A stretch of 64,000 nt of DNA, from contig OZ242351.1 of assembly GCA_965208675.1 (NCBI GenBank), forward strand, positions 480,001-544,000, written 5' to 3'. The translations under genes were made by a program, and so were the position numbers. The notes beneath the pieces are model-generated. The model was not told where the DNA came from. It saw only the letters and a program-made list of their open reading frames with translations, and ran no database searches. Of the stretch, positions 1-64,000 are shown piece by piece. Numbering within the stretch: the stretch's first letter is position 1; every line of letters starts with the position of its first letter. The DNA is from Candidatus Poribacteria bacterium. Its GTDB lineage: Bacteria; Poribacteria; WGA-4E; PCPOR2b.

Positions 1-524
1 ACATCAATTGCCAAGATGCGCATTTCAAAAGCCTTTGCTCGCCGTGCGAGTTCCTGTCCACTGGCGCCAAAACCGATAACCCCTAAATTCAGCCCGTTAA
101 GCTCTCGCCCCACGGCTTCGTTAAAGACCCCAGACTCAAAATCTGAAGCGGCTTGGGGGTATTTATGTGTGAGCATCAAGATAAACATGAATGCGGTTTC
201 AGCCAATGCGACGCTGCTAAATTGGCCTGGGCAGTTGGCAACGGCAATGCGCCGCGTACGGATGTAATCCATATCGAAATGGTCAAATCCCGTTCCTAAA
301 ATTTGCCACAAACGAGCATCCGTTGCAGCGTTCATCATTTCGCGGGTGCCAACGCTTCCTCCGTGATCGATGACTACGTCCACGCCGTCGAACTGGGGAA
401 CAATAGGGTGGGACTCGTCAAAGACGGATAGGTCGTGACGGCCGCTTATGGCTTGGATAACATCATCACACCACGGATGAAAAAGCCGCGTTAGCGGTAG
501 CAGGAGTACTTTTTGGCGAGGCAT
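1..524 (-). CDS. D-isomer-specific 2-hydroxyacid dehydrogenase (3' end runs off window)
   Basis: Manual minus-strand translation from ATG at 524 (MPRQKVLLLP...GTGFDHFD...VANCPG...LGVIGFGASGQELARRAKAFEMRILAID). Shows the Rossmann GxGxxG motif and a G(V/F)DH motif. Not in the ORF track because it is open to the window edge. Confidence 0.85.
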   Translation of the reverse strand, partial: MPRQKVLLLPLTRLFHPWCDDVIQAISGRHDLSVFDESHPIVPQFDGVDVVIDHGGSVGTREMMNAATDARLWQILGTGFDHFDMDYIRTRRIAVANCPGQFSSVALAETAFMFILMLTHKYPQAASDFESGVFNEAVGRELNGLNLGVIGFGASGQELARRAKAFEMRILAID

Positions 525-829
525 AATTTACGTTATGTTGCTGTTTGGTCGTGGTCTACTAACGGTCACTCGATACAAGCGTATCAAAACAACATACCTT
601 CTGAAATTTATCACTAATTCTACCAAATGTAAGAATGAATTCTCAAGAAAATTGCGGTGATGGTTCAAACTAAAGATGCCAGTTGTACAGTTCACATTCT
701 GGTGATTGTTATCGCATGAAGCGTAGATGATTTCTACCACGGCCTCGCCCCAAAGACTAACTGGATAAAGTCGTTTTGCCGTTATTGGCATTTCGGCATA
801 ATCACAAATATATCGAACAGCGTTTTGTA

Positions 830-858
830 TTGACTGAGCGGATCGACAGCAGTATTAT
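830..858 (+). promoter_or_regulatory. putative sigma70 promoter
   Basis: TTGACT-17 bp-TATTAT upstream of the 978 ORF. Confidence 0.5.
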
Positions 859-977
859 AGCGCTGAACCAATTTTATTACTAAGGGTCTTCACGTTTTTA
901 ATTAGGGGCGCGAATTCTCTATGGCAATTCCTTAGGTTTAACGACAGTTCTACTCGTTTCCTCAGAATTGCGCATAC

Positions 978-2885
978 TTGAAAATCATAGTTGAAATGAA
1001 ATCGAGCACACCGGACATTACTTTCAAATCCATCGTCATCGGACTAATACTGGTTGGATTAAATGCCTACTGGATAAGCATTGCCAGCCAACTCTGGGGT
1101 TCACACCCAAACCTAATGACACCCTTTGCGAACGTCATTTTTAGCCTCGTCCCTTTTATTTTGCTCAACTTTTTGTTTTCCCGCGTCTCCCGAAAAACAC
1201 TGTTTTCCCGCACGGAACTATTGGTGATGTATGTTATGGCTACCATGGTGACCACAGTTTCGGGGCACGCGTTTATAGAGGTCCTGATTTCTGCGATGGG
1301 GCATCCGTTTTGGTTCGCTTCGCCTGAAAACGAGTGGGAACGACTCTTCTGGCGGTTTGTTCCGTCTTGGTTCACAGTGCAAGACCTTACCGTAGTCAGA
1401 GGATACATTGTGGGCGAATCTTCTATTTTCATCGGCAAACATATCCGGGCTTGGCTTTTCCCTGTAGGGGCATGGTCGGTGTTTATCTTTGTTCTGTTGC
1501 TTGCCCTGTTGTGCATGAACATTATTCTTCGAAAGCAATGGACAGAGCGGGAAAAACTCAGCTATCCATTGATTGAACTGCCGCTGGCAATCACCCAAGA
1601 CAACTTTCGATTCTTCCGTTCTAAGAAAATGTGGGTTGGGTTTAGCATAGCCGCGGGGATTCGAACACTCAACGGACTCAATAGCCTATATCCCATAGTC
1701 CCTGCAGTTCCAACAGGTTACACTATCGGGGGCTTTTCCATGGAGCCGTGGAGCGCCGTTGGATACACGTCCTTTTCTTTCAATTTGTCAATGCTGGGTC
1801 TAACCTATTTCATGCCGTTGGACTTGCTATTTTCCTGTTGGTTCTTTTATTGGCTGGGCAAAGCAGAACACGTCGTCGCGGGAATTTATGGCTGGCGCGA
1901 ACTCCATCTCAACGAACGTTCCGCGGGCAGTTGGGTCGGAATGGGCTTAATCGCCATTTGGATTGGCCGCCGGTATCTTATCGCCGTCGTCAAACAAGCC
2001 GCCGGATGGGGTTCCCAACTGGACGAATCGCGGGAACCGATGCGTTACCGCACCGCCGTTGTCTTATTGCTGTTGAGTTTCGTGTTTCTGTTTCTCTTTT
2101 GCTATCAAGCCGGCATGTCGCCGTGGGCAATCGCCGCATTTTATTTTTTGTTCTTTGTGATGGCGCTTGGACTGACGCGCGTTAGGGCAGAATTAGGGCC
2201 GCCGTACCATGAGGTGGTTTTCGTCAATCCTCGGCAAGTGATGACTGAAGTCTTCGGTTCAAAGCGGTTGGGGGGACCCAACCTCGTCGTTTTGACATTT
2301 CTTTATGCCTTCAATCGATGCAACCGCTCTCATCCGATGCCAAACCAACTAGAATCGCTCAAAATTGGCGAGCAGTCGGGCATGAATCCCTCCAAATTGG
2401 TATTTGCAATGATTCTAGCGATCGGCGTCGGCACAGTGGCGACGTTTGCGGCTTACTACCAAATTGGATACGAACATGGATTATCCGGCAGAGGGTATCT
2501 CGATTATTTGGGCTGGGAATGTTTCAACCCGCTTCAGTCGTGGCTGCAATTTCCAAGCGTTACCAACTGGACTAGCGTTGGATTCATGTCCGGTGGATTC
2601 GGAGTCGTGTTGTTATTGATGGCGATGCGCCGGGCATTCTTCTGGTGGCCATTCCATCCCGCAGGATACGTCTTGCTTGGCGGTACATGGGGCGGGATGA
2701 TCTATTTTTGGTTTCCGCTTTTCGTCAGTTGGACAATTAAAGCGCTGATTCTGAGATATGGCGGGATTGGCTCCTACCGAAAAGCGGCGCCGCTGTTTTT
2801 GGGATTGGTGTTGGGTGACAAGGTGTTATGGGGAGCATGGAGCATTGTCAGCTACCTGTTGAATACGAAAATATCCATGGTGTAG
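978..2885 (+). CDS. polytopic membrane protein, DUF6785/DUF6784-like (putative peptide transporter)
   Basis: 635 aa with many TM segments; motifs LRKQWTEREKLSYPL, RVRAELG, WWPFHPAGY and PLFLGLVLG are typical of this family. Confidence 0.7.
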   Translation: MKIIVEMKSSTPDITFKSIVIGLILVGLNAYWISIASQLWGSHPNLMTPFANVIFSLVPFILLNFLFSRVSRKTLFSRTELLVMYVMATMVTTVSGHAFIEVLISAMGHPFWFASPENEWERLFWRFVPSWFTVQDLTVVRGYIVGESSIFIGKHIRAWLFPVGAWSVFIFVLLLALLCMNIILRKQWTEREKLSYPLIELPLAITQDNFRFFRSKKMWVGFSIAAGIRTLNGLNSLYPIVPAVPTGYTIGGFSMEPWSAVGYTSFSFNLSMLGLTYFMPLDLLFSCWFFYWLGKAEHVVAGIYGWRELHLNERSAGSWVGMGLIAIWIGRRYLIAVVKQAAGWGSQLDESREPMRYRTAVVLLLLSFVFLFLFCYQAGMSPWAIAAFYFLFFVMALGLTRVRAELGPPYHEVVFVNPRQVMTEVFGSKRLGGPNLVVLTFLYAFNRCNRSHPMPNQLESLKIGEQSGMNPSKLVFAMILAIGVGTVATFAAYYQIGYEHGLSGRGYLDYLGWECFNPLQSWLQFPSVTNWTSVGFMSGGFGVVLLLMAMRRAFFWWPFHPAGYVLLGGTWGGMIYFWFPLFVSWTIKALILRYGGIGSYRKAAPLFLGLVLGDKVLWGAWSIVSYLLNTKISMV

Positions 2886-2928
2886 TAACTTAAGTCAAAT
2901 AATTTCCCAAATTCTATAGCCGCAGACC

Positions 2929-4326
2929 TTACAGCAACAGTTGTGTCCGCTTTTCCCACTCGTCACAAGTCGCACGGGTGCGTTGAACAGATGCCCCGAT
3001 ATACGTTGTCGAATCTCGAAGGACTTCCCGCTGCTTTTCGGTCAGCTTATCAAGGAAAGGGCGCAGCGCTTCGTCAGCCCAGAGAAGGTCGTTCAAGGCT
3101 CGCCCTGTCCGATGGACCTCACCCACTAGTTTGCGGGTGTGATTGTAGGCATCGGGGAATCCGTGATACGCCATCAAGAGGTATATCGGCTCGGCGACGG
3201 TATCGCCGGCACTCATCGCCAAATTTTGACGCATGTTATCCGACTTCACGTTCATTTCGTTCAACGCCCGCTGCAATCTATAAATGGTGTAGTCAAATGC
3301 CGTGAACAACTCCATCAAGAAGCGGCTTGAAGCGGAGTTAGTCAAGTCCCGTTGATGTTCCAAGATTCCATCCATAAATACCGTTGTCATACGCGGCATG
3401 AATGCCTTCCATAGACTCTTGATAGTTTCAAAATCTTCCGGGTTGAGTTTGTGCGGCATCGTCGACGAGCCGACTAGCTGAGTGTCATACTTTTTGCTAA
3501 TCTCGGCAATCTCTGTACGGTAGAGATGCCGTATATCGTCCGCAAAATTTGCAAGGATTGTGTAAGCGGACATGATTGCATACGCCAGATCTGCCAGAAA
3601 TTCGGGCTCTATACATTGTGTGGAAGTGTGGGTGTCGGAGGCTTTCAAACCGAGTTGTTCTAGTAAATCGGCTTCAATTTGTTCAGGTTGTTCCGAGATC
3701 ATTGAAAGCCCGTTGAAGGCGCCGACCGCGCCGGAAAACTGTCCGCGGAGATTTCGGCACGCGGCATCTATCAATTCGATTCGATTCCCAATGCGGCTGA
3801 CATAGAGCGAAAGCGCGTACCCGAAAGTAATAGGTTCTGCATGTTGACCATGCGTTCGCCCAATTTGCACGGTCTCCGCATGTTCACGCGCCAACTGAAT
3901 TAACCGGCTTTCGAGCGCGATGAGATCGGGAAGGATGACTCTCCGTGTTAGATCTTTGTAACGCAACGCGGAAGCCGTATCGAGAATATCCGCCGAGGTG
4001 GCAAAGAGATGCACGTACGGGCGCGATTCGGGACTGATTTTTCTTTGAATGACGTTGACGAGTGAGCGGATGTTGTGGCGAATCCGCGCCTGTTCTTCGT
4101 AGACCTCCGTTGCCGTTACTTCCGATACCGCGCGCTCGACATCATCGGCGATTTCGTGCGAGCAGACACCATGCATGGCAAGCGTCCGCACTAGTGCGGC
4201 TTCAACTTTCGCTTGATATTTAACGTAGCCTGCTTCAGAGACGTAAGGCAGCAGCCTCTTCATAAAGGCTTCGCTGCCGCCGTAATACCTAAAGTCAAGC
4301 GGGCTGACTGCTTCGTACAGTTCCAT
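2929..4326 (-). CDS. purB: adenylosuccinate lyase
   Basis: SPLDFRY, GRTHGQHAEP and GSSTMPHKLNP fumarate-lyase superfamily signatures. Confidence 0.9.
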   Translation of the reverse strand: MELYEAVSPLDFRYYGGSEAFMKRLLPYVSEAGYVKYQAKVEAALVRTLAMHGVCSHEIADDVERAVSEVTATEVYEEQARIRHNIRSLVNVIQRKISPESRPYVHLFATSADILDTASALRYKDLTRRVILPDLIALESRLIQLAREHAETVQIGRTHGQHAEPITFGYALSLYVSRIGNRIELIDAACRNLRGQFSGAVGAFNGLSMISEQPEQIEADLLEQLGLKASDTHTSTQCIEPEFLADLAYAIMSAYTILANFADDIRHLYRTEIAEISKKYDTQLVGSSTMPHKLNPEDFETIKSLWKAFMPRMTTVFMDGILEHQRDLTNSASSRFLMELFTAFDYTIYRLQRALNEMNVKSDNMRQNLAMSAGDTVAEPIYLLMAYHGFPDAYNHTRKLVGEVHRTGRALNDLLWADEALRPFLDKLTEKQREVLRDSTTYIGASVQRTRATCDEWEKRTQLLL

Positions 4327-4382
4327 ATAATTTACTCTCCTAATGAGAAGATTCTATTCGGCGGTTTAACAAGAACGTTAAA

Positions 4383-5402
4383 TCAGCCAGTGTGCGCCGT
4401 GTCATGAACAAATACCCCCGCTCTTGCAGCGGCCTCGATCGCATTTTGGGGGTCAACAACCGTGGGGCCGTTGCGATTGAACCGAACGCGGACGCTTGCT
4501 CCCGGCTTCACCTCAATTTCGCGTTCACCGTCAAGCGCGAGTACACATGCCTTTTGACGACGGAGCACAACCTCGTCATGAGCAGTCAAAAGCCGGTGTT
4601 CAGCGAGGCTCACACGGCGAATAACGCCAGGCGCTATCGGGGCGAGCACCTCCCGTCCTCCGGGTTCCATTCGGAGATAAAGACCGTGCTCGGAAGAACC
4701 GTTCTTGCCTAAAATGTGCGCGCCGATAGAAGAAAGTCCAATTGTGCCTGCTTGGGTCCGCGTCAATATAACCGCTTTTATTTTGGACGCATCCCAGATA
4801 GCGCCGGAGGCAACGAACTGCTCATCGCAGATAGCGGCATCTACCAGAGCGATATCATCCGGCGAATCAGTGACCCGTACTTGGTCCAGATCTTCACAAT
4901 AGATATCGAGTCGCGGTACTTGATTTACCGCCTCGTCTGCCAAGCCGCACGCGACCAAGCCCGCTGCGATGCCGGCGACTGTACCTTCAATCATCGTTGG
5001 GAAGACGTTGTTGGTCCCCGTAGAAATCGGTAAGATGGGAACGTTCTTGCATGCCTTCGCCACACTGCGGTTGGTGCCGTCGCCGCCCAATGTGACGATG
5101 CAGTCGAATTTTTCCGCAACCATGTGCGCCGCTGCCTGCGTCGAATCTTCACTAGTGCTAGTTACCGGCATGGGCAGGACGGAAGAGTCAAACCGCAAGT
5201 CTAGCCCGTCAAGCGCTTTCTCCCCGATGCAGAACGAATCCGGCATAATCAAAACTCGTTTGATGCCAGTCGCGTCCAACCCTAACAACAGCCGTCGGAC
5301 AATATTGACCTTCTCATTATTGTTGAATACTATTCCATGCGCCACGAGTCGGCGGATGTCTTTGCCCGATGCTGGGTTAGCGATGATGCCAACGCTGTTC
5401 AT
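4383..5402 (-). CDS. ATP-NAD kinase-like / acetoin catabolism protein X (AcoX) family
   Basis: IANPASGKDIRRLVA, LGGDGT, STGTNNVFP and LDGERE motifs. Confidence 0.8.
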   Translation of the reverse strand: MNSVGIIANPASGKDIRRLVAHGIVFNNNEKVNIVRRLLLGLDATGIKRVLIMPDSFCIGEKALDGLDLRFDSSVLPMPVTSTSEDSTQAAAHMVAEKFDCIVTLGGDGTNRSVAKACKNVPILPISTGTNNVFPTMIEGTVAGIAAGLVACGLADEAVNQVPRLDIYCEDLDQVRVTDSPDDIALVDAAICDEQFVASGAIWDASKIKAVILTRTQAGTIGLSSIGAHILGKNGSSEHGLYLRMEPGGREVLAPIAPGVIRRVSLAEHRLLTAHDEVVLRRQKACVLALDGEREIEVKPGASVRVRFNRNGPTVVDPQNAIEAAARAGVFVHDTAHTG

Positions 5403-5594
5403 TCTAGCGATAGATTTTCCGTCAAAAGTAAGGGGGACATCCGTGTGCGAACAATTTGGGCTAGGAAGCCGCTCCTTCAGACTTGGAGTACGCCGTCAGA
5501 TTTAGGAGGAACATCCATGTTCCGAGAATTGTGGCTAGAGAACCCTGTCTACGGATTCGGGGTGTGCACGAGATTAACGGGCGGTTCGTGCCTT

Positions 5595-5933
5595 TCAAAC
5601 GCGGATGATTAAGGTGTAGTTTGGCCCTTCAGCTTGCACTTCTCTTTTGGTAATGTTGAGATAAAGTGATTCGTCTTCCTTAAGCGTCCACCCACTCATA
5701 TGTGAACCGACTTTCAGAGGTTTCACGAGGGGTTCAGTTGAATCTGAGCGAAGAGCGAATTCAACGCTTTCGCATGCCGTCAGGTGCACATGGACATCAA
5801 GTGGGCACTCGGCAATTCGGTTGGTGTAAAGCGCGAACTCGCCCGTCGCACTGCCCACAGTACCGGAACCCTCATAGATAAACTGATCTTCCCCCGTAAC
5901 CTTAAGGACAGTTTGCATAAGAGTCTCTCCCAC
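5595..5933 (-). CDS. hypothetical protein
   Basis: 112 aa ORF co-oriented within the minus-strand cluster; no recognised motif. Confidence 0.5.
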   Translation of the reverse strand: MGETLMQTVLKVTGEDQFIYEGSGTVGSATGEFALYTNRIAECPLDVHVHLTACESVEFALRSDSTEPLVKPLKVGSHMSGWTLKEDESLYLNITKREVQAEGPNYTLIIRV

Positions 5934-6000
5934 GTCATATTGCTAAGTATTCACAACATCAGAGTCTTTCGTTTTGAACTCGGCCGCGCCATTTCGCCCG

Positions 6001-7038
6001 TTATAGCGTGTTGACCATCACCTTTACCGAACCAGTCTTTTTGTCGAGCGCGGTTTCAAAGGCGTCAGACGTACGCTCTAGGTTGAAGCGGTGTGTGACC
6101 AATTCCCGCGGGCGGACTTTTCCGGACACGATGAGATCCGAGGCGATTTCGTAGTCATGGCGCCCATCAACAGCGCTGTAACATACAGCAAATATAAATG
6201 TGACTTCTTTGCCTAGCGCACTTCCAAGGTTTACAGGTACCGGATCGGGAAACACTCCCGTAACGATGACTTTTCCCTTGGGTTTAACCACACTGACCGA
6301 CTGGTCTACACTGGGTGCCGATCCGCCAACGGTTTCGATGACAACGTCAATTTGCTGATCCCCCGCAACCTCCTTGACCTGTTCAGGTAAATTCCTGTCT
6401 TCCAGTCTGATTACGCCGTCCGCACCCATCCGCTCAGCCATATCCGCTTGGACATCGTATTTCGCAACGATGTACACCGCACATGCGCCGAAGGCTTTGG
6501 CAACGGCTAGACTCAACAGCCCAATCGTGCCTGCGCCCAAGACGAGCACGGTGTCGCCGGGTTTCAACCCGCCATACCGGCATGCGTGCACACCGACTGC
6601 GACGGGTTCTACCATTGCGCCGTCTTCATAGGAGAGAGTATCAGGCAAAGGGTCCAACCCCAACCCTTGGACCTCCATATATTCGGCGAACCCGCCGCCC
6701 CAGGGTACCCGATCCTTGTAGGGGCAATGGAAAAATTGACCGGTAAGGCATATCGGACAGTTCCCGCAAGCGTGGTCGCGGGTTAGATCCACACAAACGC
6801 GATCGCCTAGACTGAGGTTACCGGCACCCTCACCGACTTCAACAACCTCGCCGCTGACTTCATGCCCAAGTACGGTGGGATCGGCATAGGGTCGGTCTGA
6901 ATACCAATGAAGGTCGGAGCCGCAAACGCCGCTGCTGAAGACCTTGATTACGGCAGTGCCCGCCTTTGACCGAGCGATGTCTACCTCTTCAACACGCATG
7001 TCGCGGGCATCATACATCACAGCCGCTCTCATATTCAT
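6001..7038 (-). CDS. zinc-dependent medium-chain alcohol/polyol dehydrogenase
   Basis: GVCGSD, GHE, structural Zn site CGNCPIC...C and GAGTIG. Confidence 0.9.
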   Translation of the reverse strand: MNMRAAVMYDARDMRVEEVDIARSKAGTAVIKVFSSGVCGSDLHWYSDRPYADPTVLGHEVSGEVVEVGEGAGNLSLGDRVCVDLTRDHACGNCPICLTGQFFHCPYKDRVPWGGGFAEYMEVQGLGLDPLPDTLSYEDGAMVEPVAVGVHACRYGGLKPGDTVLVLGAGTIGLLSLAVAKAFGACAVYIVAKYDVQADMAERMGADGVIRLEDRNLPEQVKEVAGDQQIDVVIETVGGSAPSVDQSVSVVKPKGKVIVTGVFPDPVPVNLGSALGKEVTFIFAVCYSAVDGRHDYEIASDLIVSGKVRPRELVTHRFNLERTSDAFETALDKKTGSVKVMVNTL

Positions 7039-7098
7039 ATGGTTGCATGCTCCTTTGCCAGCGAATTCGAGTTAACGGAAGGGAAAAGTGTTAGGATT

Positions 7099-9396
7099 TC
7101 AGTTGCCGTTGTTATGTAAGGCAGCCACAATCTTCTCCGGCTTAATCGGCAGGTCATTAACCCGTACCCCGACCGCGTCGACAACCGCGTTGGACATCGT
7201 AGCTAATGTCGGCGTGATTGGCGGTTCGCCGACGCCTTTTGCGCCAAATGGACCGTTTGGTGCTGGAACTTCAACGATTACTGATTCAACGGTAGGTAAA
7301 TCTGCAGAGGTCGACACACGGTAGTCGACAAATCCGGGATTTACATTGCCGTTCTGGTCGTATTGCATCTCCTCCATGATTGCCCACGCATAACCCTGCA
7401 CGGTACCGCCCTCGATTTGTCCTTCAACCGCCATGGGATTGATGGCGAAGCCGACATCTTGAGAGGATACTAATTTGAGCACCTTAATTCGTCCAGTTTC
7501 AGCGTCCACCTCGACTTTAGCGATTTGCGCAGCAAGCGCAGGCGTGCTAGATTGCTGGGCGAAAGAGCCCTTTCCAACGATCGGTCCGCCTCGTGTATTC
7601 AGGCTAAAGGCGGCTAGCTCGCCGAGTGAAATTGACTTGGGCGAATCGGCGCCGTTGACGAATATCTTGCCATCTCTGAGTTCGAAGTTATCAATCTCGG
7701 TGTTCAGCCGCTCTGCAGCGAGTTCAAGGATGCGTCTGCGGGTATCTTCAGCCGCGAGTTTCGCGGTATTGCCCATCGTGAATGTCACAACGCTGCCGCC
7801 GGAACCCGTTGCGTAAGGTGCAGAATCGGTGTCACCGCGCGTGATTGTAACCCGTTCGTACGGTAAGGTTAAAATTTCTGCGACAATCTGGGTGATTGCC
7901 GTATCCGTACCGGTGATGTCCATGGAGCCGTGAAATATTCTCGCACTGCCGTCTTCGTGAATGGAGACATATACGCCGCCCGGACCGCACCCGTTAGTCC
8001 AGTCCCCCACAGCCACGCCCCAGCCTTGATTATGAGATTTATCCCGGTTCCACCAACCTGCAGCATCGGCTACTGCCTTGAGCGTTTCTTTGTAACCGAT
8101 GACGGGTTCTTGGCTGCCGCCGGGGATCATATCTCCTTCCTCACGCATGTTTTTAAGCCGAAATTCGACAGGGTCCATACCGATTCGGCGTGCAATTTCG
8201 TCCAGTTGCGATTCCGCCGCGAAAATTGCCTGAGGAGCACCCGGTGCTCGATAGGCGGTGGTACCGGATTTGTTGGTGTACACGCCGTAGGCATCAACCT
8301 TTAGGTTCGGAATCTTGTAGACGCCGCGCACTCGGATAGTGCTGCCAATTGAGGCGCCCGAAACCGCGCCGGAATCCCAGAACGCCAGTGCTTGGCATGC
8401 AAGGATGCCGCCGGATTTGGTCGCGCCCGTTTTCATCTTAATGACGCATCCAGGCGCAGGGCGTCCGTCAAGGAACTCCTCCTTGCGGGTCACCTGCACC
8501 CTTACGGGTCTGCCCGTTTTCTGCGAGAGCAATACTGCAGGGACATGCGTCATCGTTACGCCGAAACGTCCGCCGAATCCGCCTCCCATAATTGTAGGGA
8601 TAACATTAATTTTGCCGAGTGGGATTCCAAGCGTCCCGGCGATACCCGATCGAATTGCAAACGGTCCCTGCGTACTTGCCCACACCGTAACTTTTCCCGA
8701 AGAATCGGCACTCGCAACAGATACATGCGGTTCCATGTACGTCTGATGCACGCGCGGGATTGTGTATGTATTCTCGACGACAATATCCGATTCCGCAAAC
8801 CCTTTTTCAACATCGCCAATTTCTGTGTGTGTTTCAGCGGAGATGTTGTAGTACACATCCTCCTCAAGCGTTTCCAACTCGGTTTCCAACGTACGAATTT
8901 CTTCGCTGCTGCCTTCCGACTCGTCTAGGGATAGTTGCTTCAACCTATTTCGGATGCCGCGGCGCGAGGGGCCGTCTTTGGTTTCATCGCTATGCAGACG
9001 CGGCGCCGTAGGCTGAATTGATTCCATTACGTTTTGCACAACCGGAAGGCGTTCATATTCGATATTAATTAGCCCTGCCGCTTCGTCCGCGATGTCTGAA
9101 TCAGTTGCTGCGACTGCGGCAATCGGTTCTCCAGAATACAGGACTTTATCTGACGCAAATACTTTTCGTCCGCTCTCAACATCCGCCTGCGTAATAATAG
9201 CGCGCACTCCAGGCAACATTTCGGCTTCGGTGGTGTCAATGTGAAGAATCTTAGCGTGGGGGTATTCGCTGCGTACAATTTTGCCGTAGAGCATACCGGG
9301 CGGATGTACATCTGCGCCGTACTTCGCTGCACCGGTGACTTTTTCAAGTGCATCAACTCTTGGTAGCCTTCTACCCACGACCGAATATTCTGGCAT
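7099..9396 (-). CDS. xanthine dehydrogenase family molybdopterin-binding (large) subunit
   Basis: KVTGAAKY, MGGGFGG, AYRAPG, VEGQIEGG and GAKGVGE motifs. Confidence 0.9.
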   Translation of the reverse strand: MPEYSVVGRRLPRVDALEKVTGAAKYGADVHPPGMLYGKIVRSEYPHAKILHIDTTEAEMLPGVRAIITQADVESGRKVFASDKVLYSGEPIAAVAATDSDIADEAAGLINIEYERLPVVQNVMESIQPTAPRLHSDETKDGPSRRGIRNRLKQLSLDESEGSSEEIRTLETELETLEEDVYYNISAETHTEIGDVEKGFAESDIVVENTYTIPRVHQTYMEPHVSVASADSSGKVTVWASTQGPFAIRSGIAGTLGIPLGKINVIPTIMGGGFGGRFGVTMTHVPAVLLSQKTGRPVRVQVTRKEEFLDGRPAPGCVIKMKTGATKSGGILACQALAFWDSGAVSGASIGSTIRVRGVYKIPNLKVDAYGVYTNKSGTTAYRAPGAPQAIFAAESQLDEIARRIGMDPVEFRLKNMREEGDMIPGGSQEPVIGYKETLKAVADAAGWWNRDKSHNQGWGVAVGDWTNGCGPGGVYVSIHEDGSARIFHGSMDITGTDTAITQIVAEILTLPYERVTITRGDTDSAPYATGSGGSVVTFTMGNTAKLAAEDTRRRILELAAERLNTEIDNFELRDGKIFVNGADSPKSISLGELAAFSLNTRGGPIVGKGSFAQQSSTPALAAQIAKVEVDAETGRIKVLKLVSSQDVGFAINPMAVEGQIEGGTVQGYAWAIMEEMQYDQNGNVNPGFVDYRVSTSADLPTVESVIVEVPAPNGPFGAKGVGEPPITPTLATMSNAVVDAVGVRVNDLPIKPEKIVAALHNNGN

Positions 9397-9471
9397 GAAA
9401 ATTACTCCTCATACGTTTTCATGGCGATCGACCAATTGGAATTAGATTTCAGCTTGAAAAAACAGCGGTCT

Positions 9472-9963
9472 CTAGCGCGCCTGCCGCGCACTGCGCATCA
9501 ACTCCGCCGCACTCATGACTGCCTCAATAATTTTCGTGTATCCCGTACATCGACAGATATTGCCGCCGAGAGCGTGCCTGACCTCGGCTTCCGTTGCGTT
9601 AGGGTTTTCCTCAAGGAAGGCTTTCGACGCCATGATGAAGCCCGGCGTGCAGAAGCCGCACTGATAGCCGCCCTTGTCGATAAACGCATGCTGCAGGGGA
9701 TGCAAAGAACTGCCGCTCGATAGTCCTTCAATCGTCTTGATTGCTTTTCCGTTGGCACTGGCGGCGAGCATTAAGCACGATGTCACTGATTTACCATCAA
9801 CCGTGACGGTACACGCGCCGCAGTCGCCGGTGCTACATCCTTCTTTCGTTCCTGTCAAACCAATCGTATCCCGCAGAACCGCCAACAGCGTTTTTCGCGG
9901 TCCAACCAGCAAATCATACTGATCGTTATTGACAGTAAAACTTACCAAATGTTTCTTCATCAA
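9472..9963 (-). CDS. (2Fe-2S)-binding small subunit of a xanthine dehydrogenase family enzyme
   Basis: GCSTGDCGACTV, QCGFCTPG and CRCTGY motifs. Confidence 0.92.
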   Translation of the reverse strand: MMKKHLVSFTVNNDQYDLLVGPRKTLLAVLRDTIGLTGTKEGCSTGDCGACTVTVDGKSVTSCLMLAASANGKAIKTIEGLSSGSSLHPLQHAFIDKGGYQCGFCTPGFIMASKAFLEENPNATEAEVRHALGGNICRCTGYTKIIEAVMSAAELMRSARQAR

Positions 9964-10096
9964 CTTCTGCCATTCCTTTCGGTGTCACCTTAAAGTTCAG
10001 AGGATTTGGGACACGGCAATTCGCTTAAAATGAGGAATTTTGGGATAAATTTGCACATGTAACAACTGTATACCTGCGTATAGTAGGAATAAGGGT

Positions 10097-10987
10097 TTAA
10101 ATCCTTGCTGCTGAGGCCTGGATTGTGCGTTTAGTAAGCACCCTAACCATGTCTTCCCTATACTCTGCTGAACACCGGAGGTCTGAAATTGGGCTTGACT
10201 GTTCTGCAGCAGCTGACGCCGCCTGTTCCAGAATTGATTCTGAAAGCGAATTTCCTTTCAGAATATTCTCCGCATCAGTTGCCCGAATCGGCGTAGGAGC
10301 AACAGCGGCGAGTCCAATTTTGACATCTGCCACCACACCATGCGCCAGCTCCACAGAAGCCGCTACACCAATGAAAGCGAGATCCATGACCTCGCGAATT
10401 TTTTGCTTTATGTAGTGTGAACCCGATTTGTCCGGCCGGGGTGGGCAAACCAATCTAGTCACAATCTCACCATGCTGTAAGGACGATTCTCCTGGTCCCA
10501 CAAAAAAATCACGGATAGGGATAGTACGTTCTCCATACGTACTCGCAATTTTGAGCTGCGCACCAAATACTAAAAGAACTGCGACCGTGTCTGCAGCCGG
10601 GGAAGCGTTACAAATGTTACCGCCAAGCGTCGCTAGGTTGCGAATTTGAATGGATCCAACTTCGCTTGCTCCCTCGGCTAAGGCGGTGTAGCGGTTCCGG
10701 ATAGTTGAAGATTGTTCGATGGCGCGCATTTTCGTCATCCCGCCAATCGATAAGCCTGTTTTCTCATCATACGTGATGCTGTCCAATCCCGATATCTGCG
10801 CTAAACTAACGACGGATTTTGGCGTTGCAATACCTTCTTTCCATCCGACGAGTAAATCTGTTCCACCCGCCAAAATCGTGGTTTTACCGCCGTTTTCGGC
10901 AAGCAGGGATGACGCTTCCTCAATTGTGGTTGGTTCAAACAAAGCGAAGCTTCTCAATATAGAAAACTCCTTGGATGTGCAAACCAT
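10097..10987 (-). CDS. FAD-binding medium subunit of a xanthine dehydrogenase family enzyme
   Basis: AGGTDL and IRNLATLGGNICNASPAAD motifs; true start probably slightly downstream of 10987. Confidence 0.9.
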   Translation of the reverse strand: MVCTSKEFSILRSFALFEPTTIEEASSLLAENGGKTTILAGGTDLLVGWKEGIATPKSVVSLAQISGLDSITYDEKTGLSIGGMTKMRAIEQSSTIRNRYTALAEGASEVGSIQIRNLATLGGNICNASPAADTVAVLLVFGAQLKIASTYGERTIPIRDFFVGPGESSLQHGEIVTRLVCPPRPDKSGSHYIKQKIREVMDLAFIGVAASVELAHGVVADVKIGLAAVAPTPIRATDAENILKGNSLSESILEQAASAAAEQSSPISDLRCSAEYREDMVRVLTKRTIQASAARI

Positions 10988-11090
10988 CTACCGGGCGGCG
11001 ATTGATATGCATTATCTTGTATCATTGAATGGCTAAACCCTATCAATTCTGATTAAGATTGTCACGATATGCATGACACGCTGTTTTCCT

Positions 11091-11885
11091 TCACGCCGAC
11101 ATGAAGACCGGCAAATTATTCCGCTCGGTCAGGCGATATTCGCGCTCCATACCGCACAACCAGTAGAACATTTCGGCGGCGTCGTTGATTGCGCGGTGGT
11201 ACTCGCGGTGATAGGTCGGTCCGGGAGGGGGACCCTTGGCATGTCTAGGATGGAAGCTCGGTTCGTGAATCCAGTCGCGTTCCGGGGCTACCGTCCGCCT
11301 ATACGCATACTTGAAAAGATGTCGAGTCCCCTTCGCAGTGGATCCTGAGCGGCGGTGCCAGATAGGATAGGCGGTCAAAAAGATAGAACCTGCAGGGGCG
11401 GCTGTAGGGACTGCGCCCCGAATGCTACCGTAATGCGCCATTGATGGAATACCATCGGCGATAAGAAAATGTGACCCGGGCAACACCTCAGTCGGCCCCA
11501 TTTCTAGCGGCGTATCTTGTGGATAATAGAATACTTGCAGGCAGTCGAGTATGGGCGGGAATACGGCGCCGCCATCGACGTGCCATGGGCCTGGCGGCAA
11601 AGGGCACACGACGGGATGGCCAGTATGGAGGTGAGTGGGATAAGTAAAATCCTTTCCCAAGAGCGATCGGATTGCGCCGGTTACTTGCGGATTGAGGCTG
11701 ATATTCTCAGTGACGCCATCTATCATCCCAGTATCGCCGCCATCAGGGCGTTCCACAAAAAAATCAAACACCTGCCGGTTGATCTCATCAGGAACCACAC
11801 CTTCGAAAATCAGGAAACCCTGTCTGCAAAACTCCAGCACCTGCGTATCTGTTAATGTTGGTTTACAGTCATAAGTATCACGCAT
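11091..11885 (-). CDS. phytanoyl-CoA dioxygenase (PhyH) family 2OG-Fe(II) oxygenase
   Basis: WHVD (HxD), GPTEVLPGSH and distal WHR; GGAGG ribosome-binding site. Confidence 0.8.
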   Translation of the reverse strand: MRDTYDCKPTLTDTQVLEFCRQGFLIFEGVVPDEINRQVFDFFVERPDGGDTGMIDGVTENISLNPQVTGAIRSLLGKDFTYPTHLHTGHPVVCPLPPGPWHVDGGAVFPPILDCLQVFYYPQDTPLEMGPTEVLPGSHFLIADGIPSMAHYGSIRGAVPTAAPAGSIFLTAYPIWHRRSGSTAKGTRHLFKYAYRRTVAPERDWIHEPSFHPRHAKGPPPGPTYHREYHRAINDAAEMFYWLCGMEREYRLTERNNLPVFMSA

Positions 11886-12040
11886 TGTGTGTGACCTCCA
11901 TTTAGGGATAGTCGATTCTTCAGCGACTACAGCGGCAGCCGTGTTTAGCGCTCACCGAGTCTGGGACACGGCAGCGAATTGAACAAAAAGGTGATTCATC
12001 CAACGTTATTAGAAACTACTGCAATTTATTGACGAGCCAC

Positions 12041-12069
12041 ATTTTACAGGAAATCTCGGTTGATGTCAA
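12041..12069 (-). promoter_or_regulatory. putative sigma70 promoter for the PhyH gene / molybdoenzyme cluster
   Basis: minus strand TTGACA-17 bp-TAAAAT. Confidence 0.55.
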
Positions 12070-12160
12070 GGTCTGTGTAGGTTAATCAACGCGCAGCATG
12101 GTTGTCTTGCTTTGGATAAATAAAATTCAGGATTAGAGATGCTAAAATCGCTTTCGTCCG

Positions 12161-13153
12161 TTAGTCAGTTTTATGAAAAAGGGCTGACTTGGAAATTGCC
12201 CCATACGCACCCAAAAGCAAGCTGAATAACAACGTCAGAATGTGCAGACTAAACGCAGAAATAATCGCATTGTCCCTTGAGATTCCGAGACCCGTTAACG
12301 CCAATATCCACGGCACTTCCACGGTGCCAAAATTTCCCACAGTCTGGATAGGAAACATGTTGAAAAACGAAGTAAGGCTAAGTGCGAAGATAATCTCCAG
12401 AATTTGAAGATTCATCTGCATTGATGTTACGAGATAGCACTGCATGATGAACCGCAGTCCTAGATTCGCAATCGAACAGCCAATTATGCCGAGTAACTGC
12501 CAATTAAAGGGCAGCTTGGTGACCTCGTGCAGCAACCTCGCGAACGACTGCATGAGACGAACCAAAACCGCCATTCTAATCCTACTCGATAAGGACTCTA
12601 CCCATTTTACCCCCCAGCAGACCGCGTTTGGCAACGAGAGGAGTACAATTGCGCCAGACAGAATGACTGAAATTCCAATTAGCGGCAAAACAAAAAGAAG
12701 CCAATAAGATAAATTGCTCTGTTCCGACAATTCCAGTCTGAACCCCCACGCCGTGGCTGACATCGCCAACAAAATCAGCAGAATGTCGATAATACTCGCA
12801 CTCAATAAAGACGCGATCCCCTTGGCCGCGGGCACTTTTTCGTCTCGCCTCAGGAGATAAACATACGAGAATTCCCCCGTACGCATCGGCATGATGTTCG
12901 TCCAGAAGGTTTGAAGTGAAACAATTGAAACCAGCCGATGCAGTTTTACATTGACATCCAGAATTAACCGAAACCGCAGCGCTTTGAACGGCAATGACAG
13001 AGAATAAATCACGAACGCGAAAAGCAGAGTCTTTATGGGAATGCGTCGAACCGTGTCTACAATGTTAGACGGATCGTTGAGCTTCGACAGTAGGAAAAAG
13101 ACAACCATTACGGCAATTGCCGATGTTAAAAAGAATCTGTTGCGTGCCGACAA
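12161..13153 (-). CDS. lysylphosphatidylglycerol synthase TM / flippase-like domain protein (UPF0104)
   Basis: Multiple TM helices; NIMPMRTGE and GNFGTVE motifs. Confidence 0.75.
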   Translation of the reverse strand: MSARNRFFLTSAIAVMVVFFLLSKLNDPSNIVDTVRRIPIKTLLFAFVIYSLSLPFKALRFRLILDVNVKLHRLVSIVSLQTFWTNIMPMRTGEFSYVYLLRRDEKVPAAKGIASLLSASIIDILLILLAMSATAWGFRLELSEQSNLSYWLLFVLPLIGISVILSGAIVLLSLPNAVCWGVKWVESLSSRIRMAVLVRLMQSFARLLHEVTKLPFNWQLLGIIGCSIANLGLRFIMQCYLVTSMQMNLQILEIIFALSLTSFFNMFPIQTVGNFGTVEVPWILALTGLGISRDNAIISAFSLHILTLLFSLLLGAYGAISKSALFHKTD

Positions 13154-13272
13154 TAGAACCCCCTGTATTCAACCACCTGGCTGTTTCAGAAATCTTTCCG
13201 ATTGTGTTTGAGACTGAACTGCAATTGTGTGAATGCCTTCAAACGGTTTCAAACGTAGGAAATTATTCGGCA

Positions 13273-14112
13273 TTACCCAAGTTTTCGGGCGACCAATATA
13301 ATTGGATAATAAAACTCCAGTTTTCTGCCGAGGTACTTCACGACTGGAATGAGTTTTAGCCGATGTACAATTTTTGTCAATTTCATCATAATACCGGTCG
13401 ATCCCCAAGTCGAAAAGGCAGCAGTCTCTAGGCGTTTTTCCCACATGTCGATTCCTAAGTTTAAAATTTCTACTTTTTCACCCGCGAAAGCCTTTACGAT
13501 GCGGGACGGCGTCGTGTATTGAATCTCATCCAAAAAGTCCGCATCCCGGCCTGTACACCTAAGGTAAATCTTCGCTAGGGACCGGGGGAATTGTGGTAAC
13601 CAGATTATGCCGTAGTGTCCTTCCCAAAAAGAGTTGTAATTTGGTACAACAAAGTGGATGTATCCGCCCGGTTTTAGCACACGTACAGTTTCCCGCATGA
13701 CTTTTTCAGGGATTTGCGTGTGTTCAAGTACCTGGAACGAAACAACCAAATCAAAGGTACGATCTCCGAAAGGCAAGTCTTCTCCAACGCTGCGCAGTAT
13801 TTTCTTACGAACGCCAGCGTTTTCAAGGCGATCAAGAGAAATGCCGGCCTTAACGGAATCCGGCTCGATTCCGTAACAATCCCCGCCATGCTGCTGACAC
13901 ACGATGTTAAAGGTACCTAAACCGCTGCCAATCTCCAAAATTCTCTTGCCTTTTACCTGAATCCCAAAGACATCCCGCATAATTGCAATCCGTTCTTCCT
14001 CGCGCTGCGTGGAGAGCGATTCTCTAATGCCTTTCTCTACATTGGGCAACGGCTTTTTACACCCCGACAAATAGTATTCCTTCAATTTTTCGATTAGCAT
14101 GTCCTGATTCAT
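13273..14112 (-). CDS. class I SAM-dependent methyltransferase
   Basis: ILEIGSGLG, LPFGDRTFDLV, VLEH and LKPGG. Start taken at the ATG at 14112; the ORF track extends it to 14247 through the promoter region. Confidence 0.85.
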   Translation of the reverse strand: MNQDMLIEKLKEYYLSGCKKPLPNVEKGIRESLSTQREEERIAIMRDVFGIQVKGKRILEIGSGLGTFNIVCQQHGGDCYGIEPDSVKAGISLDRLENAGVRKKILRSVGEDLPFGDRTFDLVVSFQVLEHTQIPEKVMRETVRVLKPGGYIHFVVPNYNSFWEGHYGIIWLPQFPRSLAKIYLRCTGRDADFLDEIQYTTPSRIVKAFAGEKVEILNLGIDMWEKRLETAAFSTWGSTGIMMKLTKIVHRLKLIPVVKYLGRKLEFYYPIILVARKLG

Positions 14113-14173
14113 TTTAACATTCCGATGGTCATCGTGTGGGGAGGCGAGACCGCATTTAACGCGTCTGTGCCTT

Positions 14174-14268
14174 ATTATATCACATGAACCATTGACTTCA
14201 ATCGAAGAAGTCTGTACTTCCCATGAAAGGATATTTCGCTTGCACAATCCGGAAAACTTATGTATGAT
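14174..14268. promoter_or_regulatory. divergent promoter pair (methyltransferase / mutS)
   Basis: Minus strand TTGAAG-16-TATAAT with TGn extension (14174-14201); plus strand TTGCAC-17-TATGAT (14240-14268). Confidence 0.45.
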
Positions 14269-14352
14269 AAATTGTTAAGAGAAGCATAACATACCTGAAT
14301 TGGCAATCTTAGTCAGTTGCGGGTGTCAGTGCAGAATTTTTAAAGGTTTACG

Positions 14353-17300
14353 ATGCCAAAAAAAACACAACTTTCCCCCTTGATGGAGCAATATAAGCGC
14401 CTGAAAAACCAGTATCGAGATTCGGTTCTGCTCTGCCGTGTAGGGGACTTCTATGAGGCGTTCTTCGAGGATGCGGAGCTAATCGCTCGCGAGTTGGAGA
14501 TCGTCCTGACTTCGCGAGACAAAGATAAAGCAACGCCGATGGCAGGAATTCCGCATCACGCGCTCGATTCATATCTTTACAAACTCGTCAAGGCGGGCAA
14601 CAAAGTTGCAATCTTAGAGCAAATTGAGGACGCGAAGAACGTACCCGCCGGAGAGCTTGTAAAACGGGATATCGTCCGTATTGTAACGCCCGGTACCTTA
14701 ACGGATCCAAAGGTGCTCGATCAACGGATGAACAACTATTTGGTTGCCGTCTGTATACGTGATGAAATCTACGGATTTGCGTCGGTCGATCTATCGACAG
14801 GTGAATTTGCGGTAACCGAATTACAAGATGACGAGAAACTATGGACAGAACTACATCGGCTTGCTCCCAAGGAACTTCTGCTTTCTGAGGTGTTTGATGA
14901 TGCAGAGATTTTGGAGCGGATAAGGGTCGATTTGAAAGCAGTTGTGAACACGCTGCCGGATTGGCGATTCGCGCTGGACACAACGAGATCGGAACTGCTG
15001 CAACATTTCAATACCCTCTCGCTAGACGGTTTTGGCTGCGAACATCTCCCCGCGGCAATATGTGCGGCGGGCGCGTTGATATATTATCTGCATGAGACCC
15101 AAAAACAAGAGGTAGAACACATCCTTTCCATTCATACCTACACGGTCTCTGACTTCATGATTTTGGACGTGGATACACAACGGAATTTGGAGTTGACGAC
15201 ATCTATCCGCGACGGCTCCGCTAAAGGCACACTCTTGGAAACAATAGACCAAACTGTGACACCGATGGGAGCGCGCAAGCTTCGCAGTTGCCTGTTACAA
15301 CCGCTGCTTCAACCGGACCAAATTATCGCTCGTTTGAACGCAGTCGAAGAATTGAAAAATCAGATTGGTACACAGGAGGAAATTCGTGATTTACTAAATA
15401 AAATCTACGACATGGAGCGGTTGATTTCGAGAATCAGTTTGGGGACAGCAAACGCCCGTGATCTGCTTGCGTTGAAGGACTCACTGTATTTGATTCCGGC
15501 GATTAAAGATCAGCTTGGGGATTGCGAGACATCGTTATTGCAGACCTTGAACGACACACTTGACCCTTTAAATCAATTAGCAACGCTGATCGAATCGGCG
15601 ATTCATCCCGAACCTCCCATAACATTGCGCGAAGGCGGATTAATCCGCGACGGTTATAGCGGTCAGTTAGACGAGTTGCGCGCCATCACAAGCAAAGGGA
15701 AGAGTTGGATTGCGGAACTTCAGCAATTGGAACGCGAGAAAACCGGCGTTACTTCGCTAAAAATCGGCTTCAATCAGGTCTTCGGTTACTACATCGAAGT
15801 CACAAAATCGAATCTCCACCTCGTTCCCGATGATTATATACGCAAGCAGACATTGACGAATGCAGAACGGTTCATTACCCCGGAGCTTAAAGAACGGGAA
15901 GCGCAAATCTTGAACGCGCAGGATCAGATTCAAGCGCTTGAGCATAGTCTCTTTCTTGAAATCCGCGCGCAAATTGCCCAAGAGACGGAGCGGATCCAGA
16001 AAACCGCGGCGGTGATTGGGATGATTGATGTGATCGCAAACCTCGCTTATATTGCGGCTAAACATGATTACGAGAAACCCATTATTGATGAGAGTGATGA
16101 AATTATTATTCGGAATGGACGCCACCCCGTAGTTGAACGGCTGTTCACGCAAGAGGGGTTTGTTCCTAACGACACTTCATTAAATTGCCGCGGCCATCAG
16201 ATGCACATTATCACGGGCCCCAATATGAGCGGCAAATGCGTTCGCAGTGACACGCTCGTGTTCACCGATGCCGGTCTTGTTCCAATTGCTTCTCTTCAAC
16301 CCGGCAAGGTTGAAATAGACAGCTTCGCCCCAGTGAATTACCGCGTAAAGGGGCTGAACGGAAACGCGCGTGCAACCCATTTCTACGCCGGCGGGCGGCG
16401 CCGAACCGTGCGTATCCGCACGAGATTGGGTTACGAATTGGAAGGCACGCCCGAACATCGAATTTGGGTGCGCCAGCAGTCCGGCGTGGAGGGTTGGAAA
16501 CCGCTGGGGAAAATTGAGGGTAGCGATGCTGTCGCGATCGATTGCCAGATTGATTTGTGGGGGGCTAACGATACACTACAATCGCCGCGCGCAGCTTATA
16601 TGGAATCTCAAGTAAACCGCATTGAAATGCCGCGAGACTCGTCAGCGGACTCGCTGCCCGCCCGCCTTACGCCGAATCTGGCTTATTTGGTGGGATTGCT
16701 GGTTGGCGGTAGTGTATCGACCGATGGAGACGCAGTATCACTGGAAACGAAGGACGCGTTTCTCGGGCGAGAATTTAGACGCATAATAGGTGCGGAGTTT
16801 GGATACAGTAGGAAGCCAACCTCCCAAATAAGGAATTCCAACAATCGCGGAGGTGATTTTCAGATTCGGCGTTTCATTGAAGCCTTGGGACTGGCGCATA
16901 CTGCTAATGAGCAGGTTCCGGCGGCTATTTTGGGCGCACCAAAGGCTGTCGTTGCTGCATTCCTGCAAGGGCTGTTTGACATAACTAGCGATGGTGATGC
17001 AAAAGAGGACATCACCCTGTTTACTCCATCGGATACTCTTGCAAAACAGGTGCATACGCTTCTGCTTAACTTCGGGATCTTGTCCGCGTTACAGGAGAAA
17101 AAAGCGAGTCGCGCTGGCAACTGGATTTACGGAATTTCTATTACCGATGCAGACGCATTGAGGTTTTTCCGGCAGATTGGATCTAGAAATCCGGACAAGC
17201 AGCGCCGCGCCAAACACATTCGATTCATGGGTTATCCCAGAGTCACCGACATGGAACACCGAGACGAACGATCATCAAGCGGCGAGGGTTACGTCTTCGA

Positions 17301-18177
17301 TTCAATCGCGGACATAACCCCCGGTTCGGCAGAGGTTTTCGATCTCTCTGTGGAAGAGAGCCACTCGTTTGTCGCCAACGGCTTCGTGAACCACAATTCG
17401 ACGTATCTGCGTCAGACGGCGCTCATTACGCTGTTTGCGCAGATGGGGAGTTTCGTGCCTGCATCGGCGGCGAAGATTGGGATTGTGGATCGGATATTCA
17501 CTCGAGTCGGGGCGTCAGATAACCTCGTGATGGGTCAAAGCACCTTCCTTGTCGAGATGAATGAAACCGCAAACATTTTGAACAATGCGACCTCGAAGAG
17601 TCTGATTATTCTCGACGAAATTGGGCGCGGTACCAGCACCTTCGACGGGTTGAGCATCGCATGGGCGGTGGCGGAGTACATTCTGGACAAGAAGAAGATT
17701 GGCGGCAAAACACTTTTTGCCACGCATTATCACGAACTCATCGAGTTGGCAGGCAAATACAAAAACGCGAAAAATTTCAACGTTGCTGTCCATGAAGATG
17801 GAGAGAAGATTACGTTCCTGCGGAAAGTCGTGGAGGGAGGAACCGACCAGAGCTACGGTATTCATGTGGCGCGTCTCGCGGGGTTGCCGCTGGCTGTAAT
17901 TGCGCGCGCACAACAGATTTTGGAGATTCTCGAACAGCACAACCTGAGCATTGAGGGCGAGGATCGAGGGCGCCTGCCGAAGGCAGCACCCAAGACGCCG
18001 CGTCCCCGACGCCGAATGTCGCAGTCCGCCTTTCAAGATGACTCGCTCCAACTCGCACTGTTCACCCCCAAAACTCACCCAATCGTTCAGCAACTTCAAG
18101 ACCTTGACCTCAATGAAATGACCCCTATGGGTGCATTGAACCTACTGTATCAATTGAAGGCGAAAGCGGACGAATAG
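14353..18177 (+). CDS. mutS: DNA mismatch repair protein MutS (MutS1), intein-containing precursor
   Basis: GDFYE mismatch-binding motif, GRHPVVE, ITGPNMSGK|STYLRQ split by an insert, STFLVEM, DEIGRGTST, FATHYHEL and SYGIHVA. Confidence 0.97.
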   Translation: MPKKTQLSPLMEQYKRLKNQYRDSVLLCRVGDFYEAFFEDAELIARELEIVLTSRDKDKATPMAGIPHHALDSYLYKLVKAGNKVAILEQIEDAKNVPAGELVKRDIVRIVTPGTLTDPKVLDQRMNNYLVAVCIRDEIYGFASVDLSTGEFAVTELQDDEKLWTELHRLAPKELLLSEVFDDAEILERIRVDLKAVVNTLPDWRFALDTTRSELLQHFNTLSLDGFGCEHLPAAICAAGALIYYLHETQKQEVEHILSIHTYTVSDFMILDVDTQRNLELTTSIRDGSAKGTLLETIDQTVTPMGARKLRSCLLQPLLQPDQIIARLNAVEELKNQIGTQEEIRDLLNKIYDMERLISRISLGTANARDLLALKDSLYLIPAIKDQLGDCETSLLQTLNDTLDPLNQLATLIESAIHPEPPITLREGGLIRDGYSGQLDELRAITSKGKSWIAELQQLEREKTGVTSLKIGFNQVFGYYIEVTKSNLHLVPDDYIRKQTLTNAERFITPELKEREAQILNAQDQIQALEHSLFLEIRAQIAQETERIQKTAAVIGMIDVIANLAYIAAKHDYEKPIIDESDEIIIRNGRHPVVERLFTQEGFVPNDTSLNCRGHQMHIITGPNMSGKCVRSDTLVFTDAGLVPIASLQPGKVEIDSFAPVNYRVKGLNGNARATHFYAGGRRRTVRIRTRLGYELEGTPEHRIWVRQQSGVEGWKPLGKIEGSDAVAIDCQIDLWGANDTLQSPRAAYMESQVNRIEMPRDSSADSLPARLTPNLAYLVGLLVGGSVSTDGDAVSLETKDAFLGREFRRIIGAEFGYSRKPTSQIRNSNNRGGDFQIRRFIEALGLAHTANEQVPAAILGAPKAVVAAFLQGLFDITSDGDAKEDITLFTPSDTLAKQVHTLLLNFGILSALQEKKASRAGNWIYGISITDADALRFFRQIGSRNPDKQRRAKHIRFMGYPRVTDMEHRDERSSSGEGYVFDSIADITPGSAEVFDLSVEESHSFVANGFVNHNSTYLRQTALITLFAQMGSFVPASAAKIGIVDRIFTRVGASDNLVMGQSTFLVEMNETANILNNATSKSLIILDEIGRGTSTFDGLSIAWAVAEYILDKKKIGGKTLFATHYHELIELAGKYKNAKNFNVAVHEDGEKITFLRKVVEGGTDQSYGIHVARLAGLPLAVIARAQQILEILEQHNLSIEGEDRGRLPKAAPKTPRPRRRMSQSAFQDDSLQLALFTPKTHPIVQQLQDLDLNEMTPMGALNLLYQLKAKADE
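16237..17397 (+). mobile_element. intein (387 aa) with a degenerate LAGLIDADG homing endonuclease
   Basis: Starts with Cys (CVRSDT) right after the P-loop Lys; block B TPEHRIW; block F/G VFDLSVEESHSFVANGFVNHN followed by +1 Ser; LAYLVGLLVG and AFLQGLFD are LAGLIDADG-like blocks. Confidence 0.93.
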
Positions 18178-18228
18178 TACCGCAGCATATCAAACCGTAC
18201 GTCCCACAAATAACCGGCGACGTTAATC

Positions 18229-20893
18229 ATGGCACTGCATCCGGAATTCCCCGAATCTCCACATGCTTTAATTGACCCATCGGTGCGCTGGTTTCCAGCT
18301 GACGAATCGTTGCGTGACTCCCGTTACGAGAAACTCATCCCGCCGCTCGTCCATAAGGTTCGTGAAAAAGTCAAAGCCTGGCGGGACGGCGCCTACCGAG
18401 GAGCAAGAGAAACTAGCAAATCTCTTCTGAATTGGTGGTTCAACACACCTCATCTGATAGAAGATGCAGGCGGTGAAATCAGCGAGTTTCAGTATTACTT
18501 CGCGCAGCGAGAAGCGCTGGAAACTGTAATCTACCTATACGATGTCATCGGTGTGAAGGACAAATACGACCTCATGCGCTTCGACAGTTCCGGCGCAATC
18601 TCTACCGGGATGTTCGATGAAACTTGGCGGCGGTTCGTGCTGAAGATGGCAACAGGGACGGGCAAAACCAAAGTGATGAGCCTTGCAATCGCTTGGAGTT
18701 TCTTCCACAAGCTGTACGAACCCGACTCGGAACTCTCGCGCAACTTTTTGGTCATCGCACCAAATATTATTGTGCTTGACCGTATATATCACGATTTTCA
18801 GGGGCTTCGCGTATTCTTCGCGGATCCTGTGCTGCCCAACAACGGACTTGACGGTCGAAACTGGCGCGACGATTTTCAACTGACCCTGCATCGGCAGGAC
18901 GAGGTGCGCGCTACCCGCCCCACCGGCAACATCTTTTTGACCAATATCCACCGGGTCTATTCCAGCGACCAATCTCCGCCGTCACCCGATGACGACAACA
19001 CAATGGACTACTTCCTGGGCAGGCGGCCAACCGGCGCAACCACGGATTCAAAGGTAGACCTCGGCGATATCGTCCGGGAAGTTGACGAGCTGATGGTGCT
19101 GAACGATGAGGCGCATCATATCCACGACCCGAAACTGGCATGGTTCAAATCGATTGAGGATATTCACAACCGTCTATTGCAGAAAGACAGCGAATTGGCG
19201 TTACAATTAGATGTCACCGCAACGCCCAAGCACAACAACGGAGCGATTTTTGTCCAGACAGTGTCGGATTATCCGCTCGTGGAAGCCGTTTCGCAAGATG
19301 TGGTCAAACACCCGGTGCTTCCCAATGCGCCGAGCAGAGCCAAGCTTGTAGAGCGGCAGAGCGCCAAATACACCGAGAATTATGCCGACTATCTGGAACT
19401 GGGCGTTATTGAATGGCGAAAAGCGTATGCAGAGCATGAATAACTGGACAAGAAAGCCATCTTGTTTGTTATGACAGATGACACCCGGAACTGTGATGAA
19501 GTCGCCGACTATCTCGAAAACCGTTTTCCGGATTTGAAGGACGCCGTACTGGTGATTCACACGCAGAAAAACGGCGAAATTTCCGAAGCGGCATCTGGCA
19601 AGAAGAAGGAAGAATTAGAGAAGTTGCGGAAACAGGCGAACGAGATTGACTCGATGGCTAGCCCCTACAAGGCGATTGTCTCGGTCTTGATGCTCAAAGA
19701 GGGTTGGGATGTCAAGAACGTGACCACCATTGTTGGGCTGCGCGCCTACTCCGCCAAGAGCAACATATTGCCGGAACAGACATTGGGCCGCGGGCTGCGC
19801 CGCATGTACAGCGGTGAAGTTAATGAGTCCGTGAGCGTCATCGGCACTGAAGCCTTTATGGACTTCGTCGAGTCGATCCAAGCGGAGGGTGTGGAATTGG
19901 AACGCCGAGCCATGGGTGAGGGCACTGAACCGAAAATGCCGCTTGTGATAGAAGTCGATAATGACAACACTAGGAAGGACATTGATGCGCTAGATATCAA
20001 TATTCCAAAGCTAACAGGGCGAGTTTATCGAGAATACAAAAATCTAACTGAATTAGACGCGGCACGTTTCAACTTCACCCCTGTAACCTATCGGGAATTC
20101 AGCGAAGAGCAGCAGCGCGACATCGTGTTCAAGGACATGACATCGGGTGAGGTCACACACACCACACAGATGGATAGCGCCGGCGTTGCGGATTATCGAA
20201 GTGTGATTGGCTACTTCGCTCAGACCCTCATGAAAGATTTAAGGTTGGTCAGCGGTTATGACGCACTATATCCAACGGTCCGGGATTTTATTGAGAACCA
20301 CCTGTTCGGCGGCACCGTGCCGTTGGATTCTCCCAATACGTTGCGCAATCTGTCAGAGCTTACGGCATCAAAAACCGTTATCGAAACATTCAAGTGTGCA
20401 ATCAACGACCTCACAATCCAAGACAAGGGGGAGGCTCGGATTAGCGATACAATCAAGCTGCGGCATACGCGGCCATTTGTTGTCAAAGACCAACCCTATT
20501 TGATGCCGAAGAAATCTGTGTTCAACAGAATCATCGGCGATTTTCAATTGGAGCGCGACTTTGCAGTATTTCTGGAAAATTTCCGATGTAGTCTCCTTTT
20601 CCAAGAATTATTTCGCGGTAGGCTTCAAGCTTGATTACGTCAAGACCGACGGCGACATCGCCAACTACTACCCCGATTTTATCGTGAAGCTGGCGGACGG
20701 ACGAGTGATTGTCGTCGAGACCAAAGGTCGAGAGGATTTGGATGCCGCGCCCAAGATGCGCCGGCTGCGCCAGTGGTGCGAGGATGTCAACAGCGTTCAG
20801 GGAGAAGCCGTCTACGGCTGTGTCTACGTAGACGAAGAAGGCTTTCGGACATATCAACCTAAGACATTTCAGCAACTGCTGGATGGGTTCTAG
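18229..20893 (+). pseudogene. type III restriction enzyme Res subunit, disrupted
   Basis: MATGTGKT, DEAH, EGWD, QTLGRGLR and C-terminal YYPDF...ETKG nuclease. In-frame TAA at 19441-19443 (frame continues as LDKKAILFVM) and a frameshift near 20580. Confidence 0.85.
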
Positions 20894-20912
20894 CACGATA
20901 GGAGGAAATACA

Positions 20913-21506
20913 ATGAAACCCAGAACTAAGACGTACGGCCTAGCAGTTGGTGTTGCTGCGATTGTATGTCTCGTTCTAATCTATCTCCTAGTAATGCGTG
21001 AAGAAGAGACGGTCCAGGGGAATCAAGCCTATTTCGGTCTGTATACAACGCCAACTGAACGCCTTTCTCTTTTTGAATCAGCATTGTCAACCCTACAACA
21101 GTCCGGAGAGGGTGAGGCAATTTTTAGCGGTGGAGATGGATTTGTTCGCTTTCGAGTTCGTGAAGATGGGAATTTTGCAGTCTTGGTTCCGGTCTCGGCA
21201 TCAATACCGCGTGTCCTGCCCCCCACATGGGTACGGTTCTTTATGGCGGACAAATACAAATTCCGTAATATCCGGCTCCCCCGCCATGAAAGGCAACGGC
21301 TTGAAAAGATGGAACCGCTCCATAACGCAACAGTGCGCGAAGTCACATATCCGGGCACCGCGCCGCATATTTTCCTTGAGTCAGCATTGGGGTCGGGAGT
21401 TGCACGTGCGTCGGTGTTGGCGGAATCAATCTTGACGGAGGTATTTCAAATTGAGTCAGGCATGCTAGATATCTACGGGGGTGAATACCGTAAATTTCGT
21501 TGGTAG
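20913..21506 (+). CDS. hypothetical membrane-anchored protein
   Basis: AGGAGG ribosome-binding site before the ATG at 20913; single N-terminal TM helix. Confidence 0.6.
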   Translation: MKPRTKTYGLAVGVAAIVCLVLIYLLVMREEETVQGNQAYFGLYTTPTERLSLFESALSTLQQSGEGEAIFSGGDGFVRFRVREDGNFAVLVPVSASIPRVLPPTWVRFFMADKYKFRNIRLPRHERQRLEKMEPLHNATVREVTYPGTAPHIFLESALGSGVARASVLAESILTEVFQIESGMLDIYGGEYRKFRW

Positions 21507-21558
21507 TAGGAAAATAGTTACTTGTGGCTTTACGCTTCGTTAGGCAAGAGAGGCAGGT

Positions 21559-22389
21559 ATGCTGAACGATACATACGCCTACGTCCGTGCTAGGTGGGTA
21601 ATCTTAGTTTCGATAATCGGGTTTGTTGCTCCGGCTATTGTATTTGATTTGGATCAGCCACTTGAGTCCACAATCTTTGATGTGGTATCCTACGGTCTCG
21701 TCGGATTCCTGCTGTGGCTAATTTGGGGACAGAATCTAAGAAGCCATGAGATATTTGGATCGCTCCCCTCTAAACGGGAGGCGTGCGTTTATCTTAGCCT
21801 CGGTATTCCGTGGGCAAACGCCTCTCTTTTAGGCATATATCTGTTGTTTGTGCCGTTGTCCTACGTAGCCCCTGAGGCTGTCTCTGGGTGGCTGCTTGAA
21901 GCGGAACCCCCTGAATTCATTGATGGGTTTTCCTTAGATACAATATTGGTGAACAGTATACAAGGTTTCCATACAGCACTATTGGTGCCGATTGTCGAGG
22001 AGATTGTCTTTCGGGGGTTTATTCTTCATCGGTGGTGCGACAAATACGGCGTGAAGCGCGGAATTGTGCAGACGTCAATACTGTTTAGCTTGCTGCACGT
22101 AGAATTCCTTGGAAATTTCGTCGGTTCGGTCATCGTGAGTGTTCTCTGCCTCCGTACAAATTCGCTCGTCGGGCCCATTCTTATCCATATTGGCAATAAC
22201 CTTGCGATAGTAATAATGATATTGTTCGTCTGGTTACTAGGAGGGGATGTTGAGAGTATCTGGGATGCCACACCGGTCCAGGAGTTCCAATTTGACTGGT
22301 GGTACGGGGCAATCGCTGCGGTTACCAGCGTTCCGTGGTTGTATTGGTTTGTAAAGACCCGATTGTTGGAATCGAATGTCTCGCCTTAA
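21559..22389 (+). CDS. CPBP (CAAX/Abi) family intramembrane metalloprotease
   Basis: PIVEEIVFRG, FSLLH and HIGNN motifs; multiple TM segments. Confidence 0.88.
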   Translation: MLNDTYAYVRARWVILVSIIGFVAPAIVFDLDQPLESTIFDVVSYGLVGFLLWLIWGQNLRSHEIFGSLPSKREACVYLSLGIPWANASLLGIYLLFVPLSYVAPEAVSGWLLEAEPPEFIDGFSLDTILVNSIQGFHTALLVPIVEEIVFRGFILHRWCDKYGVKRGIVQTSILFSLLHVEFLGNFVGSVIVSVLCLRTNSLVGPILIHIGNNLAIVIMILFVWLLGGDVESIWDATPVQEFQFDWWYGAIAAVTSVPWLYWFVKTRLLESNVSP

Positions 22390-22501
22390 ATTAGCACGGA
22401 TGGGATTCAACCTAAATCAATTGGGCGCCGCTGTAAACGTTGACAACAAAGAATTTTCGATTTTATAACATCCAATAACAGGAAGGGACGGGAAACCGTA
22501 A

Positions 22502-22717
22502 ATGCAATCGTTCAAAATTATCGTTGAAAAACACACAGATGGTTATGTCGCCTACCCACTTGGTCTAAAGGGCGTCGTCGTAGGGGAAGGCAACACCTAC
22601 GAAAGTGCAGTAGCTGACGTTACCTCCGCGATCGAATTTCATATTGAGACGTTCGGAAAAGAAGTGCTAGAGACTGAAGAACCTGCCTTGGATGATTTTC
22701 ATCGAGTTACCGCCTAG
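22502..22717 (+). CDS. HicB-like antitoxin (UPF0150 type), no adjacent hicA
   Basis: IIVEKHTDGYVAYPLGLKGVVVGEGNTYESAVADV is a HicB N-terminal pattern; TTGACA...TATAAC promoter-like sequence at 22440-22469. Confidence 0.75.
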   Translation: MQSFKIIVEKHTDGYVAYPLGLKGVVVGEGNTYESAVADVTSAIEFHIETFGKEVLETEEPALDDFHRVTA

Positions 22718-22811
22718 CGTGATCAGTTGGAAACATCACGATTAGCAGATTTGGCTAGCGGTAGTCTTTCGTTTTTAACTTCAGTTGGACCTACGCAAGA
22801 AGTTCAAAAGT

Positions 22812-22840
22812 CCCCCTGATAAGGGGGATTTAGGGGGTTA
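22812..22840. repeat. solo palindromic repeat CCCCC-TGATAA-GGGGG-ATTTA-GGGGG-TTA
   Basis: Same core as the inverted repeats at 25179 and 25567. Confidence 0.85.
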
Positions 22841-22964
22841 AAAACACTGAAATAACGACTTTTCAATTCCAAATTTTCCTTTTTCTGCTCAATTATCAGG
22901 GTTTGCGGAGCGTTGAGTCGCAAACTCGAAATTTCCAAAAATTTTTACCCAAGGAGACTTACGC

Positions 22965-23432
22965 ATGAATTTAGAATCGTACATGGCTGAAAGAGTTGAC
23001 AACCAGGTTGAGAATTTTGACCAGCTTGCACGCCGTAACCAGAGAATATATAGTTTTCTGCGAATGGCCACGATTGCGTGCAACGTTCTCACCGCCTTTG
23101 CTATCGCGTTGACACTCGCTGCGCCCGCACGATACAAGATATATATGGGGCTGGGGGCGTTGGTCCTCTCAATGATAGTCCTTGCTACACACCAGATTCA
23201 AGAGTTCTACAAGTTCGGGTCGAAATGGGAAAAGTACCGAACGGTCGCAGAGCAGATAAAATCTGAAAAGTTCCTGTTTCTGAATGACGCAGGTACGTAT
23301 CGCGCAGGTGATACCGATTCAAAGAAACGCGCCTTCATTGAAAGCGTTGAAGGTATCATTCAGGGAACGGATAAGTCCTATTTTGCACTGATGATGGAAC
23401 CGGGCGAAGAACATGAAACACATTTACAATAG
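22965..23432 (+). CDS. DUF4231 / SLATT-like two-TM protein
   Basis: RVDNQVENFDQLARRNQ, two TM helices and W.KYRTVAEQIKSEKFLF; AAGGAG ribosome-binding site. Confidence 0.75.
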   Translation: MNLESYMAERVDNQVENFDQLARRNQRIYSFLRMATIACNVLTAFAIALTLAAPARYKIYMGLGALVLSMIVLATHQIQEFYKFGSKWEKYRTVAEQIKSEKFLFLNDAGTYRAGDTDSKKRAFIESVEGIIQGTDKSYFALMMEPGEEHETHLQ

Positions 23433-23448
23433 CGTATGAGATAAGCAT

Positions 23449-26076
23449 ATGCCACGACTAACCGAACAGGAACAGCAAGAGATTATCCGCTTCCTTGAGG
23501 CGGACAAACCGCTTCCCGACAAATACCGATTTCTACTGTTTGAGGACAAGCGCGAGGTGGAGTTAGTCTGGAACGGCAAGTCCAACACGGTCTGTAACAT
23601 CGTCCTCCCCTTTCAGTCGATTGAACTTGTCGATGAACCCCGCGCCGAAAAAACCTCCGACACGTCCTTGCAACTCGACCTCTTTGACGAGCGTGGACGC
23701 CAACGCAAGGGTTGGACGAACAAACTGATTTGGGGCGACAACAAGCTGATTCTGTCCTCGCTAAAGAATGGTCCCCTGCGCGAGGAGATTGAGGCGCAGG
23801 GCGCGCTCAAGTTAATTTACATCGATCCACCGTTTGACGTCGGCGCAGATTTCTCAATGGATATTGAAATTGGCGGCGATACCTTTACCAAGAAGCCGAA
23901 CATTCTCGAAGAGATAGCCTACCGCGACACTTGGGGAAAAGGTGCGGATTCTTTTATTTCCATGATTTATGAGCGGCTGATTCTAATGAGGGATTTACTA
24001 GCGGAGGACGGAAGCATTTATGTGCATTGCGATTGGCGGGTGAATAGTCTCATCCGCCTTGTTTTAGACGAAGTGTTTTCGACTCAGTTTTATAAGAATG
24101 AAATTCGATGGAAGAGACAGCCGCCACGTGGTGCTAAGGCCATCTCTAAGCAGTACGCTAGATCTTCAGACTCGATTTTATACTACACAAAACTACCTTC
24201 TGGAATATGGAATCGACAGTATAAAGGTTACAGCGAGAAGTATATCAAGACCAAATTCACACATACAGACGATGGCGGCCGCGTCTATCGCATTGATGCG
24301 ATTGGGGATTACTCTGAGAAATCAATTGCAAAATTTAGACAACAAGGCAAAATTTACGATTATCCTTCTGGAAAACTAGGACTGATAAGATACTTAGACG
24401 AAGCAAAAGGTGAAGTAGTAACGGATGTTTGGATTGATATAAACGAAGTCAATTCCCAAGCACTTGAAGGCACCGGTTACGCTACCCAAAAACCCGAAGC
24501 CCTACTTGAACGCATCATTAAAGCATCATCAAACGAAGGCTACCTCGTAGCGGATTTTTTCTGCGGCTCCGGCACCACCGCCGCTGTCGCCGAAAAGCTG
24601 GGACGAAAGTGGATTGCTACAGACCTCGGCAAGTTCGCCATCCATACCACACGTAAACGCATGATTGGCGTTCAGCGTCAATTGAAAGCCGATGGAATCG
24701 ACTACCGCGCATTTGAAATCCTCAACCTCGGCAAGTACGAGCGCCAACACTACATCGGCGTCAATCCCAACCTGCGTGAAGAAGAACAACAACGTCAAAT
24801 GAAACAGAAGGAGGAGGCGTTCATCGACCTCATCCTGCGCGCCTACGCCGCCGAGAAAACGGACGGTTATGCCGCTTTTCAAGGTGTGAAAGCCGGGCGG
24901 CTGGTGGCGGTGGGACCTGTCAATCTGCCCGTAACACGCTTGTTTATTGAGGAACTCATCTTGGAATGCCGCAAGCATCGAATCACGCGGGTAGATGTGC
25001 TCGGCTTTGAGTTCGAGATGGGGCTGTTCCCAAACCTGTTAGATGAGGCACGAAGCAAAGGCATTGACCTCCTGCCGAAATACATTCCCGCCGAGGTCTT
25101 CGACAAGCGTGCAGTAGAACGTAATCAAGTCGTATTCCACGATGTGGCGTTCATTGAAGTTAAGCCGATCATCTCCTACCCCCCTGATAAGGGGGGCAAG
25201 GGGGGTTATGTCCCTTACAATAAATCCCTAACCGAAAAAGCACGTGAAAACCGAGATAACCCAACCTCGGCAGAGCAGAAATTGTGGTACGAAGTGCTAC
25301 AAAACAAACGACTTGAAAATCTGAAATTCACGCGCCAGAAACCGCTAGATGAATATATTGTTGATTTTTATTGCGCCGAACTGATGCTTGCTATTGAGAT
25401 CGCCGGCGATACCCATGCAGGGCAAGAGCAATACGACAAACGCAGGACTGAAAACCTAAACAAACATGGCATTCAGGTAGTTCGATATACCAATACTGAG
25501 GTGCTGAATAATCTCGAAGGAGTGTATCACGATTTGCAAGAACGCATATCTACGAGAAAAGCCTCTAACCCCCCTCGCCCCCCTTATCAGGGGGGTTATG
25601 CAGCCTCGTCCGGTGGACTGCCAACCGTAGCGGTCGAATTGACTAATTTTTCCGTGTTTTACTCCCAAGACTCTATCGCCCACGCCGAGGAAACGCTGAA
25701 AATCAGGGGCAGTCGGGTCATTGTGGATAGGGGGCAAATCGTCAAAGTGAGCAAAGATGCAAACGGGATTGTTACACGCAAAGTATTGACACAACACTGG
25801 ACGGATTGGATCGATTATTGGTCGGTGGATTTTGACTTTGAGAGCAAACGCGAAATCATCCGCGTCCAACATCCTGAAACCGGGGAATCGGAGGAACAGT
25901 GGACGGGCGATTACATCTTTGAAAATGAGTGGCAGAGTTTCCGCACCAAGAAAGACCGATCATTAGAGCTAACCAGCGTCGCCCACGAATGCACCCCGGG
26001 ACGCCGCAAACTCGCCGTCAAGGTCGTGGATATTTTTGGGAATGATACGATGACGATTGTGGAGGTGTCGGTGTGA
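23449..26076 (+). CDS. type III R-M modification subunit (N6-adenine DNA methyltransferase) with an inserted DUF559 endonuclease domain
   Basis: [21 protein letters not shown] and DFFCGSGTT; internal segment ARENR...AEQKLW...KFTRQ...YIVDFYC...IEIAGDTH...RYTNTEV. Confidence 0.9.
25179..25595 (+). mobile_element. 417-bp in-frame DUF559/Vsr-like endonuclease cassette flanked by 29-bp inverted repeats
   Basis: Left repeat 25179-25207 CCCCCCTGATAAGGGGGGCAAGGGGGGTT; right repeat 25567-25595 AACCCCCCTCGCCCCCCTTATCAGGGGGG, a 28/29 match to the reverse complement. The span is a multiple of 3. Confidence 0.8.
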
Positions 26077-27629
26077 GAATCAGAGACATATACTTGACGG
26101 GTTTTAAGCGATTTACTGATTTGACAATTGAGGGTATTCCTGATACGGCGAAACTCGTTGTTTTAGTTGGTCCCAGTGGCAGCGGAAAATCATCTCTATT
26201 TGATGCTATAAATGCTTGGGGAAAAGATCATACATATAGCATCTATGACCCTGAATATTATAGGAAAGATGGACAACCAACGAATCGGGGTTCTCCGGAT
26301 TCGTTTAATAGTCTCGGCGTGAGTATAAATGCCGATGATTGCCCGTCAAATTTGGGGGAAGCTTGTTATATCCGATCGGCATATCGGCACACGCCAAAAT
26401 TCAGCGTTTCTACGATGGAAAAAATTGATGAAAGCCAATATTGGCGCCATGATGTTAATGCACGACTAAATTTTTCTTCGGGTGATTCTGAAGTGCAGAA
26501 CAATTACCAAAGAGTATATGGACGGATAATGGATGCAGTCTTTAACTCTCAAGTTCGTACTAATGAGGATATTAGGGAAGGAGTTATAGGCCAAGTTCGC
26601 GATTCTTTGCAATCTATTTTTCCCGACTTGCAGTTGCATTCTCTCGAAGATTCTGAAGGCAAAGGAACTTTCTATTTTGAGAAAGGAGCAGCTAAAAAAT
26701 ATGACTATGTCAATTTATCGGGAGGTGAGAAAGCGGCTTTTGATTTGCTTCTTGATTTTATTGTCAGGAAAGAAACTTACTCAAATGCGGTTATGTGTAT
26801 TGACGAACCAGAAGTACACATGGGATTGAGTGCTCAGGGCAAATTGCTCGAGGTCCTTTATAAACTGATACCTGAAAATTCGCAACTTTGGTTGGGAACT
26901 CACTCTATAGGAATTTTACGGGCATCGAAAAAAATCTTGGAAACAAATCCCGGCAAAGTCGCCTTATTGGATTTTTCCAGGCACGATTTTGACCAAAAGA
27001 CTAACATAGAGCCAATTACTAATCCTGACCGTAAATTTTGGGAATCTCTGCATGATAGTGTTCTTGACGATCTATCTGGCTTACTGGCACCGGAAAAAAT
27101 TATTGTGTGCGAATCAGGCCAAGGGAGTGACGGTTTTGATGCCCGTTGCTACAATGAAATTTTTGCTAAATATCACCCCGATGCACTGTTTGTTTCCGCC
27201 GGAGGAAAATCGGAATTAGATAAAATTATCCCTATACTTCAAACAGTCATACAAAAAGCCGATATTTTCGCGGTACGCGATCGAGATGATTTGCTTGATA
27301 GACGGCGTAATGAACTTATTCAGCAAGGCACACGTGTTTTGAACCGGACCAGCATAGAAGATTACCTGATTGATGACGAATTGCTGGAAATATTCGCCGA
27401 CGTCCATGAGTTATCTAAAAGCCAACAGAGGGAATTAAAAGGCATCAACCGAAAAAACGATTCGGCTAAGGCGAGGGCTGGGCAGATATATCAGAAAGTC
27501 AAATCGTACAAGTCAATTGTTGGTGAAACCAAAGAGGAATTTCTTTCGGATGTCCTTGCACCCTTGTTAAACCAAGAGTTAGCCGTTTATCAGGAATTGG
27601 AAGAAGATATTTTTGGAACCCAAAGTTGA
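26073..27629 (+). CDS. ABC/AAA ATPase with a C-terminal TOPRIM-like domain (OLD-like, putative defence nuclease)
   Basis: [20 protein letters not shown] and THS; C-terminal VCES...RDRD...IEDYL; GTGA overlap with the mod stop codon; AT-rich by eye. Confidence 0.75.
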
Positions 27630-27722
27630 GAATCTCAATAACGATGGGGTGAAATAAGGTGTCACAACAAGGTCTTTACAAATCATTCTCGACGTTACGA
27701 GGTTTCTTGTCAGGGAATAATC

Positions 27723-28112
27723 ATGTCAGCAGGTATTAGGATATCTATGTTTGAAGTCGTGGGTAGTCCACTTTGCGTTGCTTCTAGCGATGGGCAGAAG
27801 GTACACGATCGCATCGCTTCAGTTCTTAAAGCAGATAGAAATGTCGCTCTTTCATTTCACAATGTCACGACGCTCACCGCGGCTTTCTTGAACTCTGCAC
27901 TTGGTCAATTGTATGGGACATTCAGTGAAGGACAAATTCGTTCTCGGTTGAAGGTAGAGGACGTGGAGACAGACGATTTTGCGCTTTTAAAGCGCGTTGT
28001 TGACAATGCCAAAATGTACTTCAAGGATCCGCAGCGTTTCAATCAAGTGATTCGAGAGACATTGGGGAATGAAGACGATGAAGCATATAGCGATGTGAGA
28101 CGACAACACTAG
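27723..28112 (+). CDS. STAS-like domain protein (DUF4325-like)
   Basis: CVASSDGQKV...LSFHNVTTLTAAFLNSALGQLYG pattern. Confidence 0.7.
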   Translation: MSAGIRISMFEVVGSPLCVASSDGQKVHDRIASVLKADRNVALSFHNVTTLTAAFLNSALGQLYGTFSEGQIRSRLKVEDVETDDFALLKRVVDNAKMYFKDPQRFNQVIRETLGNEDDEAYSDVRRQH

Positions 28113-28242
28113 AAACAATGCGATAGCAATCTTGAAGGTTCCCGCCAACTGACATTTTTCCACACGACACAATGAAGCCAGAAAATCAACCGCCCGTGTA
28201 TGTTGATTGATAAGTTAGCCATTTGCTCTGACAAGGTAACTT

Positions 28243-30030
28243 ATGATCCCCATCTTCACCCACCCACTCGGCTTTCTGTCACTGTTGGCGATTCCGGGGC
28301 TTGTCGGCATCTACTTGCTGCGCACGCGATCGCGACGTTACCCGGTGTCTAGCTTGATGCTGTGGGTGAACCAGCGGCAAGCACGTGCCGGCGGTCTACG
28401 CGTAGAGCGGTTGCAGACTCCTCTTCTGTTCTTTCTGGAGTTGCTCACGATAATCTTACTCGCCCTGGCAGTGGCGGCCCCAATCATTCGGACCGCGCAG
28501 GGAGCGGTGCCGCTAATCGTCGTGCTGGATGACTCCTACTCAATGCTTGCAGGCGTTCATGATAACACGAGAAGCCGCGCCATTGCAGCGCTTGAAAAGG
28601 AACTCGACCCTGAAGGGTTGAACCCGCTCACCAACCGCCGTTATGCGGTGCGCTACGTGCTCGCGGGCTCAGAGCCGCAGGTGTTGAATGAAGCGGCGAA
28701 AACTGCGGACGACGCGATTGCGCAGCTTGAAAACTGGAGGTGTCATTCGCCGTATGCGGACCTAGAGAGGGCAATCGCATTCGCTGCGGAGCTTGGAGGA
28801 CCGAAAACACTCATCCTTGTTCTAACGGACGAACCCCCTACGCACACGTTTGAGGGGGAGCGCATCCAGTGGTGGAGTTTCGGAACCCCGCAACCGAACG
28901 CTGCGATTGTCAATGCGGCCCGAACTGCCGCGGAATCGGGCGAACGGTGCCTGTTTGAAGTTACGAATCTCTCGCCGAATATGATGGTAAGGGAGTTTAT
29001 CGTAAGGGCAGATGAGCCTGCCGTGCAACGACCTTCGTCGCCGCTGCACCGTTCGACCCTCGAACTCGAACCGATGGCGGCGCACCGGATTGTCCTAAAC
29101 CTTCCGCCTGAGACGCCGCGGTTGCGAGCGCAAATTGGCGATGATGCGCTTGCCATTGATAACGAAGTTTTACTCTTGCCGCAACGCCGAAAGCCGGTAC
29201 GCGTTGATGTCCGTGTTCGAAACCGGCAGATGCGTTCGTTGGTTGAAAATGCACTGGTGTCGACGGATAGAAGTATACCGGTAAAAGCCCGGCCTGAGTT
29301 GGTGTTTCTTGATGATACAGCAGTATCCGATATCTCGCCAGGGGCGTGGTATATGTATATCATCAGCGAACCGGAGGCGTCTGCTTATCTCGGTCCTTTT
29401 GTCGTTGATCGGCGTCATCCATTGACTGAAGGGCTGTCGTTCAGCGGTGTCGTATGGGGAGCCGGTAGGACTGAAGCATTTATGGGGAACCCAATCATCA
29501 CCGCCGGAAATGTCCCGTTACTGACCGACACCGAACTATTCACGGGCAGTCACGAACTCCGATTACGCCTCCGCCCGGACCTGTCGACGCTTCAGCGTTC
29601 ACCGAACTGGCCGGCATTGATGTGGAATCTCCTCCAATGGCGCGCTTCCAAGACACCCGGACTAAACCGCGCCAACCTTCGGCTAGGTGAAACAGCGGTG
29701 CTGACCACGGCGTTAGGAACGGAATCTGTTCAGGTTGTTTCCCCCGACGGCGCCATACGAGAGCTAGCCGTAGTAGACCGGACGATAAACGTCACGACTG
29801 AGTCCGTCGGCATCTATGAGATGCACACCGATGCAGGCAGATATGCGTTCGCGTCTAACGCGCTTTACCAAGAAGAGTCAAATCTTACAAATAAAGCGGG
29901 CGGGCGGTGGAGCGATTGGGGCGAAGAAACCTTGCGCTGGTGGGGTTATCACAGTTTTGCATGGTTCTTCCTGCTGCTCGCGATTGGCATTTTAACGCTC
30001 CACCTGATTCTCGCCAAACGTGAAGCCTAA
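28243..30030 (+). CDS. BatA N-terminal / vWA domain membrane protein
   Basis: N-terminal LLAIPGLVGIYLL...VSSLMLW; MIDAS-like LDDSYSM...TD; C-terminal TM helix. Confidence 0.8.
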   Translation: MIPIFTHPLGFLSLLAIPGLVGIYLLRTRSRRYPVSSLMLWVNQRQARAGGLRVERLQTPLLFFLELLTIILLALAVAAPIIRTAQGAVPLIVVLDDSYSMLAGVHDNTRSRAIAALEKELDPEGLNPLTNRRYAVRYVLAGSEPQVLNEAAKTADDAIAQLENWRCHSPYADLERAIAFAAELGGPKTLILVLTDEPPTHTFEGERIQWWSFGTPQPNAAIVNAARTAAESGERCLFEVTNLSPNMMVREFIVRADEPAVQRPSSPLHRSTLELEPMAAHRIVLNLPPETPRLRAQIGDDALAIDNEVLLLPQRRKPVRVDVRVRNRQMRSLVENALVSTDRSIPVKARPELVFLDDTAVSDISPGAWYMYIISEPEASAYLGPFVVDRRHPLTEGLSFSGVVWGAGRTEAFMGNPIITAGNVPLLTDTELFTGSHELRLRLRPDLSTLQRSPNWPALMWNLLQWRASKTPGLNRANLRLGETAVLTTALGTESVQVVSPDGAIRELAVVDRTINVTTESVGIYEMHTDAGRYAFASNALYQEESNLTNKAGGRWSDWGEETLRWWGYHSFAWFFLLLAIGILTLHLILAKREA

Positions 30031-30487
30031 CACACCGCTTTCGTTGTTTCCACGAACACGCCAAGGCCCGTAGTCCATCCAATAAAAGTTTACACATGAT
30101 TCGGCCGCTGCAGTGTCTAACGAAATCTGCGGGTTGAACCAACACCGGGTCGGTTAAAAAATCGAACGCGCCGCGGTGTACAAATAATTTACGGTCTTGC
30201 CATAAAGCCGTGTACATCGACATTCCGATTCCTCCAGCCCATACTTACTCCCATTTCACAACCTTCAGACTGAATGCTAAATCGACACTCGTCGGAACAT
30301 ACTGCGTTGGACTACACCCTCCCGTTAAAGAATTTCCCGGCGATGCACCCCGCACGGCAGGTTAATTATAATTACCCCCAAAAACTAGACAGTGTCTTAA
30401 GGTGGAATTGTTGCTGTCAAAACGGCCATGTTATGAGCCATAATAAGGCTCAGCAATGCCAAGAATTGCGAAAGGAGTTTGTTTAAC

Positions 30488-30775
30488 ATGGCTCGTAGAA
30501 AACAGTACGATAATCGATTCAAAGCGCAGGTGGCGATTGAAGCCATTAAAAATGAACGCACCATGGCGCAGATTGCCAGTGACTACGAAGTCCACCCGAA
30601 TCAGGTCAGGCAGTGGAAAAGACAGATTCTGGAACAATCACCCCAGCTATTTGCGAACGGACACACGCAATCAACTTCCGACAACGACCGCCTTATAGCT
30701 GAACTCTACCGGCAAATCGGTCAGTTGAAGGTAGAACTAGACTGGCTTCAAAAAAAAACTCGAATGCTCCATTAG
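30488..30775 (+). CDS. IS3 transposase OrfA (HTH)
   Basis: RKQYDNRFKAQVAIEA...YEVHPNQVRQWK...LYRQIGQLKVELDWLQKK; A9 slippery run at 30750-30758. Confidence 0.9.
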   Translation: MARRKQYDNRFKAQVAIEAIKNERTMAQIASDYEVHPNQVRQWKRQILEQSPQLFANGHTQSTSDNDRLIAELYRQIGQLKVELDWLQKKTRMLH

Positions 30776-30846
30776 CACAGAAGCGGCGGCTTGTCAAGCA
30801 AGAGCGCGGTGCTCCATCGGTTTCGAGACAGTGCGAACTGTTAGGG

Positions 30847-31602
30847 TTGCCGCGCGCTTCGTATTATTATCAACCCGCAGCGGAAGAATCGCCGGAAAAC
30901 CTGCTTTATATGCGTCTGATTGATGAACAGTACATTAAAACGCCGTGCTACGGTGTCCCTCGAATGACGGACTGGCTATGTGATAATGGCCACGCTGTCA
31001 ACCGGAAACGGATTGCTCGGTTGATGCGAAAGATGGACTTAGTTGCCATCTATCCCAAGCCCCGTCTCTCCAAGCACGGCAGGCCGTCGAAAAAGTATGC
31101 TTATCTACTGAAGGATTCAATTATCACTCGACCGGACCAGGTATGGGCAACTGATATCACCTATATCCGTTTGAACACCGGCTTTGTGTATCTAGTGGCG
31201 ATTATGGATTGGTACTCTCGATATGTGTTATCATGGGAATTGTCAAATACACTAGACGTTTACTTTTGTCTATCGGCACTGGAACGGGCATTGAGTTGTT
31301 CTAGCCCTTTGATATTCAATAGCGACCAGGGCGCGCAGTTCACGTCAGATGCCTTTACGACTCGGCTTGAATCGGCTAACATTGCCATCAGTTGGACTGG
31401 TGCTGGCAGCGTGTTTGACAACATTTTAATTGAGCGGCTCTGGCGGACCGTCAAGTATGAACATGTGTATCTTCACGCTTATGACTCAGTTCACGCGGTT
31501 TGGTGTGGCTTGAACAACTATTTCAAGTTTTATAATGAGGAGCGGCTTCATACGTCGCTCAATACTAGAACACCTCATGAGGTGTATTTTCAAAAATCCT
31601 AG
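30847..31602 (+). CDS. IS3 transposase OrfB (DDE integrase core), probably expressed as OrfAB by -1 frameshift
   Basis: WATDITYI, NSDQGAQF, DNILIERLWRTVKYE and YNEERLH. Confidence 0.92.
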   Translation: MPRASYYYQPAAEESPENLLYMRLIDEQYIKTPCYGVPRMTDWLCDNGHAVNRKRIARLMRKMDLVAIYPKPRLSKHGRPSKKYAYLLKDSIITRPDQVWATDITYIRLNTGFVYLVAIMDWYSRYVLSWELSNTLDVYFCLSALERALSCSSPLIFNSDQGAQFTSDAFTTRLESANIAISWTGAGSVFDNILIERLWRTVKYEHVYLHAYDSVHAVWCGLNNYFKFYNEERLHTSLNTRTPHEVYFQKS

Positions 31603-31798
31603 GTGTTGAAGCATAGCCGGATTGTCTAGCAATTACACCTTAATAGACGAGCATTACTGTCTAAACATTGGGGGTAAGTAAAAACGCCCGTCATATTTTG
31701 CCGGTTTTTGAAACCACATACCTACCACTGCGTAGACGATTACCACAAGACACAAGCAGGGCTAAGGTTAGGTTTAACCGTAAAAACCCAAGGATACA

Positions 31799-32767
31799 TT
31801 GTGCGAGGGGTGTATGGAAATTCATTGCCATTTCAGTGTTCGCTGTTGCAAAAGCCATCTCTGGATAAGATCGTTTATTTTGTTAGGCTTAATCACCTTA
31901 GGTCTAGGTTGTTCAGAAACTGAAGATGTCAATAGGCCGTTTACGGAAGATGCCCTTGAGCCTATTGATGCTGAAAATGAAAATGACGGCATTGCGGCTA
32001 CATTCCGCTTAGCGACTTGGAACATCCGAATCTTCAGTGACAACAGTCGAAGCGACGAAGAGTTGCAACTTATCGCCAATGTGTTGGTAGATTACGATTT
32101 CATTGCGATTGTTGAGTTGCGTGATGAAAACGTGTTAAAACGCACGGTGAGTATGCTGGAACTTATGGGTAAGGATTACGATTACGTAATGAGCCGTAAG
32201 GTTGGCGGAAAAGTAAAGGAACGTTATGCGTTCTTGTTCGATCAACAGATGGTAGACGTTGTTGAGGCCGGAATGGTGTTTCCCGATCCGAACGATGCTT
32301 TTTTCCGTGAGCCGTATTTCGCTTCTTTTAAGGCGGGTGAATTTGACTTTACCGCGATTGCAATTCATGTAATCTGGGGTAATTCCGTCGCCGAACGCAG
32401 GAGTGAGGTTCAAGAATTAGCCAACGTGTATCAGACTGTGCAGGACATAAATGGCGCAGAGCAGGATGTGATTCTGCTGGGGGATTTCAACCGTAACCCA
32501 GATGACCGAATAGCATATCAGCCATTGTTGGAAATTGCCGGGATGTTACATCTGTTCAATCTGCCGAAAAAATCCCACATCAACGACTCTAGCTTATATG
32601 ACAACATCTTTTTCCAGTCGATACATGTTACCGAATACAACAACGAGAGCGGCGTTGACCGTTTTGACGAAACGGATTTTGGAAATAACGACCGAGCGGC
32701 ATCTCTTGCAGTAAGCGATCATCGACCGGTATGGTGCGAGTTTCGGATCGACAGAGATGACGATTAA
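31799..32767 (+). CDS. DNase I-like endonuclease/exonuclease/phosphatase, predicted lipoprotein
   Basis: ATWNI, IVELRD, ERYAFLF, REPY, LLGDFN, YDNI and SDHRPV; lipobox-like LGLGC; exact start uncertain. Confidence 0.85.
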   Translation: MCEGCMEIHCHFSVRCCKSHLWIRSFILLGLITLGLGCSETEDVNRPFTEDALEPIDAENENDGIAATFRLATWNIRIFSDNSRSDEELQLIANVLVDYDFIAIVELRDENVLKRTVSMLELMGKDYDYVMSRKVGGKVKERYAFLFDQQMVDVVEAGMVFPDPNDAFFREPYFASFKAGEFDFTAIAIHVIWGNSVAERRSEVQELANVYQTVQDINGAEQDVILLGDFNRNPDDRIAYQPLLEIAGMLHLFNLPKKSHINDSSLYDNIFFQSIHVTEYNNESGVDRFDETDFGNNDRAASLAVSDHRPVWCEFRIDRDDD

Positions 32768-32881
32768 ATCACCTTAAAACAGCTATGAGAAGGGGGGAAA
32801 TTAGCTTTCCAAATGGAGATAAAATATCAACCTTGAGAACCTTTTGCCATTGTGAATCGCCTTTATAAATAGAAGGAGGAG

Positions 32882-34258
32882 GTGGGCACAGTGGATAAAT
32901 TCGATAATGAAACACTGGCTCGTTTAAGTGCACAGGGTAATGAAAGCGCGTTCGTTGAGCTAATCCGACGGCATGAACGGCAGTTAGCGGATTTAATCCA
33001 GTATCAACTCGGAAATCGCGGCGACGCTGAAGATGTGCTGCAGGAGACATTAATGCAGGCGTGGGTTGGGATTCGCCATTTACGCGAGCCGAAAACCGTC
33101 GGGCGGTGGCTGCTTCGGATTGCCCAGAATCGTTGCCGTGATTTTCTAAAATCTGCCCAACGCCGAGCCCAGCCGATGGAAGCCGACGAATTAACCCGGC
33201 TCATCGACCGTTTCGGTCATAGGCAGGTTAGGAATAGACATCTTCTCAATGATGCAGTCGCAACCTTAGAGGAGGTGCCGGAAACCGAGCGTAACGCCGC
33301 GCTACTTTTTTACCTTGAAGGATTTACCATTGCCGAAATCGCTGCACGAAGCCGCTGCGCCGAAGGGACGGTTAAGCGGCGCCTGTTTCAGGCACGGGCT
33401 CACCTCCGTCAATCCTTTGGTGTTTCTAACAAAAGGAGGATAAGTCAGATGCAGACGCACAAACCGGGAACCAAAACGCAACCATTTCCGCTCCATCGTC
33501 CGGAGATTGTCATCACCCAAATTAACACAGAGCCATTCTCGGTGGATTGTCCCGAACTCCGATGTTGGTTCATTGTGCCCAAAATCGGGGAGCGTACCCT
33601 GTATGCGAACTATGATCCGATGGATTGGAAACTCACGGAAGTGTATGAGTTACAAGTGGTCAGGCAGAGCCGTGTGCATGATATGGATGGGGTTGAGATT
33701 GACATCTACGCATGGAACTCTCAAACCGGCTGGATGCCATCTGCATGGCAAATACACGGCAGGTTGACTGAAGAGGAGGTGGAGTATTTAGCGGTGTCAC
33801 AACTTTCCGATGGCAAAAAGATATTGTACACCTACCTTGACGAAGATTTCGATTTCGACTGGGGACGAATGCCTCGGAAGGTACAGGACATAGGGCGTTT
33901 CGTGCACCAAGCTAACGGCTCGTTAAAACAGGTACATAGTGTTGACAATGTGGAAGCAAGCGGTGCGGGCGTTTTCTCCGTCTCAATCGGCGACAGACAC
34001 TTTACCTGTCTCCGAATAATTGAACTGGACGCACCTGTCGAAAAGATAGGACGTGACTTTTCAATAACCGAAAGCTACATTACGGAGGTAGGTCGCACCG
34101 TATTGGTCCGGCATTTCTGTCACCCTGAGAGGACAATGTATAATAACCAAGGGATTCGTGAAAGGGTTATCCTTGATAAAGATGTGCAAATTGTAATCGA
34201 CGGCGTCACTTTTGTTCACTGGTATGACGGCATTTCAAATTTGGCGTTTGGATTTTAA
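32882..34258 (+). CDS. ECF sigma-70 factor with a ~270 aa C-terminal extension
   Basis: DAEDVLQET, WLLRIAQNRCRD and region 4 EIAARSRCAEGTVKRRLFQAR; GGAGG ribosome-binding site. Confidence 0.85.
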   Translation: MGTVDKFDNETLARLSAQGNESAFVELIRRHERQLADLIQYQLGNRGDAEDVLQETLMQAWVGIRHLREPKTVGRWLLRIAQNRCRDFLKSAQRRAQPMEADELTRLIDRFGHRQVRNRHLLNDAVATLEEVPETERNAALLFYLEGFTIAEIAARSRCAEGTVKRRLFQARAHLRQSFGVSNKRRISQMQTHKPGTKTQPFPLHRPEIVITQINTEPFSVDCPELRCWFIVPKIGERTLYANYDPMDWKLTEVYELQVVRQSRVHDMDGVEIDIYAWNSQTGWMPSAWQIHGRLTEEEVEYLAVSQLSDGKKILYTYLDEDFDFDWGRMPRKVQDIGRFVHQANGSLKQVHSVDNVEASGAGVFSVSIGDRHFTCLRIIELDAPVEKIGRDFSITESYITEVGRTVLVRHFCHPERTMYNNQGIRERVILDKDVQIVIDGVTFVHWYDGISNLAFGF

Positions 34259-34330
34259 AATATTCCGATCGCCAGGCAATGCCTTTGATATACACTTTTC
34301 ATAAAGGTTAGGCTTTAGGCAGTTCAGTTT

Positions 34331-34352
34331 GTAGTAGCGCAATTTATTGCGC
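34331..34352. repeat. GTAG-type REP-like palindrome
   Basis: GTAGTA-GCGCAAT-TT-ATTGCGC. Confidence 0.55.
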
Positions 34353-35084
34353 GTCCGGCAGGACGTTCACTTCCTTGGCCTGGCATATTTTTTATGTGAA
34401 AACGGTCCGGATAGAGAAATCTCTATCGCCTTCACCATTCGCTCAGTTGATCCCTACTACGTACGTTTGGATGTCTAACTGCGTAAGTCCTACAGATTCT
34501 AATGAAATGCACACGCCTCGAAAAAATATCTCTTTTTCACTGAAATCCCGTGAAGAGTGCATCCAAAACTGTGTATTAGTAATAGCTAACGAAATGTCTT
34601 CCCAACACCTCGCCGAGTCAGTGGTTTCCGCAATCACCGCTCAGTTGCGATTCGGCGATTGTGAGCAACTCGGTGCAAACGGTTAAATTTAAACCATGTT
34701 GAAGAACAAAAAGGAGGCGCCCGGTATGAAAAGAGTGGCATTTCCAATTCGCCAATTTGATTCAATCGACACGGTATTCAGCGGGGGTGCCTCTGATTTC
34801 CGTCCCTCTCTCCACGCGGACGTTGGATGGGTTGCGGCATAGTCCACCTACACGTTGTATGGAGCAGAAGCCTATCAGCGCTGCACTTCTTCTCCGATTT
34901 TTGGCCGTTCCGTATTCATCAATATACGTTTGGCAGTTCAGCAACAAGGACCGGATCGGTGAAATCCCTCCCCCTGAAGTTCCCGGTTTACGCGGCAAAT
35001 TCCTGCATGAAAAGGATAAAGTTTACCTTGGCGCTAATGCGATAAATGGTGAGCCGCGTCAGCTTTTTGGTATTGTTACTTCAC

Positions 35085-35113
35085 TTGAGGGCGTTCTGTT
35101 CGTGTGGTATAAT
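35085..35113 (+). promoter_or_regulatory. putative sigma70 promoter of the beta-propeller cluster
   Basis: TTGAGG-17 bp-TATAAT with TGn extended -10. Confidence 0.6.
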
Positions 35114-35210
35114 GTCGGATTTAGGAAACCTAAATGATTAGCACCGGGGACAAATCTTGGGTGTTGCTGGGCAATTCCACTATGAATCAAAAGTCGGGAG
35201 GGGAACCCTC

Positions 35211-38200
35211 GTGGGTATTTCAGGAGCAAAGTTGACATTAGACAGCCGCTGGTTCATCGTTATCTTATCGCTATTCGGTTGCGCCGGCACCTCGACTGAC
35301 TATATACCGGAGGTAACGAACAAAGATCTGACTTGGAATGCAACCGCGCTTTTGAGTGATCGGGTTAATGCAGTCGCAGCAGATGCCGAACATGTATGGG
35401 TCGGCACCGACAAAGGGGTCAATCGTTTCAATAAACGTGAGAACAGGTGGATAGGTTATACTGTGGAAGATGGGCTGGCGAACAACAAAGTATCCAGCGC
35501 GGCGATTGACGGAGATGTCGTTTGGTTCGGAACAGAGTCCGGCATTTCAAAATATCAGCCAAAAATCGACAAATGGACAACCTACAACCGTGACGACGGC
35601 CTCCCGAGTAACCGCGTATTGGCAGTAGGTGTGGATGGAGTTTATATTTGGTTTGGCACGGCTAAGGGTTTGTGCCGGTATAACAAAGCCATTGACGTGT
35701 GGGCGCTTCGCACCGTTGACGATGGCGGGTTGACCAGCAACCAAATTACCGATATTGCAGTGGAGGACGAATATGTATGGTTTGCGACGGACGAGGGAGT
35801 ATCACGGTACGATAAAAAAATAGATTCGTGGACGCAATTGACCAAAAGCGATGGGTTAGCGGACGAGAAAGTCACTACCATCGCAATTGAGGATGAATTT
35901 ACTTGGTTCGGCACGAAAAATGCCGGTGTGAGCTTATACAGCAACGCTGAGCAGGCGTTTGTAAAGACCTATACGCGAAACGATTTGCTTGAAACCGACA
36001 AGATAAATTACATCTTGGTCGACGGATTGTATATTTGGATCGGAACAGCAAATGAAGGTGTTCAAAGATTCATCAAACCCGCCAATACGTGGATTCACTA
36101 TAGCACAGAAGATGGGCTGCCGTCGTCAAACATCACGGCGATGGCTGTCGATGGCAAGTATATCTGGTTCGGCACGTATGAGGACGGGCTGGCGCGATTC
36201 GACAAGATTAGTGGGCTTTGGACCGCTGTCAAGAGAGAAGAAGGCTTAGTGAGCGATGACGTAAAATCGATTGTTGAGCAGAATGGCAAGCTTTGGATTG
36301 GCACTTCGATGGGGCTAAGTCAATTTGACTTGCAATCAAGGCAGTGGAAAACCTTCGCCAAGGGGCAAGGACTGACGACGAATTACATCACTCGCGTTGT
36401 TGCCGACGATGACGTAATATGGGTGGGCACATCCAAGGGGGTAGGACGGCATCAGAACGGACGGTGGAAATTCTGGCAGCAACAACACGGACTCCCCAGC
36501 GATTTTGTTGTGGATGTGGCGGTAAATAATCAATCGGTTTGGGTCGGAACACGTAATGGTCTATGTCGATATGACGCTAAGAGCGACAGGTGGCATAACT
36601 TCGATAGACTAAAGCATACCTGGATAAAATCCATCGCTTTTGATGACGGTATGTTGTGGCTTGCGACGGACCGCGGATTAGCCCAATTAACAAACTTGAA
36701 CAACAGTGCCTTGACGGAGGTACAAATCGATTTTTATTCATCGCATTGTGCGGATTACGCCAACACAATCTTGGTAGCGGACAGTGCCGTCTGGATCGGC
36801 ACACGGAATGGACTTACGAGATATGGGAAACACGAGAATAGTTGGCGCCATTTTACTGTTGAAGATGGACTTCCGAATAATAACGTCAGGACGCTGGCTG
36901 TGACGGAAAACGCGCTTTGGATCGGTACGCCGAGTGGGTTAACCACATTTCCTCGAAATGAGTGGAACGACTATTCAGGGTTGGAATCGAGTGGATGGCA
37001 GCATTTCAACCTGACGCAGCCTGGGGCGGAGATGGGGCATGAAAATGTCCGGGATATCTGTGTCGTGGATGGTCAGGTCTGGCTGGCTACAATCGGCGGC
37101 TTGGGTGTGTACTCTCTCCAAAACAGTACGTGGAGAGCAATTCGTGCAACGGAACGAACAACTGTTCTGCGTCACGGCGATGTCCACCACACTGCGCTTG
37201 ATGGCTATTGGGTATGGTTTCTGTCATGGCCCAACACCTCCAACGGAGGAATAGTTCGGTATGACAAACGCACACGAACTTGGGGTCATTTCATGAAAGA
37301 AGATGTGACACCAAGCGGACGAAACGGCGAGACGCGGTATATCAGCCAAATCAATTGGATGGAGGTAACCGCTGATAGCGTATGGTTTGCAACCGATGGC
37401 GGTGTACTGGCTTATCACAAAAAATCGGACACGTGGCGGCACTACACGTCGAAAGACGGGTTAGCGGCGGATAAAACGACAACGTTGACGGTTGATGGAA
37501 ATGACGTATGGGTCGTTTTGAGGGATAACCGCATCTGCCGCTATCATCGAAATACGGACGCATGGGATACGCATCAGGTGGTTCTTAAGGAAATTGCGCC
37601 CGGAATGGAATCGTACCGAACGCGAATTGCGGCGGACAATCGGTATGTGTGGGCGCCAGCTCAGAGGGAGGGCGTGGCGCGTTTCGACAAGGTAAACCAA
37701 TCGTGGCGCAGATACACATCGGCAGACGGCTTGTCGAGCGGAACAATCGCATTCATAGCTGTGGACAATAATAATGTTTGGGCTTATGGTGGAGCTAGCG
37801 GTTTAAGCAAGTACGACGAAAACACTGATAGCTGGAGTGTCATTGACGACAAAAAGGGTTTAGCTTCTAATCGGGTTCGTGAAGTCATTTCCGGCGTGGA
37901 TTTTATGTGGGTGTTGCATGACCGCAGGTGGTGGGAAGAAGACGACTATGCGCCGGCAAGTGGACTGCACCGTGCCAATCAGACGTGGCAGCGTTTTCGA
38001 GGGCACCCGGAAAACGTCGGCAACAATTTTACAGATGTGCAGGAAATACGTGAAGTGGTGTGGTTTGGCAGTAATAATCACGGTGTCAGCCGATACGACA
38101 AGGCATCATCGTCATGGACTGTGTTCACGGAAGAAGACGGATTGCTCAACAACCGCGTGATCTATCCATCCCTGAAAATTGATGGCAATTTTCTCTGGAT

Positions 38201-39215
38201 GGGCGGTGGCAGCGGCATCAGTCGCTACGGCCTGCGCGACGATAGCTGGACCGTCTTTACAGGGCGTGCGTCCTTGCCGTCAGATGTTGTCCGCGCCGTG
38301 GCTGTCGATTCTCGTTACGTTTATTGCGGGACAGATCGGGGCGCAACCCGGTACGATAAGCGGCACGACCGATGGCTAGAAGGACAAATTATAGGAGACC
38401 CAGTGAACGCGCTCGCTCACGATGATAAATACGTATGGATAGCGAGCACCAAAGGGGTGATTCGGTTTGACAAGTCGGCGCATTTGACGGACTATCACGA
38501 TGAAGAAAACGGTCTAGCTGACACATTTGCTAAAGTGGCTGACGTGGCGAGCCGTACATTGTGGATCGGCACTGAGAAGGGGGTGAGCAAATACAACACG
38601 CTTTCGGACGACCCGAACGCTTGGGAGACTTTTACTCACGCTGATGACGTAGACACTTTGCAATTAACTCAGAAATACGCCAACAGCCTTGTATACAACC
38701 GTGTTACAAGTATAGCAGTTGGCAATCGTTTCGTCTGGGTAGGTACAGAAAGAGGCGTCAGCCGCTATGACATGAGGAAGGGAACATGGGATACGTATAC
38801 GAAGCATGATGGATTGCATCACAATGAAGTGAGCAGTATTTGTATTGACGGCGATAAGGTGTGGTATGGAGTAACTGGGGGAGTCAGCAAGTTGGATACT
38901 CGGACAGAAGAATGGAGCGCATTCTTGACATCTGACGGATTAGCTAGTGGTCACATTACCTGTATCGCAGCGAGCGATGACTTCGTATGGTTCGGAACGT
39001 TTGATTCGGGCGTGTCTAGATACCACAAGGCAACTGCGACGTGGAGAAAATACACGCAGAAGGATGGGCTTAGCCACAATCGCGTTTTCGACATCGCTGC
39101 GGAAGAGGATTTCATCTGGGTGGGTACTGAGCGCGGATTAAGCCGGTATGACACGACGACGGACACCTGGACAATCTTTACGAAGCATTTTGACAGAGAA
39201 GATGATAGGAGATGA
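35211..39215 (+). CDS. giant multi-beta-propeller repeat protein 1 (Reg_prop-like blades), predicted lipoprotein
   Basis: Dozens of W..YT..DGL..N.V..IA.DG..VWFGT..G.SRYD repeats; lipobox LFGC. GTG start at 35211 chosen for its GGGAGG ribosome-binding site (ORF track start 35157). Confidence 0.85.
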   Translation: MGISGAKLTLDSRWFIVILSLFGCAGTSTDYIPEVTNKDLTWNATALLSDRVNAVAADAEHVWVGTDKGVNRFNKRENRWIGYTVEDGLANNKVSSAAIDGDVVWFGTESGISKYQPKIDKWTTYNRDDGLPSNRVLAVGVDGVYIWFGTAKGLCRYNKAIDVWALRTVDDGGLTSNQITDIAVEDEYVWFATDEGVSRYDKKIDSWTQLTKSDGLADEKVTTIAIEDEFTWFGTKNAGVSLYSNAEQAFVKTYTRNDLLETDKINYILVDGLYIWIGTANEGVQRFIKPANTWIHYSTEDGLPSSNITAMAVDGKYIWFGTYEDGLARFDKISGLWTAVKREEGLVSDDVKSIVEQNGKLWIGTSMGLSQFDLQSRQWKTFAKGQGLTTNYITRVVADDDVIWVGTSKGVGRHQNGRWKFWQQQHGLPSDFVVDVAVNNQSVWVGTRNGLCRYDAKSDRWHNFDRLKHTWIKSIAFDDGMLWLATDRGLAQLTNLNNSALTEVQIDFYSSHCADYANTILVADSAVWIGTRNGLTRYGKHENSWRHFTVEDGLPNNNVRTLAVTENALWIGTPSGLTTFPRNEWNDYSGLESSGWQHFNLTQPGAEMGHENVRDICVVDGQVWLATIGGLGVYSLQNSTWRAIRATERTTVLRHGDVHHTALDGYWVWFLSWPNTSNGGIVRYDKRTRTWGHFMKEDVTPSGRNGETRYISQINWMEVTADSVWFATDGGVLAYHKKSDTWRHYTSKDGLAADKTTTLTVDGNDVWVVLRDNRICRYHRNTDAWDTHQVVLKEIAPGMESYRTRIAADNRYVWAPAQREGVARFDKVNQSWRRYTSADGLSSGTIAFIAVDNNNVWAYGGASGLSKYDENTDSWSVIDDKKGLASNRVREVISGVDFMWVLHDRRWWEEDDYAPASGLHRANQTWQRFRGHPENVGNNFTDVQEIREVVWFGSNNHGVSRYDKASSSWTVFTEEDGLLNNRVIYPSLKIDGNFLWMGGGSGISRYGLRDDSWTVFTGRASLPSDVVRAVAVDSRYVYCGTDRGATRYDKRHDRWLEGQIIGDPVNALAHDDKYVWIASTKGVIRFDKSAHLTDYHDEENGLADTFAKVADVASRTLWIGTEKGVSKYNTLSDDPNAWETFTHADDVDTLQLTQKYANSLVYNRVTSIAVGNRFVWVGTERGVSRYDMRKGTWDTYTKHDGLHHNEVSSICIDGDKVWYGVTGGVSKLDTRTEEWSAFLTSDGLASGHITCIAASDDFVWFGTFDSGVSRYHKATATWRKYTQKDGLSHNRVFDIAAEEDFIWVGTERGLSRYDTTTDTWTIFTKHFDREDDRR

Positions 39216-39302
39216 ATCGAAAAGAGAGCGTGCCATCCAGTTGCGATGCATTGTTCCGCAATTATTCGGACGAACGGTTAGGAATGAGAAAGGAATTTAG
39301 CT

Positions 39303-40238
39303 ATGACCGAAACAAGTAAGGGCGGTCTTGCAATAGCGAAGCACATTGCATCGTCCTACGTTGATGACTCCAGTGTCAAGGTAATTTTAGTCGGCGGTTC
39401 AGTCTCACGCGGCTGCGCAGACGAATACTCCGATCTTGAAATTGGTATCTTCTGGGCGGAGAGGCCATCCGTTCGCATGCGGAAGGCTGCTATCAAACGT
39501 GTCGGCGGAGAACTATGGTCGTTGAACGAGTCGCGGGGGAGTGAGAAGTGGGGACTCAACGAAATTACTGTCAATGGAAAATCCTACGCAGGTACGTTAA
39601 TGGTTTCTACGATACATCTCAGTGTCACAGAAACGGAAGCCCGCCTATCAGACGTTATTGATTGTTACGATACTGACATTGAGAAGCAGGGATTGCTTTC
39701 CGCCATCCAACACGGTTTGCCTTTGCACGGCACGGCGATTTGTGGGCGATGGCAGACTAGGGCATCCGCATACCCTGATGAGCTTGCACGGCGAATGGTT
39801 CGAGAGAACCTCTGGATGGGACCGTGGTTCTGCCCTGAACAGTATATTGGCAGAGACGACCTTCTTGTCCTGTACGATCACTATATTCAGATTGAGCAGG
39901 GCATTCTCAAGGTGCTGTCGGGGCTGAACCGAGTCTATTATCCAACTCCTTATACCAAGTGGATGGATTGGCTCATTCAGCAGATGTCAATTGCCCCGCC
40001 GGACCTATCAGTTCGACTGAAGTCAATTTTCCATGCGGGCGCCGCATCTGCATGGGTTGAACTTAAAACGTTGGTTTTCGAAACTTTATGCTTTGTTGAG
40101 CACCACATGCCTGATGTAGGTACGCCAGTATCGGGTGAACAGAATCCACCCCACGTCAACATGGTATGGGCGAAAAGGCGGTGGATGCCTCACTCACCTT
40201 ACAGCCTCATGCGGAATATCGCCGCAACCGAATATTAG
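39303..40238 (+). CDS. nucleotidyltransferase (Pol-beta superfamily) domain protein
   Basis: GGSVSRGCADEYSDLE (GS...DxD/E) followed by a helical C-terminal region. Confidence 0.7.
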   Translation: MTETSKGGLAIAKHIASSYVDDSSVKVILVGGSVSRGCADEYSDLEIGIFWAERPSVRMRKAAIKRVGGELWSLNESRGSEKWGLNEITVNGKSYAGTLMVSTIHLSVTETEARLSDVIDCYDTDIEKQGLLSAIQHGLPLHGTAICGRWQTRASAYPDELARRMVRENLWMGPWFCPEQYIGRDDLLVLYDHYIQIEQGILKVLSGLNRVYYPTPYTKWMDWLIQQMSIAPPDLSVRLKSIFHAGAASAWVELKTLVFETLCFVEHHMPDVGTPVSGEQNPPHVNMVWAKRRWMPHSPYSLMRNIAATEY

Positions 40239-40248
40239 GATTACTTAT

Positions 40249-41025
40249 ATGGCAAGCATTTATAACTTTCCCGACGTCTACGATGCCGTGCTTCGATTTC
40301 CACCTGATCAGATTGAAACACAGGTTAACTCCATCCGGCAGTTGCTGAGAGGGCGAGGTGTAACCAAAGGCAGGATGCTCGAACTTGCTTGTGGGACATG
40401 TGCGCATGGAATATTTTTCGCAAAAAGCGGATTTTCTGTAACAAGCATGGACATCAATCCAAACATGCTTGCGAGTGCACAGAATCGAATGGAAACTGCA
40501 GGAGTTAAAATCCAACTCATTCAAGGTGATGTGGTTGATTTTAACCTAAACCATGCGGGTATTGACTGCGCGATTTTTATGGCAGAGACCTTCCCTCTGA
40601 TTACCGCGTATGAAGACGTCAAGAGCCATTTTCAATCGGTGAGACGTCACCTCAAACCGGGCGGACTCTACGTTATTGATATGGATAAACATTACTTCGC
40701 ACCTCCAAAACGTAAAATTGGGAGGTGGGGTGAAAAAACAGTTCGACTTAGCAACGGACAAGTGGAGGTCTGGCACGAGGACTTTCCAGGAGATTGGGTT
40801 GAAGGAGTAAATCGCATGACGATGCACTGCCGAATTCACGTTAACGATACCATTTATGAAACAGCCGATGAATGGAGTCTTCGATACTATAGTCCTTGGA
40901 TACTATCTTTGCTGGCGAGAACATTAGAAGGTTGGAATTTAACCGGATTCTTCTCGCGCCACAATCTGAACCAAGATATTTCCGATGAATCTCACTATTT
41001 CACAGTTTTGGAAAAAGCGTATTAA
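40249..41025 (+). CDS. class I SAM-dependent methyltransferase
   Basis: LELACGTC, MDINPNML and HLKPGGLYVID; ATG at 40249 just after the upstream stop. Confidence 0.85.
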   Translation: MASIYNFPDVYDAVLRFPPDQIETQVNSIRQLLRGRGVTKGRMLELACGTCAHGIFFAKSGFSVTSMDINPNMLASAQNRMETAGVKIQLIQGDVVDFNLNHAGIDCAIFMAETFPLITAYEDVKSHFQSVRRHLKPGGLYVIDMDKHYFAPPKRKIGRWGEKTVRLSNGQVEVWHEDFPGDWVEGVNRMTMHCRIHVNDTIYETADEWSLRYYSPWILSLLARTLEGWNLTGFFSRHNLNQDISDESHYFTVLEKAY

Positions 41026-41047
41026 ACCGAACACTGAAAGGCGCGCA

Positions 41048-44000
41048 ATGATGTACCAAGTCCACATGATTTTGGGGTTCATGACATTCCTGTTCGTCGC
41101 AATCGGTTTTACGCACGGCTCAGAACAGATGCAACCCGAATTTTTTGACGCTGAAGGGTTGGGAGCAACCAGCCAACTCATTAGTGACCGCGTTCTATCA
41201 CTAGCCGTCGATTCACGCTATGTGTGGGTTGGAACAGATCGGGGATTGAGTCGGTACGATAAACGGAGCGACCAGTGGGACAATTTTACCGTTAAAGACG
41301 GCTTGGCGCATAATACCGTGGTTTCCATCGCTCTAGACAGCGATTTGGCCTGGATTGGTACACGCGATGGTGTGAGTTGTTTTGACGTGCATACAAATAC
41401 CTGGACGCGCTACATGCCGCGTGACGGCTTGGCAGGGCGAGACATCTCCTGCATCGCTGTGGATTCGAGATTCATCTGGTTTGGCACACCAAACGGACTG
41501 TCGCGCTACGACAAAGAGACGAATAGTTGGGCGCAGAAACGCGAAAAGGACGGACTCGCGGGTGACGCGGTGACACGCATTACCATTGATGAAGACTACA
41601 TCTGGATTGGTACGCGGAATGGGATCTCCAGATACGACAAACTCACCGATTCGTGGAACAACTACGACACAAATAGCGGTCTCGTTGACAACAGTGTGGC
41701 AGCTATAGCCGCAGACGGGGATTTTGTGTGGTTCGGTACGGAAGAAAAAGGCCTCAGCCTCTATGACCGGCGGAATTCAGATTTCGTCAGGACGTATACC
41801 AAAAAAGATCAGCTGGCGAGCGATCACATTAGGGCATTAGCAGCCGATGGGACATCTCTGTGGTTAGGAACCGCCGATCGCGGTGTACAGCGATATATCT
41901 TATCTGTGAACACATGGCAGCAATACACGGTTTTAAATCCTGAAAAAACGGAAAATACGGCGCCAACTGGGTTAATTTCCAATCACATAACGGCGATCGC
42001 ACCTGACGGTAATGTGGTGTGGTTCGGCACACACGAACATGGATTGGCACGGCATGACTTGCGCCGCGGAACGTGGAAATTTTACGGCGAAGTAAAAGCG
42101 TTGAGCGATAACGATGTTAAAGATGTGGCTGTAACGGACGAATCGGTTTGGGTAGCGACGCGATTTGGATTGAATCAGGCATCGTATCGGGACGTTGCGG
42201 AGTTTTCGACTGAATGTAATTGGCGAACATTTCGTAAGGCGGACGGCTTGGCGGATAACTATATCACTTGCGTCTTGCAAGTGGAAGAGGACGTTTGGGT
42301 CGGTACGCCGAGTGGTTTGGGGTTGCGGCGTGGAGACGAGGGCGAGTGGATGTTTTTTTCGACGAAAGATGGACTTCCGCATGACTTCGTGACCTGCCTG
42401 GCGTGGCAACCGACGATCAGAGAATCCGAAAAGCGGGAATCACTGGAAGAAACGCGAAAACAAAAGGGGACGGAGGACGAAGACATTCAAACTCGTTATG
42501 ATTCGCGTCTATGGATTGGGACAAAAGCCGGAATTTCGACATACGAACCGCAAAGCCGCCAATGGAATACGTATCCGCCGCCATTGCAAATTTCAGGTCG
42601 CGTTAACGACATTGTATTCGACGGTGATTTCGTCTGGATCGCTACGGAGTATGGACTTGTTTATTATGATGGGGCCGCAGGTGAATCAGGAAAACTGACC
42701 GTAAAGGACGGTTTGCCTGCAGACATGATTAACACGGCTGCTATAGGCAATCGGTCTATATGGGTTGGCACGCAATCGGGCTTATCACAACTGAGCAAAT
42801 CATCATTTAAAACCCGTTCACCCTCGTCCGCCACGCACATACCGCGTTCAAACGTAAGGGCGGTTGCCGTTGATGGCAGGGACGTCTGGATTGGAACTCC
42901 GTCTGGTTTGTATTGCATTGCCGGCGATGCATTTACACATTACACACGCGAGAGCACCGATGGCGGGCTTGTTAGCGATAATGTAAAAGCTATTGAGATA
43001 GACGGCGGCAAAGTTTGGGTCGGTACCACTGCGGGCTTTAGTGTCTTGGATAAGCATGGAAAGAAGTGGTCGAAACATTCCGCGGCGGCAACCACAGAAG
43101 TGCTGCGATCGAATTGGGTAAGCAAGCTCGCCGAGGATGGAACTGATATTTGGTTCGGCAATTGGAATGACTCTGCAGATGGCGCCATTGTAAAGTACGA
43201 TAGACGAACAGATACTTTTCGATTCTTCGACAAAGATGACCTACCATTGAAACCCACCGGCCGACCGATTACGCACATACACGCACTAACTGCAGGCGAA
43301 AATGGGGTTTGGGCCGGCACTAACGGAGGGTTGTTACGCTACGACAAAACGAAGGATTCATGGCGTCATTACACCGTGTATGACGGTCTACCGAACAATG
43401 AAGTCTGGAGTATCGTCTTCGATTTGCCCTACGTATGGACAGCACATATTGGCGGCGTGGTTAGTCGATATTCGATCGCAATGGATGAATGGACGACTTT
43501 CGAAATTTCGCCAAGCGAAACATGGAGCGGAATCGGTTCCATTGCTGTTGACCCGCAATATGTCTGGGTCACGACGATGTGGGATGGGCTCAAGCGATAC
43601 GAAAAATCAACAGGTACATGGACAAATGTCACGGAGGTACACGGTTTGGGTGATAACGAAGCGAACGATCTGCTTGTTGACGGCGAGCATGTCTGGGTCA
43701 CCGGTTGGGGGGATGCCAGCCGATACAATCGGCGAACCGGGGAATGGAATGTCTTCAGCCGGTGGCGCGTGCTCTCCGGTCCGAACATTTACCTCAGTAG
43801 AGGTCTGGACGGAGTTTGGCTTGCATACCCGTGGCTAAGTTGGGGCGATGCAATCGCCTCAAAATATCACAATAAATCCGGATCATGGACAACATTGAAC
43901 GTACCGGAAATTGAAAGGGGCTATTTTGGACGTACAATGCAGGTCGTGGAATCCATTGACAGTGTTTGGTTCGCGGTGGAATGGCTGGGATTGGCTCGAT

Positions 44001-45187
44001 ATAATAAAGGCTCAAACGACTGGACATTCTTCGATGAAAAAAACGGTCTTGCAAGCGGCGAGCTCCATGAGCACTCCATAGTCGTCGACGAAAACTATGT
44101 CTGGGTGGGAACGGCTGGTGGATTGGGTCGGTATGACATTGAGAGAGAGGTCTGGACGACTTTCACGCAGTCGCCGTTAACGCCGATAGGGCGTGCTCGA
44201 AAAGTGTACGCAATTGCGGCTGAAGCGCGTTTTGTGTGGGTGGGAACTCCCAACGGTCTGCATCGATATGACAAAGATACAGACCGATGGTACTCCCCGC
44301 GTCCGAGGGGAAAAGACGGTAACATGCTAGATAATCCAAGCGTCGGTAGTATCGCGATGGACGAAAAATATGTTTGGCTAGGTACTAACGAAGGTGTCTT
44401 GCGATATGATAAAGCCGGAGACTACTGGGAAGTGTACACAGATGAAAACGGCCTTCCGTCCAACGCTGTCCGAGATGTGGCAGTCAGAAGCTACGAAGTG
44501 TGGATTGCGACGGATCATGGTGTCGCGGTATTCAACCGACTGTCTGACGATCCAAATACCTGGGAGTCGCACACGCAGGAGTTGGAAATCAAAGCGATGC
44601 AAGATGTCAAAAGGTACGCGGAGTCGCTCCTGAGCAATGATGTACGGTGTGTCGGAGTCGGCGATAGGTCTATCTGGTTCGGTACGGACAAAGGGCCGTG
44701 CCGTTACGATAGAGAGAAAAAGACATGGATGTCCTTCTTCAAGAGTGTCGCATCTTCGTCGCAAATTGCTGGTTTTTCAGAATCGCCCGCCCATCACGCA
44801 GCGAAGATTGCTGACATCAGCGTCATCGCCGTTGATGAAGATTATGTCTGGATCGGTACCAGTAAAGGCGCAGCAAAGTATCATCTAGTATCCGGGGATT
44901 TCGACACTTTCACCCAATCGGACGGTTTGGCGAGTAATCTAGTTACGTGTATTGCTCTCAACCACGAGGAAATATGGTTCGGATCAGCGAACGCGGGAGT
45001 CACACGACTGAATAAAGTGTCAGGCAAATGGCGCGTCTTTAACGCAACTGATGGTCTGCTCCACGATCGAGTCGAAGCCATTGCGTTTGATGGGGATCAG
45101 CGGTGGTTCGGCACAGAGCTTGGACTGTGTCGGTACGATCCAAAAACCGAAACATGGACAAGTTATGCGGAGGATTTCAATCCTTGA
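41048..45187 (+). CDS. giant multi-beta-propeller repeat protein 2, signal peptide
   Basis: Same repeat as 35211; hydrophobic N-terminus after the ATG at 41048/41051. Confidence 0.85.
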   Translation: MMYQVHMILGFMTFLFVAIGFTHGSEQMQPEFFDAEGLGATSQLISDRVLSLAVDSRYVWVGTDRGLSRYDKRSDQWDNFTVKDGLAHNTVVSIALDSDLAWIGTRDGVSCFDVHTNTWTRYMPRDGLAGRDISCIAVDSRFIWFGTPNGLSRYDKETNSWAQKREKDGLAGDAVTRITIDEDYIWIGTRNGISRYDKLTDSWNNYDTNSGLVDNSVAAIAADGDFVWFGTEEKGLSLYDRRNSDFVRTYTKKDQLASDHIRALAADGTSLWLGTADRGVQRYILSVNTWQQYTVLNPEKTENTAPTGLISNHITAIAPDGNVVWFGTHEHGLARHDLRRGTWKFYGEVKALSDNDVKDVAVTDESVWVATRFGLNQASYRDVAEFSTECNWRTFRKADGLADNYITCVLQVEEDVWVGTPSGLGLRRGDEGEWMFFSTKDGLPHDFVTCLAWQPTIRESEKRESLEETRKQKGTEDEDIQTRYDSRLWIGTKAGISTYEPQSRQWNTYPPPLQISGRVNDIVFDGDFVWIATEYGLVYYDGAAGESGKLTVKDGLPADMINTAAIGNRSIWVGTQSGLSQLSKSSFKTRSPSSATHIPRSNVRAVAVDGRDVWIGTPSGLYCIAGDAFTHYTRESTDGGLVSDNVKAIEIDGGKVWVGTTAGFSVLDKHGKKWSKHSAAATTEVLRSNWVSKLAEDGTDIWFGNWNDSADGAIVKYDRRTDTFRFFDKDDLPLKPTGRPITHIHALTAGENGVWAGTNGGLLRYDKTKDSWRHYTVYDGLPNNEVWSIVFDLPYVWTAHIGGVVSRYSIAMDEWTTFEISPSETWSGIGSIAVDPQYVWVTTMWDGLKRYEKSTGTWTNVTEVHGLGDNEANDLLVDGEHVWVTGWGDASRYNRRTGEWNVFSRWRVLSGPNIYLSRGLDGVWLAYPWLSWGDAIASKYHNKSGSWTTLNVPEIERGYFGRTMQVVESIDSVWFAVEWLGLARYNKGSNDWTFFDEKNGLASGELHEHSIVVDENYVWVGTAGGLGRYDIEREVWTTFTQSPLTPIGRARKVYAIAAEARFVWVGTPNGLHRYDKDTDRWYSPRPRGKDGNMLDNPSVGSIAMDEKYVWLGTNEGVLRYDKAGDYWEVYTDENGLPSNAVRDVAVRSYEVWIATDHGVAVFNRLSDDPNTWESHTQELEIKAMQDVKRYAESLLSNDVRCVGVGDRSIWFGTDKGPCRYDREKKTWMSFFKSVASSSQIAGFSESPAHHAAKIADISVIAVDEDYVWIGTSKGAAKYHLVSGDFDTFTQSDGLASNLVTCIALNHEEIWFGSANAGVTRLNKVSGKWRVFNATDGLLHDRVEAIAFDGDQRWFGTELGLCRYDPKTETWTSYAEDFNP

Positions 45188-45220
45188 CGGTCCAAGGATT
45201 TCCTGCAGAGAAATGACAAG

Positions 45221-48200
45221 ATGAAGAAACAGGTGAAATGCACAATACAAATTTTGCTCTACTTATTGCTAATCTCCCTGATCGGGAGCGGTTTGGCTCA
45301 TCTTAACTCAGAGGACGATAAAGTGAAAGTTCTGGAGGAATCAACACTTTCCCAAACGGCATCAGGAAAAACGTTGGTGAGCGATAACATCCGCTGCGTT
45401 TCAACTTCTTCCGACCACGTTTGGGTAGGAACAGACCGAGGTGTCAGCGTCTACAATAAGGCGGATAGCCGTTGGACGAAGTTAGATTGGGAAGACGGTT
45501 TAGTCTCAGATGATGTCACCGCGTTGTCCGCCGATCGAGAGATTCTCTGGGTAGGTACAACTCTGGGTATCAGCCTTTACAACATTGAGAATGGCGGTTT
45601 CACGAATTTTCAACGGCGCGACGGTTTAGCAAGCAACAAAGTCACCGCAATCGCTGTGGACGGAAATTACATCTGGGTCGGTACGGAGTCCGGTATTTCG
45701 CGTTATGATAGGACAACGGGTACATGGGCATTACATCGGGAGAAAGACAAAGATCGGTTTAACTCCATTACCGTAATTGCAGTGGAATCGGAGTATGTTT
45801 GGTTTGGTACAGAAGATGGGCTACGGCGATACGATAAATCTAAGGACGCATGGAACGCTTACACGAAAGAGGACGGGCTGGTGGAAAACCATATCCGTTG
45901 TATTGCATTAAGCCCTGATGCTGTTTGGGTGGGTACAGAGAAATCGGGTGTGAGCAAATACAGTGTAGCCAACCAATCCTTCACCGAAAGCCATACCCGA
46001 ACGGATTTGTTGGAAAGCGATTTCATCAGGGCGATTGCAGTTGACGGCGACAATGTCTGGTTTGGTTCCGCAGACCGCGGAATTCGACGGTTTATTTCAA
46101 CGGTGAATACTTGGTTTAATTACACGGCTGGCAAAGGTTTAGTTAGCGATCACATTTCTTGGCTGCATGTTGATGGCGACCATATTTGGATCGGCAGCTA
46201 CGAGTTCGGTTTGGGTCAATTCGATAAAACGAACGATGGCTGGACATGGTATACAAAGCGAGATTCGCTGGTGTCCAATCAGATCAAATCCGTCGTTTCA
46301 ACTGAGAAGGCACTCTGGATTGGTACGAATAAAGGCCTGAATCGCTATGCACCTCAAAAAAAGTCGTGGAAGACGTTCACCAAGGCAGATGGTCTAGTGA
46401 CAAATTATATTACGCATTTGTCGGTAGGTGTGGATAACAGCACGATATGGGTCGGGACGCCATTGGGATTAGGGACGCTAGTTGGAAAACAGTGGAGATT
46501 CTATACGGAACGACATGGACTGGCAAATGACTACGTTACCGGTATCAGCGCGGTTCCCGGAAAGGTTTGGGTTGCGACCAAGGGTGGAGTGACTTCTTTT
46601 TCCGTAACCGCAACCCTGGAAACTGGGATTGAACAAACCAGCGCATCAACGATTAGGCAAGACTCACCGCGCGTTACATCCCGCGTCACACTTCATGATT
46701 CACAATCGTATCTTACTAGCAAGTGGGTAACCGCCGTCCTGGCAATTGGGGAAGAAGTGTGGGCGGGTACAACAGATGGGCTGTACCGGATAAACGATGA
46801 GACAGGCGAATTTGAGCCCGTTCTGAAAGTTAGTAATTATGTTAACGCACTTGCCTCTAGTGGTGATAAGCAATTGCTGGTTGGCACCCGAAACGGGTTG
46901 TGGATCATAGGGAACGAAAGGTCATCACAAATCACAGAAGGATTGCCGAACTTGAATGTCAGGTCCGTCGCGGTAGACAACGGGACCATCTGGGTAGGAA
47001 CGCCGGGCGGTGTTGCGCGTCTGAATAACGGGAGCGTTAATCAGGTTATTACAATGCAGGCTGGCGGCTTACTTCACGATAATGTACAGAGCATTGCTGC
47101 CGCGGATCGGCAGGTATTTTTCGGTACCGTCGCCGGTCTCGCTATCTATAACGTAGAGAACAGTCAGTGGGAACAATATAAACCGTATTACGATACAAAA
47201 ATTCTTAAAGAGGAACAAATCGGGTGGATTGAGTTGGATGGACACCGCCTGTGGGCGCTCAATTGGTCGTCTTCTCCAAATGGCGCAATTTTTAAATTCG
47301 ATCGGCGCACTGAGACGTGGATCGAATACACGAAAAGCGCACTGCCACTCTCTTCGAAAGTCCCGGTTATCACCGAAATTCACCGTCTGGCGGTAGGAGA
47401 AGAAGATGTCTGGTTTGCCGCTGGTGACGGTGGCGTACTGCGTTACAATAAAGCATCGGATACATGGACCCACATCACTATGTCCACTGGGTTACCGGGA
47501 CACCACGCTACCCTAATCGAGATAGATGGACAAAATGGCGTTTGGGTTTCTTTCCAAGGCGGAGTAGCAGGGCAGTATGATACACGAACGCAAAAATGGG
47601 AGACTGTGAAGGTGGCAGAAGCTGGTGCCGGAACGCGCGTTGAGGATATCGCTTGCACTAACGATTACGTCTGGTTTGCAACAAATAGCGCAGGGATTAG
47701 AAGATATGAACAATCTACGCAAACATGGAATTCGTACACGGAAGCGCAAGGTATGGCGTCGCGGTTTACTCATTGGATCGACGCGGATGGCGAAGGTGTG
47801 TGGACTAGCGGTGGTACTTCTTGGTCATGGGTCAGTGACCGAGGTGTGCGAGGGGTGAGTTTCTATCGTCCAATAGAAAACAGTTGGACGTTTTTTGACT
47901 GGAGAAACGGTTTGCGTGCAGAAGCGACCGGCTACGGACAGGTTGGCGAAAATTATGTTTGGTGTTTTGGATGGGAAGGAATCAACAGATACCATAAAAA
48001 AAGCAAATCTTGGACTTCCTTCAATTCCAGCGATGGTTTGCTAGTCCGTAATGTCCGTGCGGTCGCAATAGACAGTGACGGTTTCTGGGTAGGTTCGGAT
48101 GAAAGGGGTATTTGGAAGTACGCGCAAGCCTCTGGGGCATGGACAGTGTTCACCGTTGAGGACGGTTTAATTGATGGCAGCGTCCAACCATACGCGCTCA

Positions 48201-49303
48201 AAGTAGATCCGGAACATGTGTGGGTTGGAACGTCACAAGGTTTGAGCCGATACGATAAAAGGAGGAGGACATGGATTTCGTTCACCAAACCGACTACATT
48301 GGCAGACCGGCGAGCCGTCTCAGTTGCTGCTGATAGCCAATTCGCATGGGTCGGCACACACCGCGGCTTGAGTCGATACGACAAAATGTACGACAGATGG
48401 AGACATTTTAGGACTGAAAACGAAGAAAACGAGGATAATGGAGACGATGAGCGCGAGGAAAGTAGGGAAGAAAAAAGGAACGAACTGGTAGACAACAGCG
48501 TCGTAGATCTTTCTGTCGGTGTGCGGTACGTTTGGATCGCGACTGAAGGCGGGGTCGGCCGGTACGATAAAATCGCTAATCGGTTTGAATCGTACACCAA
48601 CGAGAATCAACTGCCGAGCGTCGATATCCGGGCAGTTGCAGAGAATAAAAGCGATGTGTGGATTGGGACGAAAAACGGCATTAGCAAGCACAGTATTCTA
48701 TCGGAAGATCGGAATGCCTGGGAAACATATAATGCTGCGATTGAAATCTTGCCAACAGTGAAGGGTAAGTACGCTAGGAGCTTGGAAAATGATGATGTGC
48801 GATGCCTTGCAATCGATGACATTCGAGTTTGGGTCGGAACCAAAACAGGCGTCTCACTCTATGAAATCGAAAAAGGGACGTGGAACACCTTTACTCAAAA
48901 GGATGGGTTGGCTAGTGATGAGGTAAGTTGTATTACACTTGACGGGGGGCGCGTATGGTTCGGGAGCGGGCGCGGTGTGACAGTTTATGATACGGAAAAT
49001 GATACCTGGAAGGTTCTTACAGAAGCGGATGGCTTGGGTTCGAATCTAATCACGTCTATCGCAATCCACCGGAGCCAAATCTGGTTTGGTACATTCGATA
49101 GTGGAACCACTGTGTTAGACAAAATCACCGGAAAATTCACGACCTTCACTAGAGCTGATGGACTTCCTCATAACGGCATCCTGTCGATTGCAGTAGACGG
49201 TAACTATCTCTGGTTCGGCACGCACGGCGGATTGACCCGATTTGATTCTGTAGCTAGGACGTGGACAGTCTATACTGAGCGATTTGACTATGATGGGTTG
49301 TAG
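45221..49303 (+). CDS. giant multi-beta-propeller repeat protein 3, signal peptide
   Basis: Same repeat; MKKQVK...LLYLLLISLIGSGLA signal peptide. Confidence 0.87.
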   Translation: MKKQVKCTIQILLYLLLISLIGSGLAHLNSEDDKVKVLEESTLSQTASGKTLVSDNIRCVSTSSDHVWVGTDRGVSVYNKADSRWTKLDWEDGLVSDDVTALSADREILWVGTTLGISLYNIENGGFTNFQRRDGLASNKVTAIAVDGNYIWVGTESGISRYDRTTGTWALHREKDKDRFNSITVIAVESEYVWFGTEDGLRRYDKSKDAWNAYTKEDGLVENHIRCIALSPDAVWVGTEKSGVSKYSVANQSFTESHTRTDLLESDFIRAIAVDGDNVWFGSADRGIRRFISTVNTWFNYTAGKGLVSDHISWLHVDGDHIWIGSYEFGLGQFDKTNDGWTWYTKRDSLVSNQIKSVVSTEKALWIGTNKGLNRYAPQKKSWKTFTKADGLVTNYITHLSVGVDNSTIWVGTPLGLGTLVGKQWRFYTERHGLANDYVTGISAVPGKVWVATKGGVTSFSVTATLETGIEQTSASTIRQDSPRVTSRVTLHDSQSYLTSKWVTAVLAIGEEVWAGTTDGLYRINDETGEFEPVLKVSNYVNALASSGDKQLLVGTRNGLWIIGNERSSQITEGLPNLNVRSVAVDNGTIWVGTPGGVARLNNGSVNQVITMQAGGLLHDNVQSIAAADRQVFFGTVAGLAIYNVENSQWEQYKPYYDTKILKEEQIGWIELDGHRLWALNWSSSPNGAIFKFDRRTETWIEYTKSALPLSSKVPVITEIHRLAVGEEDVWFAAGDGGVLRYNKASDTWTHITMSTGLPGHHATLIEIDGQNGVWVSFQGGVAGQYDTRTQKWETVKVAEAGAGTRVEDIACTNDYVWFATNSAGIRRYEQSTQTWNSYTEAQGMASRFTHWIDADGEGVWTSGGTSWSWVSDRGVRGVSFYRPIENSWTFFDWRNGLRAEATGYGQVGENYVWCFGWEGINRYHKKSKSWTSFNSSDGLLVRNVRAVAIDSDGFWVGSDERGIWKYAQASGAWTVFTVEDGLIDGSVQPYALKVDPEHVWVGTSQGLSRYDKRRRTWISFTKPTTLADRRAVSVAADSQFAWVGTHRGLSRYDKMYDRWRHFRTENEENEDNGDDEREESREEKRNELVDNSVVDLSVGVRYVWIATEGGVGRYDKIANRFESYTNENQLPSVDIRAVAENKSDVWIGTKNGISKHSILSEDRNAWETYNAAIEILPTVKGKYARSLENDDVRCLAIDDIRVWVGTKTGVSLYEIEKGTWNTFTQKDGLASDEVSCITLDGGRVWFGSGRGVTVYDTENDTWKVLTEADGLGSNLITSIAIHRSQIWFGTFDSGTTVLDKITGKFTTFTRADGLPHNGILSIAVDGNYLWFGTHGGLTRFDSVARTWTVYTERFDYDGL

Positions 49304-49340
49304 AGCTTGATACACAATACACATTGAGGAAGTTGAGCAG

Positions 49341-51308
49341 ATGAGGATATGGAATTTAAATGTGAAAATTTCAAAGTTTATCTTATACAGCATAGTGTTG
49401 TTTTTACTGATTGGGACTCCTGTCTACCGGGCGGCAGCGGAAGATGTGTACAGTCTATTCGGCAAGCTCTTCCTTTCAGGACGCGTAGAATATGATTTCA
49501 CGAATAAACGAGACTTTATTGCGGACACAGAAGAGGATGCCGTTCGGCAAAACGAGTTTGATTTTGACCGCGTGTTTCGCCGCGGCTTCCACAGTGTCAT
49601 GATTATTGAGGAAACGGCTGGCAACGTCAAGAACATCTTGAGTTTGGGAGAAGTGCCTACCACCTTTACGAAATTCACTTTTGATCAGATTGACCTCTCG
49701 GGTGTACGATGGGATGTCCGGTCAGAGCGTACCGATTGGACGATATTGATGGTACCCGGGTTGCTCAACCCGGTAATTGGCCAAGAAAATGTTCATGGAT
49801 CGGGGATTGGCATACGCGAAGTAACGAAATTCGGGAAGTCTAAGTTTGGAGCTTCTTGGTACTTCCGCGATACGCCTGTATGGGCTTTGGATTTAGAGAC
49901 TAACTTTGCAAATTACGGTTTGAAGGCGGAATTTGCGACGACCCCGAAAGGTGCGTTGAGAAAAAACTTCAGTTCTCGTTTTGATGCGACGACGACGGTG
50001 TTTAAGGCGTTCCGAACCGTTGGTGACACAATCTTCCAGGGGGAGGCCTTTCGCGTCGGACCGCAATTCGATGCCTCGCGTTCTGTCGGGGATAACGACG
50101 ATCAGGACCGTTATAGCGATAACACAACGTTAGATCCGCCCTCATTGATTATTCCGGGCGATTTGGACAAGAATAACAACGGTACGTTCGATTACGAGGA
50201 TGATATTCTACTATTTGACGTTGATGAAGATTTTCTTGATGAAAGGGATCGAAATAACAACGGAATACGAGACGCGGAAGAGAACGACAAAGATCCCAAT
50301 TACGAATTTGATGCTGGACTGCGAGGGATGCGTATGTTCATGAAACGCAAGACAACGCGCGGCAATACCTCCACTGACCTCGAAATTGGAATGCAATTTG
50401 AAAAAGACCTCATGGAAAGGACATTTCAACGCCGTTCAACGGCAACAAAGGCGTTCACCAATCTCATCTACAAAAAAGAACTCTCTCAGAATTCTGATTT
50501 GGTCCTTGAGAACGAACTGAAGTGGGTGAGAGACCACATCCCAGATGAGACCTAGTATTTTGCCGGATTCTTGAGCGAGACAGAAGGGCAACTCTATCGG
50601 GCTAATCCCAATGTGCAGAAATCTGAGGCGGAAGGCGGGTTGGCGTTTTTTAATGTAGATGGCGGCGTTGAGGTAGAGAAGCGGCGAATAGATCCACTCT
50701 TGATGCAGGACGATGCAATAAATACAGCCAAGGTCACTTGGGAATATTCGGGTATTAAGCACATGGTAACGACAGGGCGCGTCAAACTGCGATATAATCT
50801 GGATTTCAACCTTGAAAACGAGCATTACGAGGTCGGCATTCTAAAAACAAACTACCGAATGCGGCCATCCAAATCGCTTGAGATTACGCCGATGTTCAAA
50901 TATACGGTTCGCAACGGTTTCCAGATGGCGGAAGACCGTTTGGAACATCTCTCATTACAGGGGACAATTGATGGTGAAGAGATTTCACGCAATGTTCGAC
51001 TTAATGTAATTGAATCAGCAGATGTACGTGACATGGCGACAGCCTTTATTTTGAAAACCGTTTATCAGTTCACAAAGACTATTAAGATCACGGGCGGCGG
51101 GCAGGTGTTGCTCTTTAATGATATGCTTAAAGATGCGAACGATTTTGTTCGCCAGGCTATTCTAGCCGAGATGGAAAAGAGCTTTGTAGCTTACGAAAAG
51201 GAACTGTTTTTGCACATAGGTGCCAAATACATCGATCAACGCGCCAACGCGGACTTGAACGACGATAATTACATGGAGACATTCGTGCGTGTGTTCGGGA
51301 AGTTCTAG
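49341..51308 (+). pseudogene. outer-membrane beta-barrel-like protein with Asp-rich Ca-binding loops, split by an in-frame TAG (50553-50555)
   Basis: Signal peptide (...AAA), amphipathic strands, DLDKNNNGTFD and DRNNNGIRD loops, C-terminal VRVFGKF; ORFs 49341-50555 and 50571-51308 share a frame. Confidence 0.65.
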
Positions 51309-51525
51309 GTTGTGTGGGCGTTTCAGTTTCTATAGTCAACTCAATTATTAATTTCACATTCGAGTCGCAAATCAGATTCGTGTGTGCCGTTACAAGGATA
51401 TCAAATCTGTCTATAGGCGAACTCTGTCAATGTCTGTGTTTCTTTGTGCTTACCGCAAATTGTTATACTGAGACAATCTCAATCTCTGTAAGTATGAATG
51501 TAGTTGACTTTACTTGTAATACCAC

Positions 51526-51565
51526 AAAAAAACGCAATGCAGAAGATGAACTTCTGCATTGCGTT
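51526..51565 (-). terminator. rho-independent terminator of groEL
   Basis: 15-bp perfect stem AACGCAATGCAGAAG / CTTCTGCATTGCGTT, followed by a T-run on the minus strand. Confidence 0.8.
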
Positions 51566-51630
51566 AGCATTTTGCTTTAAAATTAGTGTCCTTATCGTAT
51601 GTTACGGAAGTGTCTCATTCCACGCACTTA

Positions 51631-53268
51631 TCAATGGAGATGTCCAGGATGTTGGTGTGCCCCTCCGGCTTCCGGTTTAGGTTCTTCTTCTACCTCCGTG
51701 ACTAATGATTCTGTCGTCAACAATAGGCCTGCTACGCTCGCCGCATTTTGAAGCGCGGATCTGACTACTTTGGTGGGGTCGACGATGCCTGCCTGAAGTA
51801 AATCTTCAAATTCTCCAGTCTGTGCGTTGAAGCCATAACCCTCTTCACCATCTTTGACTTTGGCAACGACTACGGAACTCTCCTCACCTGCGTTGTCAGT
51901 TATCCTCCGTATTGGTGCCTCCAAGGCTCTACGGACGATGTTTACGCCGACCGCCTGATCGCCGTCAAGTTGGCTATCCGAAAGCGCGGAGCTTGCTCTT
52001 AACAGCGCAAGACCTCCCCCCGGAACAATGCCTTCCTCGACAGCAGCGCGCGATGCAGACAACGCATCTTCAAATCGAGTCTTTTTCTCTTTCATCTCCG
52101 TTTCAGTCGCCGCGCCCACCCGAATCACAGCAACTCCGCCCGCTAGTTTCGCTAGACGTTCTTCTAGTTTTTCGCGATCGTAGTCGGAGGTAGTCTCCTC
52201 AATCTGCCGACGAATCTGCTCAATTCGATTTTCAATTTCCGATTTCATACCTGCGCCTTCGACGACCGTGGTATCGTCTTTGTTAACGATAACCCGCTTT
52301 GCACTGCCAAGCATGCCAATTACGAGATTTTCCAACTTAATGCCTATGTCTTCCGATATGACTTGTCCATTGGTAAGAACACCTAAGTCCCCGAGCATCG
52401 CTTTACGCCTGTCACCGAAACCCGGTGCTTTTACAGCGACACATTGACAAACGCCGCGCAGTTTATTCACGACCAATGCGGCTAAAGCTTCCCCTTCAAC
52501 ATCTTCTGCAATGATGAGTAGTGAACGTCCAAGTTGGACAACTTTCTCCAAGATTGGAACAAGGCTAGCCATCGAGCTGATCTTTCCATCATTAATCAAA
52601 ATCAGTGGATCTTCCAGTTCCGTGACCAGTTGTTCGTCGTTGGTCACAAAGTGGGGTGAGAGATATCCGCGGTCAAATTGCATCCCGTCAACATAATCAA
52701 CGTTCGTGTCAGAACTTTTTCCTTCTTCAACGGTGATGACGCCGTCCTCTCCCACATTTTCCATTGCATCTGCGATAAGTCTTCCTATTCCAGAAGCATT
52801 CGCCCGGTCATTGGCTGCAATGGATGCAACTTGTGCAATTTCATCGTGGGTGCTTATGGCTGTACTCTGTTTTTTTAGTGCTTCGACAACAGTCGCCACA
52901 GTTTTCTCAATGCCAATCTTCAATTGCATCGAATCCATGCCAGCGGCAACGCTCTTTAGCCCCTCATGGATGATTTCTTGAGCCAACACAGTTGCGGTGG
53001 TTGTACCATCGCCTGCCACGTCGTTAGTTTTGGTGGCGACCGACTTTAACAATTGTGCGCCCATGTTCTCATATTGATCGGGAAGTTCAATTTCCTTAGC
53101 AACGGTAACACCGTCACTCGCAATTACCGGTGATCCAAAGGACTTTTGGAGTATCACATTGCGGCCGCGGGGACCGAGTGTCACTGTAACCGCTTGCGCG
53201 AGTGTGTCAGCACCCCGCTGGAGGGCTTCTCGGGCTTCTACATCAAAAATCAGCTGCTTTGCTGCCAT
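51631..53268 (-). CDS. groEL: chaperonin GroEL (His-rich C-terminal tail)
   Basis: [36 protein letters not shown] and [10 protein letters not shown]. Confidence 0.97.
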
Positions 53269-53317
53269 ATTTTCTCTCCTGTAGCGTCGATATTTATTTG
53301 CCTGAAAGGTGGGTTTG

Positions 53318-53344
53318 TTAGCACTCTTACAAAGTGAGTGCTAG
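53318..53344. promoter_or_regulatory. CIRCE element (HrcA operator)
   Basis: TTAGCACTC-N9-GAGTGCTAG (one mismatch to consensus), located between the promoter and the groEL start. Confidence 0.9.
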
Positions 53345-53355
53345 TCGAACACGGA

Positions 53356-53385
53356 ATTATACATCACGCTACCACAAAAAGTCAA
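53356..53385 (-). promoter_or_regulatory. sigma70 promoter of groEL
   Basis: minus strand TTGACT-18 bp-TATAAT immediately upstream of CIRCE. Confidence 0.7.
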
Positions 53386-53436
53386 CCTGATTCCTCAATT
53401 TGAAATCGGCAATTTGCAGATTTGCGATATGCCGTA

Positions 53437-54174
53437 TCAGTTGATGCCTTCCCAGTATTTCCACATGTCTTTAGGCGTTTCATACTTAATTTGATCCAAA
53501 TCTTTCCGGCTCACCCGCCCAATCAGTGCAATCCTAACATCGCGGCTGATGTTTGTGGAGGCTGTGTGCGAAAGCTGATTATGCCAGAAGCAGATATCTC
53601 CCGGTCCGCCCGTAACTTCCACCCCTACACCAAGATCAAAGGGAGCAACGCCACCCTCCAAGCTATCAATATCGTGGTGTCTGAAATACTCGGCAAAAAT
53701 CTTATGGCTCTTCGGCCAAACCATAAACCCACCGCCTTTAGATTCTACTCTGCCGAGATAGATTGTGACGCCCAAGGTAAACACGCTCACACCGCCTTTA
53801 GGGACACCGTTCGAAGGGGTGTAATAGCCGTCAAGATGTCCAGTTGGCGGATGCCATTCACTGTTTGGGGCTGGGAAATTCAGGTGGGGTGTTACCCCGC
53901 CATCGGTATTTAACGTCCCTTTGCCCACCATCTCCTCTGCCATTGCGAACACAGGTTCGGTATAGATGGTCCGCTTGAGGGCGTCTGTTCCGCCGATGTC
54001 GAAGGCCTGATATCCTTTGTCTATCCAAGAATCCGGTTCGTTTCGGTTCGCCTCAACGTTGTTCCAAATGACCTCCAACGCCGCGTCAATTACTTGCGGA
54101 TTGAGCGCATCACGTATTACGACGTATCCCTGTTCCTTGAAGTAATCTTTATCTGCCTTCGTTAGATGAGCCAT
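53437..54174 (-). CDS. phytanoyl-CoA dioxygenase (PhyH) family protein
   Basis: FKEQGYVVI, GHLDG (HxD), VWPKSH and PGDICFWH...SH. Confidence 0.8.
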   Translation of the reverse strand: MAHLTKADKDYFKEQGYVVIRDALNPQVIDAALEVIWNNVEANRNEPDSWIDKGYQAFDIGGTDALKRTIYTEPVFAMAEEMVGKGTLNTDGGVTPHLNFPAPNSEWHPPTGHLDGYYTPSNGVPKGGVSVFTLGVTIYLGRVESKGGGFMVWPKSHKIFAEYFRHHDIDSLEGGVAPFDLGVGVEVTGGPGDICFWHNQLSHTASTNISRDVRIALIGRVSRKDLDQIKYETPKDMWKYWEGIN

Positions 54175-54186
54175 TGTGTGCGTTTT

Positions 54187-55401
54187 CTATGCCCAGCCCT
54201 GGCTAACGCCTCCAACCCGCTGCTCGCTAATTTTTTCAAAGTAACCGCTCTTGCGGTACGCCGTCAACGGGTCAGGATCTCTGTCCATTTCCAAACGCAC
54301 TTGCTCAAGCAGCGGTGATGTGTCCGTTTCGTATGCCCGCTGCAATATTCGCTCGGCGTCGATTATTTCACCCGTATCCTGCGCTTCGCCCAGCGCAATT
54401 CGGTCGACGATTAACGCTTTTGCGTATGCAGTTTGTAGGTTGCAGACGGATTGAATGCTCGCTTCAACTTTGGGTTTGAGGTTGTGGCTTTGGTCGATCA
54501 TGTAGGCAATATTCGTCTTAGTACCAGGATCCAACTCTGACGCGGCGAGTTCCGTGTAAATGAGGAAAAGCTCCTGGGGGTTGATTGTTCCAACGGTCAA
54601 ATCATCATCGGCAAACTTTCGGCAGTTGAAGTGGAAACCGCCCAGTTTCCCTTCGTCGATGAGAAAGGCAACGATATATTCGATGTTTGTACCTTGCGCA
54701 TGGTGTCCGAGGTCAATCAGGACCTGCGCCTTATTGCCCAACTTGATTGCCATTACGTAAGCGTTCCCCCAATCTGCGAGGTCGGTATGATAGAACGCAG
54801 GTTCAAAGAATTTGTACTCAATAAGCATGCGTACATCATCATCGAGTGCGTCATAAACCTCGCGCAGGCATTCGTACATCCACCGCTTGCGTTTCCTGAA
54901 ATTTCCTTGGCCGGGAAAATTCGTCCCATCGGCGAACCAGAGGCTGAGCAGCGTGGACCCAGTAATCTGCATAATCTCCACACATTCTAGCATGTGATCG
55001 ACAGCAAGGCGCCGGACAGATGGGGCATGGTTGCAGATGCTTCCAAATTTGTACTCCTGCCCTTGAAAGACGTTCGGATTTATTGCCCCGATTCCAACCC
55101 CGACTTCTGCGGCGTACTGCGTTAGCCCTAGCCAATCATCTGTCTTGTCCCAAGGAATATGTAGAGCGACGGTCGGGGCGATGCCTGTGAATCTGTGGAC
55201 GGTGGCTGCATCTTCAAGGCGTTCGCGAGCATTCCGCGCGGCCCCGGATTGTGCAAATACGCCGAATCGTGTTCCTGAATTGCCGTAACCCCATGATGGG
55301 GTTTCAATGTGTTGCCTTTTGAGTATAGATTTGACCGCCTCAATCTCAATCCCTTGTTTTTCCAGGTCTTCCGCAAGTAGATTGTATTTGGGATTGCTCA
55401 T
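54187..55401 (-). CDS. rhaI: L-rhamnose isomerase (RhaI type)
   Basis: [38 protein letters not shown] and DQSHN. Confidence 0.88.
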
Positions 55402-55603
55402 TCCGTATCGTCCTTGTATTTACCTAGATTTATCGACCTACGCGTGTCCAGCATAAATTCATGCCTGCCGCAATTAAAACCGACCGAATTGATTTTAAGG
55501 CCATGATGGGTTTCGAGACAAGCGGCAATCCCCATTGAAAGCATGCTCAGATAGTAGCACAACTCCCTTTTCTCGTCAACCAAAATAATCCTTGAGAATT
55601 GCC

Positions 55604-55632
55604 TTGATAGAGCTATAGGTGTACGTTATAAT
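55604..55632 (+). promoter_or_regulatory. putative sigma70 promoter of glyQS
   Basis: TTGATA-17 bp-TATAAT. Confidence 0.55.
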
Positions 55633-55683
55633 GATAAAAGAACCAGTTAAGTCGATATAGGGAAATGGCGTGGAGGAAAAGTA

Positions 55684-56982
55684 ATGGTATCAATGGAAAC
55701 AATCACCTCGCTATGCAAGAGGCGAGGATTTATCTTTCAAAGCAGCGAAATATATGAAGGACTCGCCGGCTGTTGGGATTTCGGTCCGCTCGGTGTTGAA
55801 TTAGTGCGTAACGTGAAGGAAGCCTGGTGGAAAAACGTAGTGCATCAGCGAGATGATATGGTAGGCCTAGATGCGTCAATACTAATGCATCCACAGGCTT
55901 GGGTAGCATCGGGGCACGTTGAGAACTTCACCGATCCGATGGTTGATTGTATGCGTTGTAAACGGCGTTTTCGCGCGGATCACATTGATGGGGTACACTG
56001 TTCTAATTGCGGTGGTGAATTGACCGAAGCGCGGCAATTCAACCTCATGTTCAAGACGTTCATTGGTCCCGTAGAGGACGATGCTTCGCAAGTGTATCTT
56101 CGTCCGGAAACCGCCCAAGGTATCTTTGTTAATTTTAAGAACATTATAGATTCGATGCGCCTAAAAATCCCTTTCGGCATTGCTCAAATCGGCAAGGCGT
56201 TTCGGAACGAAATCACGGTCGGAAATTTTATCTTTCGAGTTCGTGAATTTGAGCAGATGGAAATTGAGTATTTTGTGATTCCAGGCACCGATGAAGAATG
56301 GCACGAGCAGTGGATTTCAAATCGATTTGGCTGGTATTTGCAATTAGGAATTCGGAAAGAGAATCTGAGGTGCCGTCCGCACGAGAAAGATGAGTTAGCA
56401 CACTATAGCAAATCGTGTGTTGATATTGAATATCTTTTCCCAATGGGTTGGTCAGAATTGGAGGGGATCGCCAGCCGCAGCGATCACGATTTATCTGTTC
56501 ATGCTGAACATAGCAAGAAGGATTTGAATTATTATGACCCAGTTGCAGAAACACATTACGTTCCCTATGTCATCGAACCTTCAGTCGGCGTTGGGCGCGC
56601 AGCGTTGGCTTTCCTGATTGATGCTTATAGCGAGGAAGAAGTGGCTGGCAGAAAGCGCACAGTACTTCGAATTCATAAAGACCTCGCACCAATCAAGGCA
56701 GCAGTATTGCCGCTGTTGAGAAATCGGCCTGACATCGTTCAACTTGCTAGAGAGATTACACATGCGTTGCAGAAAGAATTTGTCGCGGTTTACGACGATA
56801 CCGCAGGAATTGGACGTCTGTACCGGCGGCAAGATGAAATTGGCACACCGTATTGCATTACGGTTGATGTCGAGTCTTTGGACGACCACGCCGTCACTAT
56901 CCGCGACCGTGATAGTATGCAACAGATTCGTGTTTCCGTTGACAGAGTCGTAGAGACAGTTACTGAAAAGTTAAAATCTTAA
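55684..56982 (+). CDS. glyQS: glycine--tRNA ligase, homodimeric (alpha2) type
   Basis: CKRRGF, YLRPETAQGIF, GKAFRNEI, FRVREFEQME, ELEGIA and YRRQDEIGTP. Confidence 0.95.
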   Translation: MVSMETITSLCKRRGFIFQSSEIYEGLAGCWDFGPLGVELVRNVKEAWWKNVVHQRDDMVGLDASILMHPQAWVASGHVENFTDPMVDCMRCKRRFRADHIDGVHCSNCGGELTEARQFNLMFKTFIGPVEDDASQVYLRPETAQGIFVNFKNIIDSMRLKIPFGIAQIGKAFRNEITVGNFIFRVREFEQMEIEYFVIPGTDEEWHEQWISNRFGWYLQLGIRKENLRCRPHEKDELAHYSKSCVDIEYLFPMGWSELEGIASRSDHDLSVHAEHSKKDLNYYDPVAETHYVPYVIEPSVGVGRAALAFLIDAYSEEEVAGRKRTVLRIHKDLAPIKAAVLPLLRNRPDIVQLAREITHALQKEFVAVYDDTAGIGRLYRRQDEIGTPYCITVDVESLDDHAVTIRDRDSMQQIRVSVDRVVETVTEKLKS

Positions 56983-57055
56983 GCCGAATCGCATACATCA
57001 AAATCCAGAAGCGGTGCTTAGACGTTTCACAGCAGAGGTTCAAGGGGAGTTTCTT

Positions 57056-57532
57056 ATGAAAGGGATAATTCGTAAAGCTCAATTGGCTGACGCTGCGCAC
57101 ATGGTTGAACTCTCTGAGCAAAAACGCACGGAGTATGAAAAACATAAGCCCAATTTTTGGCGTAAAGCTCATGATTCCGCCCAAAAGCAGATGCCGTATT
57201 TTGAGCAGCAAATTAGGAGCGACTAGGTAATCGCCCGCATTCATGAACAAAATGGAATAATGGATGGCTTTGTAATCGGTATGCTTGTATCAGCACCGGC
57301 GGTCTATGATCCGGGCGGGCTTAGTTGTTTCATTGACGACTTCGTGGTAAAAAACCCAAATCTTTGGCAAAGTGTAGGCGTGATGTTGCTTAACGAAGTC
57401 TTCCATGAATCTAAGCACCGGGGTGCTGTGCAGAGCATGGTTGTATGCGGGCATCACGATACACCTAAACAGTTAATGCTTGCTTCCACTGATTCTTCTA
57501 TTGCCTCTGAATGGTGGGTAAAAACGTTATAG
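57056..57532 (+). pseudogene. GNAT-like acetyltransferase split by an in-frame TAG (57224-57226)
   Basis: MKGIIRKAQLADA...; the frame continues past TAG (VIARIHEQNGIMDGFVIG...FIDDFVV...VGVMLL). Confidence 0.7.
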
Positions 57533-57595
57533 AGATTCGCAAAAATACTACAATGAGACTTGAATCACTCATGAAACTAGGAAGGAAAACTCAAA

Positions 57596-58606
57596 GTGAT
57601 ACGCGATGCAATTCAGAAAGTTGTTGATGGGCGGGACCTTACCGAGAATGAAACAGTTGACACGATGAATGAAATCATGAATGGTGAGGCGACCGATGCC
57701 CAAATAGCAAGTTTCATCACCGCTCTACGATTGAAAAAGGAAACCGTTGAAGAGATTATCGGTGCGGCGCGCGTGATGCGTGAAAAAGCTACACCCGTAC
57801 ATACCAGACATTCGTTAGTTGTGGATACATGTAGTACGGGTGGCACCCGATTGGATTCCTTCAACATCTCAACGACATCCGCCTTCGTAGTTGCGGGCGC
57901 AGGGGTGCCGGTGGCAAAACATGGTAATCGAGGGGTGACCCGCGAAAGCGGCAGTGCTAATGTATTGATGGCGCTAGGCGTCAATATTGAAATTACCCCG
58001 GAACATGTCAGTCGGTGTATTGATAACGTTGGTATCGGTTTCCTCTTTGCGCCAATGCTGCATGGGGCTATGAAATATGCAATTGGGCCTCGCCGGGAAA
58101 TTGGAATCCGCACAATTTTCAACACTGTTGCGCCCTTGACTAGCCCGGCGAGTGTTAAAGCACAAGTGGTCGGAGTTTATGCACCTGAACTCACGGAGCA
58201 ACACGCAAACGCGCTCAAAAGTTTTGGGAGTCATCACGCTTTCGTAGTGCACGGCAACGACGGATTAGATGAAATTACGACAACGACAACAACGCGAATT
58301 TCAGAGTTGGTAAATGGCGGCGTTACAAATTATACCCTTGATCCAACCGAATTGGGAATTCCTAAAGCGCATCCTAATGATATCCTAAGTGGCACCCCAG
58401 AACAAAATGCGGAAATGATTCTGCGCATTCTCAACGGCGAGACAGGGCCGAAGCGAAATATTGTTGCGCTCAATGCGGCGGCGGCAATTACCGCTGGCGG
58501 CAAAGCTGAGAATCTTAAGCAAGGATATATGCGTGCAGAAGCATCGATTGATTCAGGAAAGGCTTTGGAGAAATTAGAAGGGTTGAGGTCAATGTCGAAC
58601 GAGTAG
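57596..58606 (+). CDS. trpD: anthranilate phosphoribosyltransferase
   Basis: DTCSTGG, FNIST, VAKHGNR, RTIFN and DGLDEI. Confidence 0.93.
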   Translation: MIRDAIQKVVDGRDLTENETVDTMNEIMNGEATDAQIASFITALRLKKETVEEIIGAARVMREKATPVHTRHSLVVDTCSTGGTRLDSFNISTTSAFVVAGAGVPVAKHGNRGVTRESGSANVLMALGVNIEITPEHVSRCIDNVGIGFLFAPMLHGAMKYAIGPRREIGIRTIFNTVAPLTSPASVKAQVVGVYAPELTEQHANALKSFGSHHAFVVHGNDGLDEITTTTTTRISELVNGGVTNYTLDPTELGIPKAHPNDILSGTPEQNAEMILRILNGETGPKRNIVALNAAAAITAGGKAENLKQGYMRAEASIDSGKALEKLEGLRSMSNE

Positions 58607-58629
58607 AAACATTCAAACTAGGTGAAACG

Positions 58630-59670
58630 ATGGATTTGGTCACTTTTGGCGAGGCGATGGTTCGTCTCACTTCACCGGATTTCATGCGGTTCGAACAGGC
58701 GTCATCCTTAAACATGAACGTAGGCGGGGCCGAACTCAACGTTGCTATAAATGGAGCTCAGTTAGGATTGCGCACGGCATGGGTGTCACGGCTTGTTGAC
58801 AATTGGTCGGGCCGCTTTATCCGAAATACAGGGCGCGAGTTTGGTGTTGATATGTCCCATATCGTTTGGGCTCAATATGATGGAATCGGGCTAGAGCGCA
58901 ACGGCTTTTATCACGTTGAACTGGGAGCGGGGCCCCGTGCGAGCAACGTCACGTATGACCGCGGTTATACGGCAATTTCAAAGATTAAACCCGGCGAAGT
59001 GGATTGGCAGTCGGTTTTTGGAGGCTGCCGGTGGTTTCATTTGAGTGGAATTACTCCCGCGTTATCGGAATCCGCGGCCTTAGCATCGTGTGAGGCATTA
59101 CATACCGCACGAGCAATGGGGGTGACAACTAGTTACGATTTGAATTACCGCGCGAAGCTTTGGAGCCCAGAACGCGCGCAAGCCGTCAATCACGAAATAA
59201 TGGAGTATATCTGTATATTAATCGGGAACGAAGAGGATTTTGAGAAAGCGCTCGGCATAACTGCTGAAGGAACGGAAGGCGGCTATAGTAAACTCAATCC
59301 AGAAAGTTACAAAACGGTAGCAAAGTACGCGGCCGATCGTTATGCCAATGTTGAAATGATAGCCACGACTTTGCGCGAGGCAAAATCAGGTTGGTTAAAC
59401 GACTGGCGAACGCTTCTTTTCGACGGGGACGAATTTTACCTGTCCCGCACCTACGAAAATCTCGAACTTGTTGATCGCGTGGGCGGTGGAGACAGCTTCT
59501 CATCAGGTCTAATCTACAGTTTGCTCGGGGGCAAGCCGCCGCAAGAGACGGTTGATTTTGCTGGAGCATACTCGGCACTCGCACATACTTTTCCCGGGGA
59601 TTTTAACTGGGCAACTGCCGAAGAAGCTGAAAAGGCGATTAAGGCAGGCAGTGTGCGAATTGTTCGTTAA
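58630..59670 (+). CDS. PfkB-family sugar kinase (2-keto-3-deoxygluconate kinase-like)
   Basis: GGAELNVA, DLNYRAKLW, NEED and DRVGGGDSF. Confidence 0.88.
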   Translation: MDLVTFGEAMVRLTSPDFMRFEQASSLNMNVGGAELNVAINGAQLGLRTAWVSRLVDNWSGRFIRNTGREFGVDMSHIVWAQYDGIGLERNGFYHVELGAGPRASNVTYDRGYTAISKIKPGEVDWQSVFGGCRWFHLSGITPALSESAALASCEALHTARAMGVTTSYDLNYRAKLWSPERAQAVNHEIMEYICILIGNEEDFEKALGITAEGTEGGYSKLNPESYKTVAKYAADRYANVEMIATTLREAKSGWLNDWRTLLFDGDEFYLSRTYENLELVDRVGGGDSFSSGLIYSLLGGKPPQETVDFAGAYSALAHTFPGDFNWATAEEAEKAIKAGSVRIVR

Positions 59671-59700
59671 GCTGCGCCTGCGGATTTAGTCAATTTTCCT

Positions 59701-60726
59701 TCACGTGGTTTTCTGAATCTGGTTTAACTTGTCTTGGACAGTTGTCCACACTTCATCAACCGTTATGAGTTTCATACAGATATTGTCTTTACACTTATCG
59801 GTAAACTGCTTGCACGGGTTGCACGGAACCTGGTGGCGGATGGTTGAATGGATGAGGTCTAGCGGCTGAAAACGCGTATGATTGCCCGGCCCAAACATCG
59901 CGACCGTTGGAGTGCGCATCGCCGCGGAAATGTGCATGGGGCCCGTGTCGTTCGTGATGAAGAGATTACAACTTTCGATTAGCGCAGAGAATTGGCGAAT
60001 AGGCAAATGCGCGGAAAATGTAGTTGCCCGCGCCGCCATCAGGCGGGCGACGTGATTCACAAGTTCTCCCTCGTTTGGACCGCCAAAGATTAGCACTTGT
60101 GCGTCAAAATAATTGGTTATTCGATCGCCGATGACAGCAAAACGGTTGGGCATCCACTCACGCAATTTCCACCCCGCTCCAGGGAATAACCCCACCTTGA
60201 GCCGATTGGGATGAACGCCTTTCGTAACGAGCAGATCACGAGCGCTCTCTCGATCCGAATCCGACAAAAACAGTTCTAACGTGCGATCGGTCGCCTCAAT
60301 GCCCAATGGGCGGAGCAAATCAAAATTCCTATTGATGGCGTGTTTGTTCGCGCGGTCCTGTACACACACCGTGCACATCAATCCATTTGGCCGATGGTAC
60401 CCTACACGGCATTTTGAACCGCTTAAGTACGCCATCAAACTGGTGCGGAACTTACATTGAAAATCAATGGTGAGGCCGAACTTTCTTCGTCTCAGGAGGC
60501 GGACGATTCGCATCATTTCACTGGTATCCCTGTTTTTCGCCCTTTTATCAAAACCAATCACCTCGTCGAGGTGAGGGTTCTCGGAGAGTAAATCGACAAA
60601 CTGTTTTGCAACCAGCATTGAAATCCGCGCGTTTGGGTAGTGCCGTCGTACTGCACGGATTGCCGGGGAAGTAAGGATTATGTCGCCAAGCGAGCTGAGA
60701 CGGATGAGAAGGATGTTTTGTTTCAT
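59701..60726 (-). CDS. glycosyltransferase family 9 (LPS heptosyltransferase)
   Basis: LIRLSSLGD, NDTGPMH and FGP motifs. Confidence 0.9.
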   Translation of the reverse strand: MKQNILLIRLSSLGDIILTSPAIRAVRRHYPNARISMLVAKQFVDLLSENPHLDEVIGFDKRAKNRDTSEMMRIVRLLRRRKFGLTIDFQCKFRTSLMAYLSGSKCRVGYHRPNGLMCTVCVQDRANKHAINRNFDLLRPLGIEATDRTLELFLSDSDRESARDLLVTKGVHPNRLKVGLFPGAGWKLREWMPNRFAVIGDRITNYFDAQVLIFGGPNEGELVNHVARLMAARATTFSAHLPIRQFSALIESCNLFITNDTGPMHISAAMRTPTVAMFGPGNHTRFQPLDLIHSTIRHQVPCNPCKQFTDKCKDNICMKLITVDEVWTTVQDKLNQIQKTT

Positions 60727-60753
60727 GTTCGTGGGTTCAATCTTGCATTTGTC

Positions 60754-63700
60754 TTATCGGACAACCGCAAATTTTCCGCTGCGGCTAACTGATTGTTCGC
60801 CGCGAGTCGCTTCCAAGATTAAAATATAAACACCGCTGGCCACACTTTCACCCGCCTGATTTTGACAATTCCAATAGAACTTTCCGGTACTGGAGCCGGG
60901 CGGTTTACCAGTGACATCTTGCCATTCAACAGTGTGTACCAACTGACCTGCGGCGTCATAAATTTTCAGCGTCACGTCCGCTGATTTTGTGAGGTTGAAC
61001 CCGATTTTGACTTCATACTTAGCGGGATTTGGATAGAACGTTACTACGTCGACGAAATCAAAAATTTCGCTAGTGAAAAAGGTCTGGCGATGGTACACCG
61101 AGTTTTCCGTTCGATCAGTAGCCTTAAGCGCCAGGGTATGCTCACCTGCGTTTAGCTCGCTTGGGATGTAAGATAAACGGTCAGTGTTTCGCTCAAAATG
61201 AATTTGGACGGGCCGGCCATCGACGCGCATTTCGATGCTATCAACACCAGAGCCTCCGTCTGTAATCACGCCCTCGACGAAATAGGGACTTAAGGGCACT
61301 TCATCGCCATCTCCAGGCCGAATGGAATGGATAATCTGCGCGTCTTTTTCCGTCATGAGTGCGTAACTACCAAACCGATGTCCGACTGCCTCAAGTGTAC
61401 CGAATTCATTCGTAGTTGTATCAATCGGAATCCAAGATTCGTCCCGCGGGTTCCACCAAAACAGCACCATATCGCCAGTATTCTCTCCCTCCTCAAATCC
61501 GTTGGGTTGTGAATCTATCGTCGTCAGGGCGACGTGCGACGAATCTAAAACCGGACTAGGTCGTGGATAAGGCGAATTAAACCAGAGCAGCGAATCCCAT
61601 TCTTCATAGTTAGCTTCGATAATGTAAACAGCAGGAAGTATTGATAGGCGTCGCTGCATCGCATTATGGTTCTGTGCTGAGACAAGATTCTGATCCGATC
61701 CACTTTGGCTGCGCAATGTCATCTTTAGATCCCGTGCCATGCTTTGGTGGAACAAAACAACTTCGGGACCGCTTTCAACGTAGAGGCGAATGAGAGCGTG
61801 CAGCGGCAGTTGTTCGAGAATGTATTGCGGAAGTCGTGTTGACGCCAATCCCGAGAGTCGATTTCGATCGGTGAAATACCCGACGAGAGGTATTTGGATA
61901 TTTTTCGCATGAATATCCCTGCCGTACTGCGAGGGCTGCACAGTTGCCGAAAGCGAGAATCCATTTTGCGAAGGCGCAATGCGGAACTCGCTCTCGTATC
62001 GAAACAAGCGGACGTCATTTATTTCGACCGGTGCCGTGCCAAGTTCGTTTCTGTCCGACGAATTGAGGTTGAGTGAGTATCCTAACAATGAACCTGATGG
62101 TAAGATTTCGGCGGAACGAATAACGGCAAGGCGTTTATTTGTCTCTACGAAAACTTTCAGCACGTCTTCTGTGCGATTCGCAGAAATAGCGGCGTAAAAT
62201 GGTTGGGTGTCGATAATAGACTCAAAATCAACATTTTCCGTTGAGTTGCCTTGTGTGTCTTGAACTACCAACTTGAATGTGTGCAGCCCATCAACTAATT
62301 CATTCGGCGGTATATGTGTGAATCGCCCGGTTTCAAGATTAAAATCTAAACTATTCCCATCAAAAATCTTCGCGTCTTCCGTACCGTCAAAAACGTACTC
62401 TTGTTCATCAAAACTGAATTGGATTGTAGACGACGCGATTTCACTATCGTCAATTAGGACTGCCGTGATTTTTGTATGGGGTTGTGCGAGAACGGCGCCA
62501 TCGGGGGGAAAAATTTCTGCAATGCCGGGTGGATTCGCATCTTTTCGTACATCTAATTCCGGTTGATAAATGACGCGGCGTAGTATTTCTGCCCGGCGCC
62601 TAATTCGATTTACCGCCTCCACACGGATGAGATTGGCTTCGTCCCCGACATGGTCAGGGTCTTCCGCCTGAAGTGAAAGGGTTCTGCTAAACCGCCGATC
62701 TGGCTGCAGCGGTATTGCCACACCATTTATCTTGAGTTGAACTTCGGCGGTTTTGGTATGTCCGGAAACAGTAACATACGGTACGTTAAGAATGGCGAAG
62801 TCTTGCGGCGATTCAACAACGATCTCAGGCGGGTGATCGCCCCAAACGACGTTTCTGTAGACGCGTGTCTCTAATCCAATTGAATTCTCCGCTTTAATTT
62901 CAATTCGGTTTTCGCCTTCTCGCAACAACAACTGCGATTCAAACCTCCCTTCCTCATCAAGGTACACTGCTGCGTTGTTGAGAGTAACGGTGCGCTGTTG
63001 GTCCGTGCGCCCGTGCACGGTGATAAATCGATCGGATGTGTGCAAGCCTTCAAGCGGGTAGAGAATTTCTAAGCGAGGATATTCATTTTCGACAAAGACC
63101 TTAATTCGATCTTCGATTTCATCGCCATTTGTTGTAACGACAACTAACCTTAAGACATATGCTCCACGTAGTTTGCGTGCATCCCACTGGCCAAGGAACT
63201 TTCCCACTAAAGGGTTAGCATTTTCAATATCGAACGGCTCAGGTGTCACAGGCGCAGTTGATTTCCCACCGATTCGGTGCCACTCGTTAAGCGAAGAGGT
63301 TGAAGCATATTCTAGACGATATTCCCGAAACAATTCGCCTCGGGCGATTCCGAGGAAATTCACCTTACCGTGTACCTGTTCTCCATTGACAGGCCGTTCC
63401 AGCCGTACTTCAATGGGCAGATCAGGGAATTCTATCGACATGAAATATAGTGCATCACTAGATTGATAGACAATGGCTTTTCCATCGGGCGACCAATCAG
63501 CACTTTCAATAAATTGACCGAAGGGAGGAGATTGCCCAGCGCTTGCAATTGGGGAGATTTGCGTGATTTGCCCATCTTGTAAATTGAGGACAAAGGGCGA
63601 TTGCAGGTCTTTACCTTGATCAGATATGAAAAGCATCGATTTTCCATTTGGAGACCAAACTGGTCGAGTTTCATTTGCAAAGCTCTGGTGCAATAATTTT

Positions 63701-64000
63701 TCGCGGGAACCATCAAATTCCATTATCCCAATATTCCAATTGCCATTACGCTTGGTTTGGAATGCTATTTGGCTTGTGTCCGGCGCCCATGTCGGGTATA
63801 CATCTTGATGCGTGTTACGGGTCAATTGAACAGCTTGCAACTCGGCGCCTGAGAAGACTGCTGAAGCATTGCGCGCAACCCAAATCTCAAAATCCCCGTC
63901 TACGTCCGCCGCAAATGCGATTTGTTCACCTCTAGGCGACCAGGCTGGTGTGACTAACCCGGTCCCAAGGCTCGGATGCGAAGACCGTTCCCTTGTTGTG
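60754..64000 (-). CDS. large exported protein: PD40/TolB-like repeats, Ig-like domains and a C-terminal FlgD-Ig/secretion-tail-like domain (5' end beyond window)
   Basis: PAWSPRG, PTWAPD, PVWSPNG and DWSPDG repeats; GENRIEIKAENS Ig motif; FYPNP...KIYDAAGQLV...WNCQNQAGESVASGVY tail; frame checked open from 63840 to the window edge. Confidence 0.8.
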   Translation of the reverse strand, partial: TTRERSSHPSLGTGLVTPAWSPRGEQIAFAADVDGDFEIWVARNASAVFSGAELQAVQLTRNTHQDVYPTWAPDTSQIAFQTKRNGNWNIGIMEFDGSREKLLHQSFANETRPVWSPNGKSMLFISDQGKDLQSPFVLNLQDGQITQISPIASAGQSPPFGQFIESADWSPDGKAIVYQSSDALYFMSIEFPDLPIEVRLERPVNGEQVHGKVNFLGIARGELFREYRLEYASTSSLNEWHRIGGKSTAPVTPEPFDIENANPLVGKFLGQWDARKLRGAYVLRLVVVTTNGDEIEDRIKVFVENEYPRLEILYPLEGLHTSDRFITVHGRTDQQRTVTLNNAAVYLDEEGRFESQLLLREGENRIEIKAENSIGLETRVYRNVVWGDHPPEIVVESPQDFAILNVPYVTVSGHTKTAEVQLKINGVAIPLQPDRRFSRTLSLQAEDPDHVGDEANLIRVEAVNRIRRRAEILRRVIYQPELDVRKDANPPGIAEIFPPDGAVLAQPHTKITAVLIDDSEIASSTIQFSFDEQEYVFDGTEDAKIFDGNSLDFNLETGRFTHIPPNELVDGLHTFKLVVQDTQGNSTENVDFESIIDTQPFYAAISANRTEDVLKVFVETNKRLAVIRSAEILPSGSLLGYSLNLNSSDRNELGTAPVEINDVRLFRYESEFRIAPSQNGFSLSATVQPSQYGRDIHAKNIQIPLVGYFTDRNRLSGLASTRLPQYILEQLPLHALIRLYVESGPEVVLFHQSMARDLKMTLRSQSGSDQNLVSAQNHNAMQRRLSILPAVYIIEANYEEWDSLLWFNSPYPRPSPVLDSSHVALTTIDSQPNGFEEGENTGDMVLFWWNPRDESWIPIDTTTNEFGTLEAVGHRFGSYALMTEKDAQIIHSIRPGDGDEVPLSPYFVEGVITDGGSGVDSIEMRVDGRPVQIHFERNTDRLSYIPSELNAGEHTLALKATDRTENSVYHRQTFFTSEIFDFVDVVTFYPNPAKYEVKIGFNLTKSADVTLKIYDAAGQLVHTVEWQDVTGKPPGSSTGKFYWNCQNQAGESVASGVYILILEATRGEQSVSRSGKFAVVR

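Follow-up and report, generated by a model that had tools for sequence, protein, structure and literature searches.

A Vsr-like nuclease gene between hairpin repeats, read in frame inside a type III methyltransferase, as a candidate non-splicing mobile unit

The window studied here, a stretch of 64,000 nucleotides from a Candidatus Poribacteria genome, contains a DUF559 nuclease domain that is bounded by inverted repeats and read in frame inside the methyltransferase gene mod. We propose, with a probability of roughly 0.6, that this insert is a copy of a mobile unit that is selfish and does not splice: a Vsr-like nuclease is encoded between two G/C-run hairpin repeats, co-evolves with them and would nick its own hairpin. 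Comparison of flanking sequences indicates that the unit is mobile: the gene itself changes place, together with captured flanks. The nuclease itself would be the agent that moves the unit. The first-pass annotation of this DNA had already postulated a mobile unit of palindrome plus Vsr-like nuclease, and gain and loss in mod, relocated copies and the link between hairpin and nuclease all agree with it.

The host gene mod (23449-26076, forward strand) is a single open frame of 875 residues, and the reading frame is kept across the insert, as first described. Its best PADLOC family is MTase_III (E 9.7e-107), the top Foldseek match is the EcoP15I Mod subunit (4zcf), and the Pfam methylase domain (N6_N4_Mtase) covers residues 121-400. 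The DPPF motif points to an amino-methyltransferase. Mod is thus a beta-class amino-methyltransferase with an adjoining, albeit broken, res gene, which is the arrangement of a type III Mod. The partner res (18229-20893, forward strand) is interrupted by a stop codon in frame (19441-19443) and shifts frame near 20560; it lies in three pieces while mod stays open, and the type III system is probably restriction-dead. A SLATT-like gene is found at 22965-23432, and an ATPase gene (26073-27629), whose best PADLOC match is AriAB (E 2.6e-32), overlaps the mod stop codon. With these two genes the region looks like a defence island. The window also contains a mutS gene (14353-18177) whose intein includes a LAGLIDADG domain (Pfam families Intein_splicing and LAGLIDADG_3), and two ORFs at 30479-31602 that resemble what we take to be an IS3-family transposase pair. 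Among related loci that bear a name, the nearest come from Candidatus Poribacteria. The named datasets in which the locus occurs are sponge metagenomes, and no RNA dataset is among those listed.

The left repeat (25178-25208, forward strand) consists of a C6-TGATAA-G6 hairpin and a G-rich tail; the right repeat (25566-25596, reverse strand) is its inverted copy, with one mismatch over 31 nt. Trimmed by one base at each end, the arms become the 29-bp repeats with 28 matches reported at first. Both are translated in frame, one as PPDKGGKGG and the other as a 10-residue peptide. A 7-bp stem with a 4-nt loop can form in either arm, but folding is only mildly better than that of shuffled sequences (z -1.2 to -2.1); the case against chance is made by recurrence in the genome, not by folding. 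Between the arms lies the DUF559/Vsr-like (EDxHD-type) nuclease domain alone (25225-25548, forward strand; residues 593-700). Pfam matches it over positions 2-108 of a 109-position profile (E 1.4e-30, 105.8 bits against a cut-off of 20.6), in accordance with the claim that a complete domain is encoded within one open frame. As the first-pass annotation had also stated, transposase, intein and intron signatures are missing: Pfam recovered no transposase family within the insert and no intein family on Mod, although the same scan found the MutS intein, and Rfam gave no intron or other RNA family at the locus. An intein or intron was rejected on these grounds. Chance or an assembly error was rejected on the recurrence of the repeat and on matching contigs from other runs.

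The segment had been described as 417 bp, or 139 codons. The in-frame insert was recovered, but this span begins at a third codon position, and comparison with the closest linker lacking the cassette (P0056; 158 versus 18 residues) gives a difference of 140 codons, at 25179-25598. This insert has TA on both sides, which is the sole hint of a target duplication. Near-perfect inverted ends are not typical, most Mod-embedded copies having another right repeat, PPKSPLSGG. The linker comparison suggests that the peptide SSGGL (25606-25620, forward strand), which is PLSGGL in most homologues, is probably a worn remnant of an older right repeat. Imperfect inversion of the ends in most copies also argues against an invertible switch, in which the 357-bp interior would invert between the repeats and Mod would be switched off. 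Inversion would indeed stop the frame at codon 587, and the available part of PMC9881135 gives DUF559 proteins as overrepresented among the predicted targets of programmed inversion (odds ratio 14.3). We nevertheless consider a switch very improbable: the joints listed for four runs, at the level of contigs only, include no strand-changing one, and the 36 linkers parsed in this phylum include no inverted interior.

A model of the isolated domain (120 residues) reached a pLDDT of 91.6. Foldseek with this model returned 3hrl (E 2.3e-6) and 3r3p (E 1.4e-4), and Vsr (1cw0) only at E 0.23; the predicted fold resembles 3hrl and I-Bth0305I. According to profile alignment and the accessible text of PMC3239194, E609, D639, position 652, H656 and D663 correspond to Vsr E25, D51, H64, H69 and D97. 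E609, D639, H656 and D663 are kept. The x position of EDxHD, aligned to Asn208 of I-Bth0305I and His64 of Vsr, is Ala652 here (codon 25402-25404, forward strand), so that the motif reads EIAGDTH, while Asp occupies it in 54 of 54 other Mod-embedded copies. The alanine codon was seen again in a zero-difference contig from a second study (depth 2). Since position 652 is the most variable among the five active-site positions, loss of activity is likely but not certain, and the window nuclease is probably weakened or dead through the Asp to Ala change. Median dN/dS was 0.074 for free copies (55 of 78 pairs usable) and 0.083 for fused ones (16 of 45), approximate values taken from unsaturated pairs only (dS 1-1.8). 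These ratios indicate that the domain is under purifying selection, both fused and free. Family-wide domestication was rejected in view of this selection and of the Asp in the other copies. Thus, of the two original interpretations of EIAGDTH, decay stands for this lineage and domestication falls. Homing endonucleases pass through a cycle of gain, decay and loss; with the window copy and res both decaying, this locus reads as the decay step of such a cycle.

The state of the linker was then compared among the 120 best hits to Mod residues 400-875. Sixty of them carry DUF559 and 60 have none, a ratio that is not a frequency because the query contained the insert. The domain lies at this very linker in 55 of the 120, window included (52 by pattern, three by eye), and these copies, where named, span seven phyla. 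One Mod (P0057) carries DUF559 at a second, repeat-flanked site of the same family. Four others (P0091, P0095, P0119, P0120) have it in an intein-like insert adjoining the GSGTT motif; no intein family was detected at E 1e-6 in the two of these that were scanned. Mods without the cassette have linkers of 11-71 residues where parsed, some with clear repeat scars such as YPPDKSTQGGLPTVA. This variation in length suggests that the insert site is a surface loop; the full-length AlphaFold model, with a mean pLDDT of 53 and values below 50 for the host scaffold around the insert, was not used for this assignment.

The insert is rare in this phylum, and 16 of 16 Mods of relatives are without it. The 36 distinct linkers parsed in this phylum comprise one full copy, 30 linkers of 51-54 nt and five longer scars; another full copy (L165) lies beyond these 36. 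The first-pass annotation had called for such an alignment, and its refuting outcome, namely that all homologous Mods carry the domain, did not occur. The commonest state is 51 nt (25 of 36). The corresponding 17-residue PGKxG linkers were not counted as worn scars, being the commonest state and possibly a native loop. Loss is seen in assemblies from other runs: an X6 contig that matches the window letter for letter over 25002-25191 continues at 25627 after 24 different letters, so that 137 codons are lost in frame, and a more distant relative in run X1 skips 25211-25613 in frame. One locus (L167) has two tandem mod copies with different middle regions, neither with the cassette.

On a tree of the Mod flanks (116 of the 120 rows), presence of the domain changes at least 10 times. 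The nuclease mostly tracks its Mod: in 42 of 54 cases the nearest Mod ranks among the five closest neighbours by nuclease. Some linkers seem to have been exchanged. P0044 has the linker type of the window, with a backbone nearest to P0082, which lacks the cassette (191/198 identical positions, versus 181/198 to the window). Clade tests rejected the IISY-type linkers (p-AU 0.012) and the 17-residue linkers (2.5e-6), and did not reject the HIH type (0.17). Two of four allele-swap tests, on P0003 (p-AU 0.17) and P0053 (0.16), were not significant; groups for the swap tests, as for the free-copy clade test below, were named after the trees had been seen. So the insertion at this linker is old and has been carried along with mod, with many losses and some exchange between alleles. 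The idea that the element colonises genes as a tolerated domain agrees with its in-frame hosts, but its presence here is not a fresh event, since it is common to Mods of seven phyla.

The P0044 mismatch and the two rejected linker clades are also what classical homing would produce, the nuclease cutting a mod linker without the cassette and gene conversion copying the cassette in, with repeats as flexible linkers and free copies as by-products. I-Bth0305I has a matching fold and agrees at four of the five active-site positions. However, general recombination between mod alleles accounts equally for the swaps, and alleles without the cassette dominate. The 120-residue model is without the N-terminal DNA-binding region described for I-Bth0305I in the part of PMC3239194 available, and there is no room for a NUMOD region between repeat and domain. 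Moreover, 17 of the 20 intact cognate nucleases in this phylum are free, in short frames, and under purifying selection away from mod. We therefore regard homing as quite unlikely.

The mobile-unit reading predicts a bond between repeat and nuclease. In the window's genome (4.89 Mb), the scan that had been suggested recovered 56 copies of a loose repeat pattern, with 0 in three of three block shuffles. One solo copy lies 640 bp upstream of mod (22812-22837, forward strand), and belongs to a subfamily whose members at other places in the genome have the same flanks. Solo repeats (G000:C1, for example 936465, 961025, 4719049; 502813, 2351036, 4293608) form subfamilies in which 20-40 bases to either side of the repeat are common to the members, so that the units are longer, and non-autonomous. 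The insert contains the only full DUF559 of the genome; a second Pfam match is weak, partial and located in a 1595-residue frame, and tblastn detected no further decayed copies in this genome.

Beyond this genome, 133 DUF559 loci were confirmed and 80 kept, 70 of them with full flanks, and compared with 809 control windows. The hairpin motif, derived from an earlier subset of loci, was present upstream of 67, downstream of 65 and on both sides of 63 of the 70 loci, 30 of which, the closest, form one clade, as compared with 30 of the 809 controls. Distant loci (39-50% identical) had it on both sides in 37 of 41 cases. A sequence-blind hairpin search gave 46 loci upstream, 43 downstream and 35 on both sides (controls, 55/809). 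Left and right repeats of one locus were more alike than permuted pairs (0.80 versus 0.54 over 62 loci; maximum of 1000 permutations 0.60), and repeat similarity tracked protein similarity across 35 distant loci (rho 0.57, against a maximum of 0.28 in permutations). Besides Mod, the domain is read in frame within HsdR (L115, L123, L133) and, in L103, within an inositol monophosphatase frame. The association between repeat and DUF559, including its occurrence in unrelated hosts, is thus as first suspected. It is not universal for DUF559, as no hairpins were found at four full DUF559 hits in relatives (L004, L008, L009, L012). In three genomes of the same genus (L010, L011, L013), a second DUF559 subfamily lies between CCTCCTT..AAGGAGG hairpins. 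Longer-loop repeats of the CCCCCTTRCYAAGGGGG type are common in the window's genome, which has no DUF559 gene of this second subfamily.

Free-standing copies were placed on a tree together with the fused ones, and the two kinds are intermingled: with 44 rows chosen from 111, fused copies were rejected as one clade (p-AU 1.3e-4). In the LG+G4 tree, the twelve free copies from Poribacteria fall within the Mod-embedded ones (100/98). Under a mixture model with a single outgroup, the nuclease tree collapses at its base, and the one-clade test of the 12 free copies is not significant (p-AU 0.057). Therefore the direction from Mod to free is not fixed by the tree alone, and was taken from the flanks.

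In L166, a mod without the cassette is followed by the same ATPase and DUF4325 genes as in the window, and then by the cassette. DUF4325 and the cassette are kept in L171, L174 and L179, with only a collapsed mod remnant in L174. Remote cassettes (L169, L170, L172, L173, L176, L177, L178) have at their beginning a fragment from the 3' end of the DUF4325 (STAS-like) gene, which supplies their start codon. In the window, this gene occupies 27723-28112, and 28062-28094 (forward strand) matches the flank of L173 at 29 of 33 positions. Three genomes (G124, G127, G138) have the whole DUF4325 gene far from the cassette. Free frames retain an 11-residue peptide like the Mod linker. L177 and L173 share the same host gene order with the cassette at different junctions; in L170 the cassette is at the first junction, and bare repeats are at the second, which is the cassette site in L173. 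L164 contains four tandem copies. These loci overlap with the set used for the hairpin test, so that the two sets are not additive. An AAA ATPase gene beside the cassette (L164, L066, L067) has repeats of its own at its borders and is absent from L015, as if it were cargo. Direct copies of the right-hand repeat often delimit the pieces that have moved. At intergenic sites, neither fixed element ends nor a target duplication could be defined, the ends varying between filled sites. Hops between repeats could be plain host recombination.

Whether the nuclease spreads the repeats was approached by counting. Among 176 genomes, the 16-mer repeat occurs in 104 and an intact cognate nuclease (at least 163 bits) in 20, three of these in Mod. 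Median repeat counts with and without an intact cognate were 63 and 16 for genus g14 (13 versus 49 genomes), and 158 and 80 for g5 (4 versus 14). Related genomes are not independent, so that p values given in this work overstate significance. At least 100 repeat copies without an intact cognate were found in 3 of 49 g14 and 4 of 14 g5 genomes. Such genomes fit either past activity followed by loss, or another mover.

The many repeat-rich genomes without the cognate nuclease lend some weight to DUF559 being a passenger, kept for a host job such as the repair of mismatches or hairpins, with repeats that are spread by another enzyme and gather round it while host recombination shuffles the gene. 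Bare repeats in L170 at the site of the L173 cassette point the same way, and purifying selection fits a host role equally. In the accessible part of PMC12907096, VsrA, a Caulobacter DUF559 protein, causes an SOS response in vivo and is proposed as a repair enzyme. We find this explanation doubtful in view of the patchy presence of the nuclease (20/176), its repeated in-frame loss, and a repeat variant that follows the nuclease subfamily across phyla. To our knowledge, T:G mismatch repair has no obvious use beside an amino-methyltransferase such as Mod. As for another mover, the four Y1_Tnp matches of the genome lie 28-82 kb from the nearest copy of the repeat, and the two with inspected flanks have other repeats; a RAYT as the flanked partner was rejected because of this distance. 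These two Y1 transposase genes (G000:C1:2029870 and 3522752; L050 and L051) are flanked by their own, different palindromic repeats, and are probable RAYT/REP pairs.

Returning to the mobile unit, the comparisons show that the cassette entered one variable loop of the Mod family, accompanied mod from phylum to phylum as an additional, translated domain, and was lost again in frame, with repeat scars left behind. It also stands free at many intergenic sites, with DNA brought from its previous site. As to mechanism, the nuclease would nick its hairpin or the DNA next to it. Recombinational repair may then place copies of the solo repeat at new sites, and repeat copies recombining with one another could duplicate, excise or re-seat the cassette, also into other mod alleles. 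The window copy is read as a late stage, with its nuclease probably weakened or dead, res broken and sister alleles already deleted. A broader claim, to which we give slightly less than an even chance, is that of a widespread autonomous DNA whose Vsr-like nuclease moves hairpin repeats and its own gene, and which cycles between a state inside proteins, with restriction-modification genes as vehicles, and a free state. If true, no transposase, intron or intein would be needed, restriction-modification genes would carry the unit between phyla, and the free state would seed repeats.

Among known systems, REPtrons (REP/REPIN with RAYT), as presented in the available parts of PMC3116915 and PMC3733652, share a nuclease gene flanked by palindromes, tens to hundreds of solo repeats, and co-variation. 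Dispersed solo repeats cognate to the enzyme flanks, which characterise REPtrons, are found here too (56 copies, with co-variation). REPtrons differ in having an HUH tyrosine transposase instead of a Vsr-like PD-(D/E)xK fold, and GTAG/CGTC ends, which are absent here from arms and solo copies. Furthermore, the nuclease gene here is itself relocated and can form part of the reading frame of host proteins, whereas RAYT genes are not self-mobile according to the accessible text of PMC3116915. The proposed analogy to REP/RAYT thus holds for repeats with a co-varying nuclease and breaks down at the relocation of the nuclease gene itself. EDxHD homing endonucleases such as I-Bth0305I (PMC3239194, PMC2677866, both in part) share the fold, the active-site layout (with Ala at the x position of the window copy), and gain, decay and loss among alleles; here there is no intron, intein or NUMOD region, and instead the unit has a genome-wide repeat on both sides and occupies many sites that are unrelated. 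Intragenic REPs and the palindromic elements of Rickettsia (from excerpts of PMC3733652 and PMC3184786) are likewise palindromic DNA translated in frame as a tolerated peptide. Those inserts are of 20-80 residues without an enzyme, as opposed to a whole nuclease domain here, although the scar alleles do fit. Vsr and Caulobacter VsrA (PMC12907096, in part) share the DUF559/Vsr superfamily and a link to methyltransferases, but are partnered with a 5mC enzyme, while the present domain is fused inside an amino-methyltransferase, patchy and mobile. Insertion sequences and MITEs involve a transposase, fixed ends and target duplication; none of these was found here, and ends vary between sites. In the literature searched, mostly open-access and including the available parts of PMC3424549 and 10.1101/2022.08.31.505936, no description of repeat-flanked DUF559 elements was found; supplements of PMC9881135 and PMC3733652 may bear on this point.

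Altogether, the unit is outside REPtrons, insertion sequences and intron or intein homing endonucleases, and works most like a REPtron with a Vsr-like enzyme. This locus contributes an exit from a host gene that could be traced, hops over short distances, and a natural copy that looks inactive. For the spread of short bacterial palindromic repeat families, RAYT/REP is the main answer so far. Possible relatives of the present repeat are the short, G/C-rich, dispersed hairpin repeats, mover unknown, reportedly described in cyanobacteria by Elhai in 2008, and in Caulobacter, as the CIR, by Chen and Shapiro in 2003. The locus offers a candidate repeat-spreading enzyme of another fold, testable with natural sequences. 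It also gives one element a traced route, from inside mod to behind a neighbouring gene and on to distant operons, tagged by captured DNA, and a route into coding sequence without splicing. Finally, annotated 'DUF559-methylase fusions' and proline/glycine-rich loops can be the remains of an element rather than evolved domains.
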